64,000 nt of DNA, from NCBI GenBank assembly GCA_000004985.1, contig GG738846.1; one strand, written 5' to 3'. Positions 1 through 64,000 of the stretch are shown in pieces; the first letter of the stretch is position 1; the number at the start of each line of letters is the position of its first letter. This DNA comes from Naegleria gruberi. Lineage: Eukaryota. A program made the position numbers and the translations under genes. The notes under the pieces are model-generated. The model made no database searches. It was not told the origin of the DNA and worked only from the letters and a program-made list of their open reading frames with translations.

Positions 1-106
1 TTAATAAATTATTCAATTTAATATTATCATTCATATTATATCATTGTTGTTGTTACAAGTTAAATATTATTATTATCAAATATAATCAAAAGAAGAATTC
101 TAGAAT

Positions 107-409
107 TCATGTAAAAAACTCTACTACATACTTATAATCCAAATAAATAGGGAGAGAACCAAATTGAGAGCGTGAGATGTGGAATGGCAATTCTTCAGTT
201 CCCTTCAAAGGTAAATGGAAAACCGATGATGATGGAAGTTTATCTTTAACATCAACTTGTTCTTGAATAATAGTATTAACAAAATCTTGTTGTAATTTAG
301 CATTCAATGGTTGTTTAGTTAAGTGTTTCATGAGAATAAAGTTTGGTGTGGCTCTACTGCTAACAGCCTTAGAGAGGGTAGGGATTGTTCTGAGAGCGTG
401 GAATGGCAT
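107..409 (-). CDS. hypothetical protein (100 aa ORF); may be a terminal exon of a gene running off the window
   Basis: The ORF is in the track. It has no recognisable motifs, its composition is ordinary, and no A-rich Kozak context is evident. Confidence 0.25.
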   Translation of the reverse strand: MPFHALRTIPTLSKAVSSRATPNFILMKHLTKQPLNAKLQQDFVNTIIQEQVDVKDKLPSSSVFHLPLKGTEELPFHISRSQFGSLPIYLDYKYVVEFFT

Positions 410-1264
410 TTTTTTTATTTTTTCATTTTTATTAAATTTTATTATATATCTTCATCACATTATTTTCTTCGTGATGAATTTTAATATGAATATTTTCTTC
501 TATCGGAATTAAAATTCATCACAATATGATGGTTTTGAGGTCTTCTTTGAGCAAATTGGGTTTGATTTGAATTGTTTAATAATTATTCTACTCTTTCCTC
601 AATTGTTGAAATCTCTGCTAATAACTCATTGACCTGAAGAGTAGTTGTAAACCACACCAAATAAATTAACACTGTATTCTGATCGCAAGTATTATTATTT
701 CGAAATACATGTAAGATGGCTCAATTTCAGGTATGTATTACATTTAGGGTTATTAATCTCACTGAAAACATTCATAATTGAAGTTTGAGAGTTTGTTCAT
801 TCTCAAACACAACACTCTCTAAATTGCCAAACAAGTACTGCCATACCTTTATCAAGAATCGTGCAAATTTGCTAATCTTGTATCAAGAGAATGAGAGTCC
901 AATTAATCTCAGCCACAGATTTTATACTTCTCCTTTTAGTAATTGAACATTCCTTAATTTGCACATTGACCCTCAATATTGTCTTCTCAATAAAGTGAGA
1001 ATCTGTAACCGATACAACAACAGAACTAATTTGAATCATTCTCCTACAGTTCGGTTCTCCATTACTAGAGCGAGATCATTTAGTCGAGCACACAGGAGGA
1101 GAGGACTAGGTGCATGGTTGCACATCAACACACCGTAACACCATCCTCTTCCTCAACGTCCTTCAGAGGAGGGGTAGAGCGAGAAGGCCACACTTTTCCA
1201 TGATGAATATATAATTCTCAAACATGTTATAAAAAAGGCCACATTTCACTCTCCTTTTAAGAAA

Positions 1265-2263
1265 ATGGGCTCCAACACTTCAACGACACTTTCTGAAGCT
1301 GGTACAGGTACCTCTTCCAATTCATCATCACTACAAAATCTTCTTAATCATCATCGAAAAAGTAGTTCTTCTCTTCCTCAATACGAAGGAAATCATTTAA
1401 AAAGACAATCGAGTTATAAATCCAAATCACCTGATAATGGAGAAGAAGATATTGCAAGGGAAGGATCTATTCTAGTGGATAAACAACCAACTATAGTGGG
1501 ATTTGTTGGAGAATTAATTGGAACAGCAACAAACAATAAGAAATCAAACCAATCAAAGAAAGACAAGACAATTGCTCCTTCTTCTGAGAATTTGGCAGAT
1601 GATGAAATCAAACCAATCTACTCTGCCACTTCCTTCACAAAGGGAAGCGCCTCAGAAAGAGCAAGAAACAAGTCCAATTCATCCTCACTGAGAGAGAGTC
1701 TCACATCCAGCACATCATCATCTTCATCCACACTCTCATCCTCCAACTCATTGACCACTATCAGCTCATCAACATATCCAATTTCAGGCACCAAAAGCTT
1801 TAAAATTGCACGAATGAATTCACTCAGAGGCAATATCATTCTTAATAACACGCCACAATCTGGCAACAACTATCAAGCATGGAATACTGACACAATCTGC
1901 TGGGAAGAATATAAAAGAAGAACCATTGCTCAACAACAAAATCAAAAGAGAAGAAATGAAGCAATCACATCTCTTTCCATGTCAACACCAGCCACAACAA
2001 CCACTTACAATATTTCTTCACAAGAACAACTAATGATGAGAAATTCTCCTCAAAGAACAATACCTGTAAAGAGAGGAGTTAATAACAACACATCTATTAA
2101 TACCTCACCAATGACATTCAAGAGGCAAGCAATGCAAGTAACAACAATTACTAATAGAGTGGGAATGGAAGTGGAATCATCACCATTGTCAAACTTTTTG
2201 AAGAATTTATCGGCTGCTCCTTCTGTGGTTACTACTAGTTCTGCTGCTATGAATAATAGGTAG
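1265..2263 (+). CDS. hypothetical Ser/Thr/Asn-rich low-complexity protein
   Basis: ATG in an aaaATGg context. The ORF runs 999 nt. Long S/T/N tracts are typical of this genome. The antisense ORFs inside it are probably artefacts. Confidence 0.5.
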   Translation: MGSNTSTTLSEAGTGTSSNSSSLQNLLNHHRKSSSSLPQYEGNHLKRQSSYKSKSPDNGEEDIAREGSILVDKQPTIVGFVGELIGTATNNKKSNQSKKDKTIAPSSENLADDEIKPIYSATSFTKGSASERARNKSNSSSLRESLTSSTSSSSSTLSSSNSLTTISSSTYPISGTKSFKIARMNSLRGNIILNNTPQSGNNYQAWNTDTICWEEYKRRTIAQQQNQKRRNEAITSLSMSTPATTTTYNISSQEQLMMRNSPQRTIPVKRGVNNNTSINTSPMTFKRQAMQVTTITNRVGMEVESSPLSNFLKNLSAAPSVVTTSSAAMNNR

Positions 2264-2524
2264 ATGGATATTATGAAATATCCTTATTTTGGAAAGGGGA
2301 TAACGAAAAGAAAATCGAATTGTAATTGAAATTTTCGCAATTTTAAGAAAATTTCATAATAATTGAAAAAATGTTTATTCATCAATGTTGATCTAGTAGA
2401 TCTTCATTGGCAATGAAACAACATTAGAAAACTAATAAAACAATATAAAACATTTAATATTCCATTTTAAGGTTTATAAAGTCATGGGTTTATATCTGGA
2501 CATTAGAAAACAAAATGAAAAAAA

Positions 2525-3139
2525 ATGCAAAAACTTTATCACTTGAGAAACATCATCCTTGGCTCAATACTCGGAGTTACAATATTGATGGGCATATTTT
2601 CTGTTATGTTTGGAATGGCCTCAATATTCTATCAAGATAAATATGAATTTAATGAGGAAAGATTATGTACAGTGATAGATCCGAGAGTGGAGTGTTATCG
2701 TCATTGTACAACAGGAGCTGTTGGAGAGGAGAATTGTCTTGTTTATTGTAAAGCAATTGTGAGGGTACATCCCGATGATGATGTTGGATATTGTTTGGAT
2801 GAGCCTGAATGTGTTCATAAATCTACTCAGCCTAGAAATAGGACAACTTTGGAATTTACTGAACATGATTCATTCTATGAGTATGATATTCACTCGAATG
2901 TAACGTGCTACTTGAATGAGCATCAGACAAATGCTGCCTCTTATCAAATTCATTCAAGTTTCAAATCGATTGCTAATTTTGTTGCTATTGGACTTGGTTT
3001 GATTTCATTGGTATTTTTGGCTGTGTTTGTGATTGGTTTCATTTCTACATTTATTCATAGAATTTTGCCTCATCATTGGCAATTTAAGGCACATCATCAA
3101 CATCACGATGAAGACGAGGATAACAAGAATTTCCTTTAA
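2525..3139 (+). CDS. hypothetical small membrane protein: N-terminal TM/signal anchor, Cys-rich ectodomain with N-glycosylation sequons, C-terminal TM, His/acidic tail
   Basis: AAAAAAATG start. Hydrophobic stretches lie at aa 10-32 and 150-175. Several Cys residues (CYRHC, CLVYC) are present. Confidence 0.5.
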   Translation: MQKLYHLRNIILGSILGVTILMGIFSVMFGMASIFYQDKYEFNEERLCTVIDPRVECYRHCTTGAVGEENCLVYCKAIVRVHPDDDVGYCLDEPECVHKSTQPRNRTTLEFTEHDSFYEYDIHSNVTCYLNEHQTNAASYQIHSSFKSIANFVAIGLGLISLVFLAVFVIGFISTFIHRILPHHWQFKAHHQHHDEDEDNKNFL

Positions 3140-3274
3140 ATTTTCTTAATTGATTCAAATTGTCAGAGTTCAGATCACATTAACAAATGAGTAATCTCAA
3201 AAAAGCACTTTAAATGAGGTGATAACAGATTTAGCTCATGTGAAATACAAGAATAAAGAGAATATAATAATAAT

Positions 3275-6200
3275 TTATTCCAAAACCAAACTAATTCCTC
3301 TTTCAGAACAAACTTTGTGTAAACTATCAATTTCTTTCCATCCAATGAGAACCAATTTCTTTAAGGAAGGTGTGTTGTTCTTATTCTTCAACCAATCTAT
3401 CAAAACATTAACGCCAATAGATTGAGGAGATCCACTCAATGTCAAACACTTGATCTTTTTGTTATTTCTCAAATTCTGAATAATTAATGAAAATTCTATC
3501 GAGTCAATAAATTGGTCACATCCTGTGAAATTCAAACTGGCTGGTGTCTTTTTGATTGCTTTCAAAAAGTCTTCCTTTTGATCATCTTCAATAATATATG
3601 AACCAGCTTGTTTGAAATATTGTATCAATTCAAATGTTTCATCAGTTGTAATAACTCCCAAATCATCAATAAGATCTTCGAAAATATCAGATGCAGAATA
3701 TAATAATTCATTATCTGCTGCTGACAATCTTGGAGTAACAAATGTTGAGTTTGGAGGAGAGTTCACTTTTGGTGTGGTTGGACTTCTTGGAGGACCTGTG
3801 CTGCTAATAAATGATCTTCTGTGTCTTCTAGGAGAGCTTGTATTTGCACTATTGAAAACTGTATCTGCTACCTTATTTGTAAAGTTATTTGGATCAAAGT
3901 GGAATCTTGAGCTTCTTGGAGTTGGAGATAATAATCTGGCTGACATTGGTGGCTCATCATTATTTCCTCTTCTCGAAAGAGCAGAGAAGAAGATTTCCTT
4001 AGTAATGGTAGGGACTGATTCATTGTGATTTTTCTTCACATCTTGAGTATTGATGGTGGAAGGAATTTCCACTTCCTTGTTCATTTGTTGTTGAGGAGTA
4101 TTTGGATTTGAATTGACAATTGCTGCACGAAGTTTTGAATCTGAAAGTTTAAAGTTATTGATTGGACTTGGATGTTGATACATTCTTTCAACACTGGTTG
4201 GAGTTGATGGACTGCTGTATCCTTCTGATTTGTCAATCATGGCAATCTTTTCCTTAAATCTATTCAGTTCATCCTTATTGTTTCCTGAGGCTGATAGTGG
4301 TGTGGCAACAGTAGTTGTGTTTTCACCAGTAGAGAATTTGAGTTTTCCATTCTTTTCCAACTCTTCAAAGAAGAGTTTTAACATGGCATAGAGTGATTTG
4401 GTGTTTCCCTTTTCAATTTCATCGTGAATATAGGAAAATCTTTGGGTATTCTTTGCAATTTTGTGAACAGCTTGAATAAAAGCTTGATGGTTATCATTCT
4501 TTTGGAATTTGTTTGGATTATTCTTATATTTGATAACCTTTCCATAGTATTTCTCCACAATCATGCAAAGTACAGTTCCGTCATCTATAATTTTGTGCAA
4601 TGAATGGCCTTCATCAGGTCTATCTGTAATTTGAAGAATAGTTTCCTTGAAATACTTTTCTTCATCCTCTTCTAACATCTTTTGAGAACTTGTAGCTTTT
4701 TGATAGTAGTGTGTTCTACTAGACATCATTCCTTCAATATTTGCTTGCCTATCTGTAATGGATCCGTCAGAATTTTCTGAAGGAGTACTTGGTGGAATAA
4801 TTGGAGCCTTAGAGAAGGACATGCTTCCAAAGCTTTTTGTTCTGGCACTCAACATTGGTCGAGATGGAGATTCCAATGGAAGGAAGATTGAGTGTGATTG
4901 AAGTTTTTTCAAGGATTGAGTTCTAATTTCAGGCTGGGCTGCACATTTAACAGAAAACTCAAAAAGTAGTGCCAAATTACTGACAATACAGTTTCTTTCC
5001 TTTACAGAGCTATGTTCTGGTTCAGTTGATGCCTTTAGTAGATAGTCATGTTCAAATACAGTTGAGATACCAACATTTTTACAGAAATTGGTGTAAAGAG
5101 AAACATTTCCAATAGCAGCTTGGTTATTTGTCATACCTTCAACATATTTCTTACATGGTTCAATCTCAGGGAACAAAGTATTAGCATATTTGCACAAAAT
5201 TACTCCGTCCAATAAATTCTTGAAAAGTGAAATAGATGTGTCATATTCATTTCCAGCTAATTTCAGAAGCCATTTTGAAAGAGCTTTCTCTGCGTATTCA
5301 AGTTCTTGACTGCGGAAATCTTCCTTACTTTCAGCATTGAGCTTCTTTCCTGTTCTTAATAAACTAAAAATCGATTTTCCTCTCATCTTTTCATAAGTTT
5401 CTTCGCTAAACTCAAAGCCAGCTTCTTCCATCAACTTCATAAACTTCCAAGTTGGATCATGTTCCTTTGGTGGCAATTCTTTCTTTGGGGTTTTTGGAGT
5501 TTGTGGAGGTTCTTCAGTCTTGACAGGTGGTGGTTTGACTTTTAATAGAGCTAACTTTTTAGTCAATTCTTCTACTCTTCTCAAATGGGAGTTCATCTTT
5601 CCTTCATAGATATTTCCAAGTGATGTACTCATTTCATTCAATTTCTCTATTACTAGATTTTCAGTGTTAGACTGGAATGTAGAAACAAAAGTATTGAAAA
5701 ATGAGTAATCGAGAGGGAAAAGTTCTTTCAACTCAATGTACTTTTTCTTTACATCACTTAATTGAGAATGAACATTTTGGATAGACTTGGTAAGATCTAG
5801 GATTTTTTGCTGGTATTCCTTGGTGATTTCTTCTTTCTCATTTTGAAGTGTTTGATTAGAAGTTTGGAGAGCTTCAATATCTTGCTTTAGTTTCAGCTCT
5901 CGTGTTTTCAAATTTTTGATCTCATTATCGAGCTGGTTGTTATCTGAATCTATGCGATTTTTAAGTTGTTCAACCTCTTCATTCTTGGCACTCAGTTCAT
6001 TTTCAAGTTTTTCGTTGGTGGACTTTTCTTTTTCTAAGGCAGAGCTAGTTTGATCAACCAGTTTTTCAGCTTCTGCAAATTTCTGCTTTAAGTCTTTGAT
6101 AGATAGATCAAGTTTGTGTGATTTTTCTTCTTGTCTATTTTTTTCTTCTTTCACTAGATCGAGTTGCTCCTTGTATGAGTTTTCTATATTCTTGGCTTGT

Positions 6201-9200
6201 TCGACTAATAGCTGATTTGTTTTGTTAAGAGCATCGATTTCAGTTTGCTTTGAGTCGTTTTCACGTTTCATTTGCTGAATATTGGACTCGAGATTTCTTT
6301 GAGTTTCCTGAGATTCTCTAGCTAATGATTCATAAGCGGTCTTTTGTTGCTGTTGTTTATCCTCTACGTCTTGGAGTTGAATGTTCAATTCTTCAAGTTG
6401 TGTTTTAGTCTGGGAAATGTGGTTGTCCATCTTTGCTTTTTCTTCTTCCATTATTGCTATCTTTTCTGCTTGTTGATTGGCTTTTTCTGATAGTGATTTG
6501 TTCTTTTCAGACAAGTCTTTAACCTCCCTTTCCTTAGATGAAATATCATCTTCAAGTTTGGACTTCTCCTTGTTGATTGTTTCCTTATCTTCTTCTAGTT
6601 CTTTAACACGCTTGTTTCTCTTTGTTAAGTCTTCTGATAATTGTTGGAGTTCTTCAGTTGCATTCTTAAAGTCTTTGGACAATTTGTTACTTTCTTGTTC
6701 TAATTTTTCAATTTCAGATTCTTTTGAATTCAATTTCTCCTTGAAACTGTCTTTGGCTTGATCCAAGAGCTCTGATAGCTCTTTTTCTTTAGAGGAAGCT
6801 TTTTGAAGGGAGGCTTGTAACTCTTCTTCTCTTTCTTTAAGATTCTTAATTTCCTTTTCTAGACTCTTGTTGACAGTTTCAAACTTTTCAATATCAGCTT
6901 GGAGCAATACTTGTGTTTGCTTTGTTTCTGAAACAGTATTATTGAGTCTAATCTTTTCTTCTTCAATAAGGTTCTTCAAGGATTCATTTTCTTTTTCAAG
7001 CTTTTCAATCTTTTCCTTCAAACCAGACTCTAAATTGTGACAGTTTGTTTCACAATCGTTTAGCTTTCCATTTTTAACAGAGAGTTCATGCTTCAATTGT
7101 TGAATTTCCTCTTCTAACTTGGTAACATTGAGAGTAGAATTTTGAAGGTTATTGGTTAAGGATCTTTCTTTTTCTTTCAATTTCTCTAATTGTTCTAGAA
7201 GATCAGCAATCTTTTCCTCTGCGCCTTTCTTTTCCTTCCTCAAATTTTGAATAGTATTCTCATGTTCTTCAATTTTATGTTCCATATTTTCTTGTAGCGC
7301 TTTCTTTTCTGATTTAAGGTTGGTTATATCATTCGAAAGTTGTGAAATTTCTTCAGAAAGTTCTTCCTTGTTCTTTTTGATTTGTTGAACTGATTTGTTA
7401 AGGGTTTCTATTTCTATTTCTGCTAATTTCTGATTAGATTTGAACTCTGCCAATTGGTTGTGCAAATTATCTAATTCCTTGCTCTTCTTTTCTAGTTTTT
7501 CTGTTTCATCAGCAAGTAATTTTTCCTTTGTCAGTAGAGTATTTTGTAATTTTTCGTTTTCATGTTTCAATTGGGTATTGTTTTCAGCAACTTCTTGCTC
7601 CTTTTCTTTGCTGAATCCCAAATTTTCTTCTAAATTTTTGTGGGTGCGTCTTTCATTTTCGAGATTGTTCTGGATTTCAACAAGCTTGAGCTCAGTTTCT
7701 TGTAATTTTTGATTTTCAGATATGATCTCATCTTGATGCTTCTTTTGCATATTTGCCATGCCAACTTCCATATCTTGTAGTTGGTTTTGAACTTTCTTCA
7801 TCTCTCTTTCCTTAGACGAAATATCATCTTCAAGTTTGGACTTTTCCTTGTTGATTGTTTCCTTATCTTCTTCTAGTTCTTTAACACGCTTGTTTCTCTT
7901 TGTTAAGTCTTCTGATAATTGTTGGAGTTCTTCAGTTGCATTCTTAAAATCTTTGGACAACTTGTTATTTTCTTTTTCTAATTTTTCAATTTCAGATTCT
8001 TTTGAATTCAGCTTCTCCTTGTACTCTGTAACAACATTTAAGTTACCAGCCTCTGCTTTTTGTAATTCTGTTGAAAGTTTGGAAATTTCCCTTTCTAATT
8101 CTGCTACCTTTTGGCTATTAATTGCATGTTTGCTTTCCTCTTCCTTCAATTTATGTTCATACTGTTTACTTAGTTGATCCAATCTCAAAGAATCATTCTT
8201 TGTCTCCATTAATGCCGATTCTTGTTCAAATTTGTCTTGTTTAAGCTGCTTGATATCTTGTTGAAGTTTGGAAATGGTTTTCTCTAGTTCTTCAATATTC
8301 AGTTTATGTTCTCCTAGCTCCAAATCTTTTTCTGATAATTTTTTAGCTGACAATTTGCCCTTTTCTGTCAAGTCTTGTAAATTCTGTTCTAACAGGGTCT
8401 TGGCAGATTCTAACTCGAAAATCTTTTTTCTTTGTTCAGTCGATATTTTATCACAGTCGGTCTCAAGTTCATTAATTTCTTTTAACTTGTTTTTCAACTT
8501 CTCTCTTGAAGATTCCAACTCATCTTCCAATTGATTCTTTCCTTGCTCAAGTGAATGAATTTGTTTCTTCAAATCGTGTTCGTTTTGAGATTGTTCTTTT
8601 TCTAAAGTTTTCATTTTTTGCATCAATTCATCAACCTCTTGTTGTTTTGCAAGCTTCAATTCATCTAGTTGTTTCTTGAGAAGAATACAATTTTCACAAT
8701 TTGCCTTTTCTGCCAATTTGAGTGTTATATCCTCTATTTCTTTTGTTAATTGTTTGACTTGGTCTTTTAGATTGTTATTTTCGTGTTGTGAATCAGTGTG
8801 TTCAAAATTCTTGAGTTGTGAAATGTAGTTTCCAATTTGAATTTGATAGTCATTTTCGAGTTCTTCAAGCTTTTTCTTTGTTTCTCTCTTTTGGTCATCA
8901 ATCTTGGACATTAATTTGTTCTCAGATTCTTTTAGGTCTGAATTTTCCTTGACAAGATGGTCTAATTTATCTTGTAGCTTCTTCTTTTCGTGATCAACCT
9001 CTTCCTTCAAGTCTGACAACTTGTGTTCAGATGTGATAATCCTAGCACTTAGTTGTTGAATCTCATTATTCTTCTTTCTAATTTCCTCTATGTGAGCTGT
9101 GTCCTTTGCACTGGTCAAGTCTGAGAATTTTGAAATTTCATCTTCCAGATTCTTAATTCTCTTTTCTCTTTCTTGTACAGTGTGTTCCAGTTTCTTTCTA

Positions 9201-12200
9201 GTATCTGCAGTGTCCTGTTGTAACTTGGCTAACTCTTCTTGAGTTTGCTCAACTTGCTTTTTGTAAATGATTAACAAACTCAACTTCTGTTCCATAACAA
9301 GTTTGTTCTCCTTTTCTGATTCCAAGTCAAGCTTTGCTTGGAACAACTCTTTTTCTATCTGCCTGTTCTTTTGTTGTAAATCCTGGAACAAGTTAACATT
9401 AGACTTAGCATCCTCTGTTAGATGGCTATTGGATGATTTGAGAATTTGAATGTTATGATCCAACAAGTTCTTTTCCATCTCCATTTTAGAAGCTTTGGAT
9501 TCCAACTCCAACATGCTAGAATTCATATTCTCTATGGTCTTCTTCAAAGAATTGATAATTGTGTCCTTAGACTGCACACTGTGTTCTGCTTGTTCAAGAG
9601 ATGCCTTTTGTTGATTCATCAATACATTTAAATTCTGTACCTTGATAGATAAGGTACTATCTGATGTTTTGAGATTGTTGAGCTCATCCTGTAACAGCTT
9701 GATTGTTGTTGATTTTTCAGAATTTGATAACTCTATCGTAGAAAGGTAGTGATTAGTCTCTTGTAATTTTAGCTTTAGCTTTTCCACTTCTTCTTTGTGT
9801 TGTTGAGATTGTTCATGGATGGAAGATTTAAGTTTACGCTTTTTCTCCTTAGAGATGGCTATTTGATTGTCCTTACTTTCTAGTTGGGACTTGAATTGTT
9901 GAAGTGTTGAATTGAGGCGTTCAGTTTCATTCAATAGCTTGTTTTCCTTTTTTCTTAATAAGTCTATTATCTCCGTAACCATATATCCTGTTTCTGATTC
10001 TTGAAGTACTGTGTCATCTGGAACCAGAGATTTTAGCTTTTTACAAACATCCTCAATTAGTTTGGATTGGTTATCGATATGTTTTGACTTTTCCTTAAGA
10101 ACCTCATTGAGTTTCTTGAAATCTTCTTCTTTTGTCAAACAAGTTTGATTCAACAAAATAATAGATTTTTCTTTTTCATCCAATTTCAACTCCATATTTT
10201 GCAATTGGCTCTTGAGAGAATTCAGATTTTCAGTTAGTTTCCTACTAGATTCCTTTTCTACTTCCAACTCTTTTTTGAGTTGAATGCCTTCTCTTTCTGC
10301 AGAGTGTGTTTTTTCCTTTTGTTTTTCAAGCTCATCTTGTATGGTTTGTTTGGACAAATCAGCTTGTTCTTTAAGCTTTTTGAGATCACTAATCTTGATA
10401 TCTTGACTCTGAATTGACTCTTTTGCGGAGCTCAACTCTCTTTCGAGGTTGCTTTGCAAAGTGAAAAGTTTAGATATCTCATCATCTTTGGATTTTAGTT
10501 TGAGACTAAAGGTTTCCTCTAGTTGTTGTTTTTCGTTTTGGTAAGCATTTTTGTCTTGTTTGAGTTGTTGCTTTAGTTCATCTATTAATGCATCAGAAAT
10601 GGAAATCTTACTTTGAAGAGATTCAATGGATTGCTTGTCGGAGAGAATAGAGCGATTCAATTTTAATAGCTCATCGTTGTGCTTACTTTCAAGAGACCTC
10701 TTTTGTTCATCCAAATTTTCAACTTGGTCCTTCAAGGTCTTAATCTTATCTTTCTTTGTTTTGATAGTATTTTTCAATTCATCCACTTTACATTTCAGTG
10801 CTTCAATTTGTTCTTGCAAAGATGTAGATTTTTCCTCACAATTAGTAAGTTTTTCACTCAAAGACTGGTTAATTGAGAATTTGGATGCATTCAAATCACT
10901 GATATCCTTATTTTGCTTTTCTTTTTCAGCTAACTCTTTGATGAATTTTTGAGAGAGTGATTCATTTTGTTTCTCACTTTGCTCCAATTTTTGATTTAAA
11001 TGGTTGATCAAGTTATCCTTCTTGAATAAATCATCTAACAAACAATTATTGCTCTCTTTGAGTTTGTCCAGTTTGGATTGTAAATCTAAAATTTTTTCAT
11101 CTAGGTTATTCTTAGCCGTTTTAAGAGATTCGTTTTCTTTTTTTTCATTTCCAAGTGCAATGTTGGATGAGGTTAATAGTCTCTCCACTTCAATTTTGGC
11201 AAGATCAGATTGTGAGAGTTTGATTGATAGATCCTTTGTTTGTTTTTTCAAATCCTCTACTTGCTCCAGTAGTTGTTCTATTTCTTTCTTATCAACAGTA
11301 TTGCATTTTAGAGCCTTGGCAAGCTCTATTTCCAGCTCATTAATTTTTTTAGAAAACTCCCGTATTTCTGCTTCATACTTCTGCACTTGTTGTCTGGAGT
11401 TGGTTAAAACAGCCTCTATTTTCTCTTTTTCTTCCTGAATTTGCTCCTTTTCAGATTCAGATTCTCGCAACTCTTTTTCTAATCTTTCCAAATCAGAGTT
11501 CAAAGAAATATTTATCTTTTTCTTCAAACTGGTGTTAGCTTCTTCGAGTTCGTTATTTTTGTTGGTGAGATCTGAAATTTTCCTTTCATTCTCTTCAATA
11601 GTGTTTTTCAAATTTTGATTAACACGATCCAGTTTGCTTTTTTCTGACTTGCTAGTTTCTAGTTCTTCTATGATGTTTGACAGTTTAGACTCGACATTTC
11701 TTTTCATATCTGTTGATGCAGAGACTTCAATCGTAGAATTTTGAAGATCAATCTTCAGATTAGTATTTTCTTGTAAAACTTGCGTATATTTGTGTTGCCA
11801 GTCTCTTGCATTTATACTGGCCTCTTCGAGATCTCCAGATATTCTCTTATTTTCCTTACTTTTTTCATACAATTCTGAATTTAACTTTTCAATATCTGAA
11901 AAATGTTGAATTAATAGAGTGTGCTTTTCTTTCAGCTCCTTTGTAAGCTCGTTGATTTTAGTTTCTTTCGAAAATAATTCCTCTGAATGATCTTTGTCTA
12001 ACTTGTGAAAATCTTGTTGTTTTTTCTCCAACAATTCCTTTAGTTTTGTAATCTCTTGATCTCTTTCATGTAAATAAATTAATTGTCTTTCCAACTCCAT
12101 AGCTTTTTCCTTCAGCTTCCAAGAAACCTCTTCAAATTTCAAATGATTTTCCCTAGATGCTTGTAAAATTAGTACCATTTGTTGTGTGAAATAATCATAG

Positions 12201-12703
12201 AGACCTTTCACCAACTCAGAATAGTCTTTTTTCAATTTTTCAAACTTGTTTCTCAACTTGACAATATTCCTTGCCAATTCTTCAATAATTTCCCAAAGAG
12301 ATGTCTGATACCCGAAACGAACATTTTCCATCAATTCATTCAATTGTTGAACACAAACTTCCTGCTCCCCTAGAGATTGCAACAATATTTCTTTAATTCT
12401 CTTATCCCTCTCCACAGTAGCAATCAGTTTATTCTCAAACTCCTCATGAATATCACTAATCTTATCATCAATTATTTTCTTCTGAATGAAAAGATCGGCC
12501 ACTGATACCGAACCATCATCAGATGGAGCAACAATACTCGATGTATCATCTATTATTATACTCCTACGTTTAAAATTTGATGCAGATGATGAGGGTGATA
12601 ACGAAGCTCCTCTCATTAGAAATTCATCATCACTCTCCTGAATTCGGAAAGCATCCATCATCTGAAGTGAAGATTCCGAATATCTATTCGAACGAGCGTT
12701 CAA
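3275..12703 (-). CDS. giant (>3100 aa) coiled-coil protein with two C-terminal calponin-homology (CH)-like domains and a short LRR-like tail; the 5' end is unresolved (the track start is TTG, not ATG)
   Basis: The ORF is uninterrupted for 9.4 kb. E/K/L/Q/N-rich heptad-like sequence runs through most of its length. The C-terminal region carries CH-domain-like motifs (KALSKWLLKLAGNEYDTSISLFKNLLDGVILCKYANTLFPEIE, and GTVLCMIVEKYYGKVIKYKNNP). There is an internal near-identical ~230-bp duplication. The first in-frame ATG is at the QMMDAF motif, about 14 codons downstream of the TTG. Confidence 0.85.
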   Translation of the reverse strand: MNARSNRYSESSLQMMDAFRIQESDDEFLMRGASLSPSSSASNFKRRSIIIDDTSSIVAPSDDGSVSVADLFIQKKIIDDKISDIHEEFENKLIATVERDKRIKEILLQSLGEQEVCVQQLNELMENVRFGYQTSLWEIIEELARNIVKLRNKFEKLKKDYSELVKGLYDYFTQQMVLILQASRENHLKFEEVSWKLKEKAMELERQLIYLHERDQEITKLKELLEKKQQDFHKLDKDHSEELFSKETKINELTKELKEKHTLLIQHFSDIEKLNSELYEKSKENKRISGDLEEASINARDWQHKYTQVLQENTNLKIDLQNSTIEVSASTDMKRNVESKLSNIIEELETSKSEKSKLDRVNQNLKNTIEENERKISDLTNKNNELEEANTSLKKKINISLNSDLERLEKELRESESEKEQIQEEKEKIEAVLTNSRQQVQKYEAEIREFSKKINELEIELAKALKCNTVDKKEIEQLLEQVEDLKKQTKDLSIKLSQSDLAKIEVERLLTSSNIALGNEKKENESLKTAKNNLDEKILDLQSKLDKLKESNNCLLDDLFKKDNLINHLNQKLEQSEKQNESLSQKFIKELAEKEKQNKDISDLNASKFSINQSLSEKLTNCEEKSTSLQEQIEALKCKVDELKNTIKTKKDKIKTLKDQVENLDEQKRSLESKHNDELLKLNRSILSDKQSIESLQSKISISDALIDELKQQLKQDKNAYQNEKQQLEETFSLKLKSKDDEISKLFTLQSNLERELSSAKESIQSQDIKISDLKKLKEQADLSKQTIQDELEKQKEKTHSAEREGIQLKKELEVEKESSRKLTENLNSLKSQLQNMELKLDEKEKSIILLNQTCLTKEEDFKKLNEVLKEKSKHIDNQSKLIEDVCKKLKSLVPDDTVLQESETGYMVTEIIDLLRKKENKLLNETERLNSTLQQFKSQLESKDNQIAISKEKKRKLKSSIHEQSQQHKEEVEKLKLKLQETNHYLSTIELSNSEKSTTIKLLQDELNNLKTSDSTLSIKVQNLNVLMNQQKASLEQAEHSVQSKDTIINSLKKTIENMNSSMLELESKASKMEMEKNLLDHNIQILKSSNSHLTEDAKSNVNLFQDLQQKNRQIEKELFQAKLDLESEKENKLVMEQKLSLLIIYKKQVEQTQEELAKLQQDTADTRKKLEHTVQEREKRIKNLEDEISKFSDLTSAKDTAHIEEIRKKNNEIQQLSARIITSEHKLSDLKEEVDHEKKKLQDKLDHLVKENSDLKESENKLMSKIDDQKRETKKKLEELENDYQIQIGNYISQLKNFEHTDSQHENNNLKDQVKQLTKEIEDITLKLAEKANCENCILLKKQLDELKLAKQQEVDELMQKMKTLEKEQSQNEHDLKKQIHSLEQGKNQLEDELESSREKLKNKLKEINELETDCDKISTEQRKKIFELESAKTLLEQNLQDLTEKGKLSAKKLSEKDLELGEHKLNIEELEKTISKLQQDIKQLKQDKFEQESALMETKNDSLRLDQLSKQYEHKLKEEESKHAINSQKVAELEREISKLSTELQKAEAGNLNVVTEYKEKLNSKESEIEKLEKENNKLSKDFKNATEELQQLSEDLTKRNKRVKELEEDKETINKEKSKLEDDISSKEREMKKVQNQLQDMEVGMANMQKKHQDEIISENQKLQETELKLVEIQNNLENERRTHKNLEENLGFSKEKEQEVAENNTQLKHENEKLQNTLLTKEKLLADETEKLEKKSKELDNLHNQLAEFKSNQKLAEIEIETLNKSVQQIKKNKEELSEEISQLSNDITNLKSEKKALQENMEHKIEEHENTIQNLRKEKKGAEEKIADLLEQLEKLKEKERSLTNNLQNSTLNVTKLEEEIQQLKHELSVKNGKLNDCETNCHNLESGLKEKIEKLEKENESLKNLIEEEKIRLNNTVSETKQTQVLLQADIEKFETVNKSLEKEIKNLKEREEELQASLQKASSKEKELSELLDQAKDSFKEKLNSKESEIEKLEQESNKLSKDFKNATEELQQLSEDLTKRNKRVKELEEDKETINKEKSKLEDDISSKEREVKDLSEKNKSLSEKANQQAEKIAIMEEEKAKMDNHISQTKTQLEELNIQLQDVEDKQQQQKTAYESLARESQETQRNLESNIQQMKRENDSKQTEIDALNKTNQLLVEQAKNIENSYKEQLDLVKEEKNRQEEKSHKLDLSIKDLKQKFAEAEKLVDQTSSALEKEKSTNEKLENELSAKNEEVEQLKNRIDSDNNQLDNEIKNLKTRELKLKQDIEALQTSNQTLQNEKEEITKEYQQKILDLTKSIQNVHSQLSDVKKKYIELKELFPLDYSFFNTFVSTFQSNTENLVIEKLNEMSTSLGNIYEGKMNSHLRRVEELTKKLALLKVKPPPVKTEEPPQTPKTPKKELPPKEHDPTWKFMKLMEEAGFEFSEETYEKMRGKSIFSLLRTGKKLNAESKEDFRSQELEYAEKALSKWLLKLAGNEYDTSISLFKNLLDGVILCKYANTLFPEIEPCKKYVEGMTNNQAAIGNVSLYTNFCKNVGISTVFEHDYLLKASTEPEHSSVKERNCIVSNLALLFEFSVKCAAQPEIRTQSLKKLQSHSIFLPLESPSRPMLSARTKSFGSMSFSKAPIIPPSTPSENSDGSITDRQANIEGMMSSRTHYYQKATSSQKMLEEDEEKYFKETILQITDRPDEGHSLHKIIDDGTVLCMIVEKYYGKVIKYKNNPNKFQKNDNHQAFIQAVHKIAKNTQRFSYIHDEIEKGNTKSLYAMLKLFFEELEKNGKLKFSTGENTTTVATPLSASGNNKDELNRFKEKIAMIDKSEGYSSPSTPTSVERMYQHPSPINNFKLSDSKLRAAIVNSNPNTPQQQMNKEVEIPSTINTQDVKKNHNESVPTITKEIFFSALSRRGNNDEPPMSARLLSPTPRSSRFHFDPNNFTNKVADTVFNSANTSSPRRHRRSFISSTGPPRSPTTPKVNSPPNSTFVTPRLSAADNELLYSASDIFEDLIDDLGVITTDETFELIQYFKQAGSYIIEDDQKEDFLKAIKKTPASLNFTGCDQFIDSIEFSLIIQNLRNNKKIKCLTLSGSPQSIGVNVLIDWLKNKNNTPSLKKLVLIGWKEIDSLHKVCSERGISLVLE

Positions 12704-13118
12704 CCTCTGTAAAGTAGGACTCGTCTTGTTGATTACTTTGCTGTACTACAGCAAGAGAAAACCTTCTATTAATTTCATTGGTATCATTATTATTATTTTG
12801 AGTTGGATTGTTTTTTTCTTCTTTTAAATTTTTGGCGCCAATATTTCCATCACCACTTTCACTGTTATTATTTAGATTCATACTACTCCTATTGGACTTT
12901 GATTTACTATTATTACTTGTACTATCATCTTTGGAATGTGAAGAAGGTGTTTGTTCCGTCTTCTGATTGTTGTTTTTTAGGATTTTAGAAATGATGAAGG
13001 AAACAATGACAAGTGCACTGGCAAGTGCCATTAGAAACCAAGTGTTAGTTTGGCCAACTACTACAGACTCATCATCAAACTCTGAGATATGAAATGTTTG
13101 TTGAGCATTCTGTGACAT
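12684..13118 (-). CDS. small N-terminally TM-anchored N/S-rich protein (144 aa); may be exon 1 of the giant coiled-coil gene, via a 43-nt intron at 12707-12749
   Basis: AAAAAAAATG start. A hydrophobic anchor (WFLMALASALVIVSFII) is present. Its 3' end overlaps the giant ORF by 20 nt in another frame. GTAGTA...CTACTTTACAG could splice ...RRFSLA to RLNARSNRY... in the giant frame. Confidence 0.4.
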   Translation of the reverse strand: MSQNAQQTFHISEFDDESVVVGQTNTWFLMALASALVIVSFIISKILKNNNQKTEQTPSSHSKDDSTSNNSKSKSNRSSMNLNNNSESGDGNIGAKNLKEEKNNPTQNNNNDTNEINRRFSLAVVQQSNQQDESYFTEVERSFE

Positions 13119-13350
13119 TTTTTTTTAAACTTTTGATAGTGTGGGACAAGTGACAGAATTCGAATGAAGACGGTGTTTGCCTCTTTGCAGACATTCATCT
13201 AACATAAATGGAGTTGGCTCTTCATTGTGTTCAGTGGGATAGGTATCCAAGTTGTGAATTGTTTAATTATTAAGATAAATGTTTGAGAAATTTAATAATT
13301 TATTCTAAACAGCAATAATCTATTACTTATATGTACATTCGAATTTTCAT

Positions 13351-14505
13351 CTAGTAATCAGTTTGTGGGTTGTATCCATCTCTTCTACTCTTAGTTTGGA
13401 AAAATTGGAAAAGACCCTTAGAAATAACAACTAAAAGAGTCAAAATTGTAAGTGTACCTGTGGTAGCCCACATGGCAATAGTTGGAGTTTCCATGATATC
13501 ACATGGTGGATATTGAGCTAAAAATCTAACATTCAAAGCACTCATTGGTTCCTTTTCTAATTCCTCAGGTGATTGAGAGAAAACATAGGTCAATGTCTTG
13601 TCAATGTGATGAACATTATAATTAGTTGGTGAAGCAACAGAAATATTGGCACCTCTGAGACCTGGATATGGGAAGTGAAGAGTTGCAACAACACCACTTT
13701 CATTCAAATATGGGATAGAATAATTTGAAACAATAGGGAATGTAAGAGTGTTAATATCAACTCTAGCATCGCCTTCTTTACCACTAACAGTTGTGTTGGT
13801 GACATATTTGATAACTCCCATGACAAGAATTGAAATTTCAAATCTTTGTGGATTGGTAAAATTCTTATAATAGTTAAATTTGAGTTGTGAAAGTTTAACA
13901 GCTGGTTCAACAGTGTTATCATAGGTAATAATTTCCTCATATCCTGGATCAGAGCTCGAAATTGATTCAGTTTCATTACCGTGATGATCAATGTGCTTTG
14001 GTGTTAAATACTTGTAGCTAGGAATGTCGGTAACTGGAATCTTTGGAGTAACAAAAACTTGAACACCATCAGCGCCTAATAATAATGAATAATACATCCA
14101 ATAATAATAATATTATATAATGAATGAAATGAATAATAATAATAATAATTTAACGCATCCAAAGTTCAAATGATGAATAATTAATAACAATAACACGGAC
14201 GGAATTGTGTTAAAAAATCATATTTTCAACAAACCAACAAAAAACTACTACATACCTTGTTTTGTTGATGGTTCCAAAGGAGGCATATCTACATTAATAA
14301 ATTGATTATAAACAAAATTACAGTACGAAACACCAGGGAAAGTATAAGTTGTACATTGTGAGTTATCATTCTTTAATAATTCCAAATCAACTTGATATTC
14401 TTTATAGGAAGGAATAACTGGGAGTGGATCATCACACAAAACAACAGCCATCATTATGCTCATCAAGGCTAACACACCAAGTAGCCTCGGAAGGATTCTC
14501 GCCAT
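13351..14505 (-). CDS. secreted or type I membrane glycoprotein-like hypothetical protein. Two exons: 14505..14256 and 14075..13351 (intron 14076-14255, GTATGT...TTAG, phase 1)
   Basis: Exon 1 encodes a signal-peptide-like MARILPRLLGVLALMSIMMAVVLC. Splicing joins ...EPSTKQ-G-ADGVQVFVTPK in frame. The C-terminus has a TM segment (TLTILTLLVVI) followed by a short basic tail. There are many N-x-S/T sequons. Confidence 0.55.
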
Positions 14506-14876
14506 CTTTTGGAAATGTAAAAAATGGAGGGAAATAAAGTGAGGTATTTTTTTTAAGAAGAATTTCAATGGAGTTTATAAAGGAGTTGTTTCTCGAACTC
14601 CTGTACTCATATTTGTTATGGCTTTAAATTTCACAAAGCGAGTTTTGAATTTGCAGGAAGTTGTGAAGTGTAAAGTGCAATGTTAAAAAACCAGCAAAAC
14701 AAGAGTTTGAATACAGCCTATTTCAAGGAATTTTCCTCGAATCGACAAATTAGTCCAAATACACAAAATTTAATATCCAATTTGAAAACATATGTTTATT
14801 TGATTTTATTCGAAAAAGAAAATCAATTTCGTACCTGTAAATTAAAAATTAATTTCAAATAATTTATTTAAAAAAA

Positions 14877-16002
14877 ATGGAAGTTGATGTTTTTGGTGAT
14901 AATAAAGACGGTCAGGCTAGGAATGCGATCGTAACGAAGGAGGTTACCTATTTTAATCGTCTTTACTATTCAATGTACGTGAAGGATAATACAACAATGG
15001 ATCCAGCTATTCATAAAGAACATCTGGAAATGTTGGTAGGAAATTCTGGCATCCCTGGTTTAACCTTGGCTTCACCACCACCACAGGTACGTTGATCACT
15101 CCATTAATATTGGTTGTTGATCGCATTAATCTATTTGATCTTGTGATTTTATTTGATTTAATCAATTATTATTTAATTGATTCAAATAATTATTAATATA
15201 GAAAAAAAGAAGTATTTCAGAGGTGAACAATACACCATCATCATCTAAACAATCTGTAAATAATACATCATCAAAAAAGAAAAAAACTACCGACAAGATA
15301 TCAAAAATCAAAGTGTACACTTCAAGTTTATTTGACAAAGGACTTTTAGCCTCTGGAGATACTGTAATGTTCAAGCATGATGATAAGGAAATTAAATGTA
15401 AAGTGAATAATCATGGGGAATTGGAGGTCAATAATGCTGATAAAACTGATACGAGAATTTCAAATAATTTGAGAATTATCACACAATTTATTTGTAAAGC
15501 TTATAACTTACCCTTAATGGGAAAATCAAAATATTGGAATTTATTTTATCTAGTTAATAAGAATGGATCTAGGAATAAGCTCAAAACTTTGAGAGAGCAG
15601 TATTTGGCATTACATGAACAGGGAAATTCAAAAGTTGTAGCTGAAAAGAGTGACAAGTCAGAAGAGAAAGAAACTGCCAAGAGAAGAAGAAGAAAACAAG
15701 CTGAAGAAGCCAGCAAGAAGAATGCTCGTTTATTAATTTCTCAATTGGTTAGTAGCGGACTTTTAAAGGATGGTGCTAAAGTAATTTATAGAGGTCAGAA
15801 AACTACTTTTCATGGCAAAATTACAAAGTCCAAATTTATCTCATATTACGACCAACTAACTAAAAGAGAAGAACAATTTGAAACACCCAACTCATTTAAA
15901 TCTCATATTGGTGAACTTGGTAACTGTTGGCAACAAATGGTTCTCGTTGATGATGACCAGGAAATCTCATTCCAAACTTTAAGAGATAAATATTTTGAAT
16001 GA
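14877..16002 (+). CDS. hypothetical Lys-rich protein. Two exons: 14877..15086 and 15202..16002 (intron 15087-15201, GTACGT...ATATAG, phase 0)
   Basis: Exon 1 has an AAAAAAAATG start. The track ORF at 15223 begins at GTG (not ATG). Extending it upstream to the AG at 15200-15201 joins in frame to PPPQ|KKRSISEVNNTP. Basic KRRRRK and SKKKK tracts suggest a nuclear protein. Confidence 0.55.
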
Positions 16003-16655
16003 GGAATCAATCTTTAAAGAATCAACAAATACAAGAGATACTATTTGGCCTCGATTTTGTAATCTATTTTGATCTGCAAGTATTAATAAATTGCTAAACA
16101 ATTGACAAAAAAACAAAATTCCAGCTGTTGAAAGTCAAGTTTCTAGTGAAATTATTACAAAAAAAGCCTTAAATATCCAGATTTTTGTTTGTTACAATTA
16201 TTATGTTGAGCTAATTATTTTCTTGATTATGTTAGAAGATCTTTCAATTTAAACGATCCAATTCACTCTCTAATGTCAATGGAATTGAAATTACAGAATT
16301 TGTTATTCTTTTGATATTTTCCTCTCATTTGAGAAATTGTTTTCCATTGGTTGAGTAAATTATATGCAGATCATTTTTGGTTTATTGATAAATTTCCTTT
16401 GCCCCATTCGTTTTACAATTCTTAATATGCTAGAAGATGATGAGAATAATTAAGACGTCTTTCTCGAAAACATCAATAATCTCCCGAAGCCTTGTTATTA
16501 TTATTTTAAAAGACAAAAATAAAAAACACAAAATAGCCTAACACAACGCATCATCACAACAGCCGACAGTTTTAAAATAATTTAACGGCTATTCATCAAC
16601 ATTTTTGTATCATAAAACAACAACCTCAACATATATAATCATCAACGATGGAATC

Positions 16656-18523
16656 ATGTCTCAAGACTCATCAGGACTAAAACAATCAAACGGAAATACT
16701 AAAGATCCACTTGTTGTAAAATTGGAGGCTAACAAGCTCCGACTAGGATGCACAAGAGACGACTATAGAACATTGCAAATTATTGGGAAGGGTTCTTTTG
16801 GACATGTCTTTTTAGCATACTCAATTCATGGAAATCAACCTCATGTCGCTATAAAGAAAATAGACAAGGAATTACTACTGAATGACTATAATGTTGATCG
16901 TTTAAATAGTGAAATAACTATTCACCTGAATATGAATCACGAAAATATTGTGGAATTATATCTTTATTTTGAACAAAATAATTCTTATTATCTAGTGATG
17001 GAGTATTGTAAAGGAGGTGATATGTATAAATTCTTGAAAAAACAAAAAACCTTTAATGAAGCCCAATCAAAACATTACTTGACACAAATTGTGAATGCAC
17101 TGATATATTTACAATCGTTCGGAGTGGTTCACAGGGATCTCAAAGTATGTACACTATATCATTAGAATCAATTTAATGTTTTTAAAGCTTTCTAACATTT
17201 TACTAACTGAAGACCAGCAACAAATCAAATTATCAGACTTTGGACTCTCCACAAAGCTTGATAGTGTTGATGGAGAGCAAAGCACTATTCTAGGAACGCC
17301 AAATTATATGGCCTAGTAAGTTTTTAATCAATTTTTAACCAACACCATTCAGTGAAATTGTAAATAAGATGAATTATGGAATGAAGGTAGATAATTGGGC
17401 TCTAGGTTGTATATTATTTACATTTTTGGTTGGTGAATCTCCATTTGATGAAGGAAGTAGAACTCAAACGTTTGATAAGATTAGAAAATTGGATTACAAG
17501 ATTCCTGATTTTGTCTCTAAAAATGCAAGAGATTTGATTGAAAAACTTCTGCATCCAGATCCTACCAAACGTATTTCCCTTATCGAATGTAAATCTCACC
17601 CTTTTCTAAGAGAATCTATTCCAAAGCCTATTCAAACTAATGGATTCAATTCTAACTCAAGGGCAAAAACACAGGAAGAGATTTCATCCACAATTACCAA
17701 GACTCCATTCAATACCATTAGAATTAAACCATTCACTCACAAGAAGAACGATATTCATATAGAGATTAATGAAACAGGGAATGTATTCTTGACATTTAAT
17801 AATGGAGACAGAAGATTTATTGTTTCAGGAGATGGAAAAACGATATGGTATGAAAAGAAAGCATCAAGGCGGAAAGAGTTCTCCTTCTTTGAAATGCCAT
17901 CATCAGTAGAAAAATACTATGAATATGCCAGAAATTTAATTGACACTATTAAGAGTAAGACTCCAAAAATAATATACCTAGATACTGATTTCAAATGTAT
18001 TCAAATGGAAAATCATCCATTTCCTGATTATGAAACATCACTCTTTCCATCGGGTATCAGAATGGTGTATCAAAGAAGAAAAAGCATGGTCATTGTGAGA
18101 TTTTCTAAGGAAAGATCTGTTTCAATTCACCTCAACAAGGACCTCACATTATTCAAAGAAGAAATGGATCTCATAGATAATCACAAAATTGTAAAAGTAG
18201 AAGGATCACTAACTGTTGAAGAGAGCGAAATTCTTTTCAATAACTCTGTTCTGTGGTCCAGTTTAGGCCATGTAAAGAAAGGTATTGATCTCATAGAACA
18301 AGCAGAGAGAGAAATGGCGATCGATTCTTATCCATTCTTTATCAATGCAACCAGTAACACATCTGGTCCTCTAAGTCCAACCCTAAGTGATACCAGTACA
18401 ACAAGTAGTAACAATTCCTCTACACTGAATCGTTGTTTACTTTCATCTCTTTCCTTCTCCACCAACAACAGTGAATCCAACCCACCAGATGATAGTAGCT
18501 TTTCTAATCCACATTTCTATTAA
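16656..18523 (+). CDS. PLK4: polo-like kinase, PLK4/SAK-like Ser/Thr kinase. Three exons: 16656..17145, 17188..17315, 17353..18523
   Basis: Kinase motifs are present: GKGSFGHVF, AIKKIDK, HRDLK|LSNILL (split by the 42-nt intron 17146-17187, GTATGT...TTTAAAG), DFG, GTPNYMA (followed by the 37-nt intron 17316-17352, GTAAGT...TTCAG), and DNWALGCIL. It resembles PLK4 closely (HRDLTLSNLLL, GTPNYISPEI). The track start at 16605 is TTG, so the first ATG at 16656 is used. Confidence 0.75.
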
Positions 18524-19124
18524 ACTTTCCTCCTTAAATAACTTTTCAAAACACCTCAAATAATCTTCTCAAACTGCTTAATTGAAACATTCTTTATTCG
18601 TGAAATATTCTGCTATGGCTGTATGACATTCATATCTACTTTACTCATCTAATTAAATTCTTATAGGGTATGTTATATTTTCCTGCCAACTCAGTCGTAC
18701 TCTTCTTACTTCCATTTACGGGAGAACTAGCATAGTTACGCAGCCGCGACTCTAAGGTTTTGTTAAGAAACTATTTTAAAGATTCCAGATTTTTCCTCAA
18801 GTTAAAAACTTGCGAATTTCTCTTTCAGGATTTTAAATAATTTCAAATGCTTGATGAAGATTGGTATTTTCGAATTGAGGTTTCAAATAAATGGTGAACG
18901 TTGCAAAGACAGTGACCGTGTCATTACGGGATCAAGGTGATAGGTATTCCCTCCATTTGAAAAATACTGTCTAAATGTTAAGAAATTAAATAAGGTTAAT
19001 AATTTAAATACAATAAATCCCTCCATCTAACGTTAATTATTTCACTGGTCCATTCTTCCAAACTTCTACTATATAATGCTACTTAATATCAAGTGATTTT
19101 AATTGTTTCATTTCGCATATGAAA

Positions 19125-20036
19125 TTAGGCTTCTTCATCACCAATTCGATTGTTAGAAATATCAAGTGATGTTAATTGTTTCATTTCACTTATTGATTTG
19201 GCTTCTTCATCACCAATTCTATTTCCACCAATATTAAGTGATTTTAATTGTTTCATGTCAATTATTGATTTGGCTCCTTCATCACCAATTCGATTGTTAT
19301 AAACATTAAGTGATGTTAATTGATTCATTCCACTTATAGACTTGGCTCCTTCATCACCAATTCGATTTCCACTAATATCAAGTGATGTTAATTGATTCAT
19401 TCCACTTATGAATTTGGCTCCTTCCTCACCAATTTGATTGAAATAAATATCAAGTGATGTTAATTGTTTCACTTCAATTATTGATTTGGCTCCTTCATCA
19501 CCAATTTGATTTCCACTAATATCAAGCGATGTTAATTGATTCATTTCACTTATTGACTTGGCTCCTTCATCACCAATTTGATTGTAATAAACACTAAGTG
19601 ATGTTAATTGTTTCATTTCACTTATGAATTTGGCTCCTTCATCACCAATTCCATTTTCATCAATAGTAAGTGATTTTAATTGTTTCATTTCACTTATGAA
19701 TTTGGCTTGTTCTATAGAGTCAAGCAACCTTCTCGAAAATTTAACATTTTCAATACTATTCATAAATTGACTTGTCATGAATAATTTAATTCGTTTCTCT
19801 GTAAATTTTTTTTTGAATTCAATAACAAGTTTTGAACGTTCCTTGATCACATTAAAGAATTGTTTTGAAATCAAGGAACAATTATTCAAAATAAACCACG
19901 AATCATCAATCATGGAAATTATTTCAAAACAAACATCATCTGAAAATATTTCTTGGAGCACAAGTTTTTTCTTTTTTCTTTTCTTATTTTTGATCCGAAA
20001 TTGCTTTTTAAAATCTTGAATGCTTCGTTTGCTCAT
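19125..20036 (-). CDS. F-box-like / leucine-rich-repeat (RNI-type) protein with about 8 tandem 24-aa LRR units
   Basis: The N-terminal segment LVLQEIFSDDVCFEIISMIDDSWFIL is F-box-like. Units LTSLDISGNQIGDEGAKSISEMNQ repeat, and the DNA consists of 72-bp tandem copies. Confidence 0.75.
   Translation of the reverse strand: MSKRSIQDFKKQFRIKNKKRKKKKLVLQEIFSDDVCFEIISMIDDSWFILNNCSLISKQFFNVIKERSKLVIEFKKKFTEKRIKLFMTSQFMNSIENVKFSRRLLDSIEQAKFISEMKQLKSLTIDENGIGDEGAKFISEMKQLTSLSVYYNQIGDEGAKSISEMNQLTSLDISGNQIGDEGAKSIIEVKQLTSLDIYFNQIGEEGAKFISGMNQLTSLDISGNRIGDEGAKSISGMNQLTSLNVYNNRIGDEGAKSIIDMKQLKSLNIGGNRIGDEEAKSISEMKQLTSLDISNNRIGDEEA
19131..19700. repeat. 72-bp tandem repeat array (~8 copies, 85-95% identical) encoding the LRR units of the gene above. 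A degenerate extra unit lies beyond the stop codon (19085-19124)
   Basis: The sequence caccaattcgatt...aagtgatgttaattgtttcatttcacttat recurs directly with a 72-nt period. Confidence 0.8.
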
Positions 20037-21098
20037 TTTTTTTGTGTTAACTTGTCAATAACATCTGTCTATTAAGTTTGTTGGTCAAACTCAAATGATG
20101 ACAGATAATGAAGTGGATTTAATCAAATTGTTTTACTAAATCCAATTTATTTTTAATATCTGGCATTGAAAATCCTTTTGATATCAAGATTTAACTGGTT
20201 TATTTTGCTCTAGTTTTTCTCTTTCTTGTAATTTCTTAAGCTTTTCTAATAGATTAATGCTTGGCATTCCATTTTGAATTGTTCTATCCAAGAATTGGCG
20301 GATGCTTCTTCATATTTCTTGTCAAAGAATAAATTATAAGCAGCTCCATAAGATTGCCAAAGATTTCTCTGCATTCTAATATTTGATTAATTTCAACTGA
20401 ATTGTAAAATAAACTTACCATCTTATTTAACTTCCATAAAATCTCCAAACTCATAAACATTCACTTCAGTAATTTGTTTAGAAGACATACTCTGGTGATT
20501 TTTAGAATGCCAATTCTTGTTAAGCGACTTGTCTAGGAAGAATCTGTGTTGATAGAAATTATGAGTTATTTCCTTAATTTCTTCAGTGACAACAATTTCA
20601 TTGTTCAATTCAAAAGATATCGCTATCAAAGAAACAACAATTTTATAAAGAGATTTGGAATAGTGGTTTCAATTAATATTTGAAAGGTTGTTATGAGAAT
20701 TCTTTAAATGCGAGAACATTATTGGAAGACTTGTTAAATCATAACCCTTTTTATTATTCAAAATAATGGATTTGAAAGATTTTCAAAACCATTTTACATT
20801 TCTGGTTTCTACTAATAATTTATTTCAAAACAAGAAACCGTAGTCATAATCAAATCACAAAAATATCCACTGACATGGTGTTTGAGTGAGAGTGTTGAAA
20901 TTTCTAAAATCAAGGAAAAACGGTTAGAAGAATCTGAAGAATTAAATTCACTCAAAATTTGCATTTGTATTCATTTAAACATTTAGGGAAATTAAAGAAA
21001 CTTTCCTATAAACATATGGCTCTGATTAACCAATTCCCAAACAATTATTGGACCATATAAACAATATCATGAGATAACAAGGGAGAAAACTTTTAAAA

Positions 21099-21314
21099 TC
21101 AGTCATATCTATTGACTTGAAATACACTATTATTCGCCACTTGTTTGTCCATATAAAACCTCTTTAATTTTCCTGAATGTTTAAATGAATACACGGACAA
21201 ATTTTGTTTGAAATTAACAGATTCAACTAATTCTTCCATTCCAATAACACTATTTATCAATAAATTATATTTAAAGGAATCAATTTGATATTCTTGATGA
21301 AATAAAATGTGCAT
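21099..21314 (-). CDS. small ORF (71 aa, MHILFHQEYQIDSFKYNLLINS...). Its 5' 135 bp is one copy of a dispersed duplicate (see repeat 21188-21321)
   Basis: AAAAAAAATG start. A paralogous copy lies at 54801-54937 with the same start context. The function is unknown. Confidence 0.3.
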   Translation of the reverse strand: MHILFHQEYQIDSFKYNLLINSVIGMEELVESVNFKQNLSVYSFKHSGKLKRFYMDKQVANNSVFQVNRYD

Positions 21315-21321
21315 TTTTTTT
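21188..21321. repeat. dispersed ~135-bp duplicate, copy 1 (about 88% identical to 54801-54937)
   Basis: The two loci align directly: aatacacgg.caaattttgt.tgaaattaa..gattcaactaattcttccattcca...tatttatcaataaattatatttaaaggaatcaatttgat.ttcttgatgaaataaaatgtgcatttttttt. Confidence 0.7.
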
Positions 21322-21349
21322 ATTTAAAATAAATTTTTTAATAAATTAT

Positions 21350-21769
21350 TTAGAAAATATATTTTCTCAAAACACCAGTGGCACCAAGATAAGCAGACCA
21401 AATCAACAAGGCAACCATTGGAAGGAAACTCAATCCAAATCCAGCAGAACGATTATTTGGATATCCTAAACCATACAAAATTCTTCCAACCAAATAAACT
21501 AAACCAATAATTCCACAAACAAAATCATTTCCACTGGCCAAAGCAGTCAACCAAAGTCCACTAATAAAAACAGTCAAATATTCAAGACCATTCATTTGAA
21601 TACGATAAACTCTTTCAAATTCCAAGTTGCCAGTAACAGCTGGTGCCTTGACGCCATATTTAACTCTTGCAGATCCAACACTGAGTGCAGTGAAAATGTA
21701 ATAGATTAAATTTAACACACTGGCAGTGAGAACGAGAGGATAAGTTTCGGTGATGATATTTGATGACAT
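21350..21769 (-). CDS. MGST3: MAPEG-family membrane protein, microsomal glutathione S-transferase 3-like
   Basis: 139 aa with four hydrophobic helices. The motifs ARVKYGVKAP, ERVYRIQMNGLEYL and VGRILYGLGY match the MGST3/LTC4-synthase pattern. AAAAAAAATG start. Confidence 0.8.
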   Translation of the reverse strand: MSSNIITETYPLVLTASVLNLIYYIFTALSVGSARVKYGVKAPAVTGNLEFERVYRIQMNGLEYLTVFISGLWLTALASGNDFVCGIIGLVYLVGRILYGLGYPNNRSAGFGLSFLPMVALLIWSAYLGATGVLRKYIF

Positions 21770-22023
21770 TTTTTTTGATTAATTTCAAAGTCAAACGATT
21801 GTTGTTAGTCCTCTTAGGATTATGTGAAAGAGCAGTAGGAAAATGCTTCCGCACCAAACGTGTTTAAATTGAAGGACTGTTTAATTTGGGGAGGATTTCA
21901 CATCCCTTTGATCCGCTATTATGTACGTCCTCATTGAGGATTCGAATCGTTGAATTCATTAATGACACCACTCAACAATAAGTCATTCCTTAACAACTTT
22001 AACATAAATTGTTTGAAATTTAT

Positions 22024-22833
22024 TTAAAGAACTTGCCAATGTTCTTCAAAAGCACAACAAACTTTCATGCAAACCATAGCACCTGATAATGGATAACTCG
22101 ATATCGAAACATATTCGTCTACATAATCAACTTTCAAATCACCACGAGCAAAGGCACCAATAACGAAAACCATTGGTCCATCTTCTGAAATGTCAGTAGG
22201 ATCTTGTGATGGTTTCTTATTGACCATAGCTCTTTGTTTAGCACATAAAACTGGAACATATTCCTCCAAACGAACAACAGTTTCTTGATTATATTCTGCA
22301 GCAACTTTCAATGCAGTTGATGGTAAATGTTCTGTAATTGGATTTTTGATAACTTTAAACAAAACTGCTTCTGTTTCAGATGCCTTGATTTTGTGTTTGA
22401 AAAGCAATTGAACCATCAAACCTGCAAAACGTTTATAAGTACGAGGAACACGAGTATGTGGATTAACTTCTATCAATGTATTATCAGCAGTATGCATGTA
22501 AACTTGTAAAAGACCTGCCTTACTTATCGGAGAGTCAAAAAGTGAAAGTAAACATTGATGAACGACATCAGGTCTGTAATCATCTGGATTCTTTCCATGT
22601 TTTGATAAATAGGTACGATGATCATCACTGTTTAATAATTTATATTTTTCTCCAATTTTACCAACTTCAAGAGGACAATTTTCCAAAACTACAATCAATC
22701 TTCTCTTACTTTCCTTTTCCACATATTTCTTTGCTTGGAGTGTCTTTGCTTCCTTTGAAACTTTATCAGCAGCACCCGATGGTGTAGAATTTGATGAAGA
22801 AGTGTGTTTACGTTCTCTTTGTTGTTTTGGCAT
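22024..22833 (-). CDS. EMG1: ribosomal RNA small-subunit methyltransferase NEP1/EMG1
   Basis: RLIVVLENCPLE, LLNSDDH, RPDVVHQCLL, GLLQVYMHT, FAGLMVQLL, VFVIGAFARGD and SISSYPLSGA are all close to eukaryotic Emg1. Confidence 0.92.
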   Translation of the reverse strand: MPKQQRERKHTSSSNSTPSGAADKVSKEAKTLQAKKYVEKESKRRLIVVLENCPLEVGKIGEKYKLLNSDDHRTYLSKHGKNPDDYRPDVVHQCLLSLFDSPISKAGLLQVYMHTADNTLIEVNPHTRVPRTYKRFAGLMVQLLFKHKIKASETEAVLFKVIKNPITEHLPSTALKVAAEYNQETVVRLEEYVPVLCAKQRAMVNKKPSQDPTDISEDGPMVFVIGAFARGDLKVDYVDEYVSISSYPLSGAMVCMKVCCAFEEHWQVL

Positions 22834-22989
22834 TTTTTATTTGTTGAACATTTTTTAAATTCATCTAATTTTTAGAAGCAATAAATTTATGATTTTAAGA
22901 AATTATAATTATTATATTAAATATTAAATATTGGAATAAAAGAATTGACGAATAGGTTGGTGTTGGTAATGAATTTAAAAATCTTGAAT

Positions 22990-25437
22990 TTAATAATAAA
23001 AATCATAGTCTAATTTGACGAGTGTGTTCCTAGTATCATCCTTTGTCAACTTGTTGAAAATTGTGTTGAAAGAATGCTTGTAACCAACAGCTATTATCTT
23101 CTTGTTGGCATCTTCAAGTTTAGTGTAGAGAATTACACCACCTACTTTCATATCTTTGATTTGATCATTTTCAAAAACAAGTTTACCTTCTGTTAAGAAT
23201 TGTTTGAGTTCTTGTTTGGAAATTTCAATTAATTGTTTAGATTCTGGTTCAATATAATCAAATAATGAAACAGCTCCTGCTAAAGTAATTTGATATTTTC
23301 CACTATCAATATCAAAGGCAATATTACCAGCATTGAAAAACTTGAGCATCAAAGAGTCATTGTAAGTATAGTTACTTCTCAAATAATTGCTCAAATATCT
23401 ATTGGAAATAAAATTGATTTTTTTAGGTGTGGGAATGCTTTCCAAGGTACTTTGAGTATTGTTCTTATCTACTTGTTGCAAATGCTTGACATATTTGCTT
23501 TCACCAGTGGTTTGAATGATAAAGTTTCCAATATCAATATCAATGGATTTTTTGAATTCATAGAAATTAAAAACATGATTCAAAATTTCTGGTAAAACTC
23601 TGACGTAAATGTTATGCTTCAAATTTTGCTTTTGATTATTGCCTTTCTCTTGGTTGGCTTTCTTCTTGTTCAATTTTTGTTGTAATTTTCTTTGTCTCTT
23701 TGTTTTTTCTTCTGCAGAGTTAATCTTTTTCAATCTCAACTTGGCAACATAAAAACCACCAGAATTATTCATGTGTGGCAAAATTCTCATTGTATATTGC
23801 AAGTTCATATCCTTGATGTCATCCTTAATAAACATACTTGGTTGAATCTTTTTACATCCTTCCTTCTTTGGCATGTTTTCAGACTTGTCACCACTCTTGA
23901 TTGTAAATTCAATACTGGTATCCTGAATATCCTCGAACTTTTCAACAACATTTCCCAAACTATCTACAACTTTCCAATCATTAATACCCTTCAAATATTT
24001 AATATTATTATTGATATTTTGTAATGATGTTTCCAAATCAACTAATTCAAATCTATAATTTGTTTTTCTAATAGCTTCAGCAACAACTGCTTCATCTTCA
24101 ATAGGGTTTAAACTACATGTTGAATATACAATTTCATATTCTCCATCGTACTTGATTAATTTAAGGCTACTATTTTCAGTGGTGATTTCTTCAGTTGTTT
24201 CACCACTAGTATTTTCATCCAAACTAGTGTTTTCATTATTGAAACTGGTTAACATAATTTGCATAGCAGAAACCAAGATGGAAACTTGGGTAGCATGATT
24301 GTGGTGACCATGATCATATGTCCATCTTTCCCACAAATCACGTGACTTACGAAGAGTACCATCACCTGAACATACAGCATCACACAAGATGTGATGAATA
24401 TGAGAAAGAACTTGACCATTCAAACTACTAGAAGACAATTGTTGATGCAATGTTACTGCATTGTAATGACTGATTACTACATTGTTAGTAAATTGGTTAG
24501 GTTCTCTATTCAAATTAGAAAATAAGGTACCCAATCTCTTTCTATCAATATCATTACAAATTAAAAATTTGGAATAATCTCCTTGATTCAAATAATATTC
24601 AACCATTTGAGCAGATTTGCTTCCTGGTGCTGAACACATATCCAAATATCCATCTACAAGTTTACCATTAACTACCTCACTACTATCAGATGATTCAACT
24701 TGTAAGGAATTTTCATCTTGAGGAGTAAAACACAATGGAGGAATCATACTGACAAGTTCTTGTCTACTAATATATCCAATGTCTGTTAATTTAACAAGAT
24801 ATTCTCTGAACTCTCTCAAAACTGCTTGTCCTTCAGCTACTCTAGTATCACTACTGACAATTGTATTGTCTGCTGATGCATCAAATTGTTGAATATCATC
24901 ATCATCATTTTCCGATGATTTTCTCAGTTTAGTCTTGGAAATATTAGGATGAATTTGATAAAATAATTGATTAATGTGATTCAAGTTAATAATATCAATA
25001 GTATTTCCATCATTTTCTTGTTCTTTAGGTAAAATTTTACCTTCCAAATAAATATAATTATTTAATTTCAACTTGAATTCGTTCAACTTGTTTTGAATCT
25101 TTTCAATCAAGTCCAATGGAAGTGATTTGTTGATACGGAATGTTGTTGGAAGAGGTTCTTGGAATGATTTAATCATTTCATCCATCTCTTCCTTTGTCTT
25201 TACTATTTGCTGAATATTAAAATAATAATTATAGAACATGGCATTCTCTGGAATGATATCTTCGTAGCCTCTTTTAACTTTCTTTTGTTGTTGACAAATT
25301 TCATCATTACCATTTTCCGCCACTACACTCACACATTCACATTTATTTTCCAAATCTTCATCACCAGTTGTTGTGCTTCTTTCTTGACGTTTTCCCAACA
25401 AATTATTGTCGGAAGATGTTATTTCTTCTGATGACAT
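22990..25437 (-). CDS. NOL1/NOP2/Sun-family RNA (cytosine-5) methyltransferase, NSUN2/Trm4-like
   Basis: The SAM-binding motif LDMCSAPGSKSAQMVE and the catalytic region YSTCSLNPIEDEAVVAEAIRK are present. It sits in tandem with EMG1 and divergent from GPN1. Confidence 0.8.
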   Translation of the reverse strand: MSSEEITSSDNNLLGKRQERSTTTGDEDLENKCECVSVVAENGNDEICQQQKKVKRGYEDIIPENAMFYNYYFNIQQIVKTKEEMDEMIKSFQEPLPTTFRINKSLPLDLIEKIQNKLNEFKLKLNNYIYLEGKILPKEQENDGNTIDIINLNHINQLFYQIHPNISKTKLRKSSENDDDDIQQFDASADNTIVSSDTRVAEGQAVLREFREYLVKLTDIGYISRQELVSMIPPLCFTPQDENSLQVESSDSSEVVNGKLVDGYLDMCSAPGSKSAQMVEYYLNQGDYSKFLICNDIDRKRLGTLFSNLNREPNQFTNNVVISHYNAVTLHQQLSSSSLNGQVLSHIHHILCDAVCSGDGTLRKSRDLWERWTYDHGHHNHATQVSILVSAMQIMLTSFNNENTSLDENTSGETTEEITTENSSLKLIKYDGEYEIVYSTCSLNPIEDEAVVAEAIRKTNYRFELVDLETSLQNINNNIKYLKGINDWKVVDSLGNVVEKFEDIQDTSIEFTIKSGDKSENMPKKEGCKKIQPSMFIKDDIKDMNLQYTMRILPHMNNSGGFYVAKLRLKKINSAEEKTKRQRKLQQKLNKKKANQEKGNNQKQNLKHNIYVRVLPEILNHVFNFYEFKKSIDIDIGNFIIQTTGESKYVKHLQQVDKNNTQSTLESIPTPKKINFISNRYLSNYLRSNYTYNDSLMLKFFNAGNIAFDIDSGKYQITLAGAVSLFDYIEPESKQLIEISKQELKQFLTEGKLVFENDQIKDMKVGGVILYTKLEDANKKIIAVGYKHSFNTIFNKLTKDDTRNTLVKLDYDFYY

Positions 25438-25644
25438 TTTTTTATCGAAAATTCAAATAAATATTAAATTCAATTTTACTATTGCACTTTTTTCATCCAT
25501 TGAAATACAATTTCTCAAATCTACATTATCAATTTTAATTCATTAGTTATTGCTAAATAATAACATTGTCATCATTAAAGGCGGGAGAATTCATTCTTCA
25601 AATAAATTTGTGCGTTAATTTTATCTTCACCAACTTCAAAAAAA

Positions 25645-26826
25645 ATGCTCAATCCAAATCATCAACACGAACACGAACATCATCACGGATGTGGTTGTTC
25701 CGATCATCACCATCACGAAGAAGAAGAAGAGGAGGACGAAGAAGAAAATAATCAAATGAATGATGAAGAGGAAAATTTACAACCATCAAGACCAATTTCT
25801 ACTTTTAATTTGGAGACTACACTTGATGATAAGGAACCATTACCTTTGGATCAAAAGCCTATTGCTTGTATTGTTTTGGGTATGGCTGGAAGTGGTAAAA
25901 CAACAATTATGCAAAGAATTAATGCCTATATTCATGAAAAGGGTCATCCTTCTTATATTGTAAATTTGGATCCTGCTGTATTGGACGTTCCTTATGGAGC
26001 ACATATTGATATTAGAGATACTGTCAATTATAAGGAGGTTATGAAACAATTTAGTTTGGGACCAAATGGAGGAATTTTAACAGCACTTAATTTATTCTCA
26101 ACTCGTTTCGATCAAGTTGTGGATTTGATTGATAAAAAAGCAAGAGTTGGTTTTCAAAATTCAGAAGAGCCAACCTTTAGAAAGAAGAAACTGGATTATG
26201 TATTTATTGATACACCAGGTCAAATTGAAATTTTTACTTGGTCTGCCAGTGGTCAAATTATTTCAGAAGGATTGGCAACATCTTTCCCAACCTGTATCAT
26301 TTATGTTATAGACACTCCAAGAAATACTAGTCCAATTACATTCATGTCAAACATGTTATATGCCTGCTCAATTCTGTATAAGACTCGTTTGCCATTCCTT
26401 ATTGTTTTTAATAAGATTGATGTGGTGAGACATGACTTTATCAATGAATGGATGAAAGATTTTGAAGCATTCCAAGATGCTCTTGCTAAGGATGAAAGTT
26501 ATAGTAGTTCATTGGCTCATTCTATGAGTTTAGTATTGGATGAATTTTATGAAAATATTGACACTGTTGGTGTGAGTGCAATGACAGGAGAAGGTGTTGA
26601 AGAAATGTTCAAGCTAATTGATGGAAAATGTAAAGAATATGAGGAGACATACTACCAAGAATTACTCGAAAAGGAAAAAGAAAGAGAAAAAGCAAAACTA
26701 GAGAAACAAGATGAAGATATTCGAAGATTAGAACAAGATTTTAGACGTTTTAATACTGCTGGAAAGAAGCAACCAAAAACAGAAGATGAAGAATTACAAG
26801 ATTTCCTCCAAGATATAAAGAAATAA
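25645..26826 (+). CDS. GPN1: GPN-loop GTPase 1 (XAB1/Npa3)
   Basis: P-loop GMAGSGKTT, the GPNGG motif, and NKIDV are present. The C-terminus is acidic and coiled-coil. The N-terminus has an unusual His-rich tract ([19 protein letters not shown]). Confidence 0.9.
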
Positions 26827-26843
26827 ACATTTATTTTCCTTAA

Positions 26844-29800
26844 TTAATCCTTGCTTGGTTTGTAAAGAATTCGGGATGAAAGTGCAACATATTCCTTTTC
26901 CTCATTTGTAAAGTCTAATGACAGGTGGTAAAGGGCATTATATAACTTGTAATCAATGTACGATTCTAAATGTTGGAAATTCAAATTATTCAAATAATGT
27001 ATGCAATTACTATCCAATTTGATAATTGAATAAAGTGAGAGGGAAAAATATTTAACAGCATCTTTTACAACTGGTACATTGGCAGCAGTGGCTGTATTGT
27101 TGATCAAACTTGCTGTTAATCTATTCAAAGTTGCTACACAATTTTCCAATAAGGAACGAGTATTACGTTGACTGGTTTCTGACTTTTCAATGAATGGGAA
27201 ATTAAATTGTGTCTGGACAAGAATAGTTAAATGATCAGACAAGATAGGAGGAAGTTGAACTCCAATTCTTTGTACATTAAATCTTAAATTATGTAAAATC
27301 ATTGAAGCATTGAAAGCATTCTTCTCTTGATTAGAGGTAGAGTTCAATAATTGTAAAATAAAATTGATAAGCAAATCATACTTGTCTAAATGATTTGTAA
27401 AGTAGTTCAAACCAATAGGATGAATCAAGCAGTGTGCTAGACAACTCGAGATCAAGGTTAATGTGAAACCATCTACGTTATTAACATTCTTCATTCTATC
27501 CAAAATATCTACAAGTGTTAGATTTTCGTGATGAGTTAATAAATATTCTACACATTCTTTTTTGAGTAATAATACTCTCAATAAATCGAATGCTGCTGCT
27601 TTAAACTTATCATTCAATACTTGAATTAAATAGTGAATAGTACTAAATAATTGTTTGATAGTATTATTATCTAAATGTTCTGGCATTTGGTTGAAAACAT
27701 TTAGAATACTTAATTGCTCTGTTTTAACTAACTCATTAATCTTAGAGATACACTTGCCAATATTTTGTGTTGCATTCATTTCATGAGGTTTGGTATGGTC
27801 ATTATAGCCATATCTGCTTATCATTACATCAACCAATTTTAGCTCCATTTCAAGTATTTTTGCTGGATCTTGTTTTGAGGCTGATTCTTTAAGCATACCA
27901 ATAAGAGTATGAATAGTTGTCCTGATGGCATCATATAACTCTTTGATGTCTGGTCTGAATTCTTCATTATCTGTAAAGCATGCCATTATTGTTGAATATA
28001 ATTGCTGTACAATTGATGTAACTGAAAAGTCTTTTTCTCCATATTTGCTTCCAAACAAAACTTCATGAAGTACGTGTCCCAGGTTGAAAATATCGTTACT
28101 CTTTTTAGAAAGAATATCATTGATAGAGCCATTGGAATTGTTCTTGCATGCTTTAATCTCAGGAGAAGATTGTTTTTCATCTAATTGGTTGAACAATAGC
28201 CCATAATCATAAACATATAGCAATTTCGTATCATTAACAAATCTGAATGAGTTAGGTTTGATGTTACCATGTGTAATATTTGAATAGTGCAAAACATAAA
28301 TTGAGGAAATAATTTTCAACATGGTACTAAATTGATGTATAGGATGTGTTAATAAATTGTTGTCTAAATAAAATCTGCAACTACTTGTTTGTTCGAAAAG
28401 AGTATTGGAAGAATAAACAAGATGTAAGTTATTGTTTTCATACTTGAAATTCAATAATTGTGGGAATATTGGGAGATTGATATGTTTGATAAAATGTACA
28501 GAAGGTAAATACTTTTGGAAATATGAAATTCTTTTGTAAATTGATTGTAAATCATTTACACTCAACTTGGCATTGTACAAAAAGTTCAAAATTTCATGCT
28601 GTAAATAAACGCCATGGAAGAGTTTGTAATTTACGGCGTGAGCTTGCATCTGAGTAACATACTTGCAGTATTTTTCAAAAAGTAAATTACTTGCAAAACT
28701 GCTCTCCTTTGTATAATCTTTACATGGTATGTCGTTCAAATCTTTGATATATCTCGATTCATTGAGTGCTTCAATGGACTCTGAAATATCTTTGAATTCG
28801 CACAATTTACTTAAATGCAATGCAGTGCGTAGGAAATGATCTTGAATACTCAGATTAGTTTTTTTGATTAATTTCATAATAAAGTATTTAGAGTGTTCTG
28901 TTGGCTTCAAATAGTGTTTGATGATTGCATATTGCAAACATGTCATACCTGTTTCCTTTGATTGCTGATTTACATTAATGTTTGGTTGTCTGATCAAAAA
29001 TTTGAAAATTGTTTTGCTATCATTCAGAACACAATCCACCAATGGAAATTTAGGAGTTGTTGTTTCAGGAATAATGTATTCATAAGGACCTTCCATATTC
29101 TGATTAATATCTACTTGGTATTGTAAAATTTCTTTAACTAATTCAATACTTCTGTGTTGTTTAATACACAAAAATAATGCGTGATTCAAGGAATTGTTAA
29201 GATTGCTATTTGTGCTCAAACTGTTATTGTTAGTAAGATAATTCAAATGGAGTCTTAAGAGTTCAATATTATTCTGAGAAACTGCATATTGTAATGGAGT
29301 AATAGTACCATGAAACAAAACAGTATCATACTGTTGAATATCCAAATATTGTAGTAACAAACTAGAAGCTGCTAAGCTATTAAATAATGTAGCATAGTGA
29401 AGAGGAGTGAAACTTCTTTCATCTCTTTCCATAATCATTTGGTTATAAACTGGTAATAAGATTTGCAAAGTTTGTACAGAATCTTCCTTGCAAGCCACAA
29501 CAAGGATTGATTGGCTAAGTTTGTTCTTTAAATTAAAATTAAACAAGGAAGAAAATAATTGAGAATTCACAATATGTTGGACGAGATGGAAATGATTTTT
29601 TCTAACTGCAATGAGGACAGCAGATTCACCGTCATCATTCAACAAATTGAAAAATTTAGAATATTTTGTAAAGTCTTCATCAAAATGTTCACAAATCTTT
29701 GCAAATAATAAATCAAAAATTTCTACGTTAGCTTGCCCTTTACAGAGTGTATGTAGAATTGTTTCTTTTTCCATGTTTTTAAGAGTTATATCTCTTGTTT

Positions 29801-30662
29801 CCTTTAGCAATAATTCAAATATTGGTACACTATTTCCCATACTTGCTAAATGAATTGGAAGGTTTGCTATACCATCTTTCTCATTCAATTGATTCTTGAG
29901 TTTGGATTGTAATAATAATTTGACACAGTCCAAATGCTCGTACCTGACAGCCAAATGCAATGCAGTCATGCCTATGTTGTTTTTACACGTCTTATCAAAC
30001 TCTACATTCAATAAGAGTGATATCAGGTCAGCTTTACCATTCTTGGAATGGAGTAAAAACAAATCTTCCAATGATTTGCTTCTTTGTGATGCACAGTAAT
30101 TTTTAACTGCTAAATTAATATCGTAATCAGAAGCTTCTAGATAGAATAAACTGGTATCGGTATCAATTTCAAATAGATCACAAAAATTAGATATCAGTTT
30201 AGTTTTTAACTCTTCCTTTTTAGGATCAAAGTCTATAGAGTAACTATCTGATGTGAAAACAAAATAACAATCTTTCTTTTGCAATTGTTCCTTGCCTAAA
30301 ACCTGACTATCATTGATAACGTGATTTTCATAATTCACAAAATTGATACCATTCTCAATGCAATGCTTGAATGTTGGAACGTGGTAGAATTTCAACTCAC
30401 TGTTATTTGGCAATTGACTCCACTGTAATACTTGATTCTCGTTTAATGGTAATCTAAATTCGTTCCATTTACGAACAATTTTAACTTCATTACTGTTATT
30501 AGTTTTACCATTAGTTGCTTTATCATTAAAACTCTTGGCAACACCACTATTACTACTATTGTTTTTTGTTGCTTTTTTAGCATCAATAATAGTTGCTTTG
30601 TGTTCATAACAAATTACAAGAACAACAAAGTTTGAATGACGATCATTATATTCGGTAAACAT
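26844..30662 (-). CDS. large ankyrin-repeat protein with a degenerate protein-kinase-like domain (probable pseudokinase)
   Basis: Ankyrin motifs are present (GMTALHLAVRYEHLDCVKLLLQ, LPIHLASMGN). The kinase-like region has HGNIKPNS in place of HRD-KP-N, so the catalytic Asp is replaced by Asn. DYG is present. Confidence 0.6.
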   Translation of the reverse strand: MFTEYNDRHSNFVVLVICYEHKATIIDAKKATKNNSSNSGVAKSFNDKATNGKTNNSNEVKIVRKWNEFRLPLNENQVLQWSQLPNNSELKFYHVPTFKHCIENGINFVNYENHVINDSQVLGKEQLQKKDCYFVFTSDSYSIDFDPKKEELKTKLISNFCDLFEIDTDTSLFYLEASDYDINLAVKNYCASQRSKSLEDLFLLHSKNGKADLISLLLNVEFDKTCKNNIGMTALHLAVRYEHLDCVKLLLQSKLKNQLNEKDGIANLPIHLASMGNSVPIFELLLKETRDITLKNMEKETILHTLCKGQANVEIFDLLFAKICEHFDEDFTKYSKFFNLLNDDGESAVLIAVRKNHFHLVQHIVNSQLFSSLFNFNLKNKLSQSILVVACKEDSVQTLQILLPVYNQMIMERDERSFTPLHYATLFNSLAASSLLLQYLDIQQYDTVLFHGTITPLQYAVSQNNIELLRLHLNYLTNNNSLSTNSNLNNSLNHALFLCIKQHRSIELVKEILQYQVDINQNMEGPYEYIIPETTTPKFPLVDCVLNDSKTIFKFLIRQPNINVNQQSKETGMTCLQYAIIKHYLKPTEHSKYFIMKLIKKTNLSIQDHFLRTALHLSKLCEFKDISESIEALNESRYIKDLNDIPCKDYTKESSFASNLLFEKYCKYVTQMQAHAVNYKLFHGVYLQHEILNFLYNAKLSVNDLQSIYKRISYFQKYLPSVHFIKHINLPIFPQLLNFKYENNNLHLVYSSNTLFEQTSSCRFYLDNNLLTHPIHQFSTMLKIISSIYVLHYSNITHGNIKPNSFRFVNDTKLLYVYDYGLLFNQLDEKQSSPEIKACKNNSNGSINDILSKKSNDIFNLGHVLHEVLFGSKYGEKDFSVTSIVQQLYSTIMACFTDNEEFRPDIKELYDAIRTTIHTLIGMLKESASKQDPAKILEMELKLVDVMISRYGYNDHTKPHEMNATQNIGKCISKINELVKTEQLSILNVFNQMPEHLDNNTIKQLFSTIHYLIQVLNDKFKAAAFDLLRVLLLKKECVEYLLTHHENLTLVDILDRMKNVNNVDGFTLTLISSCLAHCLIHPIGLNYFTNHLDKYDLLINFILQLLNSTSNQEKNAFNASMILHNLRFNVQRIGVQLPPILSDHLTILVQTQFNFPFIEKSETSQRNTRSLLENCVATLNRLTASLINNTATAANVPVVKDAVKYFSLSLYSIIKLDSNCIHYLNNLNFQHLESYIDYKLYNALYHLSLDFTNEEKEYVALSSRILYKPSKD

Positions 30663-31120
30663 TTTTGATCACAGCTCTGTGAGAAATAAAGAAATATTTA
30701 GACAGTCTCCTACTATTACTTTACATGCTGATCAGCAAAAGAAATACTAGTTTGTGATGAAGAGTTTCAGAAAATAATCTGCAGCTGGCTACACAAATGA
30801 TCAAGATCCGAGGGAGGTCTGACCACAATCAAAAAAGGCTTTGTGAAGAAAGCAGCTGTGAGTTTTTTTTCTTTGGGTGATTGCTGGAACTTGAAGCTAA
30901 TTTTATTTGCCGCTTTTTTTACCAATGGTATTGAATGGCTTGGGAATTCTCTCAATATCAGCAGAAAGAGCACGCGTGATAGATAAATGTTGTTATTGGA
31001 TGAAAATGTTTTTTTGATAGGAAGATAATACTCGATTTTAGTGAAGTGATCTTGTTGCTCATTAGAAAGAAATGATTTATTGTTGAAGGTGAATATAAAA
31101 TAATAATTTTAATTAAAAAA

Positions 31121-33703
31121 ATGGAACAATCACTAGGAGGCAATACGAGTAGCTTGTTTTTTATTAGTACGGAGGAAGATTTTGAATTCGAAGAAAAAAT
31201 CGTCAGTAATCCGTACATGCTCAAGACGTGGCTAGCCTATATTAAATACAAACAAACCTTTCAAAGCAATTCTGATCAATACAATAATATTATTAATGTT
31301 ACTTTTGAAAGAGCCTTGTCCTATTTACCAGGAAGTTATAAATTATGGAATATGTATCTTGATGTGAGGATTGTACAATGTGAATCACTTCATCCGATCA
31401 CTAGACTTGATCCTGTGGAACTTAGTGTGGATAAACATGATTTGAAGTTCCATGATGACATCATGAAGGATAAACCAAAACTGATGGAAAAGAATCTTGA
31501 TTTAAAAATTATTGAAGCAGTCAATCAAGTTTTTGAAAAAAGTTTAATCACCATGCATAGAATGCCATTAATATGGTTAAAGTATCTAAAGTTTATTGTC
31601 AGATATCAACCATCAATTACATATGTTAGATCGGTACTTAATCGTGCCCTGCAGGCACTTCCATTAACTCAACATCAAATCATTTGGAAGTTCATATCTA
31701 TGGAGTGGATACTCAACCCACAATCTAAAGTTCCAACAGAAACAGGAAGAAGATTATTGAAAAGATATTTAAGATTGGAACCTTCATTTATCAACAATTA
31801 TGTAGATTACCTGAATAGAAATAACTGCTATACAGAATTATGCGAATTATATATTTATTTCTTGAATTATGCCTCCACACAGGTAGATTCTAAAACTAAC
31901 TCATCATCAGTAGCCTCAAGTGTTATTGTAAATGATGCCATTTGTAAACAAAATGAGGCTCTTGTTTTTGAAAAATCAGCTGTACAATACCTAACAGATC
32001 ACTCTCCACTTCAAATATGGGAGTATTTCTGTGATATTCTTGGAACAAAGGCACTCTCTATTAATATGCCACATTCAAAAATTGAAAATACACTCTTATC
32101 TGGTATTAAGAGATATCCAAGTGAGGTTGGAAAGTTGTGGACTACTCTCGCACAATATTATATTCAATATGGTAAATTTGATATTGCTATGGGAATTTAT
32201 GAAAAAGGAATGGAAAGTGTATCCACAGTTAAGGATTGGAATTTGATATTTGATACATATGCCAAACTCTTTGATGAGCTTATCAAAGTACAAATGAGTG
32301 ATCTTCAGAGCGAAAATCCTGACAAAGCTCTTGAAGCAAAGCTTGAAATATTAATTGCAAAATATGAAGGATTGATGGATAGACGAGCACTACTTCTAAA
32401 TACTGTAAAACTTAAACAAAATCCAAGTCACGTTCATGAATGGCACAACAGAATTAAACTGTTAAAGGCCATCAAAGATCATGAAAGAGTAATTGAAGCT
32501 TATGAGCAAGCTATACAAAATATCAAGTCTGACCAAGCTACTCACGGCAAATTATTTACAATCTGGAACAGTTATGCTAGATTCTTTGAAATGGAACTTA
32601 AATCTATTGAAAAAGCTAGAGAAGTATATGATAGATGTTTGAGTGAAACAACAGACGATAGTACAAACATTTTGTCTGTGGTTGACTTGGAGAGAGTTGT
32701 TACTGATTATGCTGAAATGGAATTGAGAAATAACAATCCACAGCAAGCATTAGCTATTCTATTTAAAGCAACTCATCCAAACGACAAATCAAACACTTTA
32801 TCTTGCCAACGCTCACTACTTGTGTGGAGTTTTTTACTAGATCTTGAAGAGTCAACTACCAAGAATATTAAGAGAATGAAGAAATTCTTCAACGAAATGA
32901 TAGATCTCAAAATTGTTACACCAAATACTGTAATTAATTTTACTAATTTATTGATTGAAAATAAGTATTTTGAAGAAGCATTCAAAATATTCGAGAGAGC
33001 AACCTCACTCTTCCACTACCCACAAGTTTTTCCCATTTGGATGCAATATTTACTTCAGTTTGTAAATAGATACCAACACACCAAATCCGAAAGAAGTAGA
33101 GACATGTTTGAACAAGCCATCAAAAATTTACCATTCTACTCTATCGACAGGGCTGCCCAAGAGTTTGCCTCTGAAAAGAAGTATATTGTGAAAAACCAAC
33201 ACGCTAGAGACTTTTTCTTATTGTATGCCAACTTTGAAGAAAATTATGGAATCAGCTCAAAGGCAATTAATGTATATGATAGAGCAACCAAGTCTGTAAC
33301 TCCAAACTCACAAGAACAATTCCAACTTTATCAATTATACATCACACGTATTACTGAAACTTATGGAGTTGCTAAGGCAAGAGAAGTTATTGATCTTGCA
33401 TTGAATCAATCTGTAGAGATGAATAATGCCAAGGAAGAATCATATGTATTTATTAGAGACTTGGCACTTAAATATGTTTACATGGAACTGAAACTTGGTG
33501 AAGTTGACCGTGCAAGAAGTATTTTTGCTTTTGCGTCCTCTTTCTGCAATCCTGACAATACTGATCATTTTACAAAATTCTGGGATAGATGGCAAAAGTT
33601 TGAAAAATGTTATGGCAATTTAGAAACATTCAAGGAATATCTTAGAGTACGTCGATTTGTCCAGCAACAATATAGCTCTTCAAACACTGCATTCAAAAAA
33701 TAA
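31121..33703 (+). CDS. SYF1: pre-mRNA-splicing factor SYF1 (XAB2), HAT-repeat protein
   Basis: The N-terminal EEDFEFEEKIVSNPYMLKTWLAYIKYKQ matches SYF1. Other matches: YKLWNMYL, MHRMPLIWLKYLKF, ALPLTQHQIIW, NPSHVHEWHNRIKLL, KYFEEAFKIFERATSLF, and a C-terminal LRVRRFVQQQY. Confidence 0.9.
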   Translation: MEQSLGGNTSSLFFISTEEDFEFEEKIVSNPYMLKTWLAYIKYKQTFQSNSDQYNNIINVTFERALSYLPGSYKLWNMYLDVRIVQCESLHPITRLDPVELSVDKHDLKFHDDIMKDKPKLMEKNLDLKIIEAVNQVFEKSLITMHRMPLIWLKYLKFIVRYQPSITYVRSVLNRALQALPLTQHQIIWKFISMEWILNPQSKVPTETGRRLLKRYLRLEPSFINNYVDYLNRNNCYTELCELYIYFLNYASTQVDSKTNSSSVASSVIVNDAICKQNEALVFEKSAVQYLTDHSPLQIWEYFCDILGTKALSINMPHSKIENTLLSGIKRYPSEVGKLWTTLAQYYIQYGKFDIAMGIYEKGMESVSTVKDWNLIFDTYAKLFDELIKVQMSDLQSENPDKALEAKLEILIAKYEGLMDRRALLLNTVKLKQNPSHVHEWHNRIKLLKAIKDHERVIEAYEQAIQNIKSDQATHGKLFTIWNSYARFFEMELKSIEKAREVYDRCLSETTDDSTNILSVVDLERVVTDYAEMELRNNNPQQALAILFKATHPNDKSNTLSCQRSLLVWSFLLDLEESTTKNIKRMKKFFNEMIDLKIVTPNTVINFTNLLIENKYFEEAFKIFERATSLFHYPQVFPIWMQYLLQFVNRYQHTKSERSRDMFEQAIKNLPFYSIDRAAQEFASEKKYIVKNQHARDFFLLYANFEENYGISSKAINVYDRATKSVTPNSQEQFQLYQLYITRITETYGVAKAREVIDLALNQSVEMNNAKEESYVFIRDLALKYVYMELKLGEVDRARSIFAFASSFCNPDNTDHFTKFWDRWQKFEKCYGNLETFKEYLRVRRFVQQQYSSSNTAFKK

Positions 33704-33813
33704 GAGAATAAAATTGGAATAGTATTATAATTTTCAACACAAAACAACGAACAAGTGATTTATGGATAAATCATCATCCAATATTTAATTTAAATAAAAT
33801 TATTTATTAAAAA

Positions 33814-36800
33814 ATGAGTAGCGAAGCATTGTGGAAGGAACTCATCCAACAATTATTCGCTATTGCAAGTGGTGAACAGTTGATTTCCGTGATCAACGTA
33901 CAACATGTTGTTATTGATAAGAAGAGAGGTAAAATTATGGAGGATAGAATTGTTTGCTTGACAACAAAAAAGAAGATGATTACTACCTCTAAAAAGAAGA
34001 AGGGATACACAATTCAAGTTTTAGTTATTAGACGTGATAAAGAAGGAATTTTCCACATTGAAAAATCCTATAAATTGAAGAGATTGGCTAAAATTGAAGG
34101 TTCCGAAGAAGGATCCGATATGGAATTTATTTTACATTTTACAAACCATGTAAAGCCATTCAAAATTATAAGCGATAACGTCGAACAAAAGAACATTTTT
34201 ATTTCTAAATTATTACAAGTCTGTAGAGAAAATTTTGGAACTGAACCAGTATTGGAAAACATTAATCTTGTTGAATTATCGGATTATATTGTAGAGGAAG
34301 AAGAAAATGATGAGGAAAATTTATTTAAAGATGAAATTGGAGATGTCTCTCAAAGAGATTTAGTCACTGAGGAAGAAGAAAAGATTATGAGAAAAGTGTT
34401 GGAACAGTTTAATGAAGATATGAGTGACGCAAAACAAGTATCATCCCAACTCAACCAAAGATTGGCTATTTATGAAAGAGAAAATATTCATGCAATCTTA
34501 CAAAAGCAAGATCAATGGGAAATGATTATTCAACAACTTGACAATACAGAAAATTTACTTGAAGATATGAACGATTGGTTAGAGAAATATAACAAGAAAT
34601 TGATGCTCATGCAAAAAGATATTGTTCAAATTGAATCTGAAAATAACAATATGGAACTTCAAGCCAGAAACTTGAAATGCCTCTCTGATGAACTGGACTC
34701 TTTAATTGTATGTTGTTTCATATTTCAAATATTTACTATTAATGTTGTCTTACTTAGAATACATTGGAATTTGCTGATAGTTATGATAAAAGTATCCAAA
34801 ATGATCCTTTTGATGGTAAATTAAATAAGATTAATGATGCTGTGGAAAAACTGCAATCATCTCTCAATAACAAATTACAAGATGGTATGGACGATATGGT
34901 AGCTGTAAAGTAGGTTTATTTCTCGTTGAAATTTGATAATTATTTTTAGGGAACGTGTAAAATATTTCCAAGAGTTGAGATTCAACTTTGTATATAGATT
35001 CAAAATGTTTATGAAGTCTTACTTTAAAAAACTTGCCTCTCAACTATTAAAACAAAGAGGAAAGAACTACAAATATTCCATAGATCTTAAAACTGTAAAT
35101 TATAATAGTTATCATAGAGATATGATTCAGGTAGGTTGAGTTGTACAATTTCATCTTTTTACCATTCAATAATTAGATCCACAAAGATTGCATTCACAAA
35201 GAATTATTAAAATATTCTATTCTCATGGAATGTGTACATTCCACACAAAATGCTGTAAAAGACCAACAATTATTCGAAGTACTTAAAGCCAAGTGGAAGG
35301 AATCTCAAAAGAGATTTTCACTCACTCTAATGAAGAAGGACAAAATGATGGATAAACCATTAGAAATGTTACAAGGAAAATATACAAAAGCAATGTCTAC
35401 CTTGTATCATAAGGAAATCCATGAATATATTCTCGATGTTAGATCTGTAATCAAGTCCAAAAAAGAAAACAAGGTCAGCAAAACTTTCTTGTTGGGTACA
35501 AAGAGTACACAATTAACAGAAAAAATTGTTAAAGATACAAAGCATACATCACTGAGAAAATCCATCAAAATTCCAAAATCAGTATCAGATTCAATCTCAA
35601 AGGCTACAATGATGGATGATGAATCTACACTAGGTACTGAAATTGATTTTTCAGATGAAGAAGAAGATTTTGATGATGAAATTATTGAATATGTAAAACC
35701 TCAACAGTCTGATATTTCATCCAGAGTTGACACTCTTTATGCTTACTGCTTGAACACTATTTGTAGCACAATGTTCCAAGAACAACAACATATTTCTAAA
35801 TTATTCTTAATGGATACCAGTTTGGAGGAAGTTCCATTTGTAACATTTGATGAACAGTACGAAAGTGAAGATGAAACTCAGAGCACAGAAGGAGATCAGA
35901 AAAAATCTCTTGATATTGTACCAGGAGCAGCAGAAACTAGTCAAAACTCTCTAAAATCAGAGGTTTATGTAATGATGGAAAAGATGTTCAAGGAAACCAA
36001 TGAAAGTATGGCAAAGATTACCAAATATGTTGAGTCTAATACTGACAAATTTTATTCTCTTTCTATGAGTTTAGCTGCTGAAAGACAATTCAGATACTAT
36101 AACGGAAAAAGTGTTTACATTTCAGAATATATTTTATATGTCAAGACACTCATTCAGCAGATTATCCACAAGTTTATTTCAAAACAAATAGAATCTATTG
36201 AGGAATATAAGTGCACCATCAAAAAGACACATGTGGTTCCTTATATTGCCAAGTTTTCCTACTTTAACGATAGATTTGAAAGTATCATGATGAACTTTTC
36301 AGATATGAGTACTGCTAGATCAAGTGCCACGACTGATTATTTAAAGATTATCAAAGCTATGTTTGATTCTTTGGAGAAACTTGCCAATACCAATGAAAAG
36401 CATGCTTCTGCATTTAGAATGAAGAACTACTCATATTTCTATCACTCCTTACTGAAGAGACCAAACTTGTGTCAAAATGAGTTGCTTGCAAAACAAGCTG
36501 ATATTGCCAAGAAGAGATTCGAAGATGCTTGCAGATTCTATATCCTCTGGATGATTAACTTTAGATTTGAGCAATTATTCCAATTTATTGATGGTTTGGA
36601 AGATTGTATTAAAACCACATCAAAGGAAGACATTATTTATCAAACTCAATTCTCCAAGTCTAAAGTTAAGGAATTAATCAAAAAGTATGATCAAACTGTT
36701 CTCCAAAAAGGAATTACGGACCTAATGAAACGTACGGATAAACATATTGGACAAAAGAATGTGGATGAGTCTACCTACAAAATTCCAAAAGCCATTGAGG

Positions 36801-36970
36801 AAAGAGGACCAAAAGCTCTTCACAAAGAAGTCTGGTCCAGATTGAGAAAATTCTTCACAACAAAATATGAAAGGTTTGAATCAATCATTACAGAAAGCTA
36901 TCCAACATGCAAACCAACTAGTTCAAAGGAAGTGGAAGCAATATTTGATTCTTTGAATATTAAAGATTAA
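33814..36970 (+). CDS. SEC3: exocyst complex component Sec3 (EXOC1)-like. Four exons: 33814..34707, 34758..~34904, ~34950..35130, 35177..36970 (the exon 2/3 junction is ambiguous)
   Basis: The N-terminal PH-like region matches the EXOC1 pattern (LISVINVQHVV, basic patch KKKMITTSKKKKG, MEFILHFTNHVKPFKIISDNVEQKNIFISKLLQ, NLVELSDYIVEEEE). The introns found were GTATGT(34708)...TTAG(34757), GTAGGT(35131)...AATTAG(35176), plus one between 34899 and 34949. The downstream exons stay in frame and have coiled-coil content. Confidence 0.65.
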
Positions 36971-37039
36971 ATAGATGTCATCAACATCTTTTTTCATCTT
37001 TTTTTCTTTTGTATTGGTGGCAATAATGGGAAAATAAAA

Positions 37040-37128
37040 AGGCGACTGAGGGAATTGAACCCTCGACCCTCAGTTATCTCAGCATTTCTGCCTACAAGAC
37101 TGATGCACTACCACTGTGCTAAGCCGCC
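37040..37128 (-). tRNA. tRNA-Thr(UGU) with a 17-nt intron (37076-37092) between positions 37 and 38
   Basis: Hand-folded: acceptor GGCGGCU/AGUCGCC (one G.U pair), D-arm GCAC-AGUGGUA-GUGC, anticodon stem UCAGU/ACUGA, loop CUUGUA|intron|A, variable loop GGGUC, T-arm GAGGG-UUCAAUU-CCCUC. A T-run lies downstream (plus-strand aaaataaaaa at 37031-37040). The anticodon loop CUUGUAA equals the eukaryotic tRNA-Thr-UGU loop. Confidence 0.7.
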
Positions 37129-37246
37129 CTCACAATGAGCAACATATGACAAAATTTCGAAAAAATTCTAATTTAAACATTTCATGTCCACAATGCTGTT
37201 CAGGTAAAAAATTTTAGAATAAACCCACTAAATTTTTTATTTACAT

Positions 37247-40174
37247 CTATGCTTCTTCAAAAGTGATTTCATCATTGTAAGGAGAAACCGAAGAAACTCT
37301 AACAAATACTAAATTTCCAGCAGCCCTATTTTGAGCTGACTTGACACTAGTCTTAAAAGCTGATTCCATAAGATAAAGCTCTGATGTGTAAGGAAGTTCA
37401 TTAGGATCCAAACTTGTAACAGAGTTCTTTCTAGTTTCTAATACAAGTGCCTTGTACTTATTAAGATTTGATGATTTGGTAAGATTTTGTTCAAAATACT
37501 TCAATAACCAAAAACGTTCACTCTTCTTTTGCAAACTATTGATAGCTCTAGTTGTTGGTTCAATAGCAAAGATCATTTCTTGAATTTCATCCCAGGTAAA
37601 TGGTTGTTTTTCTCCTCTCATTTGAGCCTTGAGTTGATAGTGAACCATCAAGTCGCTGTATCTTCTGATTGGAGATGTGACTTGAACATAGTTTGCACTA
37701 CCAATGCCTTGGTGGAATTTTGGTGATTGATTAATGCAAACACCTGCAATAGGGTAGAATTTCTTGTTAGAATCAACAACCAATTCACAAACATCCTTTT
37801 CAGGCAAGTTAGTACGAAGAGAAAGAATCTTTTGCATTTCTTCATTGGAAAGAAGAGGTGGAAGATCAGTAGTAACAGTTCTAGTACCTCTATAAGGAAC
37901 AGCAATATCATGTTGATGAGCATAGAATCCTCCAATTTCGTTGGCAGCAATCATAAATTCTTGTACCAATCTTCTAGAAGGACTCACAAGTTCCTCAAAT
38001 GTTGTGGAAACTTCAATATTCTTCTCAGAGTCGCTGACATAAACCTTTGGTCTTGGTGTCAAAGTTGGTGGAGTTGCACCTTTACCCATTCTAAAGGCAA
38101 AACGTAAATTAGCAACTTTAACCATATGTTCGAAAGCTTGTTGAACTTCAGGTTCAGCTTGGACAGTATTTTCAATAATGTTGTCAGCCATAGAGTAATC
38201 TACCTTCTTGACCTTTCCGAGTATTGCTGGAAAGACATCCCATTCAGATAGAGAACCATCACTATTAATCTTTGAAGAGAAGGTTAATGAAAAGTTTTCC
38301 TTCAAATCAGAAAGACTGAGAATGTTTGCACTCAGATCAGCAGCAATCATACTGAACTTAATGTCAGGCAGGTAAACACTGGATACTCTTTTTTGAGCTT
38401 CCTTATCGATGCTTGAGCCTTGATCAATGTATCTGGTAACATCAGCAATGTGAACATATATGTAGTATTCACCATTCTTAACTTCAATACTGACTCCATC
38501 ATCAACTTCTGTAGTCTTTGGATATTCGTCAATTGTAAATACAGTCAGGTGTCTCAAGTCTTTTCTGATTTTGCTGTCTGGATCTGATGCAGACATTATA
38601 GAATTCCTAGCTTCTTCCACAATTTGCTTAAATTTGTCCTCTTCTTTCATGTGGCACATATCTTCTTCCATTGACCTCAATAAGTGAATGTTTTGTGTTT
38701 TGAATAGTTTCAAATCTCTTGCAACTCTGAATGCCTGCAAGTGATCATCAGCACCTAGAGGTTTGAAAAATGCTTCATAAATCCTCTTTCTACTTTCAAG
38801 ATTAGAGTACATTCCCAGCGCATATTGTCTGAATACTCCTAGCCTCTCTGCGTCCTTTTGTTCATCGAGTTCTAAGTTATCCCTAGTTATTTCAATATCA
38901 GGTCGCATAGCTTTAATCTCCTTCATTATATTATTTCTTAATTGTTTGTAAAATAGACTCCTCTCTTCATTTGTTACCAAGAGACGATTCGTTATCTTGA
39001 GTAAGAAGAGCTTATCTAGAAGAATGTTTTCCTTTTCCTCGGATCCCATATGTTTCAATTCTTCGACTTCTCTAAGGGATCTGCATTCAAAATTGAGATT
39101 GGATGTATGTTTAAAGTAGAGTGGGTTTTTGTACAAGAATCTGTAGGCAGAGTAGAGGGCAGTAGCATCTGTAGATTGGAATAGGTGTTCTGAAGCTTCC
39201 TTGATAGTTATTTTGACATTCTTTCGTTGTAAAAATGATCTCCACATCTTGTCACAATCCTCAGTTGTAAGGTTTGAAATCATATTGGCACTATCAATTT
39301 GCATTTGCTTGGCATCATCAATGTTGAATCTTTTGTCATTACTCTCATTCGAAAATTGATAGGTTAATTGATTGGAATTTACAACCTTGTTCATACCATG
39401 TATGTCAACGATCAACCACTTGTTGTTATTTTCATCCTGTGACTCTGGTCCTGTTATTATTGCCAACTTTCTTTCAAACTCGTCATCATATTCAACTATA
39501 ATACTTTGAGGTGTTCGTGATTCTTGACTAAAAGCTCGAGACAAGTTGATAGAACCAGGTGAAGCAAATGTATTCAAGTTAGTGTGGAATGCTCTCTTCC
39601 CATATTGATTAGCTTCTCTTTGTATCTTATTCTTGTTAGGTGAAGGTGGTCCTGATGTGGTAGTTGTGGTTGTTGATTTTCTATAGATACGAGAGCCAAT
39701 ATATTGGATCTTTTTCTTAGTTTCATTTGGTGTGGAAGCGGAGGTGGATGGTATTATTTCATCTGTTACTGATGAAGAAGTGGCAGCAATATATTCTGGA
39801 TATGGTTCTTGTTGGAGGAAGAAAGCTTCTTCATCAAAGTATGGATTAACAGCATTAGGTTGATGATGATATTGTTGATAACGTTGTTTAGAATGACCTT
39901 GGTAGTATGTAATGTTGTGATAGTGATAATTCTGAGCAAATGCATCACTATTTGATGTGGTAGTTGTTGTGGTCTTTTTGATGATGGAAGGATTTAAATG
40001 ATGATTATAGGAAGTTGTTGGTTGGGTTGTGTTGGAGGAAGATCCTCCAAAGTTTTCACTGTAGAATTTGTTAACCACAGGTGGAGCATTTGGGAGAGCA
40101 TTTACATTGTTGAGGATGGATATGGATTGGGAGAGACCTCCTGTATACTTCTTGAATGAGGTGTTCTTTGACAT
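37247..40174 (-). CDS. RNB-domain (RNase II/R family) 3'-5' exoribonuclease, Dis3L2/Dss1-like
   Basis: RNB motifs are present (FTIDEYPKTTEVDDGVSIE, YIYVHIADVTRYI, YVQVTSPIRRYSDLMVHYQL). The N-terminus is T-rich and low-complexity. Confidence 0.78.
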   Translation of the reverse strand: MSKNTSFKKYTGGLSQSISILNNVNALPNAPPVVNKFYSENFGGSSSNTTQPTTSYNHHLNPSIIKKTTTTTTSNSDAFAQNYHYHNITYYQGHSKQRYQQYHHQPNAVNPYFDEEAFFLQQEPYPEYIAATSSSVTDEIIPSTSASTPNETKKKIQYIGSRIYRKSTTTTTTSGPPSPNKNKIQREANQYGKRAFHTNLNTFASPGSINLSRAFSQESRTPQSIIVEYDDEFERKLAIITGPESQDENNNKWLIVDIHGMNKVVNSNQLTYQFSNESNDKRFNIDDAKQMQIDSANMISNLTTEDCDKMWRSFLQRKNVKITIKEASEHLFQSTDATALYSAYRFLYKNPLYFKHTSNLNFECRSLREVEELKHMGSEEKENILLDKLFLLKITNRLLVTNEERSLFYKQLRNNIMKEIKAMRPDIEITRDNLELDEQKDAERLGVFRQYALGMYSNLESRKRIYEAFFKPLGADDHLQAFRVARDLKLFKTQNIHLLRSMEEDMCHMKEEDKFKQIVEEARNSIMSASDPDSKIRKDLRHLTVFTIDEYPKTTEVDDGVSIEVKNGEYYIYVHIADVTRYIDQGSSIDKEAQKRVSSVYLPDIKFSMIAADLSANILSLSDLKENFSLTFSSKINSDGSLSEWDVFPAILGKVKKVDYSMADNIIENTVQAEPEVQQAFEHMVKVANLRFAFRMGKGATPPTLTPRPKVYVSDSEKNIEVSTTFEELVSPSRRLVQEFMIAANEIGGFYAHQHDIAVPYRGTRTVTTDLPPLLSNEEMQKILSLRTNLPEKDVCELVVDSNKKFYPIAGVCINQSPKFHQGIGSANYVQVTSPIRRYSDLMVHYQLKAQMRGEKQPFTWDEIQEMIFAIEPTTRAINSLQKKSERFWLLKYFEQNLTKSSNLNKYKALVLETRKNSVTSLDPNELPYTSELYLMESAFKTSVKSAQNRAAGNLVFVRVSSVSPYNDEITFEEA

Positions 40175-40802
40175 TTTCTTTGTTTTATATTAATATATTT
40201 CTAATATGATGATGGAATAAATTATTATTAGGATGATGAGAAGCAAATAGTCCGCAAGCTAAAGTCCTTTCAAAATATCCTCTTCTAATAGAATGAATTT
40301 TCTAGAAAGTAACAATAATAGTCTTACCAACTCTCTCAGGTGAATGTGATACAAGATGAAAGCCGTTACGAATTTCTTCAAAATTGCCTTCTTGTTACGG
40401 TTTGCTGCAGAACACGCGCAGTAATTGTTTCAGCTCAAAAAATTATTTGAGGAAAAATTCGGTTAGTCTTTTATTTTTTTTCAAAACTCTATTGAATATT
40501 TTTTATCCTTCTTTGTTTGGCTTGTGATAATAATTCTATTCGCAGTCAATGATTTACAATTTTTTCGAAGGTGAGGAAACAAGATTAATAATGATATTGA
40601 GGCTTGTGTGAGAGAAAGTAAAAATAAACAATCCTGTTTTTTGATTTATTTAATAGAAAATGAGGCACAGCCTCATTTTCTATTCAAAATAACTGTTCAC
40701 TATTAAAAACACTAGAAAAGGAACGGAAAATTATGAAAAATTTTTTGTAATCAATAAATTTTTAAAAAAAATACGTTCACATCAAACTGTTGAGTATATC
40801 AC

Positions 40803-41483
40803 TCATTCTATTACCACAGGCCTTTTCCTGTTACCAACGGTAAGTTGTTGTTGGCTCTCACTTTCTGACTCACTTTCTGTCAAACTCTCTTCATCACTCT
40901 CTAAACAGACACTGTAATCATCTACGTCACTATCTGGAAGATAGCTATGTCATGAGATAAGAAGTTGTATTTTGATGGATCAAAATCTTCTTTGGAATAC
41001 TCTTCGTCCAATAGTTTGCATATTCTATGATTGTGATGATTGTGTCCTTCCTATCACAAAATAAGCAATGGTTAGGTTCTCTCCTGAATTAGTTCAATCT
41101 CTCTACTTTTTAATGTGCTTGCCAATGCCTGTGTGTATCACATGATGGCAAATTTGCAATATTTACGAATATTTCATTGGTTGTAAAATTGCGTCAAGTG
41201 CTTCTCTATGTGGTGATCTGATGTATGATTGTCATTAATCAGAAGTTGCACTCTTTCACTTTGCTTGCAGAATATCAGTGGAAGACACACGACGTACCTG
41301 AATCCATCTTCTCTCTGGTAGTGTTCGGCTTATATTTCGTCATTAACACAGAGCCGTAACTCTGGAAAGTGTGATTGAATAAACAATGTTTATTTTGCAA
41401 AATGTTTACTCTTGGCTTGTCTTGAATTTCACTTACCTCCACAACAAGGACAAAAGTATTGTACTTTGGTTTTGGTTTGCCAT
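40803..41483 (-). CDS. cryptic intron-rich gene absent from the ORF track. Exon 1 is 41483..41437 (MANQNQSTILLSLLW), exon 2 is 41359..41298 (SYGSVLMTKYKPNTTREKMDS), and an acidic S/E-rich terminal exon ends at the TGA at 40803
   Basis: The ATG sits in an AACATGG context. The donors GTAAGT (41436) and GTACGT (41297) and the acceptor CTTTCCAGAG are consistent with the local intron style. The terminal frame ...YLPDSDVDDYSVCLESDEESLTESESESESQQQLTVGNRKRPVVIE* is open. The middle exons are unresolved. Confidence 0.35.
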
Positions 41484-41899
41484 GTTATTTTCAAATGATT
41501 AGTCCAAGATTCGAACACTGACCTGGCTGTCAATTATCGGATTCACTAACCGTTACGCTACTGTTACATTTAAAAAATTAGTCAACTTTGAGCGAGTATT
41601 TATAGATTGACATGTCAATCCGGAATATTTTTAATAGGATTGTGTATTTTAATTTTCTCACTGGCTCAATCAATTTAGATGCCTTAACTAAACGAAACTA
41701 ACACCAACCAAAGTTGAATATTTAAGTCAGTTCAAAGCACTGAGAAGGTTTATTCAACAACAGGAATAACAACAATATTTGTTAACCTGTATTCAGTAAA
41801 ATAATAAGAGAAGAATGAAAATTTAATCACAAAAAACAAAGAATAAAGGATATTAAAAGTAATGCTGACGACTTGATAAAGATGAGACATGCAAAAGGC

Positions 41900-41973
41900 T
41901 ACAGCGAGCGGGGCTTGAACCCGCGACCTTAAGCGTGTTAGGCTTACGATCTAACCAACTGATCTATCGCTGC
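41900..41973 (-). tRNA. tRNA-Val(AAC)
   Basis: Fold: acceptor GCAGCGA/UCGCUGU, D-arm GAUC-AGUUGGUUA-GAUC, anticodon arm UAAGC-CUAACAC-GCUUA (anticodon AAC), T-arm GCGGG-UUCAAGC-CCCGC. A T-run follows the 3' end. The GCCUAACACGC element is typical of eukaryotic tRNA-Val-AAC. Confidence 0.85.
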
Positions 41974-42322
41974 TACAGTATTAAGGATTTGAGGTATTTC
42001 TTAATCTTTTCAAAACATGGAAAACGAAGCGAATTTTTGAAGCGTTTCTATCTATCAAAACTGTCGAACCATAATTCTGAGTTATCTTATTCAGACTGGT
42101 GTATTAGATGAATAAGGGTCTGAGAAAACAGCAATTCGATGTGATGTTGTTGGTTTTCAGCTAGTTGTATTTTTTGATTAGTTAGCTAAAAAGATGAGTT
42201 TTTATGAGTTCTAACACAATTTCATCAATTCTATCATTCAATTACTAATTTAGTCAAAATACAATTGAAAGGTGAATCTCACTAATATTCGTATTTTGAG
42301 TTGACAAAAAAAAATAAACAAA

Positions 42323-43723
42323 ATGATGACAAATAATCCTCCACACAGGCTTTTGTTACTTGTTGTATTTGCACTGTGCATCCTTTGCTACTCATCATCA
42401 GACGCAACAACTTTCGTCCCACAACACGAAGTTTCAGATAGATTCTTCGTACCACCAACCAATGACCTCGCCATATCACCAAATACACAAAGTAGCAAAC
42501 CTATCAATACACAATCCTTCCGTACTACTTCCACTCAACAACAATGCTCATGTCCCAATTGTTATTGTAATAGTCAACAATGTCCAAAAGCAGTATCTGC
42601 AAATTCCTATCTAGTTCTCTCAGCAATGGAAGACTGTGCTGCCAATAATCAAGTTCCTGCTATTGGTCTTGTAAATATTCAATCAACTTCATCTTCAAAC
42701 CAATTCAAATATGGACTCGTTGATGAGGATAATAAGAATAAGGCATTGAGTGGTCAAGGTTTTAAATATTATGCCTATAAGAGTAACTTGGAAACTGCCA
42801 CTGATTGTGTGAGTGATAGTACACCTGCAATTAGAGTTACTGGAAAGGCATATTTAATTGCAAAAAGTTCTAATTTACTACTGGATACAAATGTCAGATT
42901 TAATATTCAAATGTCTTGTGTACTTGCTCCATTTTCAACTATTTCAATGAGTGTTAAACCAATGGATTATTCTAGATTTTATGTTGGTAAGAGAATGATG
43001 TGGTCTTTTTCATTTGTAAATCAATATGATAATGTTGACACTTGGCAGAAAGGTACTTTAATGACACCTGATAATGTTCTTGCATCAGTCAATAATGGAG
43101 TTGCCTCTCTCATTCATACCCCTTCTACTGTTGGTCAATTATCCCTCGACCTTAAATATACACCTGATTCCACAGTTTACGGAAGTATTTTCAACTTTGC
43201 TACTAAACCATTGGAAGTTTTCAAAATGGCTGTTGATGGATCAATTGAGGTTACTGATAAAGTACAACTCAAAAAAGAATTCCAAGTGAAATACACCATC
43301 AAGGATAGTGATGGAACTGTAACACCAAAGGTTGATTTGTCAAAATTGAGTTTTGTCTGCCCAGAAGTAGATTTGGTTTGTGTTAATCCAACAAGTGATG
43401 CTGGATCTGGGTCAAGTGTAACATGTACTGCAGGAAAGAGCGGTATTGCTGTCATTTTAATGCAATTCGATGGTAAAACAATTGATGCTTCTAGAAATGT
43501 AGCAGTTATAGAAATTGATCCAAATGCCAATGATAATGGAAAGTATTGGATCGACTATCAATCAGCAATTGTTGCAATGCTTGTTTTGGCTGTCATTGTA
43601 ATTGGAATTGTAGTAATTGCAGGTGCTGCTGGAATTTTCATATATTTTAAAAGAAGAAGAGCTGCCCAACCTCAAAAGATTAGATTATCAGAGGATGAAC
43701 AAGCTGAAGATTTAGAGGCATAA
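42323..43723 (+). CDS. type I membrane / surface protein, hypothetical: signal peptide, Cys-rich N-terminal region, large S/T/N-rich ectodomain, single C-terminal TM, short charged tail
   Basis: The signal peptide is MMTNNPPHRLLLLVVFALCILCYSSSDA. The TM is AIVAMLVLAVIVIGIVVIAGAAGIFIYF, followed by KRRRAAQ. There are many N-glycosylation sequons. Confidence 0.6.
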   Translation: MMTNNPPHRLLLLVVFALCILCYSSSDATTFVPQHEVSDRFFVPPTNDLAISPNTQSSKPINTQSFRTTSTQQQCSCPNCYCNSQQCPKAVSANSYLVLSAMEDCAANNQVPAIGLVNIQSTSSSNQFKYGLVDEDNKNKALSGQGFKYYAYKSNLETATDCVSDSTPAIRVTGKAYLIAKSSNLLLDTNVRFNIQMSCVLAPFSTISMSVKPMDYSRFYVGKRMMWSFSFVNQYDNVDTWQKGTLMTPDNVLASVNNGVASLIHTPSTVGQLSLDLKYTPDSTVYGSIFNFATKPLEVFKMAVDGSIEVTDKVQLKKEFQVKYTIKDSDGTVTPKVDLSKLSFVCPEVDLVCVNPTSDAGSGSSVTCTAGKSGIAVILMQFDGKTIDASRNVAVIEIDPNANDNGKYWIDYQSAIVAMLVLAVIVIGIVVIAGAAGIFIYFKRRRAAQPQKIRLSEDEQAEDLEA

Positions 43724-43808
43724 ATAAATCTATTTCTAAAGAACATTTTAACTTCCTCCTAGTAACAAAATTAAGAATATTTATATTTAACAATTTAAGA
43801 ATGTGAAT

Positions 43809-43926
43809 GGCTACGGCCATATCACGATTCATGCACCTCATCCCGTCCGATTTGAGAAGTTAAGCATCGTAGAGCCACATCAGTACTGAGGTTGGAGACA
43901 ACTTGGGAACCTGTGGTGCTGTAGTC
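43809..43926 (+). rRNA. 5S ribosomal RNA (single copy, Pol III, followed by a TTTT terminator)
   Basis: GGCTACGGCCATATCACG...CATCCCGTCCGATTTGAGAAGTTAAGC...GGGAACCTGTGGTGCTGTAGTC matches the conserved 5S boxes. Helix I pairs GGCUACGGC with GCUGUAGUC. TTTT lies at 43927-43930. Confidence 0.85.
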
Positions 43927-44157
43927 TTTTATCTTTTAGAAGTGTTTAACATTTCATAGCTGTATTAGAGTTGATATGGTTTGTATGGATCTGAGCTACC
44001 TTTGAAAGTTTAACTGGTTGTCTGGATATCATTAAAAAGACATCAAATGATCAGATTCTTATTTAATAAATCACCTCCATTCTTTACAAAGTTCACCTCA
44101 ACACACAACATTAATAAACAAAACACTGGTGAACTTTAATGAATAGTTACAAAAAAA

Positions 44158-44610
44158 ATGCTCACAACATTAAACTCACTTTTTAAACAGAATAAATCAT
44201 CAGCAATACTCTCTAATAACGCAATCAGAGGTATCATCACGAGGAGATTATTTCATCATCAAAATCACACATTATCAATACCAGTAGTTGATGACGAATT
44301 TCCAATTAAAACCAAATTTACAATTCGCTCAGATTTACGATTTAAATTTGATCATCATAAAACAGAATCTCTTGGGAAGAGACACAAATTACTGTTACAA
44401 GTGGGGAGGAGGGGTAAAAATCTTACTTTTAATTTAGGGGTGTTGGCTAGAAAATTACGAAATAATTGGGGGGGTAAAAACATTATTTATTTAATTATTT
44501 CTTTACTGATTCTTCAAATTGTGATTTCTTTGGTACTCCACGTTTCTAATTCTATAGTGGTTCTTCTTCTTGTTCCAATTCCTTCTCTTGTTAAACCTAT
44601 GGAATTATAG
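44158..44610 (+). CDS. hypothetical protein (150 aa) with a basic N-terminus (possible organellar presequence) and a C-terminal hydrophobic segment
   Basis: AAAAAAAATG start. There are no recognisable domains and the coding status is uncertain. Confidence 0.3.
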   Translation: MLTTLNSLFKQNKSSAILSNNAIRGIITRRLFHHQNHTLSIPVVDDEFPIKTKFTIRSDLRFKFDHHKTESLGKRHKLLLQVGRRGKNLTFNLGVLARKLRNNWGGKNIIYLIISLLILQIVISLVLHVSNSIVVLLLVPIPSLVKPMEL

Positions 44611-45066
44611 TTGCTGGGAAAGTCTTCTTAACTTTTTCTTTGGTTATTTTTGTCCGTATGTGGTGAAGTACAAACCATTGTATTGTGCTGGTTGTTGTTG
44701 ATTAATCTTCCTTTCTATTTACAAAAGTGTCTTCTAAGGTAATGAATCATCAGTTTGTACCAATGGTCATCCTTAATTAATTTCTTGATGGTAATAGCTG
44801 TAGGAATTCATGAAGCGAAGGTGAGGCGTGTTATTGTTGTGGAAACATTTGGAAGTGCTTTTGTTTTGGTAGAGGGTTAGTTGTATTGAGGTTTTTTTAA
44901 AATATTTTTTTACTTTTATTAAGCTTTTACAATAAAGAAAAATCAAGCAAGCTGAAAGCTAAGCTTGGTTTTTCTTAAAATTTTAATAAAATTACATAAC
45001 ACACGAGTGGGGTGGATAAAATATTATTTTACATACGAGTGGGGTCAAAACGAAGGACCGTAATTA

Positions 45067-45840
45067 ATGTCTCTTCCCCTTCTGAAAATTAAGAAATGGT
45101 CAATTCCGATAAATGAAACATCGAAACTAAGTGCCAAGCAACAAATTATGATTATTCAATATGCTGGTCAATTGTTTGAGTTGACTAGTATGGTGGAAGG
45201 ATTGATAACTCCATTGATGAGAGGGGAGGATTTAACAATTGCTAATTCAGATTATTTATTTGATTTGGAAAGAAATGATCTTTATTTGAGTACTATTTGT
45301 AGAGCTAGAGAAGGGAAAATTTTACAATTTCTAGTAAAGCCAGGAGATTGGGTCGAGAGAAATCAAGCTGGAATAATTATTGAGAGAGAAAAAAAAGTTG
45401 AGGAGTGGAAATTCCTTAAACCAGGTAGAATTCTCGAAGTTAATTTAAAAGTTGGAGATCACGTTGGCTTTTTTTATTCACCATTCACAATGATGGAGAA
45501 GGAAAGTGGCGAAACTAATCTTCCATTAGCTGATTGCAAATTTATTGGAATTAGCAATGAAAATCCAAAATATAGACCTGATATGGCTCCTCAAATGTAT
45601 TATTTTGAGAATCACAATTGTGGAATTAGTACAAAAGAATACTATACTGAAATATATGATATAGAGTGGCTTGTTAAAGAAGGTCAATTGGTAAAGAAGG
45701 GAGATTTACTTTGTTCATATCAAGTACCCAAATTAAGATTGGAATTTATGAGTCCATATGATGGGAAAATTGTGTGGCTCAGAAGAGATGATTCCATGTT
45801 CATTGGGGATTCATTTTTTGAAATAATAGTTCACCAATAA
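45067..45840 (+). CDS. hypothetical protein with two lipoyl/biotinyl-attachment-like (hybrid beta-barrel) segments lacking the canonical modified Lys
   Basis: VKPGDWVERNQAGIIIEREKK and VKEGQLVKKGDLLCSYQVPKLRLEFMSPYDGKIVWL resemble the VxxGDxV...SPxDGxI pattern. The call is not secure. Confidence 0.45.
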   Translation: MSLPLLKIKKWSIPINETSKLSAKQQIMIIQYAGQLFELTSMVEGLITPLMRGEDLTIANSDYLFDLERNDLYLSTICRAREGKILQFLVKPGDWVERNQAGIIIEREKKVEEWKFLKPGRILEVNLKVGDHVGFFYSPFTMMEKESGETNLPLADCKFIGISNENPKYRPDMAPQMYYFENHNCGISTKEYYTEIYDIEWLVKEGQLVKKGDLLCSYQVPKLRLEFMSPYDGKIVWLRRDDSMFIGDSFFEIIVHQ

Positions 45841-45853
45841 AGTTTCCACCAAA

Positions 45854-48126
45854 TTATTCTACTAAAATGGTTGAAGAAACAACCTTATTATCAAGTAATT
45901 TTCTAACTTCCATATTGAATGGACGTTTTGCAAGAATATTCTGAACAGTTTGTCTCAAATTTGTAAAAATCTTCCACTCATTACAAGCATTATCATCTGG
46001 TAATTGAATGACAACATCAAAGACTGGATCGGCTTTCAATTGAAGTCTCATCTTTTCACCATCTTTTGTTGCGTTTCTATCACCTAATCAATTATTGAAA
46101 ATTAAAATTACTGCAATATTGTAAACTTACTCATAATTACACTTTCAACACCACCCAACAAGTCGCATAAAATTGGATTTTTGAGAATGGATTTCATATC
46201 ACCATGCGCACTACCACAAAGAACAACCCCTCTCTGTGCGATGGTTCTTGCAGTACTGACCTCATCCCTGGTTCCAATCTCATCAATTACAATGACTTCT
46301 GGTGTGTGATTCTGAACGGCTTGAATCATTACTTCTTGTTGTCTTCTAATGTCAGCTACTTGCATTCTTCTGGCCTTACCAATCGCCACATGAGGTACAT
46401 CTCCAAAACCACCAATCTCACAAGAGGTGTCAACTACGACAACTCTTCTTGATTCAGAAAGCGTCTTGGCAAAATCTCTGATAAAAGTCGTCTTTCCTGA
46501 ACCTGGTTTACCCAAAAGCAAAATGCTCTTCCCTTGTTCAATCAAGTCTGAGAATACTTTCGATCTTCCCATTACTGCCCTGCCTACTCTCAATGTGAGT
46601 CCAATAATTTTTTCACTTCTATTGAGCATGGCACTAATTCTATGTAAGGCGCCATCGATTCCAGCTCTGTTATCAGTTCCAAAGGATAGCTTACTGACAA
46701 CTTCATCAATGTCCTCCTGTTTAACAATAAATGAGTTATCAATGTGCGATTCCTTCTTGTGGTAGTAGAATAATTCATAGGGTCTTCCCTTATCCATGGC
46801 CACTTCAATTAAATTCATCACGTCCTCACCTGAAATTGTTGACAACTGTTCTTGAATCTTCTTTGGGAATAACTCCAAGAAACTGTAAATTTGATTAATA
46901 ATTGTGACATTGTAATCAGTTTGATGAGTTAGAATTGCAACATCTTGTTGAGCAGACTCCTGACCTGCTGTTGGAGATTTCTTAATTTGGAGTATGTCCA
47001 AAATGAAATTCCACAATTTTTTCACTTCAGAATCCACTTGAGCAAACACTTGTTTTGCCTCATCTTCCAAAGGAGGTGTCATGGCCTTACACAGCTGTAC
47101 CAGAGTTCTGACATCTCCAGAAGCATAATTCAACATTTCTTCAGTAAAAACTTTCTTTGCCCAACTATTTCTCATATGAAGATTCTTGCCCAAATCTTTG
47201 AAAGCATTTCCTGGAACGTTATAGAGCATACACAAATCATTGAATGAAATATTTCTTTGGGTTTGATGAAGAATTTGATAGAGAATTGAAGTGTCCACAA
47301 TTGAGGAAACACAAATATCAAAGTCCTTATATAGTCCACATAAATCATTCTCACAATTGTGAATAATTTTCAAAATGGTTTCGTCTTCAAGTATTTTCTT
47401 TACAGTTTCGGTGATGGTTGGATTTTTGAGTTTCATATCGAACAAGTATTGAGTGTTGTGAGCTGAAATCTGTACAAGAGTCAACACTCCATTAATTCCC
47501 AAATTAACACCTTCGCAATCGAATCCTACTAATTTGGTATTGAACTTGGACATGTCAGAGAGGAATTGCTGGGCAAGAGCTGGAGTATTGACAAGCACAA
47601 TATCGCTCTTATTGGCATTACCTACACTCACAACAGTGGATGAGCTGCCAGCTGTCAACTGAGAACTATTAGCAACAGAAGTAGAAGCAGAAGTAGGTCC
47701 ATTTGCTTTTTTAATTTGCTCTACCATGGAATTCAATTTAGTTCTAACATTTTTAATTGACCTTTTGCCTGTCTTATCAAAGGCAGCTGCCAATTGCAAG
47801 GTTGTTAATTGTTCCAACAAGTCGTAATCACTAGAAAATTGTTGATGCAAATTGGCCAAGACAAGGTTCGGAACTTGAACCATAAGAGTCATGGTATCTT
47901 GCTCTTCATTATAAGAGAACCATCTCTCACTCTCTCCACTAAATAATACATCATAGATGTATTGCCAATCGGGAAGGTCTTCGAATTGTGTCTGATGAGG
48001 TTCGAATGAGTAGCCATTCTCTAAATACTTTTCAAATATTTCACTCTTGGTTGGTTTTCTATTGCTGAGCGCACTGATGGAGCAGACACGGATGAGTTTA
48101 TCAAGATAATTGGTTGTGGTGGCCAT
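45854..48126 (-). CDS. fusion protein: N-terminal DEDDy 3'-5' exonuclease domain plus C-terminal Ycf45/SpoIIIAA-like P-loop ATPase. Two exons: 48126..46131 and 46083..45854 (intron 46084-46130, GTAAGT...GATTAG, phase 1)
   Basis: Exo motif I is LVGFDCEGV, motif II is KIIHNCENDLCGL, and motif III is NYASGDVRTL. The ATPase region has LLGKPGSGKTTFIRD, VVVVDTSCEIGGFGDVPHVAIGKARRMQV, IVIDEIGTRDEVSTARTIAQRGVVLCGSAHG and a preceding GIDGALHRIS. Splicing joins ...GGVESVIMS to DRNATKDGEKMRLQ... in frame. Confidence 0.7.
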
Positions 48127-48636
48127 TTTGTTTTTTGAGTGTTGATGAATTGCTCTCAGAGATGGTTGATTTGGAATTGAATTTGTTCAGTCCGACTTGT
48201 GAATTCCCACCAATCAAACAGCTCCAATATATTCCTTTTAAGAAGTAGTATTTCAGATTCTTCCACATCAATATGCTCAATTTTAATAAAAAATCTTTCA
48301 ATGTTAATCCTCTTCTACAATGTATTACAATGTATCTCCATTAATTTTGGTGTACCTTGTTTTGCATGTAATTTTCAAATGAACATTGGCTAATCAAGGT
48401 ACATTAAAGTTGTTTAATGGAAGAAGAAAAACAGGTTTTTGAAATTGAGTTCTTCTCAACCTTAGTTTAATAATTCTTTTATTGATATCGAAGTTCTAAT
48501 AATTTTCCTCTTTGGCAACTCAGAAGAACCAATATTGTGTGTTGATGTGGTGAGTAAAGATGATGTTTTGTTAGATACAGAAGAAGCAGTTGTCGGCAAG
48601 GCAAGAAGCGGAGTTATTGCACTATGATTCATCAAT

Positions 48637-48936
48637 TTACATTTCCCAATGGATTGTTCCTGTTTCTTCTCTGTTTGTATTGGTTACATTAACACTACTG
48701 CATGTAGTAGTTGATTGAGTGAACCATTGATTGAAAACAGTTTCATAATGATTCAACAATTCTGTCGACTTTACAAACATTTGATTACCACTGACCTTCT
48801 TCTTTGAAGGTCTGCCTCTTTTCTTTGGTATTTGCAAAGTAGTATTACCATTCATTTGGGATGTTTGGGAAGTGTTGGGTGAAAAATCAATAATTGAAAA
48901 CTTGTTATACTTGGTCATTTGAGGAGCATTAAGCAA
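48637..48936 (-). CDS. small hypothetical protein with an AT-hook-like motif (KKRGRPSKKK)
   Basis: 99-aa ORF in a 1.3-kb intergenic interval. Support is weak. Confidence 0.25.
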   Translation of the reverse strand: MLNAPQMTKYNKFSIIDFSPNTSQTSQMNGNTTLQIPKKRGRPSKKKVSGNQMFVKSTELLNHYETVFNQWFTQSTTTCSSVNVTNTNREETGTIHWEM

Positions 48937-49450
48937 TGATTGTGTTCTTGTTTTTTATAATGTCTGTTGTGGACCAGTAACAGGTGAGTAACAGTTTTCT
49001 AAGGTTTTTGATACAGCTTAATATTATTCTCTATCGATTTTACGCTAGCTTGTGAACATCTTAAATATGAAATTGGTTTCAAATTACATAAAAACACACT
49101 TCTCTATAGAGACAGAATGCAACAGTGTTAGTCATTACGTGTATTTCAGTTATTTTGCTGTAATTTATCACTTGAGAATGATGCTTGTCAACCAATTATA
49201 CAACGAACTTCTGAAGCAATTAGATATTTGTGCTTAATAGTACATAGAGAAGAAACTGGTTCAACTTCCTATTGGCAATAAGCCACAAAGGAGTGCAAGT
49301 TCAAATTTTAATTCTTTAGTATTTGGGTCTTGTTTGGATATCTATTCAAACGATGCTATTTATAATTCTCTTCTAATATTACTCAATAATTGTTGCAATT
49401 ATTTATGTTCATCATCAAATTTTGAGAATTTAAAAATTTAATTAAAAAAA

Positions 49451-50953
49451 ATGTCAGTCTTTTACAAGTTTAAATCCGCAAAGGATTATGATACAATCAC
49501 AGTGGAAGGCAATGGCATTTCCTTGTCCAAATTAAAACAGAGTATTGCTACACAAAAGAAGTTACCTAAAACAATGGACTATGATCTTGTCTTGGAAAAC
49601 GCTCAAACTGGAGAAGTGTACAAGTATGATCAAGATGTTGTACCAAAGAATACTTCAGTGCTGGTTAAAAGAGTACCTGTAACAAGAAGTGTAGGATCTG
49701 CTAATAATAATCCTTCTGCAAATTCCCAGCCTGCCATCATTCCTCCATCTAATAATAATTCATCATCACTCCTCTCTAATAATAATAATAATACAAATCA
49801 AAAGAGTTTAACAGGAAGCCTATTTTCAAGAAATACATCGTCAAATGATAGCGGAGCATCTTTTGCTTCTGTTTTTTCTGGATCAAGTGGGAACGAGACA
49901 ACAGAGGAAACAATAGGAGAAGAACAAAAATTGAGAGATTTAGCAAATAATACAGGAAAATGGATTCCGGATACACCAAGTCAACAACAGCATCATTCCC
50001 AATCAAAACGTATTCCTCCACCAAATTATATTTGTCACAGATGTAAAAAGACAGGACATTACATTCAACATTGTCCAACTAATGGCGATGCTAGATATAA
50101 TATTAAAACTATTCGTATTCCAGTTGGTATTCCAAAGAGTTTTTTACAACCTATTGAAGCACCAAAAGCCGATTCAAATAATACAGTTGTAATGCCTGGA
50201 GGAAATTTAGCTGTTTTGGCACCAAATGAAAAGGAATTTTCAAAGATTTTAGGTAAGAAGAATGTGGAAATTAGGGAAGTTCCAAAAGAATTCCAATGCT
50301 CAATTTGTTCAAAGATCTTAACTGATGCTGTCACCATTCCATGCTGTAAAACAAATTATTGCAATAATTGCATTACTCATGCATTAATACATGATACTCA
50401 TTTAACTTGTCCAAATTGTAAATCTCCTGATCAATCTATTGATGCTCTAGCTCCAAATTATGATCTAAGAAGGAGAGTTGACAATTATAAAGCAAATTTG
50501 GATTCAGGTGCTCCTCCTTCACTTCTCAGTACTGCAACAAGTCAATTTAATTCATCATCTAGTTACCATAATTCTAATAACAACTCTAATAATTATAATA
50601 ACAGTAATAGTGCTAAATCATCTCCACCTAGTCAAAATTACAATAGCAATAGTGGTGGAAGTAACAATCACCGATATGATAGTCATGACAATAAACAAGA
50701 CAATCGATCTGGATCTTACAATAATAGAAGTAATAATAGTTATAGAAGATCACCTCCAAGAAGAGATTCCTATGATAACAGAAGAGGAGATAATTATGAT
50801 AATAGAAGAGGAGGCTACAATGACAGAGGCAATGATAGAGGAGGTAGAAATGATCATTCGTACGATAAGTATGATAAGAGAGGTGAAAAGAGAGGAGGTT
50901 ATGATAATCGTCGTTCAGATTATGAAAGTGATAGAAAAAAGTATAAGGATTAA
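49451..50953 (+). CDS. RBBP6: RBBP6/Mpe1-type E3 ubiquitin ligase (DWNN domain, CCHC zinc knuckle, RING/U-box-like, RD/RS-like tail)
   Basis: The N-terminal MSVFYKFKSAKDYDTITVEGNGISLSKLKQ...VLVKRVP is a DWNN domain. CHRCKKTGHYIQHCP is a CCHC knuckle. CSICSKILTDAVTIPCCKTNYCNNCITHALIHDTHLTCPNCKSP is a RING-like finger. The C-terminus has R/D/N/Y-rich repeats. Confidence 0.9.
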   Translation: MSVFYKFKSAKDYDTITVEGNGISLSKLKQSIATQKKLPKTMDYDLVLENAQTGEVYKYDQDVVPKNTSVLVKRVPVTRSVGSANNNPSANSQPAIIPPSNNNSSSLLSNNNNNTNQKSLTGSLFSRNTSSNDSGASFASVFSGSSGNETTEETIGEEQKLRDLANNTGKWIPDTPSQQQHHSQSKRIPPPNYICHRCKKTGHYIQHCPTNGDARYNIKTIRIPVGIPKSFLQPIEAPKADSNNTVVMPGGNLAVLAPNEKEFSKILGKKNVEIREVPKEFQCSICSKILTDAVTIPCCKTNYCNNCITHALIHDTHLTCPNCKSPDQSIDALAPNYDLRRRVDNYKANLDSGAPPSLLSTATSQFNSSSSYHNSNNNSNNYNNSNSAKSSPPSQNYNSNSGGSNNHRYDSHDNKQDNRSGSYNNRSNNSYRRSPPRRDSYDNRRGDNYDNRRGGYNDRGNDRGGRNDHSYDKYDKRGEKRGGYDNRRSDYESDRKKYKD

Positions 50954-51140
50954 GGTATTTAACATTTTGTAAATTTACTCCAATAAATTATTGTTTTTTA
51001 TCCATCAAATTGATTAATCTCATCATGCTTTGTATTATCCACCTTGAAAGTTATTCTTTGGCACTTTCCATTTTAATAAAACAACCTGTTGTAAATAAAA
51101 TTAACAATTTATTAAATTTTAAATTTTAATTAATAAAAAA

Positions 51141-53270
51141 ATGAGCCAACAACAAAACTCATCACGGAACAATAATTATTCATACAATAATAGTAGTAAT
51201 TATAATCAATCATCGTCTTCTAGTGGTGGCAGAAGACAATATAATTCATCATCATCAGAAAGTAGTAGATATCACGATTCCTCACATAATAATAGACAAC
51301 AAGATAATAGGCAAGGAAGAGGTGGCTATAATAATAATAATACTGGTGGTGGTGCTGGAGGAGATTACAGATCATCTTCAAATAATTACAATAACAATAG
51401 AAGAAGTGATAATTATGAAGGAAATTATAGAAATTATGATCATCATAACAAGACTGTGAGTATGAAACAATCTCATCACAACAATTCCTCATCTTCTGAT
51501 TCTTTTAAATATAAAGAAAATTATAATAGAAGAGATGATAGGATAAGTAATAATAACAATAGGATTTCGGAACAAGATCATAAAAGAAAGACAGTTGATA
51601 GTAATAATGTAAACAATACTGAACATCAAGTAAAGAAAGTTAAAATTGATGAAAAACCTTCCCTTCCTCCTACTTTAAATAATTCGATCATCTCGGAAAA
51701 GAAGGATGAAAATACAGAAGAGAGATTGAAGCAACAATTAAATAACGAAACTCTTTTATTACAAAATAATGATGAAGAGCAAGTAGCAGCAAAAAGAGAA
51801 GAACGAAGAATGAGATTTAAACAAATGGAGGAATTAATTCTTTCAGAGGTTAATCCATCAACAGTAGAAAGTGAGCAAATGGAAGACAATAGCACTGAAA
51901 ATTCTGCTGATAGTGATGGCGATGAAGAAACAGTAGAACCATTGAGGGAGTATAATGCTAACGATGAGAGAGCATTATTTATTCATCAAATTGAAAAACA
52001 AAGAGAAAGGGAAATCGATGACAAATCTGATATTACAGAAGAAACAAAAGTAACTTCACTATATGATGAAGACAATTCAAACTCTGAATCACCAATCATT
52101 GACATGTTTGCAGATTCACCTGATACACTTGTAAAATTATTGAACACTAATAGTAATCTAGATAACAATACCTCAACAGAATTATATGATGATGCTGAAG
52201 GATATTACAGATATAACATTGGAGAAGTAATTAATCAACGATACAAAGTTGAACAATTCCTAGGACAAGGTGTTTTCAGTTGTGTTGTAAAAGCAACTGA
52301 TTTGAATTCCACTAAAAACACAGCCCAAACACCTACATTAGTAGCTATAAAAATAATAAGAAATATTGAATCTATGAAAAAGGCAGGGCTAAAAGAATTG
52401 GATCTATTATCCAAAATCAATGAAAAGGATACCCAAGAATATAGTATAATTAAAATGGTTGAATCATTCACGTATAGAAACCATTTATGCATTGTATTCG
52501 AATTATTGGAGATGAATTTGAGAGATGTACTAAAGAATTATGGAAAAGTGCAAGGTCACCAACACAGTGTGGGTATTTCCATACAGGCATGCAAAATCTA
52601 TACAAAACAACTTGTTAATGCCCTAAAATATATTCAAGAATGTAATATAATACACGCAGATATCAAGCCTGATAATATTTTGCTGGATCACTCACATCAA
52701 TTTGTAAAATTATCTGATTTTGGATCAGCATGTCATATCAGTGAAAATACTATAACACCATATTTAGTGTCTAGATTTTATAGAGCTCCAGAAATTATTT
52801 TAGGAATGAAGTATTCTTATCCTATTGATATGTGGAGCATTGCTTGTACTATTTATGAATTGTACACTGGTAAAATTTTATTTACATCCCAAAACAACAA
52901 TGATCATCTGAGATTAATCATGGAATTAAAAGGTAAATTTCCAAACAAGGTTCTAAAGAGGTGTGCTTTTAGAGAAAATCATTTCGAAAGTGATGGTGCC
53001 TTTTTATTTAGAGAATTCGACAAACTCACCAAGAAGATCAAGATTTCTAAAGTATACTTCCAACGAAATACTAGAGATTTGAAAGCCATGTTATTGAACT
53101 CTATGCTCCAAAACCATCAACAAGATGAGAATGGATCTGAGCAAGCACTCATGGAAGAAAAGAAGCAAGTCATGTTATTGCATGATTTCTTAGAGAAGGC
53201 ATTAGCTCTGGATCCATCAAAAAGGTTGAGTGTTAATGACGCTTTACTGCATCCATTTATTAACAATTAA
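51141..53270 (+). CDS. PRP4K: PRP4-family (PRPF4B) dual-specificity kinase with a long N/S/R-rich N-terminal domain
   Basis: The kinase motifs AIKIIRN, HADIKPDNILL, DFGSA and TPYLVSRFYRAPEIILG are the PRP4K/DYRK signature. The N-terminus is low-complexity and RS-like. Confidence 0.85.
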   Translation: MSQQQNSSRNNNYSYNNSSNYNQSSSSSGGRRQYNSSSSESSRYHDSSHNNRQQDNRQGRGGYNNNNTGGGAGGDYRSSSNNYNNNRRSDNYEGNYRNYDHHNKTVSMKQSHHNNSSSSDSFKYKENYNRRDDRISNNNNRISEQDHKRKTVDSNNVNNTEHQVKKVKIDEKPSLPPTLNNSIISEKKDENTEERLKQQLNNETLLLQNNDEEQVAAKREERRMRFKQMEELILSEVNPSTVESEQMEDNSTENSADSDGDEETVEPLREYNANDERALFIHQIEKQREREIDDKSDITEETKVTSLYDEDNSNSESPIIDMFADSPDTLVKLLNTNSNLDNNTSTELYDDAEGYYRYNIGEVINQRYKVEQFLGQGVFSCVVKATDLNSTKNTAQTPTLVAIKIIRNIESMKKAGLKELDLLSKINEKDTQEYSIIKMVESFTYRNHLCIVFELLEMNLRDVLKNYGKVQGHQHSVGISIQACKIYTKQLVNALKYIQECNIIHADIKPDNILLDHSHQFVKLSDFGSACHISENTITPYLVSRFYRAPEIILGMKYSYPIDMWSIACTIYELYTGKILFTSQNNNDHLRLIMELKGKFPNKVLKRCAFRENHFESDGAFLFREFDKLTKKIKISKVYFQRNTRDLKAMLLNSMLQNHQQDENGSEQALMEEKKQVMLLHDFLEKALALDPSKRLSVNDALLHPFINN

Positions 53271-53293
53271 TATTTCATTAAATACTGTACAAT

Positions 53294-54052
53294 TTATTCC
53301 CAATCATCATCCTCATCATTTTGTGCTGCACTTGTAGCATTGTCAGATGTGGTGGCGTCACCACTAGCAGCAACAATATTATCACTGTTAACCTCTAATG
53401 TAGTGTCATTTGTTGCTAATGTTGTTTCATTCAATGATAAAACTTCGGAACCTAATTGCATTTTAATGTAGTCTCTAATCTCTTGTACGGAATTAAAATC
53501 ATCATTTAGAATATCCTTCAGAACGTCCAAATATAAATGTTCTTTAACACTTTCATTCTTGGTGTTTGTATTATTCAAAGATTCAAACAACTTTCTCTTC
53601 TTTTCATTTTCCTCAAAATTTAATTTTAATTGATAATATCTCTTCCAGAATAATATAAATGATATTTGTGAAGGGACAATGTTAGTATGAATTTCCTTTA
53701 ATTTTGGATCATTTTCCAACAATTTACTAATTTCATCAGTTTTAGAATCAATATCAATTTGAATAGTATTCAAATCATTTTCATCACTTAAATAAATTGG
53801 TGTTTTGTATGATTGTTCATTGTACAGAATATTTTCAATACTAATATTTGATGATGATTGATCCGAATCTCCCAATTCTGAAGCCAATTCATTAATCTTT
53901 ACAATACCAACAGAAACGGCATCAGCAAATTCATCAATATCCTTCTTGTACAACTCGATCAGTTGGTTGCCATTTTGTGTAACCGTTTGTGAAACTTGCT
54001 CAGCCAGCGATGAAAAGTAATCAAACATTTTTTTTAGAAAATTTTTTCTCAT
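53294..54052 (-). CDS. BSD-domain-containing protein (probable start at the second ATG, MFDYFSS)
   Basis: FILFWKRYYQLK matches the BSD FW-RYF motif. The tail is acidic and ends in DDDWE. Confidence 0.55.
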   Translation of the reverse strand: MRKNFLKKMFDYFSSLAEQVSQTVTQNGNQLIELYKKDIDEFADAVSVGIVKINELASELGDSDQSSSNISIENILYNEQSYKTPIYLSDENDLNTIQIDIDSKTDEISKLLENDPKLKEIHTNIVPSQISFILFWKRYYQLKLNFEENEKKRKLFESLNNTNTKNESVKEHLYLDVLKDILNDDFNSVQEIRDYIKMQLGSEVLSLNETTLATNDTTLEVNSDNIVAASGDATTSDNATSAAQNDEDDDWE

Positions 54053-54205
54053 AAATTATCTCTTTAAGGTTTTTTTAAAATCTGATTGCAAAATTTCCAT
54101 TTATTGGAAATGCTAGTCTTGTAAATTGTGTTATTCATTTCCTAGTCTAGTAATGAATTCCAGTTTGTGTTCAACATAAAAACTATTGAATTTGGAATAT
54201 CTGTA

Positions 54206-54286
54206 GCAGACTTGGCCGAGTGGTTAAGGCGACAGACTTGAAATCTGTTGGGGAAACCTTCGTAGGTTCGAATCCTGCAGTCTGCG
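54206..54286 (+). tRNA. tRNA-Ser(UGA), class II with a long variable arm
   Basis: Fold: acceptor GCAGACU/AGUCUGC, 3-bp D-stem GCC-GAGUGGUUAA-GGC, anticodon arm ACAGA-CUUGAAA-UCUGU (UGA), 13-nt variable arm, T-arm GUAGG-UUCGAAU-CCUGC. A downstream TTTT is present. The D-loop GCCGAGTGGTTAAGGCG is typical of tRNA-Ser. Confidence 0.85.
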
Positions 54287-54800
54287 AGTGAACTTTTAAA
54301 TATTACAGCTTTTGGGATCCATTTTTAGGGATGGAACTTTGGATTTATCTACAATTTACGGTTAGGGATGGTATACTCTCGCTCCAATCAAAGAATGGTT
54401 GATAAGAATTATTTTACAACTCAAACAAAAAACCTGTTACCGTTTTGGTGATAAATTAAAATTTCACTCTAAATTGTTCGGTGATTCAAACATGTTACAA
54501 ATAATGGGATTATTTATTATGTTTTTGTAATAATATACTTAAACACAATTTATTTTCCTTCAGTCTGGTAGAAATGTAATTAGTTTAGAACAAAATAACA
54601 ATTTGAATCTGTATGCAGTGGAATTAAGTTAGATTCTTTGGAGACAAGGCAAATATTGAACCATTAATTATTACTACTTCAGTTAAAGAGAAGCAGAAAA
54701 AGGAGAAAACTAAAGCCATCAAAAGAAAGAATAAGGAAACTCCTTAAAAACAGACTTGGTTGTTTTTTTCTTTCAAGGATATATCTATGAGCTGCAAATT

Positions 54801-54937
54801 AATACACGGGCAAATTTTGTGTGAAATTAATGGATTCAACTAATTCTTCCATTCCATTAATAATACTATTTATCAATAAATTATATTTAAAGGAATCAAT
54901 TTGATTTTCTTGATGAAATAAAATGTGCATTTTTTTT
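54801..54937. repeat. dispersed ~135-bp duplicate, copy 2 (pairs with 21188-21321). The minus strand carries ATG plus a 48-codon ORF starting MHILFHQENQIDSFKYNLLINS
   Basis: Direct alignment with copy 1. The ORF is truncated relative to copy 1 and fell below the 60-aa cutoff of the ORF track. Confidence 0.6.
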
Positions 54938-56679
54938 GAGGAATTTAATAAGAGTAATTCATTCTCCTTTTTCTCCCAAAACAGTTTACTAACCGTAATT
55001 CTATTCTTAGAAAATTTTTGAGGCTCGCATTTTTCACGTTTTCTAAAATAAATTCAAACTAAATAAAATTTTTATAATCCACACATTGTAGTAGAAAGGA
55101 AAATATATAAATTAACGATAATTAATTGGATTTACAATGTTTCCCAAAAAACGGTAATACTAAGATAAATTATGAGTGAACAAATAATTTTCAAAGGCTT
55201 GTTAAAAAATTTGAAATAATTTGATGAAGTTGTGTATTTGATTGGATTTTTGATCTTACATTCTTGAGGTGATGAAGTTGGAAAAATCAAATGCTGAAGG
55301 GAAGTTTTTGTGGCGGCCACAGATTGTATTTTTTCAAGTATTGGTGTTCATTAGAGTGTGTGGACTTGTTGTTAATTTATAATTGTATCAAATTACAAAT
55401 CCCTTTCCAAATCAAATCATTCGATTCTATTTTGGCGAAATTGAGAGACTTCTGAATCTATTGAATCAATGAGTTAATATGGTGAAAAATAAACTGATGT
55501 TGAAGAAACAAGGCTTGTTAAAAAAATATTTTGAATTAAGTTACATGCTTTCCTTTTTAGAAAACATACACACGATTGATTTTTATTAGATAAGTGAGAT
55601 TAGACAAGTTTCATCATTTAAAAATCGTCATGCTCACATTCGCTTCCTCTTTATCTCATTCTAAGAGAAGTAAGAAGGAGCAACATATAATTACAACACC
55701 ACCAGCAGTATTTCTCCATCAAATGTTCAGAGTAGTAGTAGTAACAGTGGTTCAGGATTGGTATTTCCAGTGGACACTAGTGTCAGCCTTTGACGGAGAT
55801 GAGAATGTATATGGTCACCATAAGATGTGAGAATAGATTTGAACGAGAAATTCATTCCACACTCAACATTTAAAAACCCTTCAATTAATTAATAAAACAA
55901 ATCTAAATAAATATATAGAAATCCAAAAAATACTTACAAAATTGTATTTCAAAGCCTTCACATATTTCACTCATGTGAAATTCAATACAATGAAGGTATT
56001 GATTGTTGGATTCATTTAATTGGAGCATGTTGTTGATTATTGTTATTTTGTTTTTTTTGAATGAATTGAAAGTCTTGTTGAATGCTGTTACTATTTATTC
56101 GATTTAACATGTTCAAAAGTTCTGTAAAAGGGTAACATTGTTACCAATTATATTACATCAAATCACAAATCTCAATTCCAATAAATCAAATGTTTTTTAT
56201 TTGGAGATATTGAAAGAACTTACATGATCCGATTTGGTTAAAATTAGGTCATTTTTTAAAATAAATAACAAATCTTGTTTTATGTTTTTTTCTCGATAAT
56301 TAATTGAGAACGATAATCCTATCGAGGTCTTGTTGGATTCCTCATAAAATTTCCAATCCAATGAGTTCTTATTATCAGTAATAAGAGTGATGGTTTAATT
56401 GTTGAACGAATTTACAAACTTTCCAAATATGATGACCTGTATGAGAGTATTGGTAAAATCATTCAGTGTGTTCAGTGAAATTGCTTAGATTATATGTTGT
56501 CCAACATTAAAAACAAGTAAATTCACCATTATTTGGAAAAACAATTGTACAGCGGATGTTTCTGAAATTGTTGAGTTATAGTTGATAAAACGCACCATCT
56601 CTCAATCCACGCTTGAACGAGATAATTTGTTGTAAAATTTTGTGAAAAACTCAATGTTTATTAAATGCAATTAAAAGTA

Positions 56680-59600
56680 TTATTCGTCTTTTTCTCTAAT
56701 GGTTGAGAGAGCAAACATACTCTGTTGAGATTTCATCACATCCTGTAACGATTGTTGAGTGGTGAGTATGTGTGAATAATTAACACTCATTAGGTGTTTT
56801 GGATTCATGAGATAGGTCTTGACTATTCCTTTGCCTTTAGCGTCAACCTCCCTCTCTTCAAATTCATATCCCAAATCGAAGACTCTCTCATAGGTCGAAC
56901 GAGAAATTTGAATAGTACCTGCAACTCCAGTGGATTCCATTCTTGAAGCCACATTGATGGCATCACCCCATAGGTCATAGGCAAACTTCTTGGAGCCAAT
57001 CACACCTGCCACAACTGATCCTGTGTTGATGCCAACTCTATACGAATGAATTTGATTAATAATGTTTCCATCACCTATTAAAACATACCTTATATTGATA
57101 TCTTCTGTTTCCACAACCTTATTCTTGTTATATTGATGAATGACTCCAAATGCATCGATGGCAAACTTTAAAACACGCTCTGGGTGATCAGATTGACTAT
57201 TGTGAAGACCACCAACTAGAAAGTAAGCATCTCCAATAGTCTTAATCTTTTCCAATTCATACTTCTCTGTCAATACATCAAATCCATTCACAATACTATT
57301 TAACATTTTCACAAGATCTGTTGGTTGCATCTTACTACTAATTCTTGTAAATCCAACCCTAAAATAGTCAATATAATGAATCAATTGGATGATTAAAATA
57401 CTACTTACATATCGCTAAAGAAACAAGTAATATCATCAAATTTCTCTGCAATAAAGGTTTCTCCAGCTTTTAAACGATTGGCTACCTTAATTGGTAATAT
57501 ATTCTTCAATAAATTTTCACTCTTCTTCTTTTCATCAGCTAGCAAGAGGGATTGCTTTTTTTCTTGTGTAATGTCTTTGAAAGTTATCAGAATCTTGGCA
57601 TCCTTTCCAAGCAACCGAATTGCATAAATGGTTATCTTGGCAGGGAACTTGGTATTGTTCTTTCTCATCATGTCAACTTCCAAGCTCTCCACAAGTTTTT
57701 GTTCGTTATTTTCATTCGATTGCTGCTCCTTTGATTGTGAAATGAGAGCATGGCACAATTGCTTTACCTGGGCTCTGAAGGGATTATCAAATAAATCAAG
57801 CATTGAAGTTCCCAAAATATCCAAACTCTTACTTCCAAACATTCTCAATCCAGACGAATTAAACAATTCAATTTCTCCATTTTCTTTACAAATCATTGTA
57901 CCTTCCACACTTGAATTGAAAACAACCTTCAAGCTAGAATATTCATCATTGGTTTCGTCCAGTGGGTGGGCAGTCTTTTTTCTCAAGAGAAATGGATAAT
58001 TAGTTTCCAACTTGTGGTGTAATGCAAACTCCCTTAATAATTCATTGTGATCAATAACGTCGATTGGTAGGTAATTTAACATGTTTCTGAATGAATGGTA
58101 CTGGCTCCAGAAATTTGAAAGCATGTAGCAAAATACTAAAACGGAAGATAATATAACAATCAAACCAATAATTGAAGAACTAATTGTAACAGAAAATACC
58201 GGAACAGAAGACTCTTTGACAAATTCCTTAATAAAAGCAGTATACTTTGCAATTAATGGTTGAGATAGACGAAGCAATAGATTGTTTCTCATGGCCAAAG
58301 TAAAAGGGTCCAATAGTGTACCATTTGAAATTACAGATTGTTGCAGAATATAATGTTTTCTTGAATCAATGACTAATTGTGGAGCGGTACTAGCAAAATC
58401 AGAGAATACAGTCTCCAATCCCTGGCAATAAAGCTTGAAGGTAGCATAAATGAAGGTAATATTGTTTGCTCTCATATATTCAGTGCAATTATCAACGCCA
58501 ACTGAAATAATCTTATCGACAGTTGGATATTTTCCAAGAAGAGGAACAAGAGACAACTCCTTAGATCCATAAATGAGTTTGCTCATGTAATCTGAGGCTG
58601 CTGCAATTCCATCGTTTACTCCAGCAGCCAACGAGTCGAATCTACTTCTCGCTTGCCACAATCTCAAATCACCAAACGATACTGTTCGTTTCAGTTTATA
58701 TCTCAATGGTGCAGTTGGAGAAGTGAATTGTTCAGCTCCAAAATATGTATAGAATTCTTGAGCACTGAAGGCAGATCTCTCAACATTCACACCTGCCTGA
58801 ATAGAAAGACGAACACGTGTCATGGTGTTAATAGCTTCTTGTCCATTGACATACGCCTCTGTAAACATTAAGGCAATTGTGGCACAGGTGGACACTACAA
58901 TTACAATGCAGCTGAAAATGACAAACAAATTTGGTTTGATCTGATCAATAGATATTATACGTGTGCTTCCTATGGCATCATTCTGAAGTCTGTTAGATAT
59001 ATTGTGGAAAATCTTTCCAATTATGTCCTTCTTGATTTGAGTTTCAAAAAGTTTAGCTAACTTTTTCATATTACTCAATTCTACCAACATTAAGGCAATG
59101 AACATTGCACTAACCAACACAAAGGCCGATAACATTACTGCTGTATAAATCATAAATTGATTAACACTTTGATCAATTACTGAGATTGTACTGTCCAAGT
59201 ACTTGGTGCAAAATCCTTCATAAGCTGTTGTAAAAACTCCCTTATTAGCCCACAAGTAATTAAAGTTAAAGTTTGGAAGTGGATTAAAGTATGAATCTTG
59301 GGAAGTAATATTCAATAATTTTTGCCTTTCAATTAAGGAAGAAGAATTCTCAACTGATAACAGCAATTCCAGTGGGAAATCATCAATAAGAAGTTGAGTA
59401 TATTTGATTAGAGAGTTGGTAATATCAACAATTGAGGCATTTCTTGTTTGATATGGACCAGAGTAGAAATGTGGATCTGATGCATCCTCAGTTGGAAAAT
59501 TAATCGAATAAATACTTGATGAATAGTCGGTATAAATGGCATCAGTAAAGACACCCTCTTGTCCAATCGAAACTAATCGTTTCAAATATTCTAAACTTGT

Positions 59601-62096
59601 TTCTAGTTTCTTTTTGTGATCTAAAATGTAAGCTGATTTTGAAATGGAAGGATAACCTTCTGTAAGAGGTGGAAATTCCACTTCCTGGAAATTAAATGTA
59701 TTAATCCAATTTTGACAAGCTCTAATATTTCTAATGATGGAAAATGGAAGAGTTCCTGGAAAGCAAACATGCTCAACGTAAGGAACGGTTGATTTAACCT
59801 GAAAGGAATAGAATACACTCAAAACAATCGAGGCCACAATACATGCAATGACAAAGAGGAAGTAAGAGAAGGATAAGATTTTGACAATTCCATTTGGTTT
59901 TGGATTGGCAATGGCATTCAAGAAGAGAATTTCCTTTTTGAGTTGTGGATTGTCAAAAGCATCTTCCATCTCTTCCAGTTTTTCTTGTTCTGCAGTGTCA
60001 ATATTGGAGCCTTCTTCAAAGAAGGCACTTGCAGTTTCTAATTTTTCATTTGGAACAATTCGATTGTTTCTCTTGGTTGGTGGAGCTCTACTGTGAGAAC
60101 CTCTCCGTTTCTTCTTCATTTCTTCTTCTTCAAGTGAATTGGCCTCTGCATAGAGAGAATCTGCCAATGGTTTGTTAAATTCAAAATTTTCAATAAAGTT
60201 TGCCTGAACTCTCAATACTGTCTTGTTGTGTTTGTAATTGAAAGACAAGTTCTTTAGCATGGATTTGCACTCACTTGTCAGATTATAAATGGTTCTATTG
60301 GTTTTCTTTAAAGATTCATAATTGATATGCTCATTTGCCATTTCCTTCCAGAAAACTTTGTGTAGAGCTAAAAGGTTGCTTTGAAGTTTTTCCAATTTTT
60401 GGATTTGGCAAGAGATTTCAAATAGGCCACTTTTTGAGAATGAATTCGATTCCACTTCCTTGATTCTTTCCTGAATGGCAAGCACTTCAAAAAAAGCTGG
60501 ATCACTTTTCATTGCCTTCCTCAGTAAACTTGTTGCCAGAACACTGGAATTTTGTTCTTCTGACCAAAAAGTTTGAACAAGCAATGATGAATAGATGAGA
60601 GAAGAGACATTTCGGAACATTTTGTGTTGAACCAGACCTTTCACAAAGCAAAATGCTATTATAGCATCATTCTTTCTCCGAAGGGAAAGTTTTAAGAATA
60701 AATTAAGATATTGAACAGATTTGGATTCGTCTAAATCTGAATAGACTACAGAGGCCATCTTCTCAATATAATTCAGCAATGCCAAGTCTGTTTCTGCACT
60801 TTCTTTGATTTCCATACTTGAAGGATGTGAATTGACAATAATAAAGCTTCTGATGGATCTCAATTTAACCCAAATCCATACGAATTGAACTAGAAATCCC
60901 AAAACGAAACCCAGTATCATTAAAGCAATCGTGAATCCAACCAAACCTCCACCAATCGCCGATTCATTGTTCGAATTGACCAGAGATGTAATGAGCGAAC
61001 CAACACTGGCAGCTAATCTTGCTCCATACACACCTTGAACAATAGCATTTTCGTAATGCGTAAAGAATGGAACATGTCTTAATTGAGTGATACAACACAA
61101 TCCAGAGATGAGTACATTTGCAATAGACGAAACATAGGAATATTCTTTTGGAATAACTAGCTCACAAATCAAGCCAATAATGTTCAATACACCAACAATA
61201 CTAAACATCAGGCTGGTCTCAGAGGTGAGAGGTATCTTACTCTGTGGATTTGAGTTTGAAGTAACAAACTCTGTCAGAGGATAGATGATGATCAAGGTAA
61301 ATAATGTACAAATAGACAGCACAATCATGATAGTATTCTCGCTATCCATGCATCCAATCAAATCAAATCTGTTGAGAGGATTTACTTCAACTGTTGAGGT
61401 TCCAAAAACAGTCTCCACAGTTATACTAATTTTCTGGAAATAGTTGCAATCAAGAAAGCCAACCAACAAATGACTTCCAATCAGATAAGAACCCTTGATG
61501 AACCAGCTCAAATACCACAAGGATAACTTTAAAAGTTTGAAATGATTGTTTGGTTTAATGGTCAAGTAGTAAGCCAAACAGAAGAGCACGCACGTAACAC
61601 AAATTACAGACATGAAGAAGGCAGATAAACCAATAGCTCCATAATAAGGTATCATGTTAAAGAGTAGAGTGGTTGGAAAATTCAAAACCTCAAAAACATA
61701 ACTTCCCTCATAACCCCAACGATGATTTCTAAGGGTTGGCACAAACATTTGACTCCACAACATGAGTAAATAATAGACCAAATATAATAGAAAGTGCTTC
61801 CATCCTGACAATGGAGCTCTTTCCTGCAGACTTGTCATCATTGAAAGAACATTTTCACGAGCGTGTGTAATGAATGATGAGGATATTGTCGATGACTCTG
61901 TAGAGCTCTGAATGGACTCTGAAACCTCATCATAAAACTTTTGGGAAGGAAGAAAATTGTTAGCACCAATGCCTGTATCAGAAGGTCTTCTCAGAGAGTG
62001 AAGTGAGTCTGAACTGTCACTTCCCCTCATCTTTGGAGCCAAGCTATAGGGTTCTAAGGAAATGATGGGAGTGCTTGATGATGATGCAATGGCCAT
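56680..62096 (-). CDS. multi-pass membrane class III adenylate/guanylate cyclase with a PAS-like domain. Two exons: 62096..57409 and 57358..56680 (intron 57359-57408, GTAAGT...TTTTAG, phase 2)
   Basis: The N-terminal block has about 6 TM helices. A large loop follows, then a second TM cluster and a PAS-like segment. The cyclase catalytic domain is split by the intron exactly within the F-S-D-M|V-G-F-T motif (FFSDM + VGFTRISS). Downstream are KIKTIGDAYFLVGG, GVIGSKKFAYDLWGDAINVASRMES. Confidence 0.9.
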
Positions 62097-62457
62097 CTAT
62101 TATGCTATTGTTTTTGTTTTGTTGTTTTGGAATATTATTGATGATGGCGAATCACTATGGATTTAGCGTCTTCTTATAAAAAAGTTGAATTCCTCTTTAA
62201 GTGCAAGTGTCCTCAAAGTCCTTATTAAATGTCGTACTATACATAAATACTTTTCGTTGATGTATTTGGAATGTGCGAGATCGAGAAATTTCATTTTTTG
62301 GAAATAAGGTACGTAAGGCAAATAGTTGCCGTCCTTAATAAGTTTAAGGCCAGCGAAAACAAAGGTGAATATTCATTTCACGTTAAAAACGAATGTAAAA
62401 ATTGGTGTTGCCAACATCTAAATTCGGAAACAAAACTCACATTGATTACACTAACTT

Positions 62458-63922
62458 ATGCATTTAGAACCATCTTGTTTAATAACAATACTGTCCATAC
62501 TTGAAGATGAATGTTTTTCAATTCGAGTTTTTTTCATTTTTTCAACAATCATGTATATTTCAACAATAAAACAAACACTTTCAATGCGAGCATTGTTAAA
62601 TCCGATGATAATTGAGAAACAACAATTTTTTGGAAAACTATTTCCAAAATCTCCAAGATCATTTTCCTCACCTATACTTGTTAGAAAATCCCGTAAGTTT
62701 TTCCATAAACACTTTAGAACAAAAGGGTTACTATTTTCCTCATCTCGCAACACCAGAATTTTTGGCACAGATAATAGAGTGACAATTACCTTAATCCATG
62801 CTAACTTAAATATTTTCTCATCCAAAGCAACTCCCCTACCACAGTATTTAAAAAAAATGGTAGGAAAGAGTGATTATAGACAATACACTCTCTTGTTGAA
62901 TGTGAAAGACGTTAATACTTTACCTAAAGGTCTAAAGAGTAAACTTGTCAAGAGTTTGGAAAATGTAAGTAAATAGAAGTTTTTTGCCAACAACATGGCA
63001 GAATTCTTTTGTTGGATTACATGGACGGGTACTTAGAGATTATGATGACGAGAGAAAATGCTACATTATTAAAATTGTAATGGGAAATCCATATGGAAAA
63101 GTATTGGATTGGGAACTTTTGGAAGAAACTATAAAAAATAGTTTCGAAAACTATTACGAGGAATTGCATAAGGAAGAAATTGGGCCACCAACATCATCCA
63201 AATCTGTGTATTTACGTCCTCTGTTTGTTGGAGACACTTCAATAAAGGCAAGAAGAACAGGTCAGAGCTATGCCTCCTCAGGAAAAGAGAAGCATATCCA
63301 AGCTAGTAATGAATTGGCTTCAAGAAGAACCTTAAGTGAGTTCAGCTCATCAACAATTCCTCTCCATCGTTCTCAATTATCAGAATCCGATTTGATATTC
63401 AGAGCAGATGAAGAAGAACTTCTCCAAAATCTCTCAAAGCCAACACATCTACCTTCACAACAAGTCCAATTTCCATTTTACCAACCAGAAATTGATCCAT
63501 CAGTCTCTCAATTACCGGTGTACTCTCCTCAATTTTGTTCGTTCCCATTCTACCAAAAAATGATGTATCCTTATATTCCTTTTCAACAATTTACAACTCC
63601 AACCCTAAAGAGAGCCACAGGTGAGTTGCAAATAGGTCAATTCAAGCTTGACAAAAGCACGCCACAACATTGGTCCCCTGAGCACATTAAACTAGTATTG
63701 AAATATGGTGTTGGCTTGAATGAGAAGCAAGTTGCGAACTTGGAAATAAGTGGGCATGAGTTGGAAAGTCTAGTGGTTCTATTGATGGCCTGTAAAGGAG
63801 ATGGTAAGGAAAAAATAGAGGCTACAAGAGATGTGTTGTTAAGTTTAGATATTGATGGATTATCCAAGTCTGTGGCATTGTCCATTTGTTGTTGGTGTTT
63901 TAAGGAGCTATTGTGCAAATAA
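62458..63922 (+). CDS. hypothetical protein, at least two exons: ...62964 and 63002..63922 (37-nt intron 62965-63001, GTAAGT...GGCAG, phase 0); the 5' start is unresolved
   Basis: Splicing joins ...VKSLEN to NSFVGLHGRVLRDYDDERK... in frame with the 312-aa ORF. The upstream 172-aa ORF has no clear ATG in a good context. No domain was recognised; the C-terminal region may be SAM-like. Confidence 0.5.
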
Positions 63923-64000
63923 CAAAATCTAAAAATTAATCGAATTTTAAAAATCATTAAAAAAAATGAGACGAAATTGTCAACCGCCACCAGCTGGTTC

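What the first reader, a model, noticed from the sequence alone, without database searches (positions are those of the whole stretch)
45854..48126. Single gene fusing a DEDDy 3'-5' exonuclease domain to a Ycf45/SpoIIIAA-type ATPase
The N-terminal half carries all three exonuclease motifs (D-x-E, H-x4-D, Y-x3-D) of the WRN-exo/RNase D/Mut-7 type. The C-terminal half is a P-loop ATPase of the bacterial SpoIIIAA / plastid Ycf45 type (GKPGSGKTT...VVVDTS.EIGG...IDEIGT...AHG). I do not recall this combination as a described architecture. The fusion is supported by one continuous 1.99-kb ORF plus a cleanly spliced 3' exon. Such a protein could couple ATP-driven remodelling to nucleic-acid trimming, in an organellar or RNA-surveillance role.
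Basis: partly seen in the sequence, partly recalled or inferred. Interest (0 to 1): 0.55.

Follow-up and report, generated by a model that had tools for sequence, protein, structure and literature searches.

The report
Exonuclease fused to ring-type ATPase
This Naegleria gruberi gene really does join an RNase D/Egalitarian-type 3'-5' exonuclease to a bacterial-type (Ycf45/PilT-like) ATPase in one protein, and the same uncharacterised fusion turns up in diatoms, Rhodelphis, choanoflagellates and a sea lily, so it is an overlooked, widespread eukaryotic family rather than a one-off.

Summary
On the minus strand, a 1,996-nt exon (48126-46131), a 47-nt GT..AG intron (46130-46084) and a 3' exon (46083-45854) encode 741 aa. 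Pfam finds a DEDDy exonuclease (PF01612, E=8e-29) and a SpoIIIAA/Ycf45-type ATPase (PF19568, E=9e-13).

The window is Naegleria gruberi. GenBank holds only a 282-aa partial, ATPase-only model of this gene.

The fusion is conserved:
- N. lovaniensis has a collinear 778-aa orthologue with its intron at the same codon.
- About 44 of the best 150 cluster representatives share the exonuclease-then-ATPase order.
- These include transcript-derived proteins from a diatom, Rhodelphis and three choanoflagellates, plus a crinoid RefSeq protein.

The catalytic DEDDy residues and the Walker A, Asp-box, Walker B and His-box motifs are conserved.

By sequence, the nearest solved relative of the exonuclease is Drosophila Egalitarian. 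The ATPase folds like PilT/FlaI/PINA ring ATPases. It lacks the PTPase-like and R3H tail of bacterial Ycf45. The N-terminus is a winged helix, and longer relatives carry LOTUS domains there.

Most likely function (inferred): an ATP-driven RNA 3'-end trimming or degradation machine. I found no publication describing it. I class it as a new variant of a known kind, of moderate interest.

The parts
45854..48126 (-). Whole gene: start codon at 48126, stop codon at 45854-45856. Two exons, 741 aa.
   Evidence: Collinear with the N. lovaniensis 778-aa orthologue over 100% of its length.
46131..48126 (-). Exon 1, 1,996 nt. It encodes aa 1-665 plus the first base of codon 666. It holds the winged helix, the exonuclease and most of the ATPase in one open frame.
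   Evidence: P~2e-19 for a stop-free run of this length.
46084..46130 (-). 47-nt intron, GTAAG...TAG, phase 1 in the Ser666 codon.
   Evidence: N. lovaniensis has an 84-nt intron at exactly the same codon. Splicing restores residues conserved from bacteria to eukaryotes.
45854..46083 (-). Exon 2, including the stop codon. It encodes the C-terminal beta-rich subdomain of the ATPase module.
   Evidence: pLDDT is 82-98 here.
47872..48126 (-). N-terminal winged-helix domain, aa 1-85.
47701..47829 (-). Three-helix extension after the winged helix, aa 100-142. It is followed by a disordered Ser/Thr-rich linker, aa 143-172 (47611-47700).
47071..47604 (-). DEDDy 3'-5' exonuclease domain, aa 175-352. 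Exo I is D203/E205 (47512-47520), Exo II is H256..D261 (47344-47361) and Exo III is Y334..D338 (47113-47127).
46981..47067 (-). Long helix following the exonuclease, aa 354-382. It may correspond to the helical region adjacent to Egalitarian's exonuclease domain. A disordered linker follows, aa 384-396 (46939-46977).
   Evidence: for secondary structure and pLDDT. The analogy to Egl's XAD/EHD comes from PMC13186709 and is inferred only.
45857..46938 (-). Ycf45-type, PilT-like ATPase module, aa 397-741. It has an N-terminal alpha/beta subdomain (aa 397-520), a P-loop core and a C-terminal subdomain. Motifs: Walker A 539-547 (46486-46512), Asp box 562-573 (46408-46443), R586/R587 (46366-46371), Walker B 611-618 (46273-46296) and His box 638-642 (46201-46215).

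Best explanation
This is one real N. gruberi gene. It belongs to a conserved, so far undescribed eukaryotic protein family.

Architecture (shown): [winged helix, or LOTUS domains in longer relatives] - [RNase D/Egalitarian-type DEDDy 3'-5' exonuclease] - [ATPase module of the bacterial Ycf45/R3H-ATPase family]. The ATPase is a PilT/VirB11/FlaI-class P-loop ATPase. It has lost the bacterial PTPase-like and R3H tail.

Proposed mechanism (inferred): the ATPase assembles into a ring, as its structural relatives do. It uses ATP hydrolysis to grip, unwind or translocate a nucleic acid, most probably RNA or an RNP. The 3' end is delivered to the tethered exonuclease, which trims or degrades it. The N-terminal winged-helix/LOTUS module selects the substrate or a partner. 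It thereby takes over the nucleic-acid-binding role that the R3H domain plays in the bacterial proteins.

What is shown: the gene model, both domains, intact catalytic motifs, conservation of the fusion, and the fold assignments. What is inferred: oligomeric state, substrate (RNA versus DNA), coupling between the two activities, and cellular location.
For: Gene model:
-.
- The intron position is shared with N. lovaniensis.

Domains:
- Pfam and NCBIfam hits.

Conservation of the fusion, always exonuclease N-terminal to ATPase and never with R3H:
-.
- Named members are the Striatella unipunctata MMETSP transcript, Rhodelphis marinus, Salpingoeca urceolata, Bicosta minor, Didymoeca costata (TransDecoder 'type:complete' ORFs) and Anneissia japonica XP_033106748.
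- One member lies in a clearly eukaryotic gene context.
- In an NJ tree of the ATPase module, 40 of 41 fusions form one clade containing no bacterial R3H-type sequence.

Catalytic competence:
- D203, E205, D261, Y334 and D338 are kept in 40-45 of 49 exonuclease domains.
- Walker A, Asp box, RR, Walker B and His box are invariant in A1 and invariant or nearly invariant (90% or more) in A2.

Folds:
- The AF2 model has pLDDT 86.4.

Lean towards RNA:
- Longer members carry OST-HTH/LOTUS or WH_Egal domains.
- The nearest exonuclease relatives are Egalitarian, plant Exo-KH proteins and RNase D.
- The bacterial parent family carries an R3H domain.
Against: - There is no transcript, protein or activity data for N. 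gruberi.
- Ring assembly is assumed from structural relatives only.
- No solved structure of any Ycf45/SpoIIIAA-family member was found by sequence search of the PDB.
- Egalitarian, the closest solved relative of the exonuclease domain, keeps all five DEDDy residues. Yet mutating them does not affect its RNA binding or its function in oogenesis (bioRxiv 10.1101/2025.08.03.668247). Motif conservation therefore does not prove that catalysis is the main job.
- The crinoid member has a degenerate Exo I motif.
- Bacterial homologues sit next to tmk, holB and priA, which leans towards DNA rather than RNA.
- PilT-class ATPases are best known as protein or pilus motors, not nucleic-acid motors.
Confidence: 0.5

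Rival explanations
1. Non-degradative RNA adaptor or remodeller. As in Egalitarian, the exonuclease-like domain serves mainly as an RNA-binding surface. The ATPase remodels or releases RNPs, or moves them, without trimming.
Against: All five catalytic residues are kept in N. gruberi and in about 85-90% of sampled family members across very distant lineages. That is hard to explain without selection on catalysis.
Confidence: 0.2
2. DNA-end processing or repair machine. A ring ATPase plus a 3'-5' exonuclease acts on DNA ends, forks or junctions. Analogues are archaeal PINA or HerA-NurA, and WRN (exonuclease plus helicase).
Against: The accessory domains in relatives are typical RNA-binding modules: LOTUS, WH_Egal, and KH in plant relatives of the exonuclease. 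The nearest exonuclease relatives act on RNA (Egl, RNase D). Gene neighbourhood in bacteria is weak evidence for a eukaryotic fusion protein.
Confidence: 0.15
3. Organellar (mitochondrial) nucleic-acid maintenance factor, inherited with the Ycf45 lineage from a cyanobacterial or organellar source.
For: Ycf45 is a plastid and cyanobacterial gene. Maruyama et al. 2009 listed the N. gruberi YCF45 homologue (JGI 2396) among genes of cyanobacterial ancestry (PMC3087521).
Against: Naegleria has no plastid. Residues 2-22 are a helix of a confidently folded winged-helix domain, not a presequence. The N. lovaniensis N-terminus has acidic residues at positions 4, 9 and 21. Family members carry N-terminal LOTUS domains, which are best known from cytoplasmic RNA-granule proteins such as Oskar and TDRD5/7. 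The best bacterial hits are Chloroflexota and Armatimonadota as much as cyanobacteria. No targeting predictor could be run.
Confidence: 0.07
4. Annotation or assembly artefact: two adjacent genes that only appear fused because no stop codon happens to lie between them.
For: GenBank annotates only a 282-aa partial ATPase model here (EFC50045.1). No N. gruberi transcript data were available.
Against: The linker differs in length and sequence in each lineage, yet the frame is kept in N. lovaniensis, L002, L001 and more than 40 other clusters. Several of these are assembled transcripts with complete ORFs. L001 has UTR-like flanks around a single 758-aa ORF.
Confidence: 0.03

Closest known systems
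Bacterial, cyanobacterial and plastid Ycf45 / 'R3H domain-containing AAA ATPase' (Synechocystis slr0692; often auto-named SpoIIIAA)
   Same: The ATPase module (aa ~410-741) is collinear with it and 44-52% identical, at E~1e-80. It has the same N-terminal alpha/beta subdomain and the same Walker A, Asp-box, RR, Walker B and His-box motifs.
   Different: The C-terminal PTPase-like (PF25516) and R3H (PF01424) half is absent. Instead a winged helix and a DEDDy exonuclease are added at the N-terminus. The eukaryotic fusions form their own clade in an exploratory tree. The function of Ycf45 itself is unknown.
Drosophila Egalitarian (LOTUS-like EDs + ExoHD + XAD; dynein mRNA adaptor)
   Different: Egl has no ATPase. 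It has BicD- and LC8-binding regions, which were not looked for here. The N. gruberi winged helix cannot be told apart from generic winged helices.
E. coli RNase D / eukaryotic RRP6 / WRN exonuclease (DEDDy, PF01612)
   Different: No HRDC domain. Fused to a PilT-class ATPase rather than acting alone (RNase D), with the exosome (RRP6), or fused to a RecQ helicase (WRN).
Archaeal PINA (PIN + PilT-like ATPase + KH hexamer)
   Different: The nuclease fold differs (PIN versus DEDDy). PINA has a KH tail and acts on DNA junctions, and sequence identity is only ~11%. This is an analogy of design, not membership.
Bacillus SpoIIIAA and PilT/GspE/VirB11/FlaI secretion ATPases
   Same: P-loop core fold and the four-motif signature.
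   Different: The TIGR02858 score is 74.5 against a cut-off of 281.3. PF00437 T2SSE scores 16.4 bits against 24.9. There is no membrane machinery context, and this is a eukaryotic protein.

Membership tests
DEDDy 3'-5' exonuclease (Pfam PF01612, RNase D/Egl-like) | Profile match above the curated threshold | tested here: met
   101.1 bits against a cut-off of 23.6, E=7.9e-29, aa 179-353.
DEDDy 3'-5' exonuclease (Pfam PF01612, RNase D/Egl-like) | Exo I D-x-E, Exo II D and Exo III Y-x3-D catalytic residues | tested here: met
   D203/E205, D261 and Y334/D338 are present. They are kept in 40-45 of 49 family exonuclease domains.
DEDDy 3'-5' exonuclease (Pfam PF01612, RNase D/Egl-like) | DnaQ/RNase H-like fold | tested here: met
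DEDDy 3'-5' exonuclease (Pfam PF01612, RNase D/Egl-like) | Metal-dependent 3'-5' exonuclease activity | not testable with these tools
   Needs recombinant protein. Egl shows that intact motifs do not guarantee that catalysis is functionally required.
Ycf45 / bacterial R3H-ATPase | Collinear ATPase module with Walker A, Asp box, Walker B and His box | tested here: met
   44-52% identity, E~1e-80, motifs conserved. PF19568 scores 48.4 bits against a cut-off of 27.
Ycf45 / bacterial R3H-ATPase | C-terminal PTPase-like (PF25516) and R3H (PF01424) domains | tested here: not met
   The protein ends ~200 aa earlier than P0003 and P0055. There are no PF25516 or PF01424 hits in it or in any of ~44 fusion relatives. 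It is therefore a homologue of the ATPase module, not a canonical Ycf45.
SpoIIIAA proper (TIGR02858 equivalog) | Score above the equivalog cut-off | tested here: not met
   74.5 bits against 281.3.
PilT/VirB11/GspE/FlaI secretion-ATPase superfamily | Two-subdomain fold (N-terminal alpha/beta plus RecA-like core) | tested here: met
PilT/VirB11/GspE/FlaI secretion-ATPase superfamily | Sequence-family membership (PF00437 T2SSE) | tested here: not met
   16.4 bits against a cut-off of 24.9, E=0.0036.
PilT/VirB11/GspE/FlaI secretion-ATPase superfamily | Hexameric ring assembly | not testable with these tools
   Only a monomer model was made. Needs SEC-MALS or cryo-EM.
Egalitarian family | Egl-type exonuclease homology domain | tested here: met
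   phmmer E=6.5e-28 to 9uju_C, compared with 7e-07 for EXD2 and 1e-05 for EXOSC10. It nests with the fusion-family exonuclease domains in an NJ tree.
Egalitarian family | LOTUS-like Egl domains (PF23713) upstream of the exonuclease | tested here: inconclusive
Egalitarian family | BicD-binding N-terminus and LC8 site; no ATPase | not tested
   Not examined. The presence of the ATPase module is a clear architectural difference.

The most novel reading that the evidence does not exclude
The fusion may be an ancient eukaryotic machine, possibly dating to the last eukaryotic common ancestor. It would combine a LOTUS or winged-helix substrate selector, an RNase D-like exonuclease and a PilT-class ring ATPase acquired from bacteria. 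It would then be a eukaryotic example of this ATPase class driving RNA 3'-end processing. Animal Egalitarian (a dynein mRNA adaptor) and plant Exo-KH proteins would be descendants of the same exonuclease lineage that lost or never gained the motor. That would give Egalitarian's puzzlingly conserved but dispensable active site an evolutionary explanation.
Probability: 0.25. Interest if true: 0.75.

Novelty: new variant of a known kind. Interest (0 to 1): 0.55.

Why it matters
Both modules are well known. Their combination is conserved across Discoba, stramenopiles, Rhodelphis, choanoflagellates and at least one animal, yet I could find no published description and no known function.

If the proposed coupling is right, it would add a new design to the short list of motor-plus-nuclease machines (exosome-Mtr4, WRN, HerA-NurA, PINA). 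It would also place a PilT-class ATPase in eukaryotic nucleic-acid metabolism.

It gives a handle on the function of the long-enigmatic Ycf45 family. It also bears on why Egalitarian keeps an intact DEDDy site.

Practically, the N. gruberi reference annotation is wrong here. It has a 282-aa partial model instead of a 741-aa two-exon gene.

Tried and rejected
N-terminal region by sequence. Pfam scans of aa 1-155 of three orthologues at E<=10 gave only noise. A 3-sequence HMM searched against all collected proteins gave nothing beyond the three orthologues. Only the structure model identified the winged helix.

Word-indexed homology searches. A search with aa 1-385 returned only 3 weak hits and missed even the N. 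lovaniensis orthologue, so it was uninformative. The profile search with the exonuclease alignment was also limited by the word index. It did recover plant Exo-KH and bacterial RNase D.

Look-ups that failed. The second N. gruberi copy (EFC47825.1, 90% identical over 302 aa) was not on record, so I could not check whether that locus is also a fusion. The afdb50 fold library was not available.

Literature. Searches were run for Ycf45, SpoIIIAA+R3H, OST-HTH+exonuclease+ATPase, Spore_III_AA, SpoIIIAA+exonuclease, slr0692, and Egalitarian+exonuclease+AAA/choanoflagellate. None describes the fusion. Maruyama 2009 mentions the N. gruberi YCF45 homologue but not the exonuclease.

Chimeric assembly of L001. 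GC content rises from ~0.35 to ~0.49 near nt 1000. I rejected a chimera because the shift lies inside the exonuclease domain, upstream of an intact in-frame Exo III motif, and not at the domain junction.

Crinoid protein as an Egl orthologue that retains the ATPase. Not supported. Its exonuclease domain is less Egl-like (E=5e-12) than the Naegleria one, and it is degenerate.

Trees. The NJ trees are exploratory. They have no support values and use query-biased sampling, so I use them only as suggestions.
Full report
**What is in the sequence**

The region lies in an AT-rich eukaryotic window with 30-38% GC. The minus strand carries a 672-aa ORF at 46108..48126. At 46130..46084 there is a 47-nt GTAAG...TAG intron. 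Removing it joins the frame to a second exon that runs to a stop codon at 45854-45856. The result is a 2,226-nt CDS and a 741-aa protein. Stop codons make up 6.3% of all six-frame codons in the window, so a 665-codon open run has P~2e-19.

**Whose genome, and how it is annotated**

The flanking ORFs are exact matches to Naegleria gruberi proteins EFC49850 and EFC49851. GenBank has only a 282-aa 'predicted protein, partial' (EFC50045.1) for this gene. That model equals aa 384-665 of mine, so it covers the ATPase core alone. A second copy, 90% identical, lies on another scaffold (EFC47825.1, also partial). I could not retrieve that locus.

**Domains**

- Pfam gives PF01612 (DEDDy 3'-5' exonuclease, aa 179-353, E=7.9e-29) and PF19568 (Spore_III_AA, aa 487-657, E=8.8e-13). 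Both are above their gathering scores.
- NCBIfam agrees on the families. The protein is far below the SpoIIIAA equivalog cut-off (74.5 against 281.3 bits).
- An AlphaFold2 model built on a 50-sequence alignment has mean pLDDT 86.4. Only two segments are disordered, aa 143-172 and 384-396.

**Is the gene model right, and is it one gene?**

- The N. lovaniensis orthologue (C9374_012917, 778 aa; 53% identity by BLASTP; 59% in alignment A1; 100% coverage) is collinear from Met1 to the C-terminus.
- Its locus has a single 84-nt intron in exactly the same codon (VIM|S), and a 2.1-kb first exon holding both domains.
- A metagenomic contig (L002) encodes a 742-aa orthologue. It has one 41-nt intron at a different site, inside the P-loop.
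- L001 is a 2.5-kb contig with a single 758-aa fusion ORF and short AT-rich flanks that look like UTRs.
- The linker between the domains differs in length and sequence in each lineage, yet the frame is always kept.
- N. gruberi transcript data were not available, so the single-transcript point rests on comparative evidence.

**How widespread is the fusion?**

A full HMMER scan of 1.84 billion cluster representatives gave 6,004 hits at E-value up to 0.001. Among the best 150, about 44 have an exonuclease domain N-terminal to the ATPase module. None has the bacterial C-terminal module.

Named members are:
- Striatella unipunctata (diatom, MMETSP transcript)
- Rhodelphis marinus
- the choanoflagellates Salpingoeca urceolata, Bicosta minor and Didymoeca costata (transcriptome ORFs marked complete)
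- the crinoid Anneissia japonica (RefSeq 'uncharacterized protein LOC117108733')

Another member sits on a 75-kb contig among plainly eukaryotic genes such as RhoGAP, MIF4G, gelsolin/villin-headpiece and F-box.

In an exploratory NJ tree of the ATPase module, 40 of 41 fusions fall in one clade of 67 tips with no bacterial R3H-type sequence. Some of the nearest ATPase relatives lack a detectable exonuclease, including a second N. lovaniensis paralogue.

Longer members add OST-HTH/LOTUS domains, a weak WH_Egal match, or NPM1-C at the N-terminus.

**What the two modules resemble**

Exonuclease:
- The best solved sequence relative is Drosophila Egalitarian, at E=6.5e-28. EXD2 gives 7e-07, EXOSC10 1e-05 and WRN 3e-04.
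- A profile of the family's exonuclease domains finds a plant Exo-KH protein (E=1.5e-39) and then bacterial RNase D (~1e-20).
- In an NJ tree, Egl and the plant protein nest among the fusion-family domains, apart from RNase D. This tree has no support values.
- The five DEDDy residues are kept in 40-45 of 49 family members.

ATPase:
- It is 44-52% identical to bacterial 'R3H domain-containing' ATPases, the Ycf45 type (Chloroflexota, Armatimonadota, cyanobacteria). The match covers aa ~410-741 only.
- Those bacterial proteins continue for ~200 aa with PF25516 (PTPase-like) and PF01424 (R3H). The eukaryotic fusions lack both.
- The Walker A, Asp-box, RR, Walker B and His-box residues are invariant in A1 and invariant or nearly invariant (90% or more) in A2.
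- No Ycf45 or SpoIIIAA family structure was found in the PDB by sequence.

**Mechanism**

The architecture is shown. The mechanism is inferred.

The most economical reading is a ring ATPase that grips or translocates nucleic acid and feeds 3' ends to six tethered DEDDy sites. The winged-helix/LOTUS module would replace the bacterial R3H domain as the substrate or partner selector.

RNA is favoured for three reasons:
- the accessory domains are LOTUS, WH_Egal, and KH in plant relatives of the exonuclease;
- the nearest exonuclease relatives are Egl and RNase D;
- the bacterial parent family carries an R3H domain.

Two facts keep the rivals alive:
- Egalitarian retains all five catalytic residues, yet mutating them affects neither RNA binding nor oogenesis. 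The domain could therefore be mainly a binding module.
- Bacterial homologues lie just upstream of tmk and darA, with holB or priA nearby, in Chloroflexota and Firmicutes genomes. Together with the PINA resemblance, this leans towards DNA.

An organellar role is unlikely. The N-terminus is a folded domain with no presequence character, Naegleria has no plastid, and relatives carry LOTUS domains, best known from cytoplasmic RNA-granule proteins. No targeting predictor was available.

**Comparison with what is known**

- The protein passes the tests for a DEDDy exonuclease.
- It is a homologue of the Ycf45 ATPase module but fails the full Ycf45 architecture test, because it has no PTPase-like or R3H domain.
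- It is not SpoIIIAA.
- It belongs to the PilT-class superfamily by fold but not by the PF00437 profile.
- It shares Egalitarian's exonuclease type and general N-terminal layout, but it adds an ATPase.
- In the held library the Ycf45 literature is almost entirely plastid gene lists. One 2009 paper noted the N. gruberi and Phytophthora homologues as genes of cyanobacterial ancestry without mentioning the exonuclease. Ycf45 (slr0692) is still listed as a 'hypothetical protein' in 2026.
- No paper found describes the fusion. The searchable library excludes most subscription-journal papers, so an earlier description cannot be ruled out.

**Verdict**

The fusion is not a Naegleria oddity but a widespread, unstudied eukaryotic family. 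I rate it a new variant of a known kind (a motor-plus-nuclease design built from known modules), with interest 0.55.

Noticed in passing
window 45854-48126 (GenBank EFC50045.1 / XP_002682789.1): The N. gruberi reference annotation holds only a 282-aa partial model, equal to aa 384-665 of the 741-aa protein. The exonuclease half, the winged helix and the 3' exon are unannotated.
   Followed up: yes
another N. gruberi scaffold (695,587 bp), protein EFC47825.1: A second copy, 90% identical over 302 aa of the ATPase part and again annotated only as a partial. It could be a paralogue or an allele. Whether it is also fused to an exonuclease could not be checked.
   Followed up: partly
window 45067-45840 (+) against 45854 (-): A biotin/lipoyl-domain gene (EFC49850, PF00364) converges on the fusion gene. 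Only 13 nt separate the two stop codons, so the 3' UTRs must overlap.
   Followed up: no
window 49451-50953 (+): A 500-aa DWNN + CCHC zinc-knuckle protein (Mpe1/RBBP6-like, EFC49851) with long Asn/Ser-rich low-complexity tracts.
   Followed up: no
window 37247-40174 (-): A 975-aa RNB-domain (RNase II/Dis3-like) protein with an RNase II winged helix lies ~6 kb from the fusion gene. This is probably coincidence in a eukaryote.
   Followed up: no
L003 5001-9238 and L004 5001-8987 (bacterial MAGs): In a Chloroflexota MAG and a Firmicutes MAG, the Ycf45-type R3H-ATPase gene sits directly upstream of tmk and a c-di-AMP receptor (PF06153) gene. holB/PSP1 or priA follow. This conserved neighbourhood hints at a link to replication or nucleotide metabolism for the bacterial family. 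A cyanobacterial locus (L005) lacks it.
   Followed up: partly
P0130 (N. lovaniensis C9374_012297) and P0125: Heterolobosean-type paralogues have the same ATPase module but no detectable exonuclease. Instead they have a ~330-350-aa N-terminal region, much of it low-complexity.
   Followed up: partly
P0279/P0204 (Anneissia japonica XP_033106748/9): An animal (crinoid) member of the fusion family has a degenerate Exo I motif (H-V-E in place of D-C-E). This suggests loss of catalysis in that lineage.
   Followed up: partly
L001 nt 1-2537: GC content rises from ~0.31-0.40 in the first 1 kb to ~0.49 afterwards within one ORF. The shift lies inside the exonuclease domain, so a chimera is unlikely, but it is unexplained.
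   Followed up: partly
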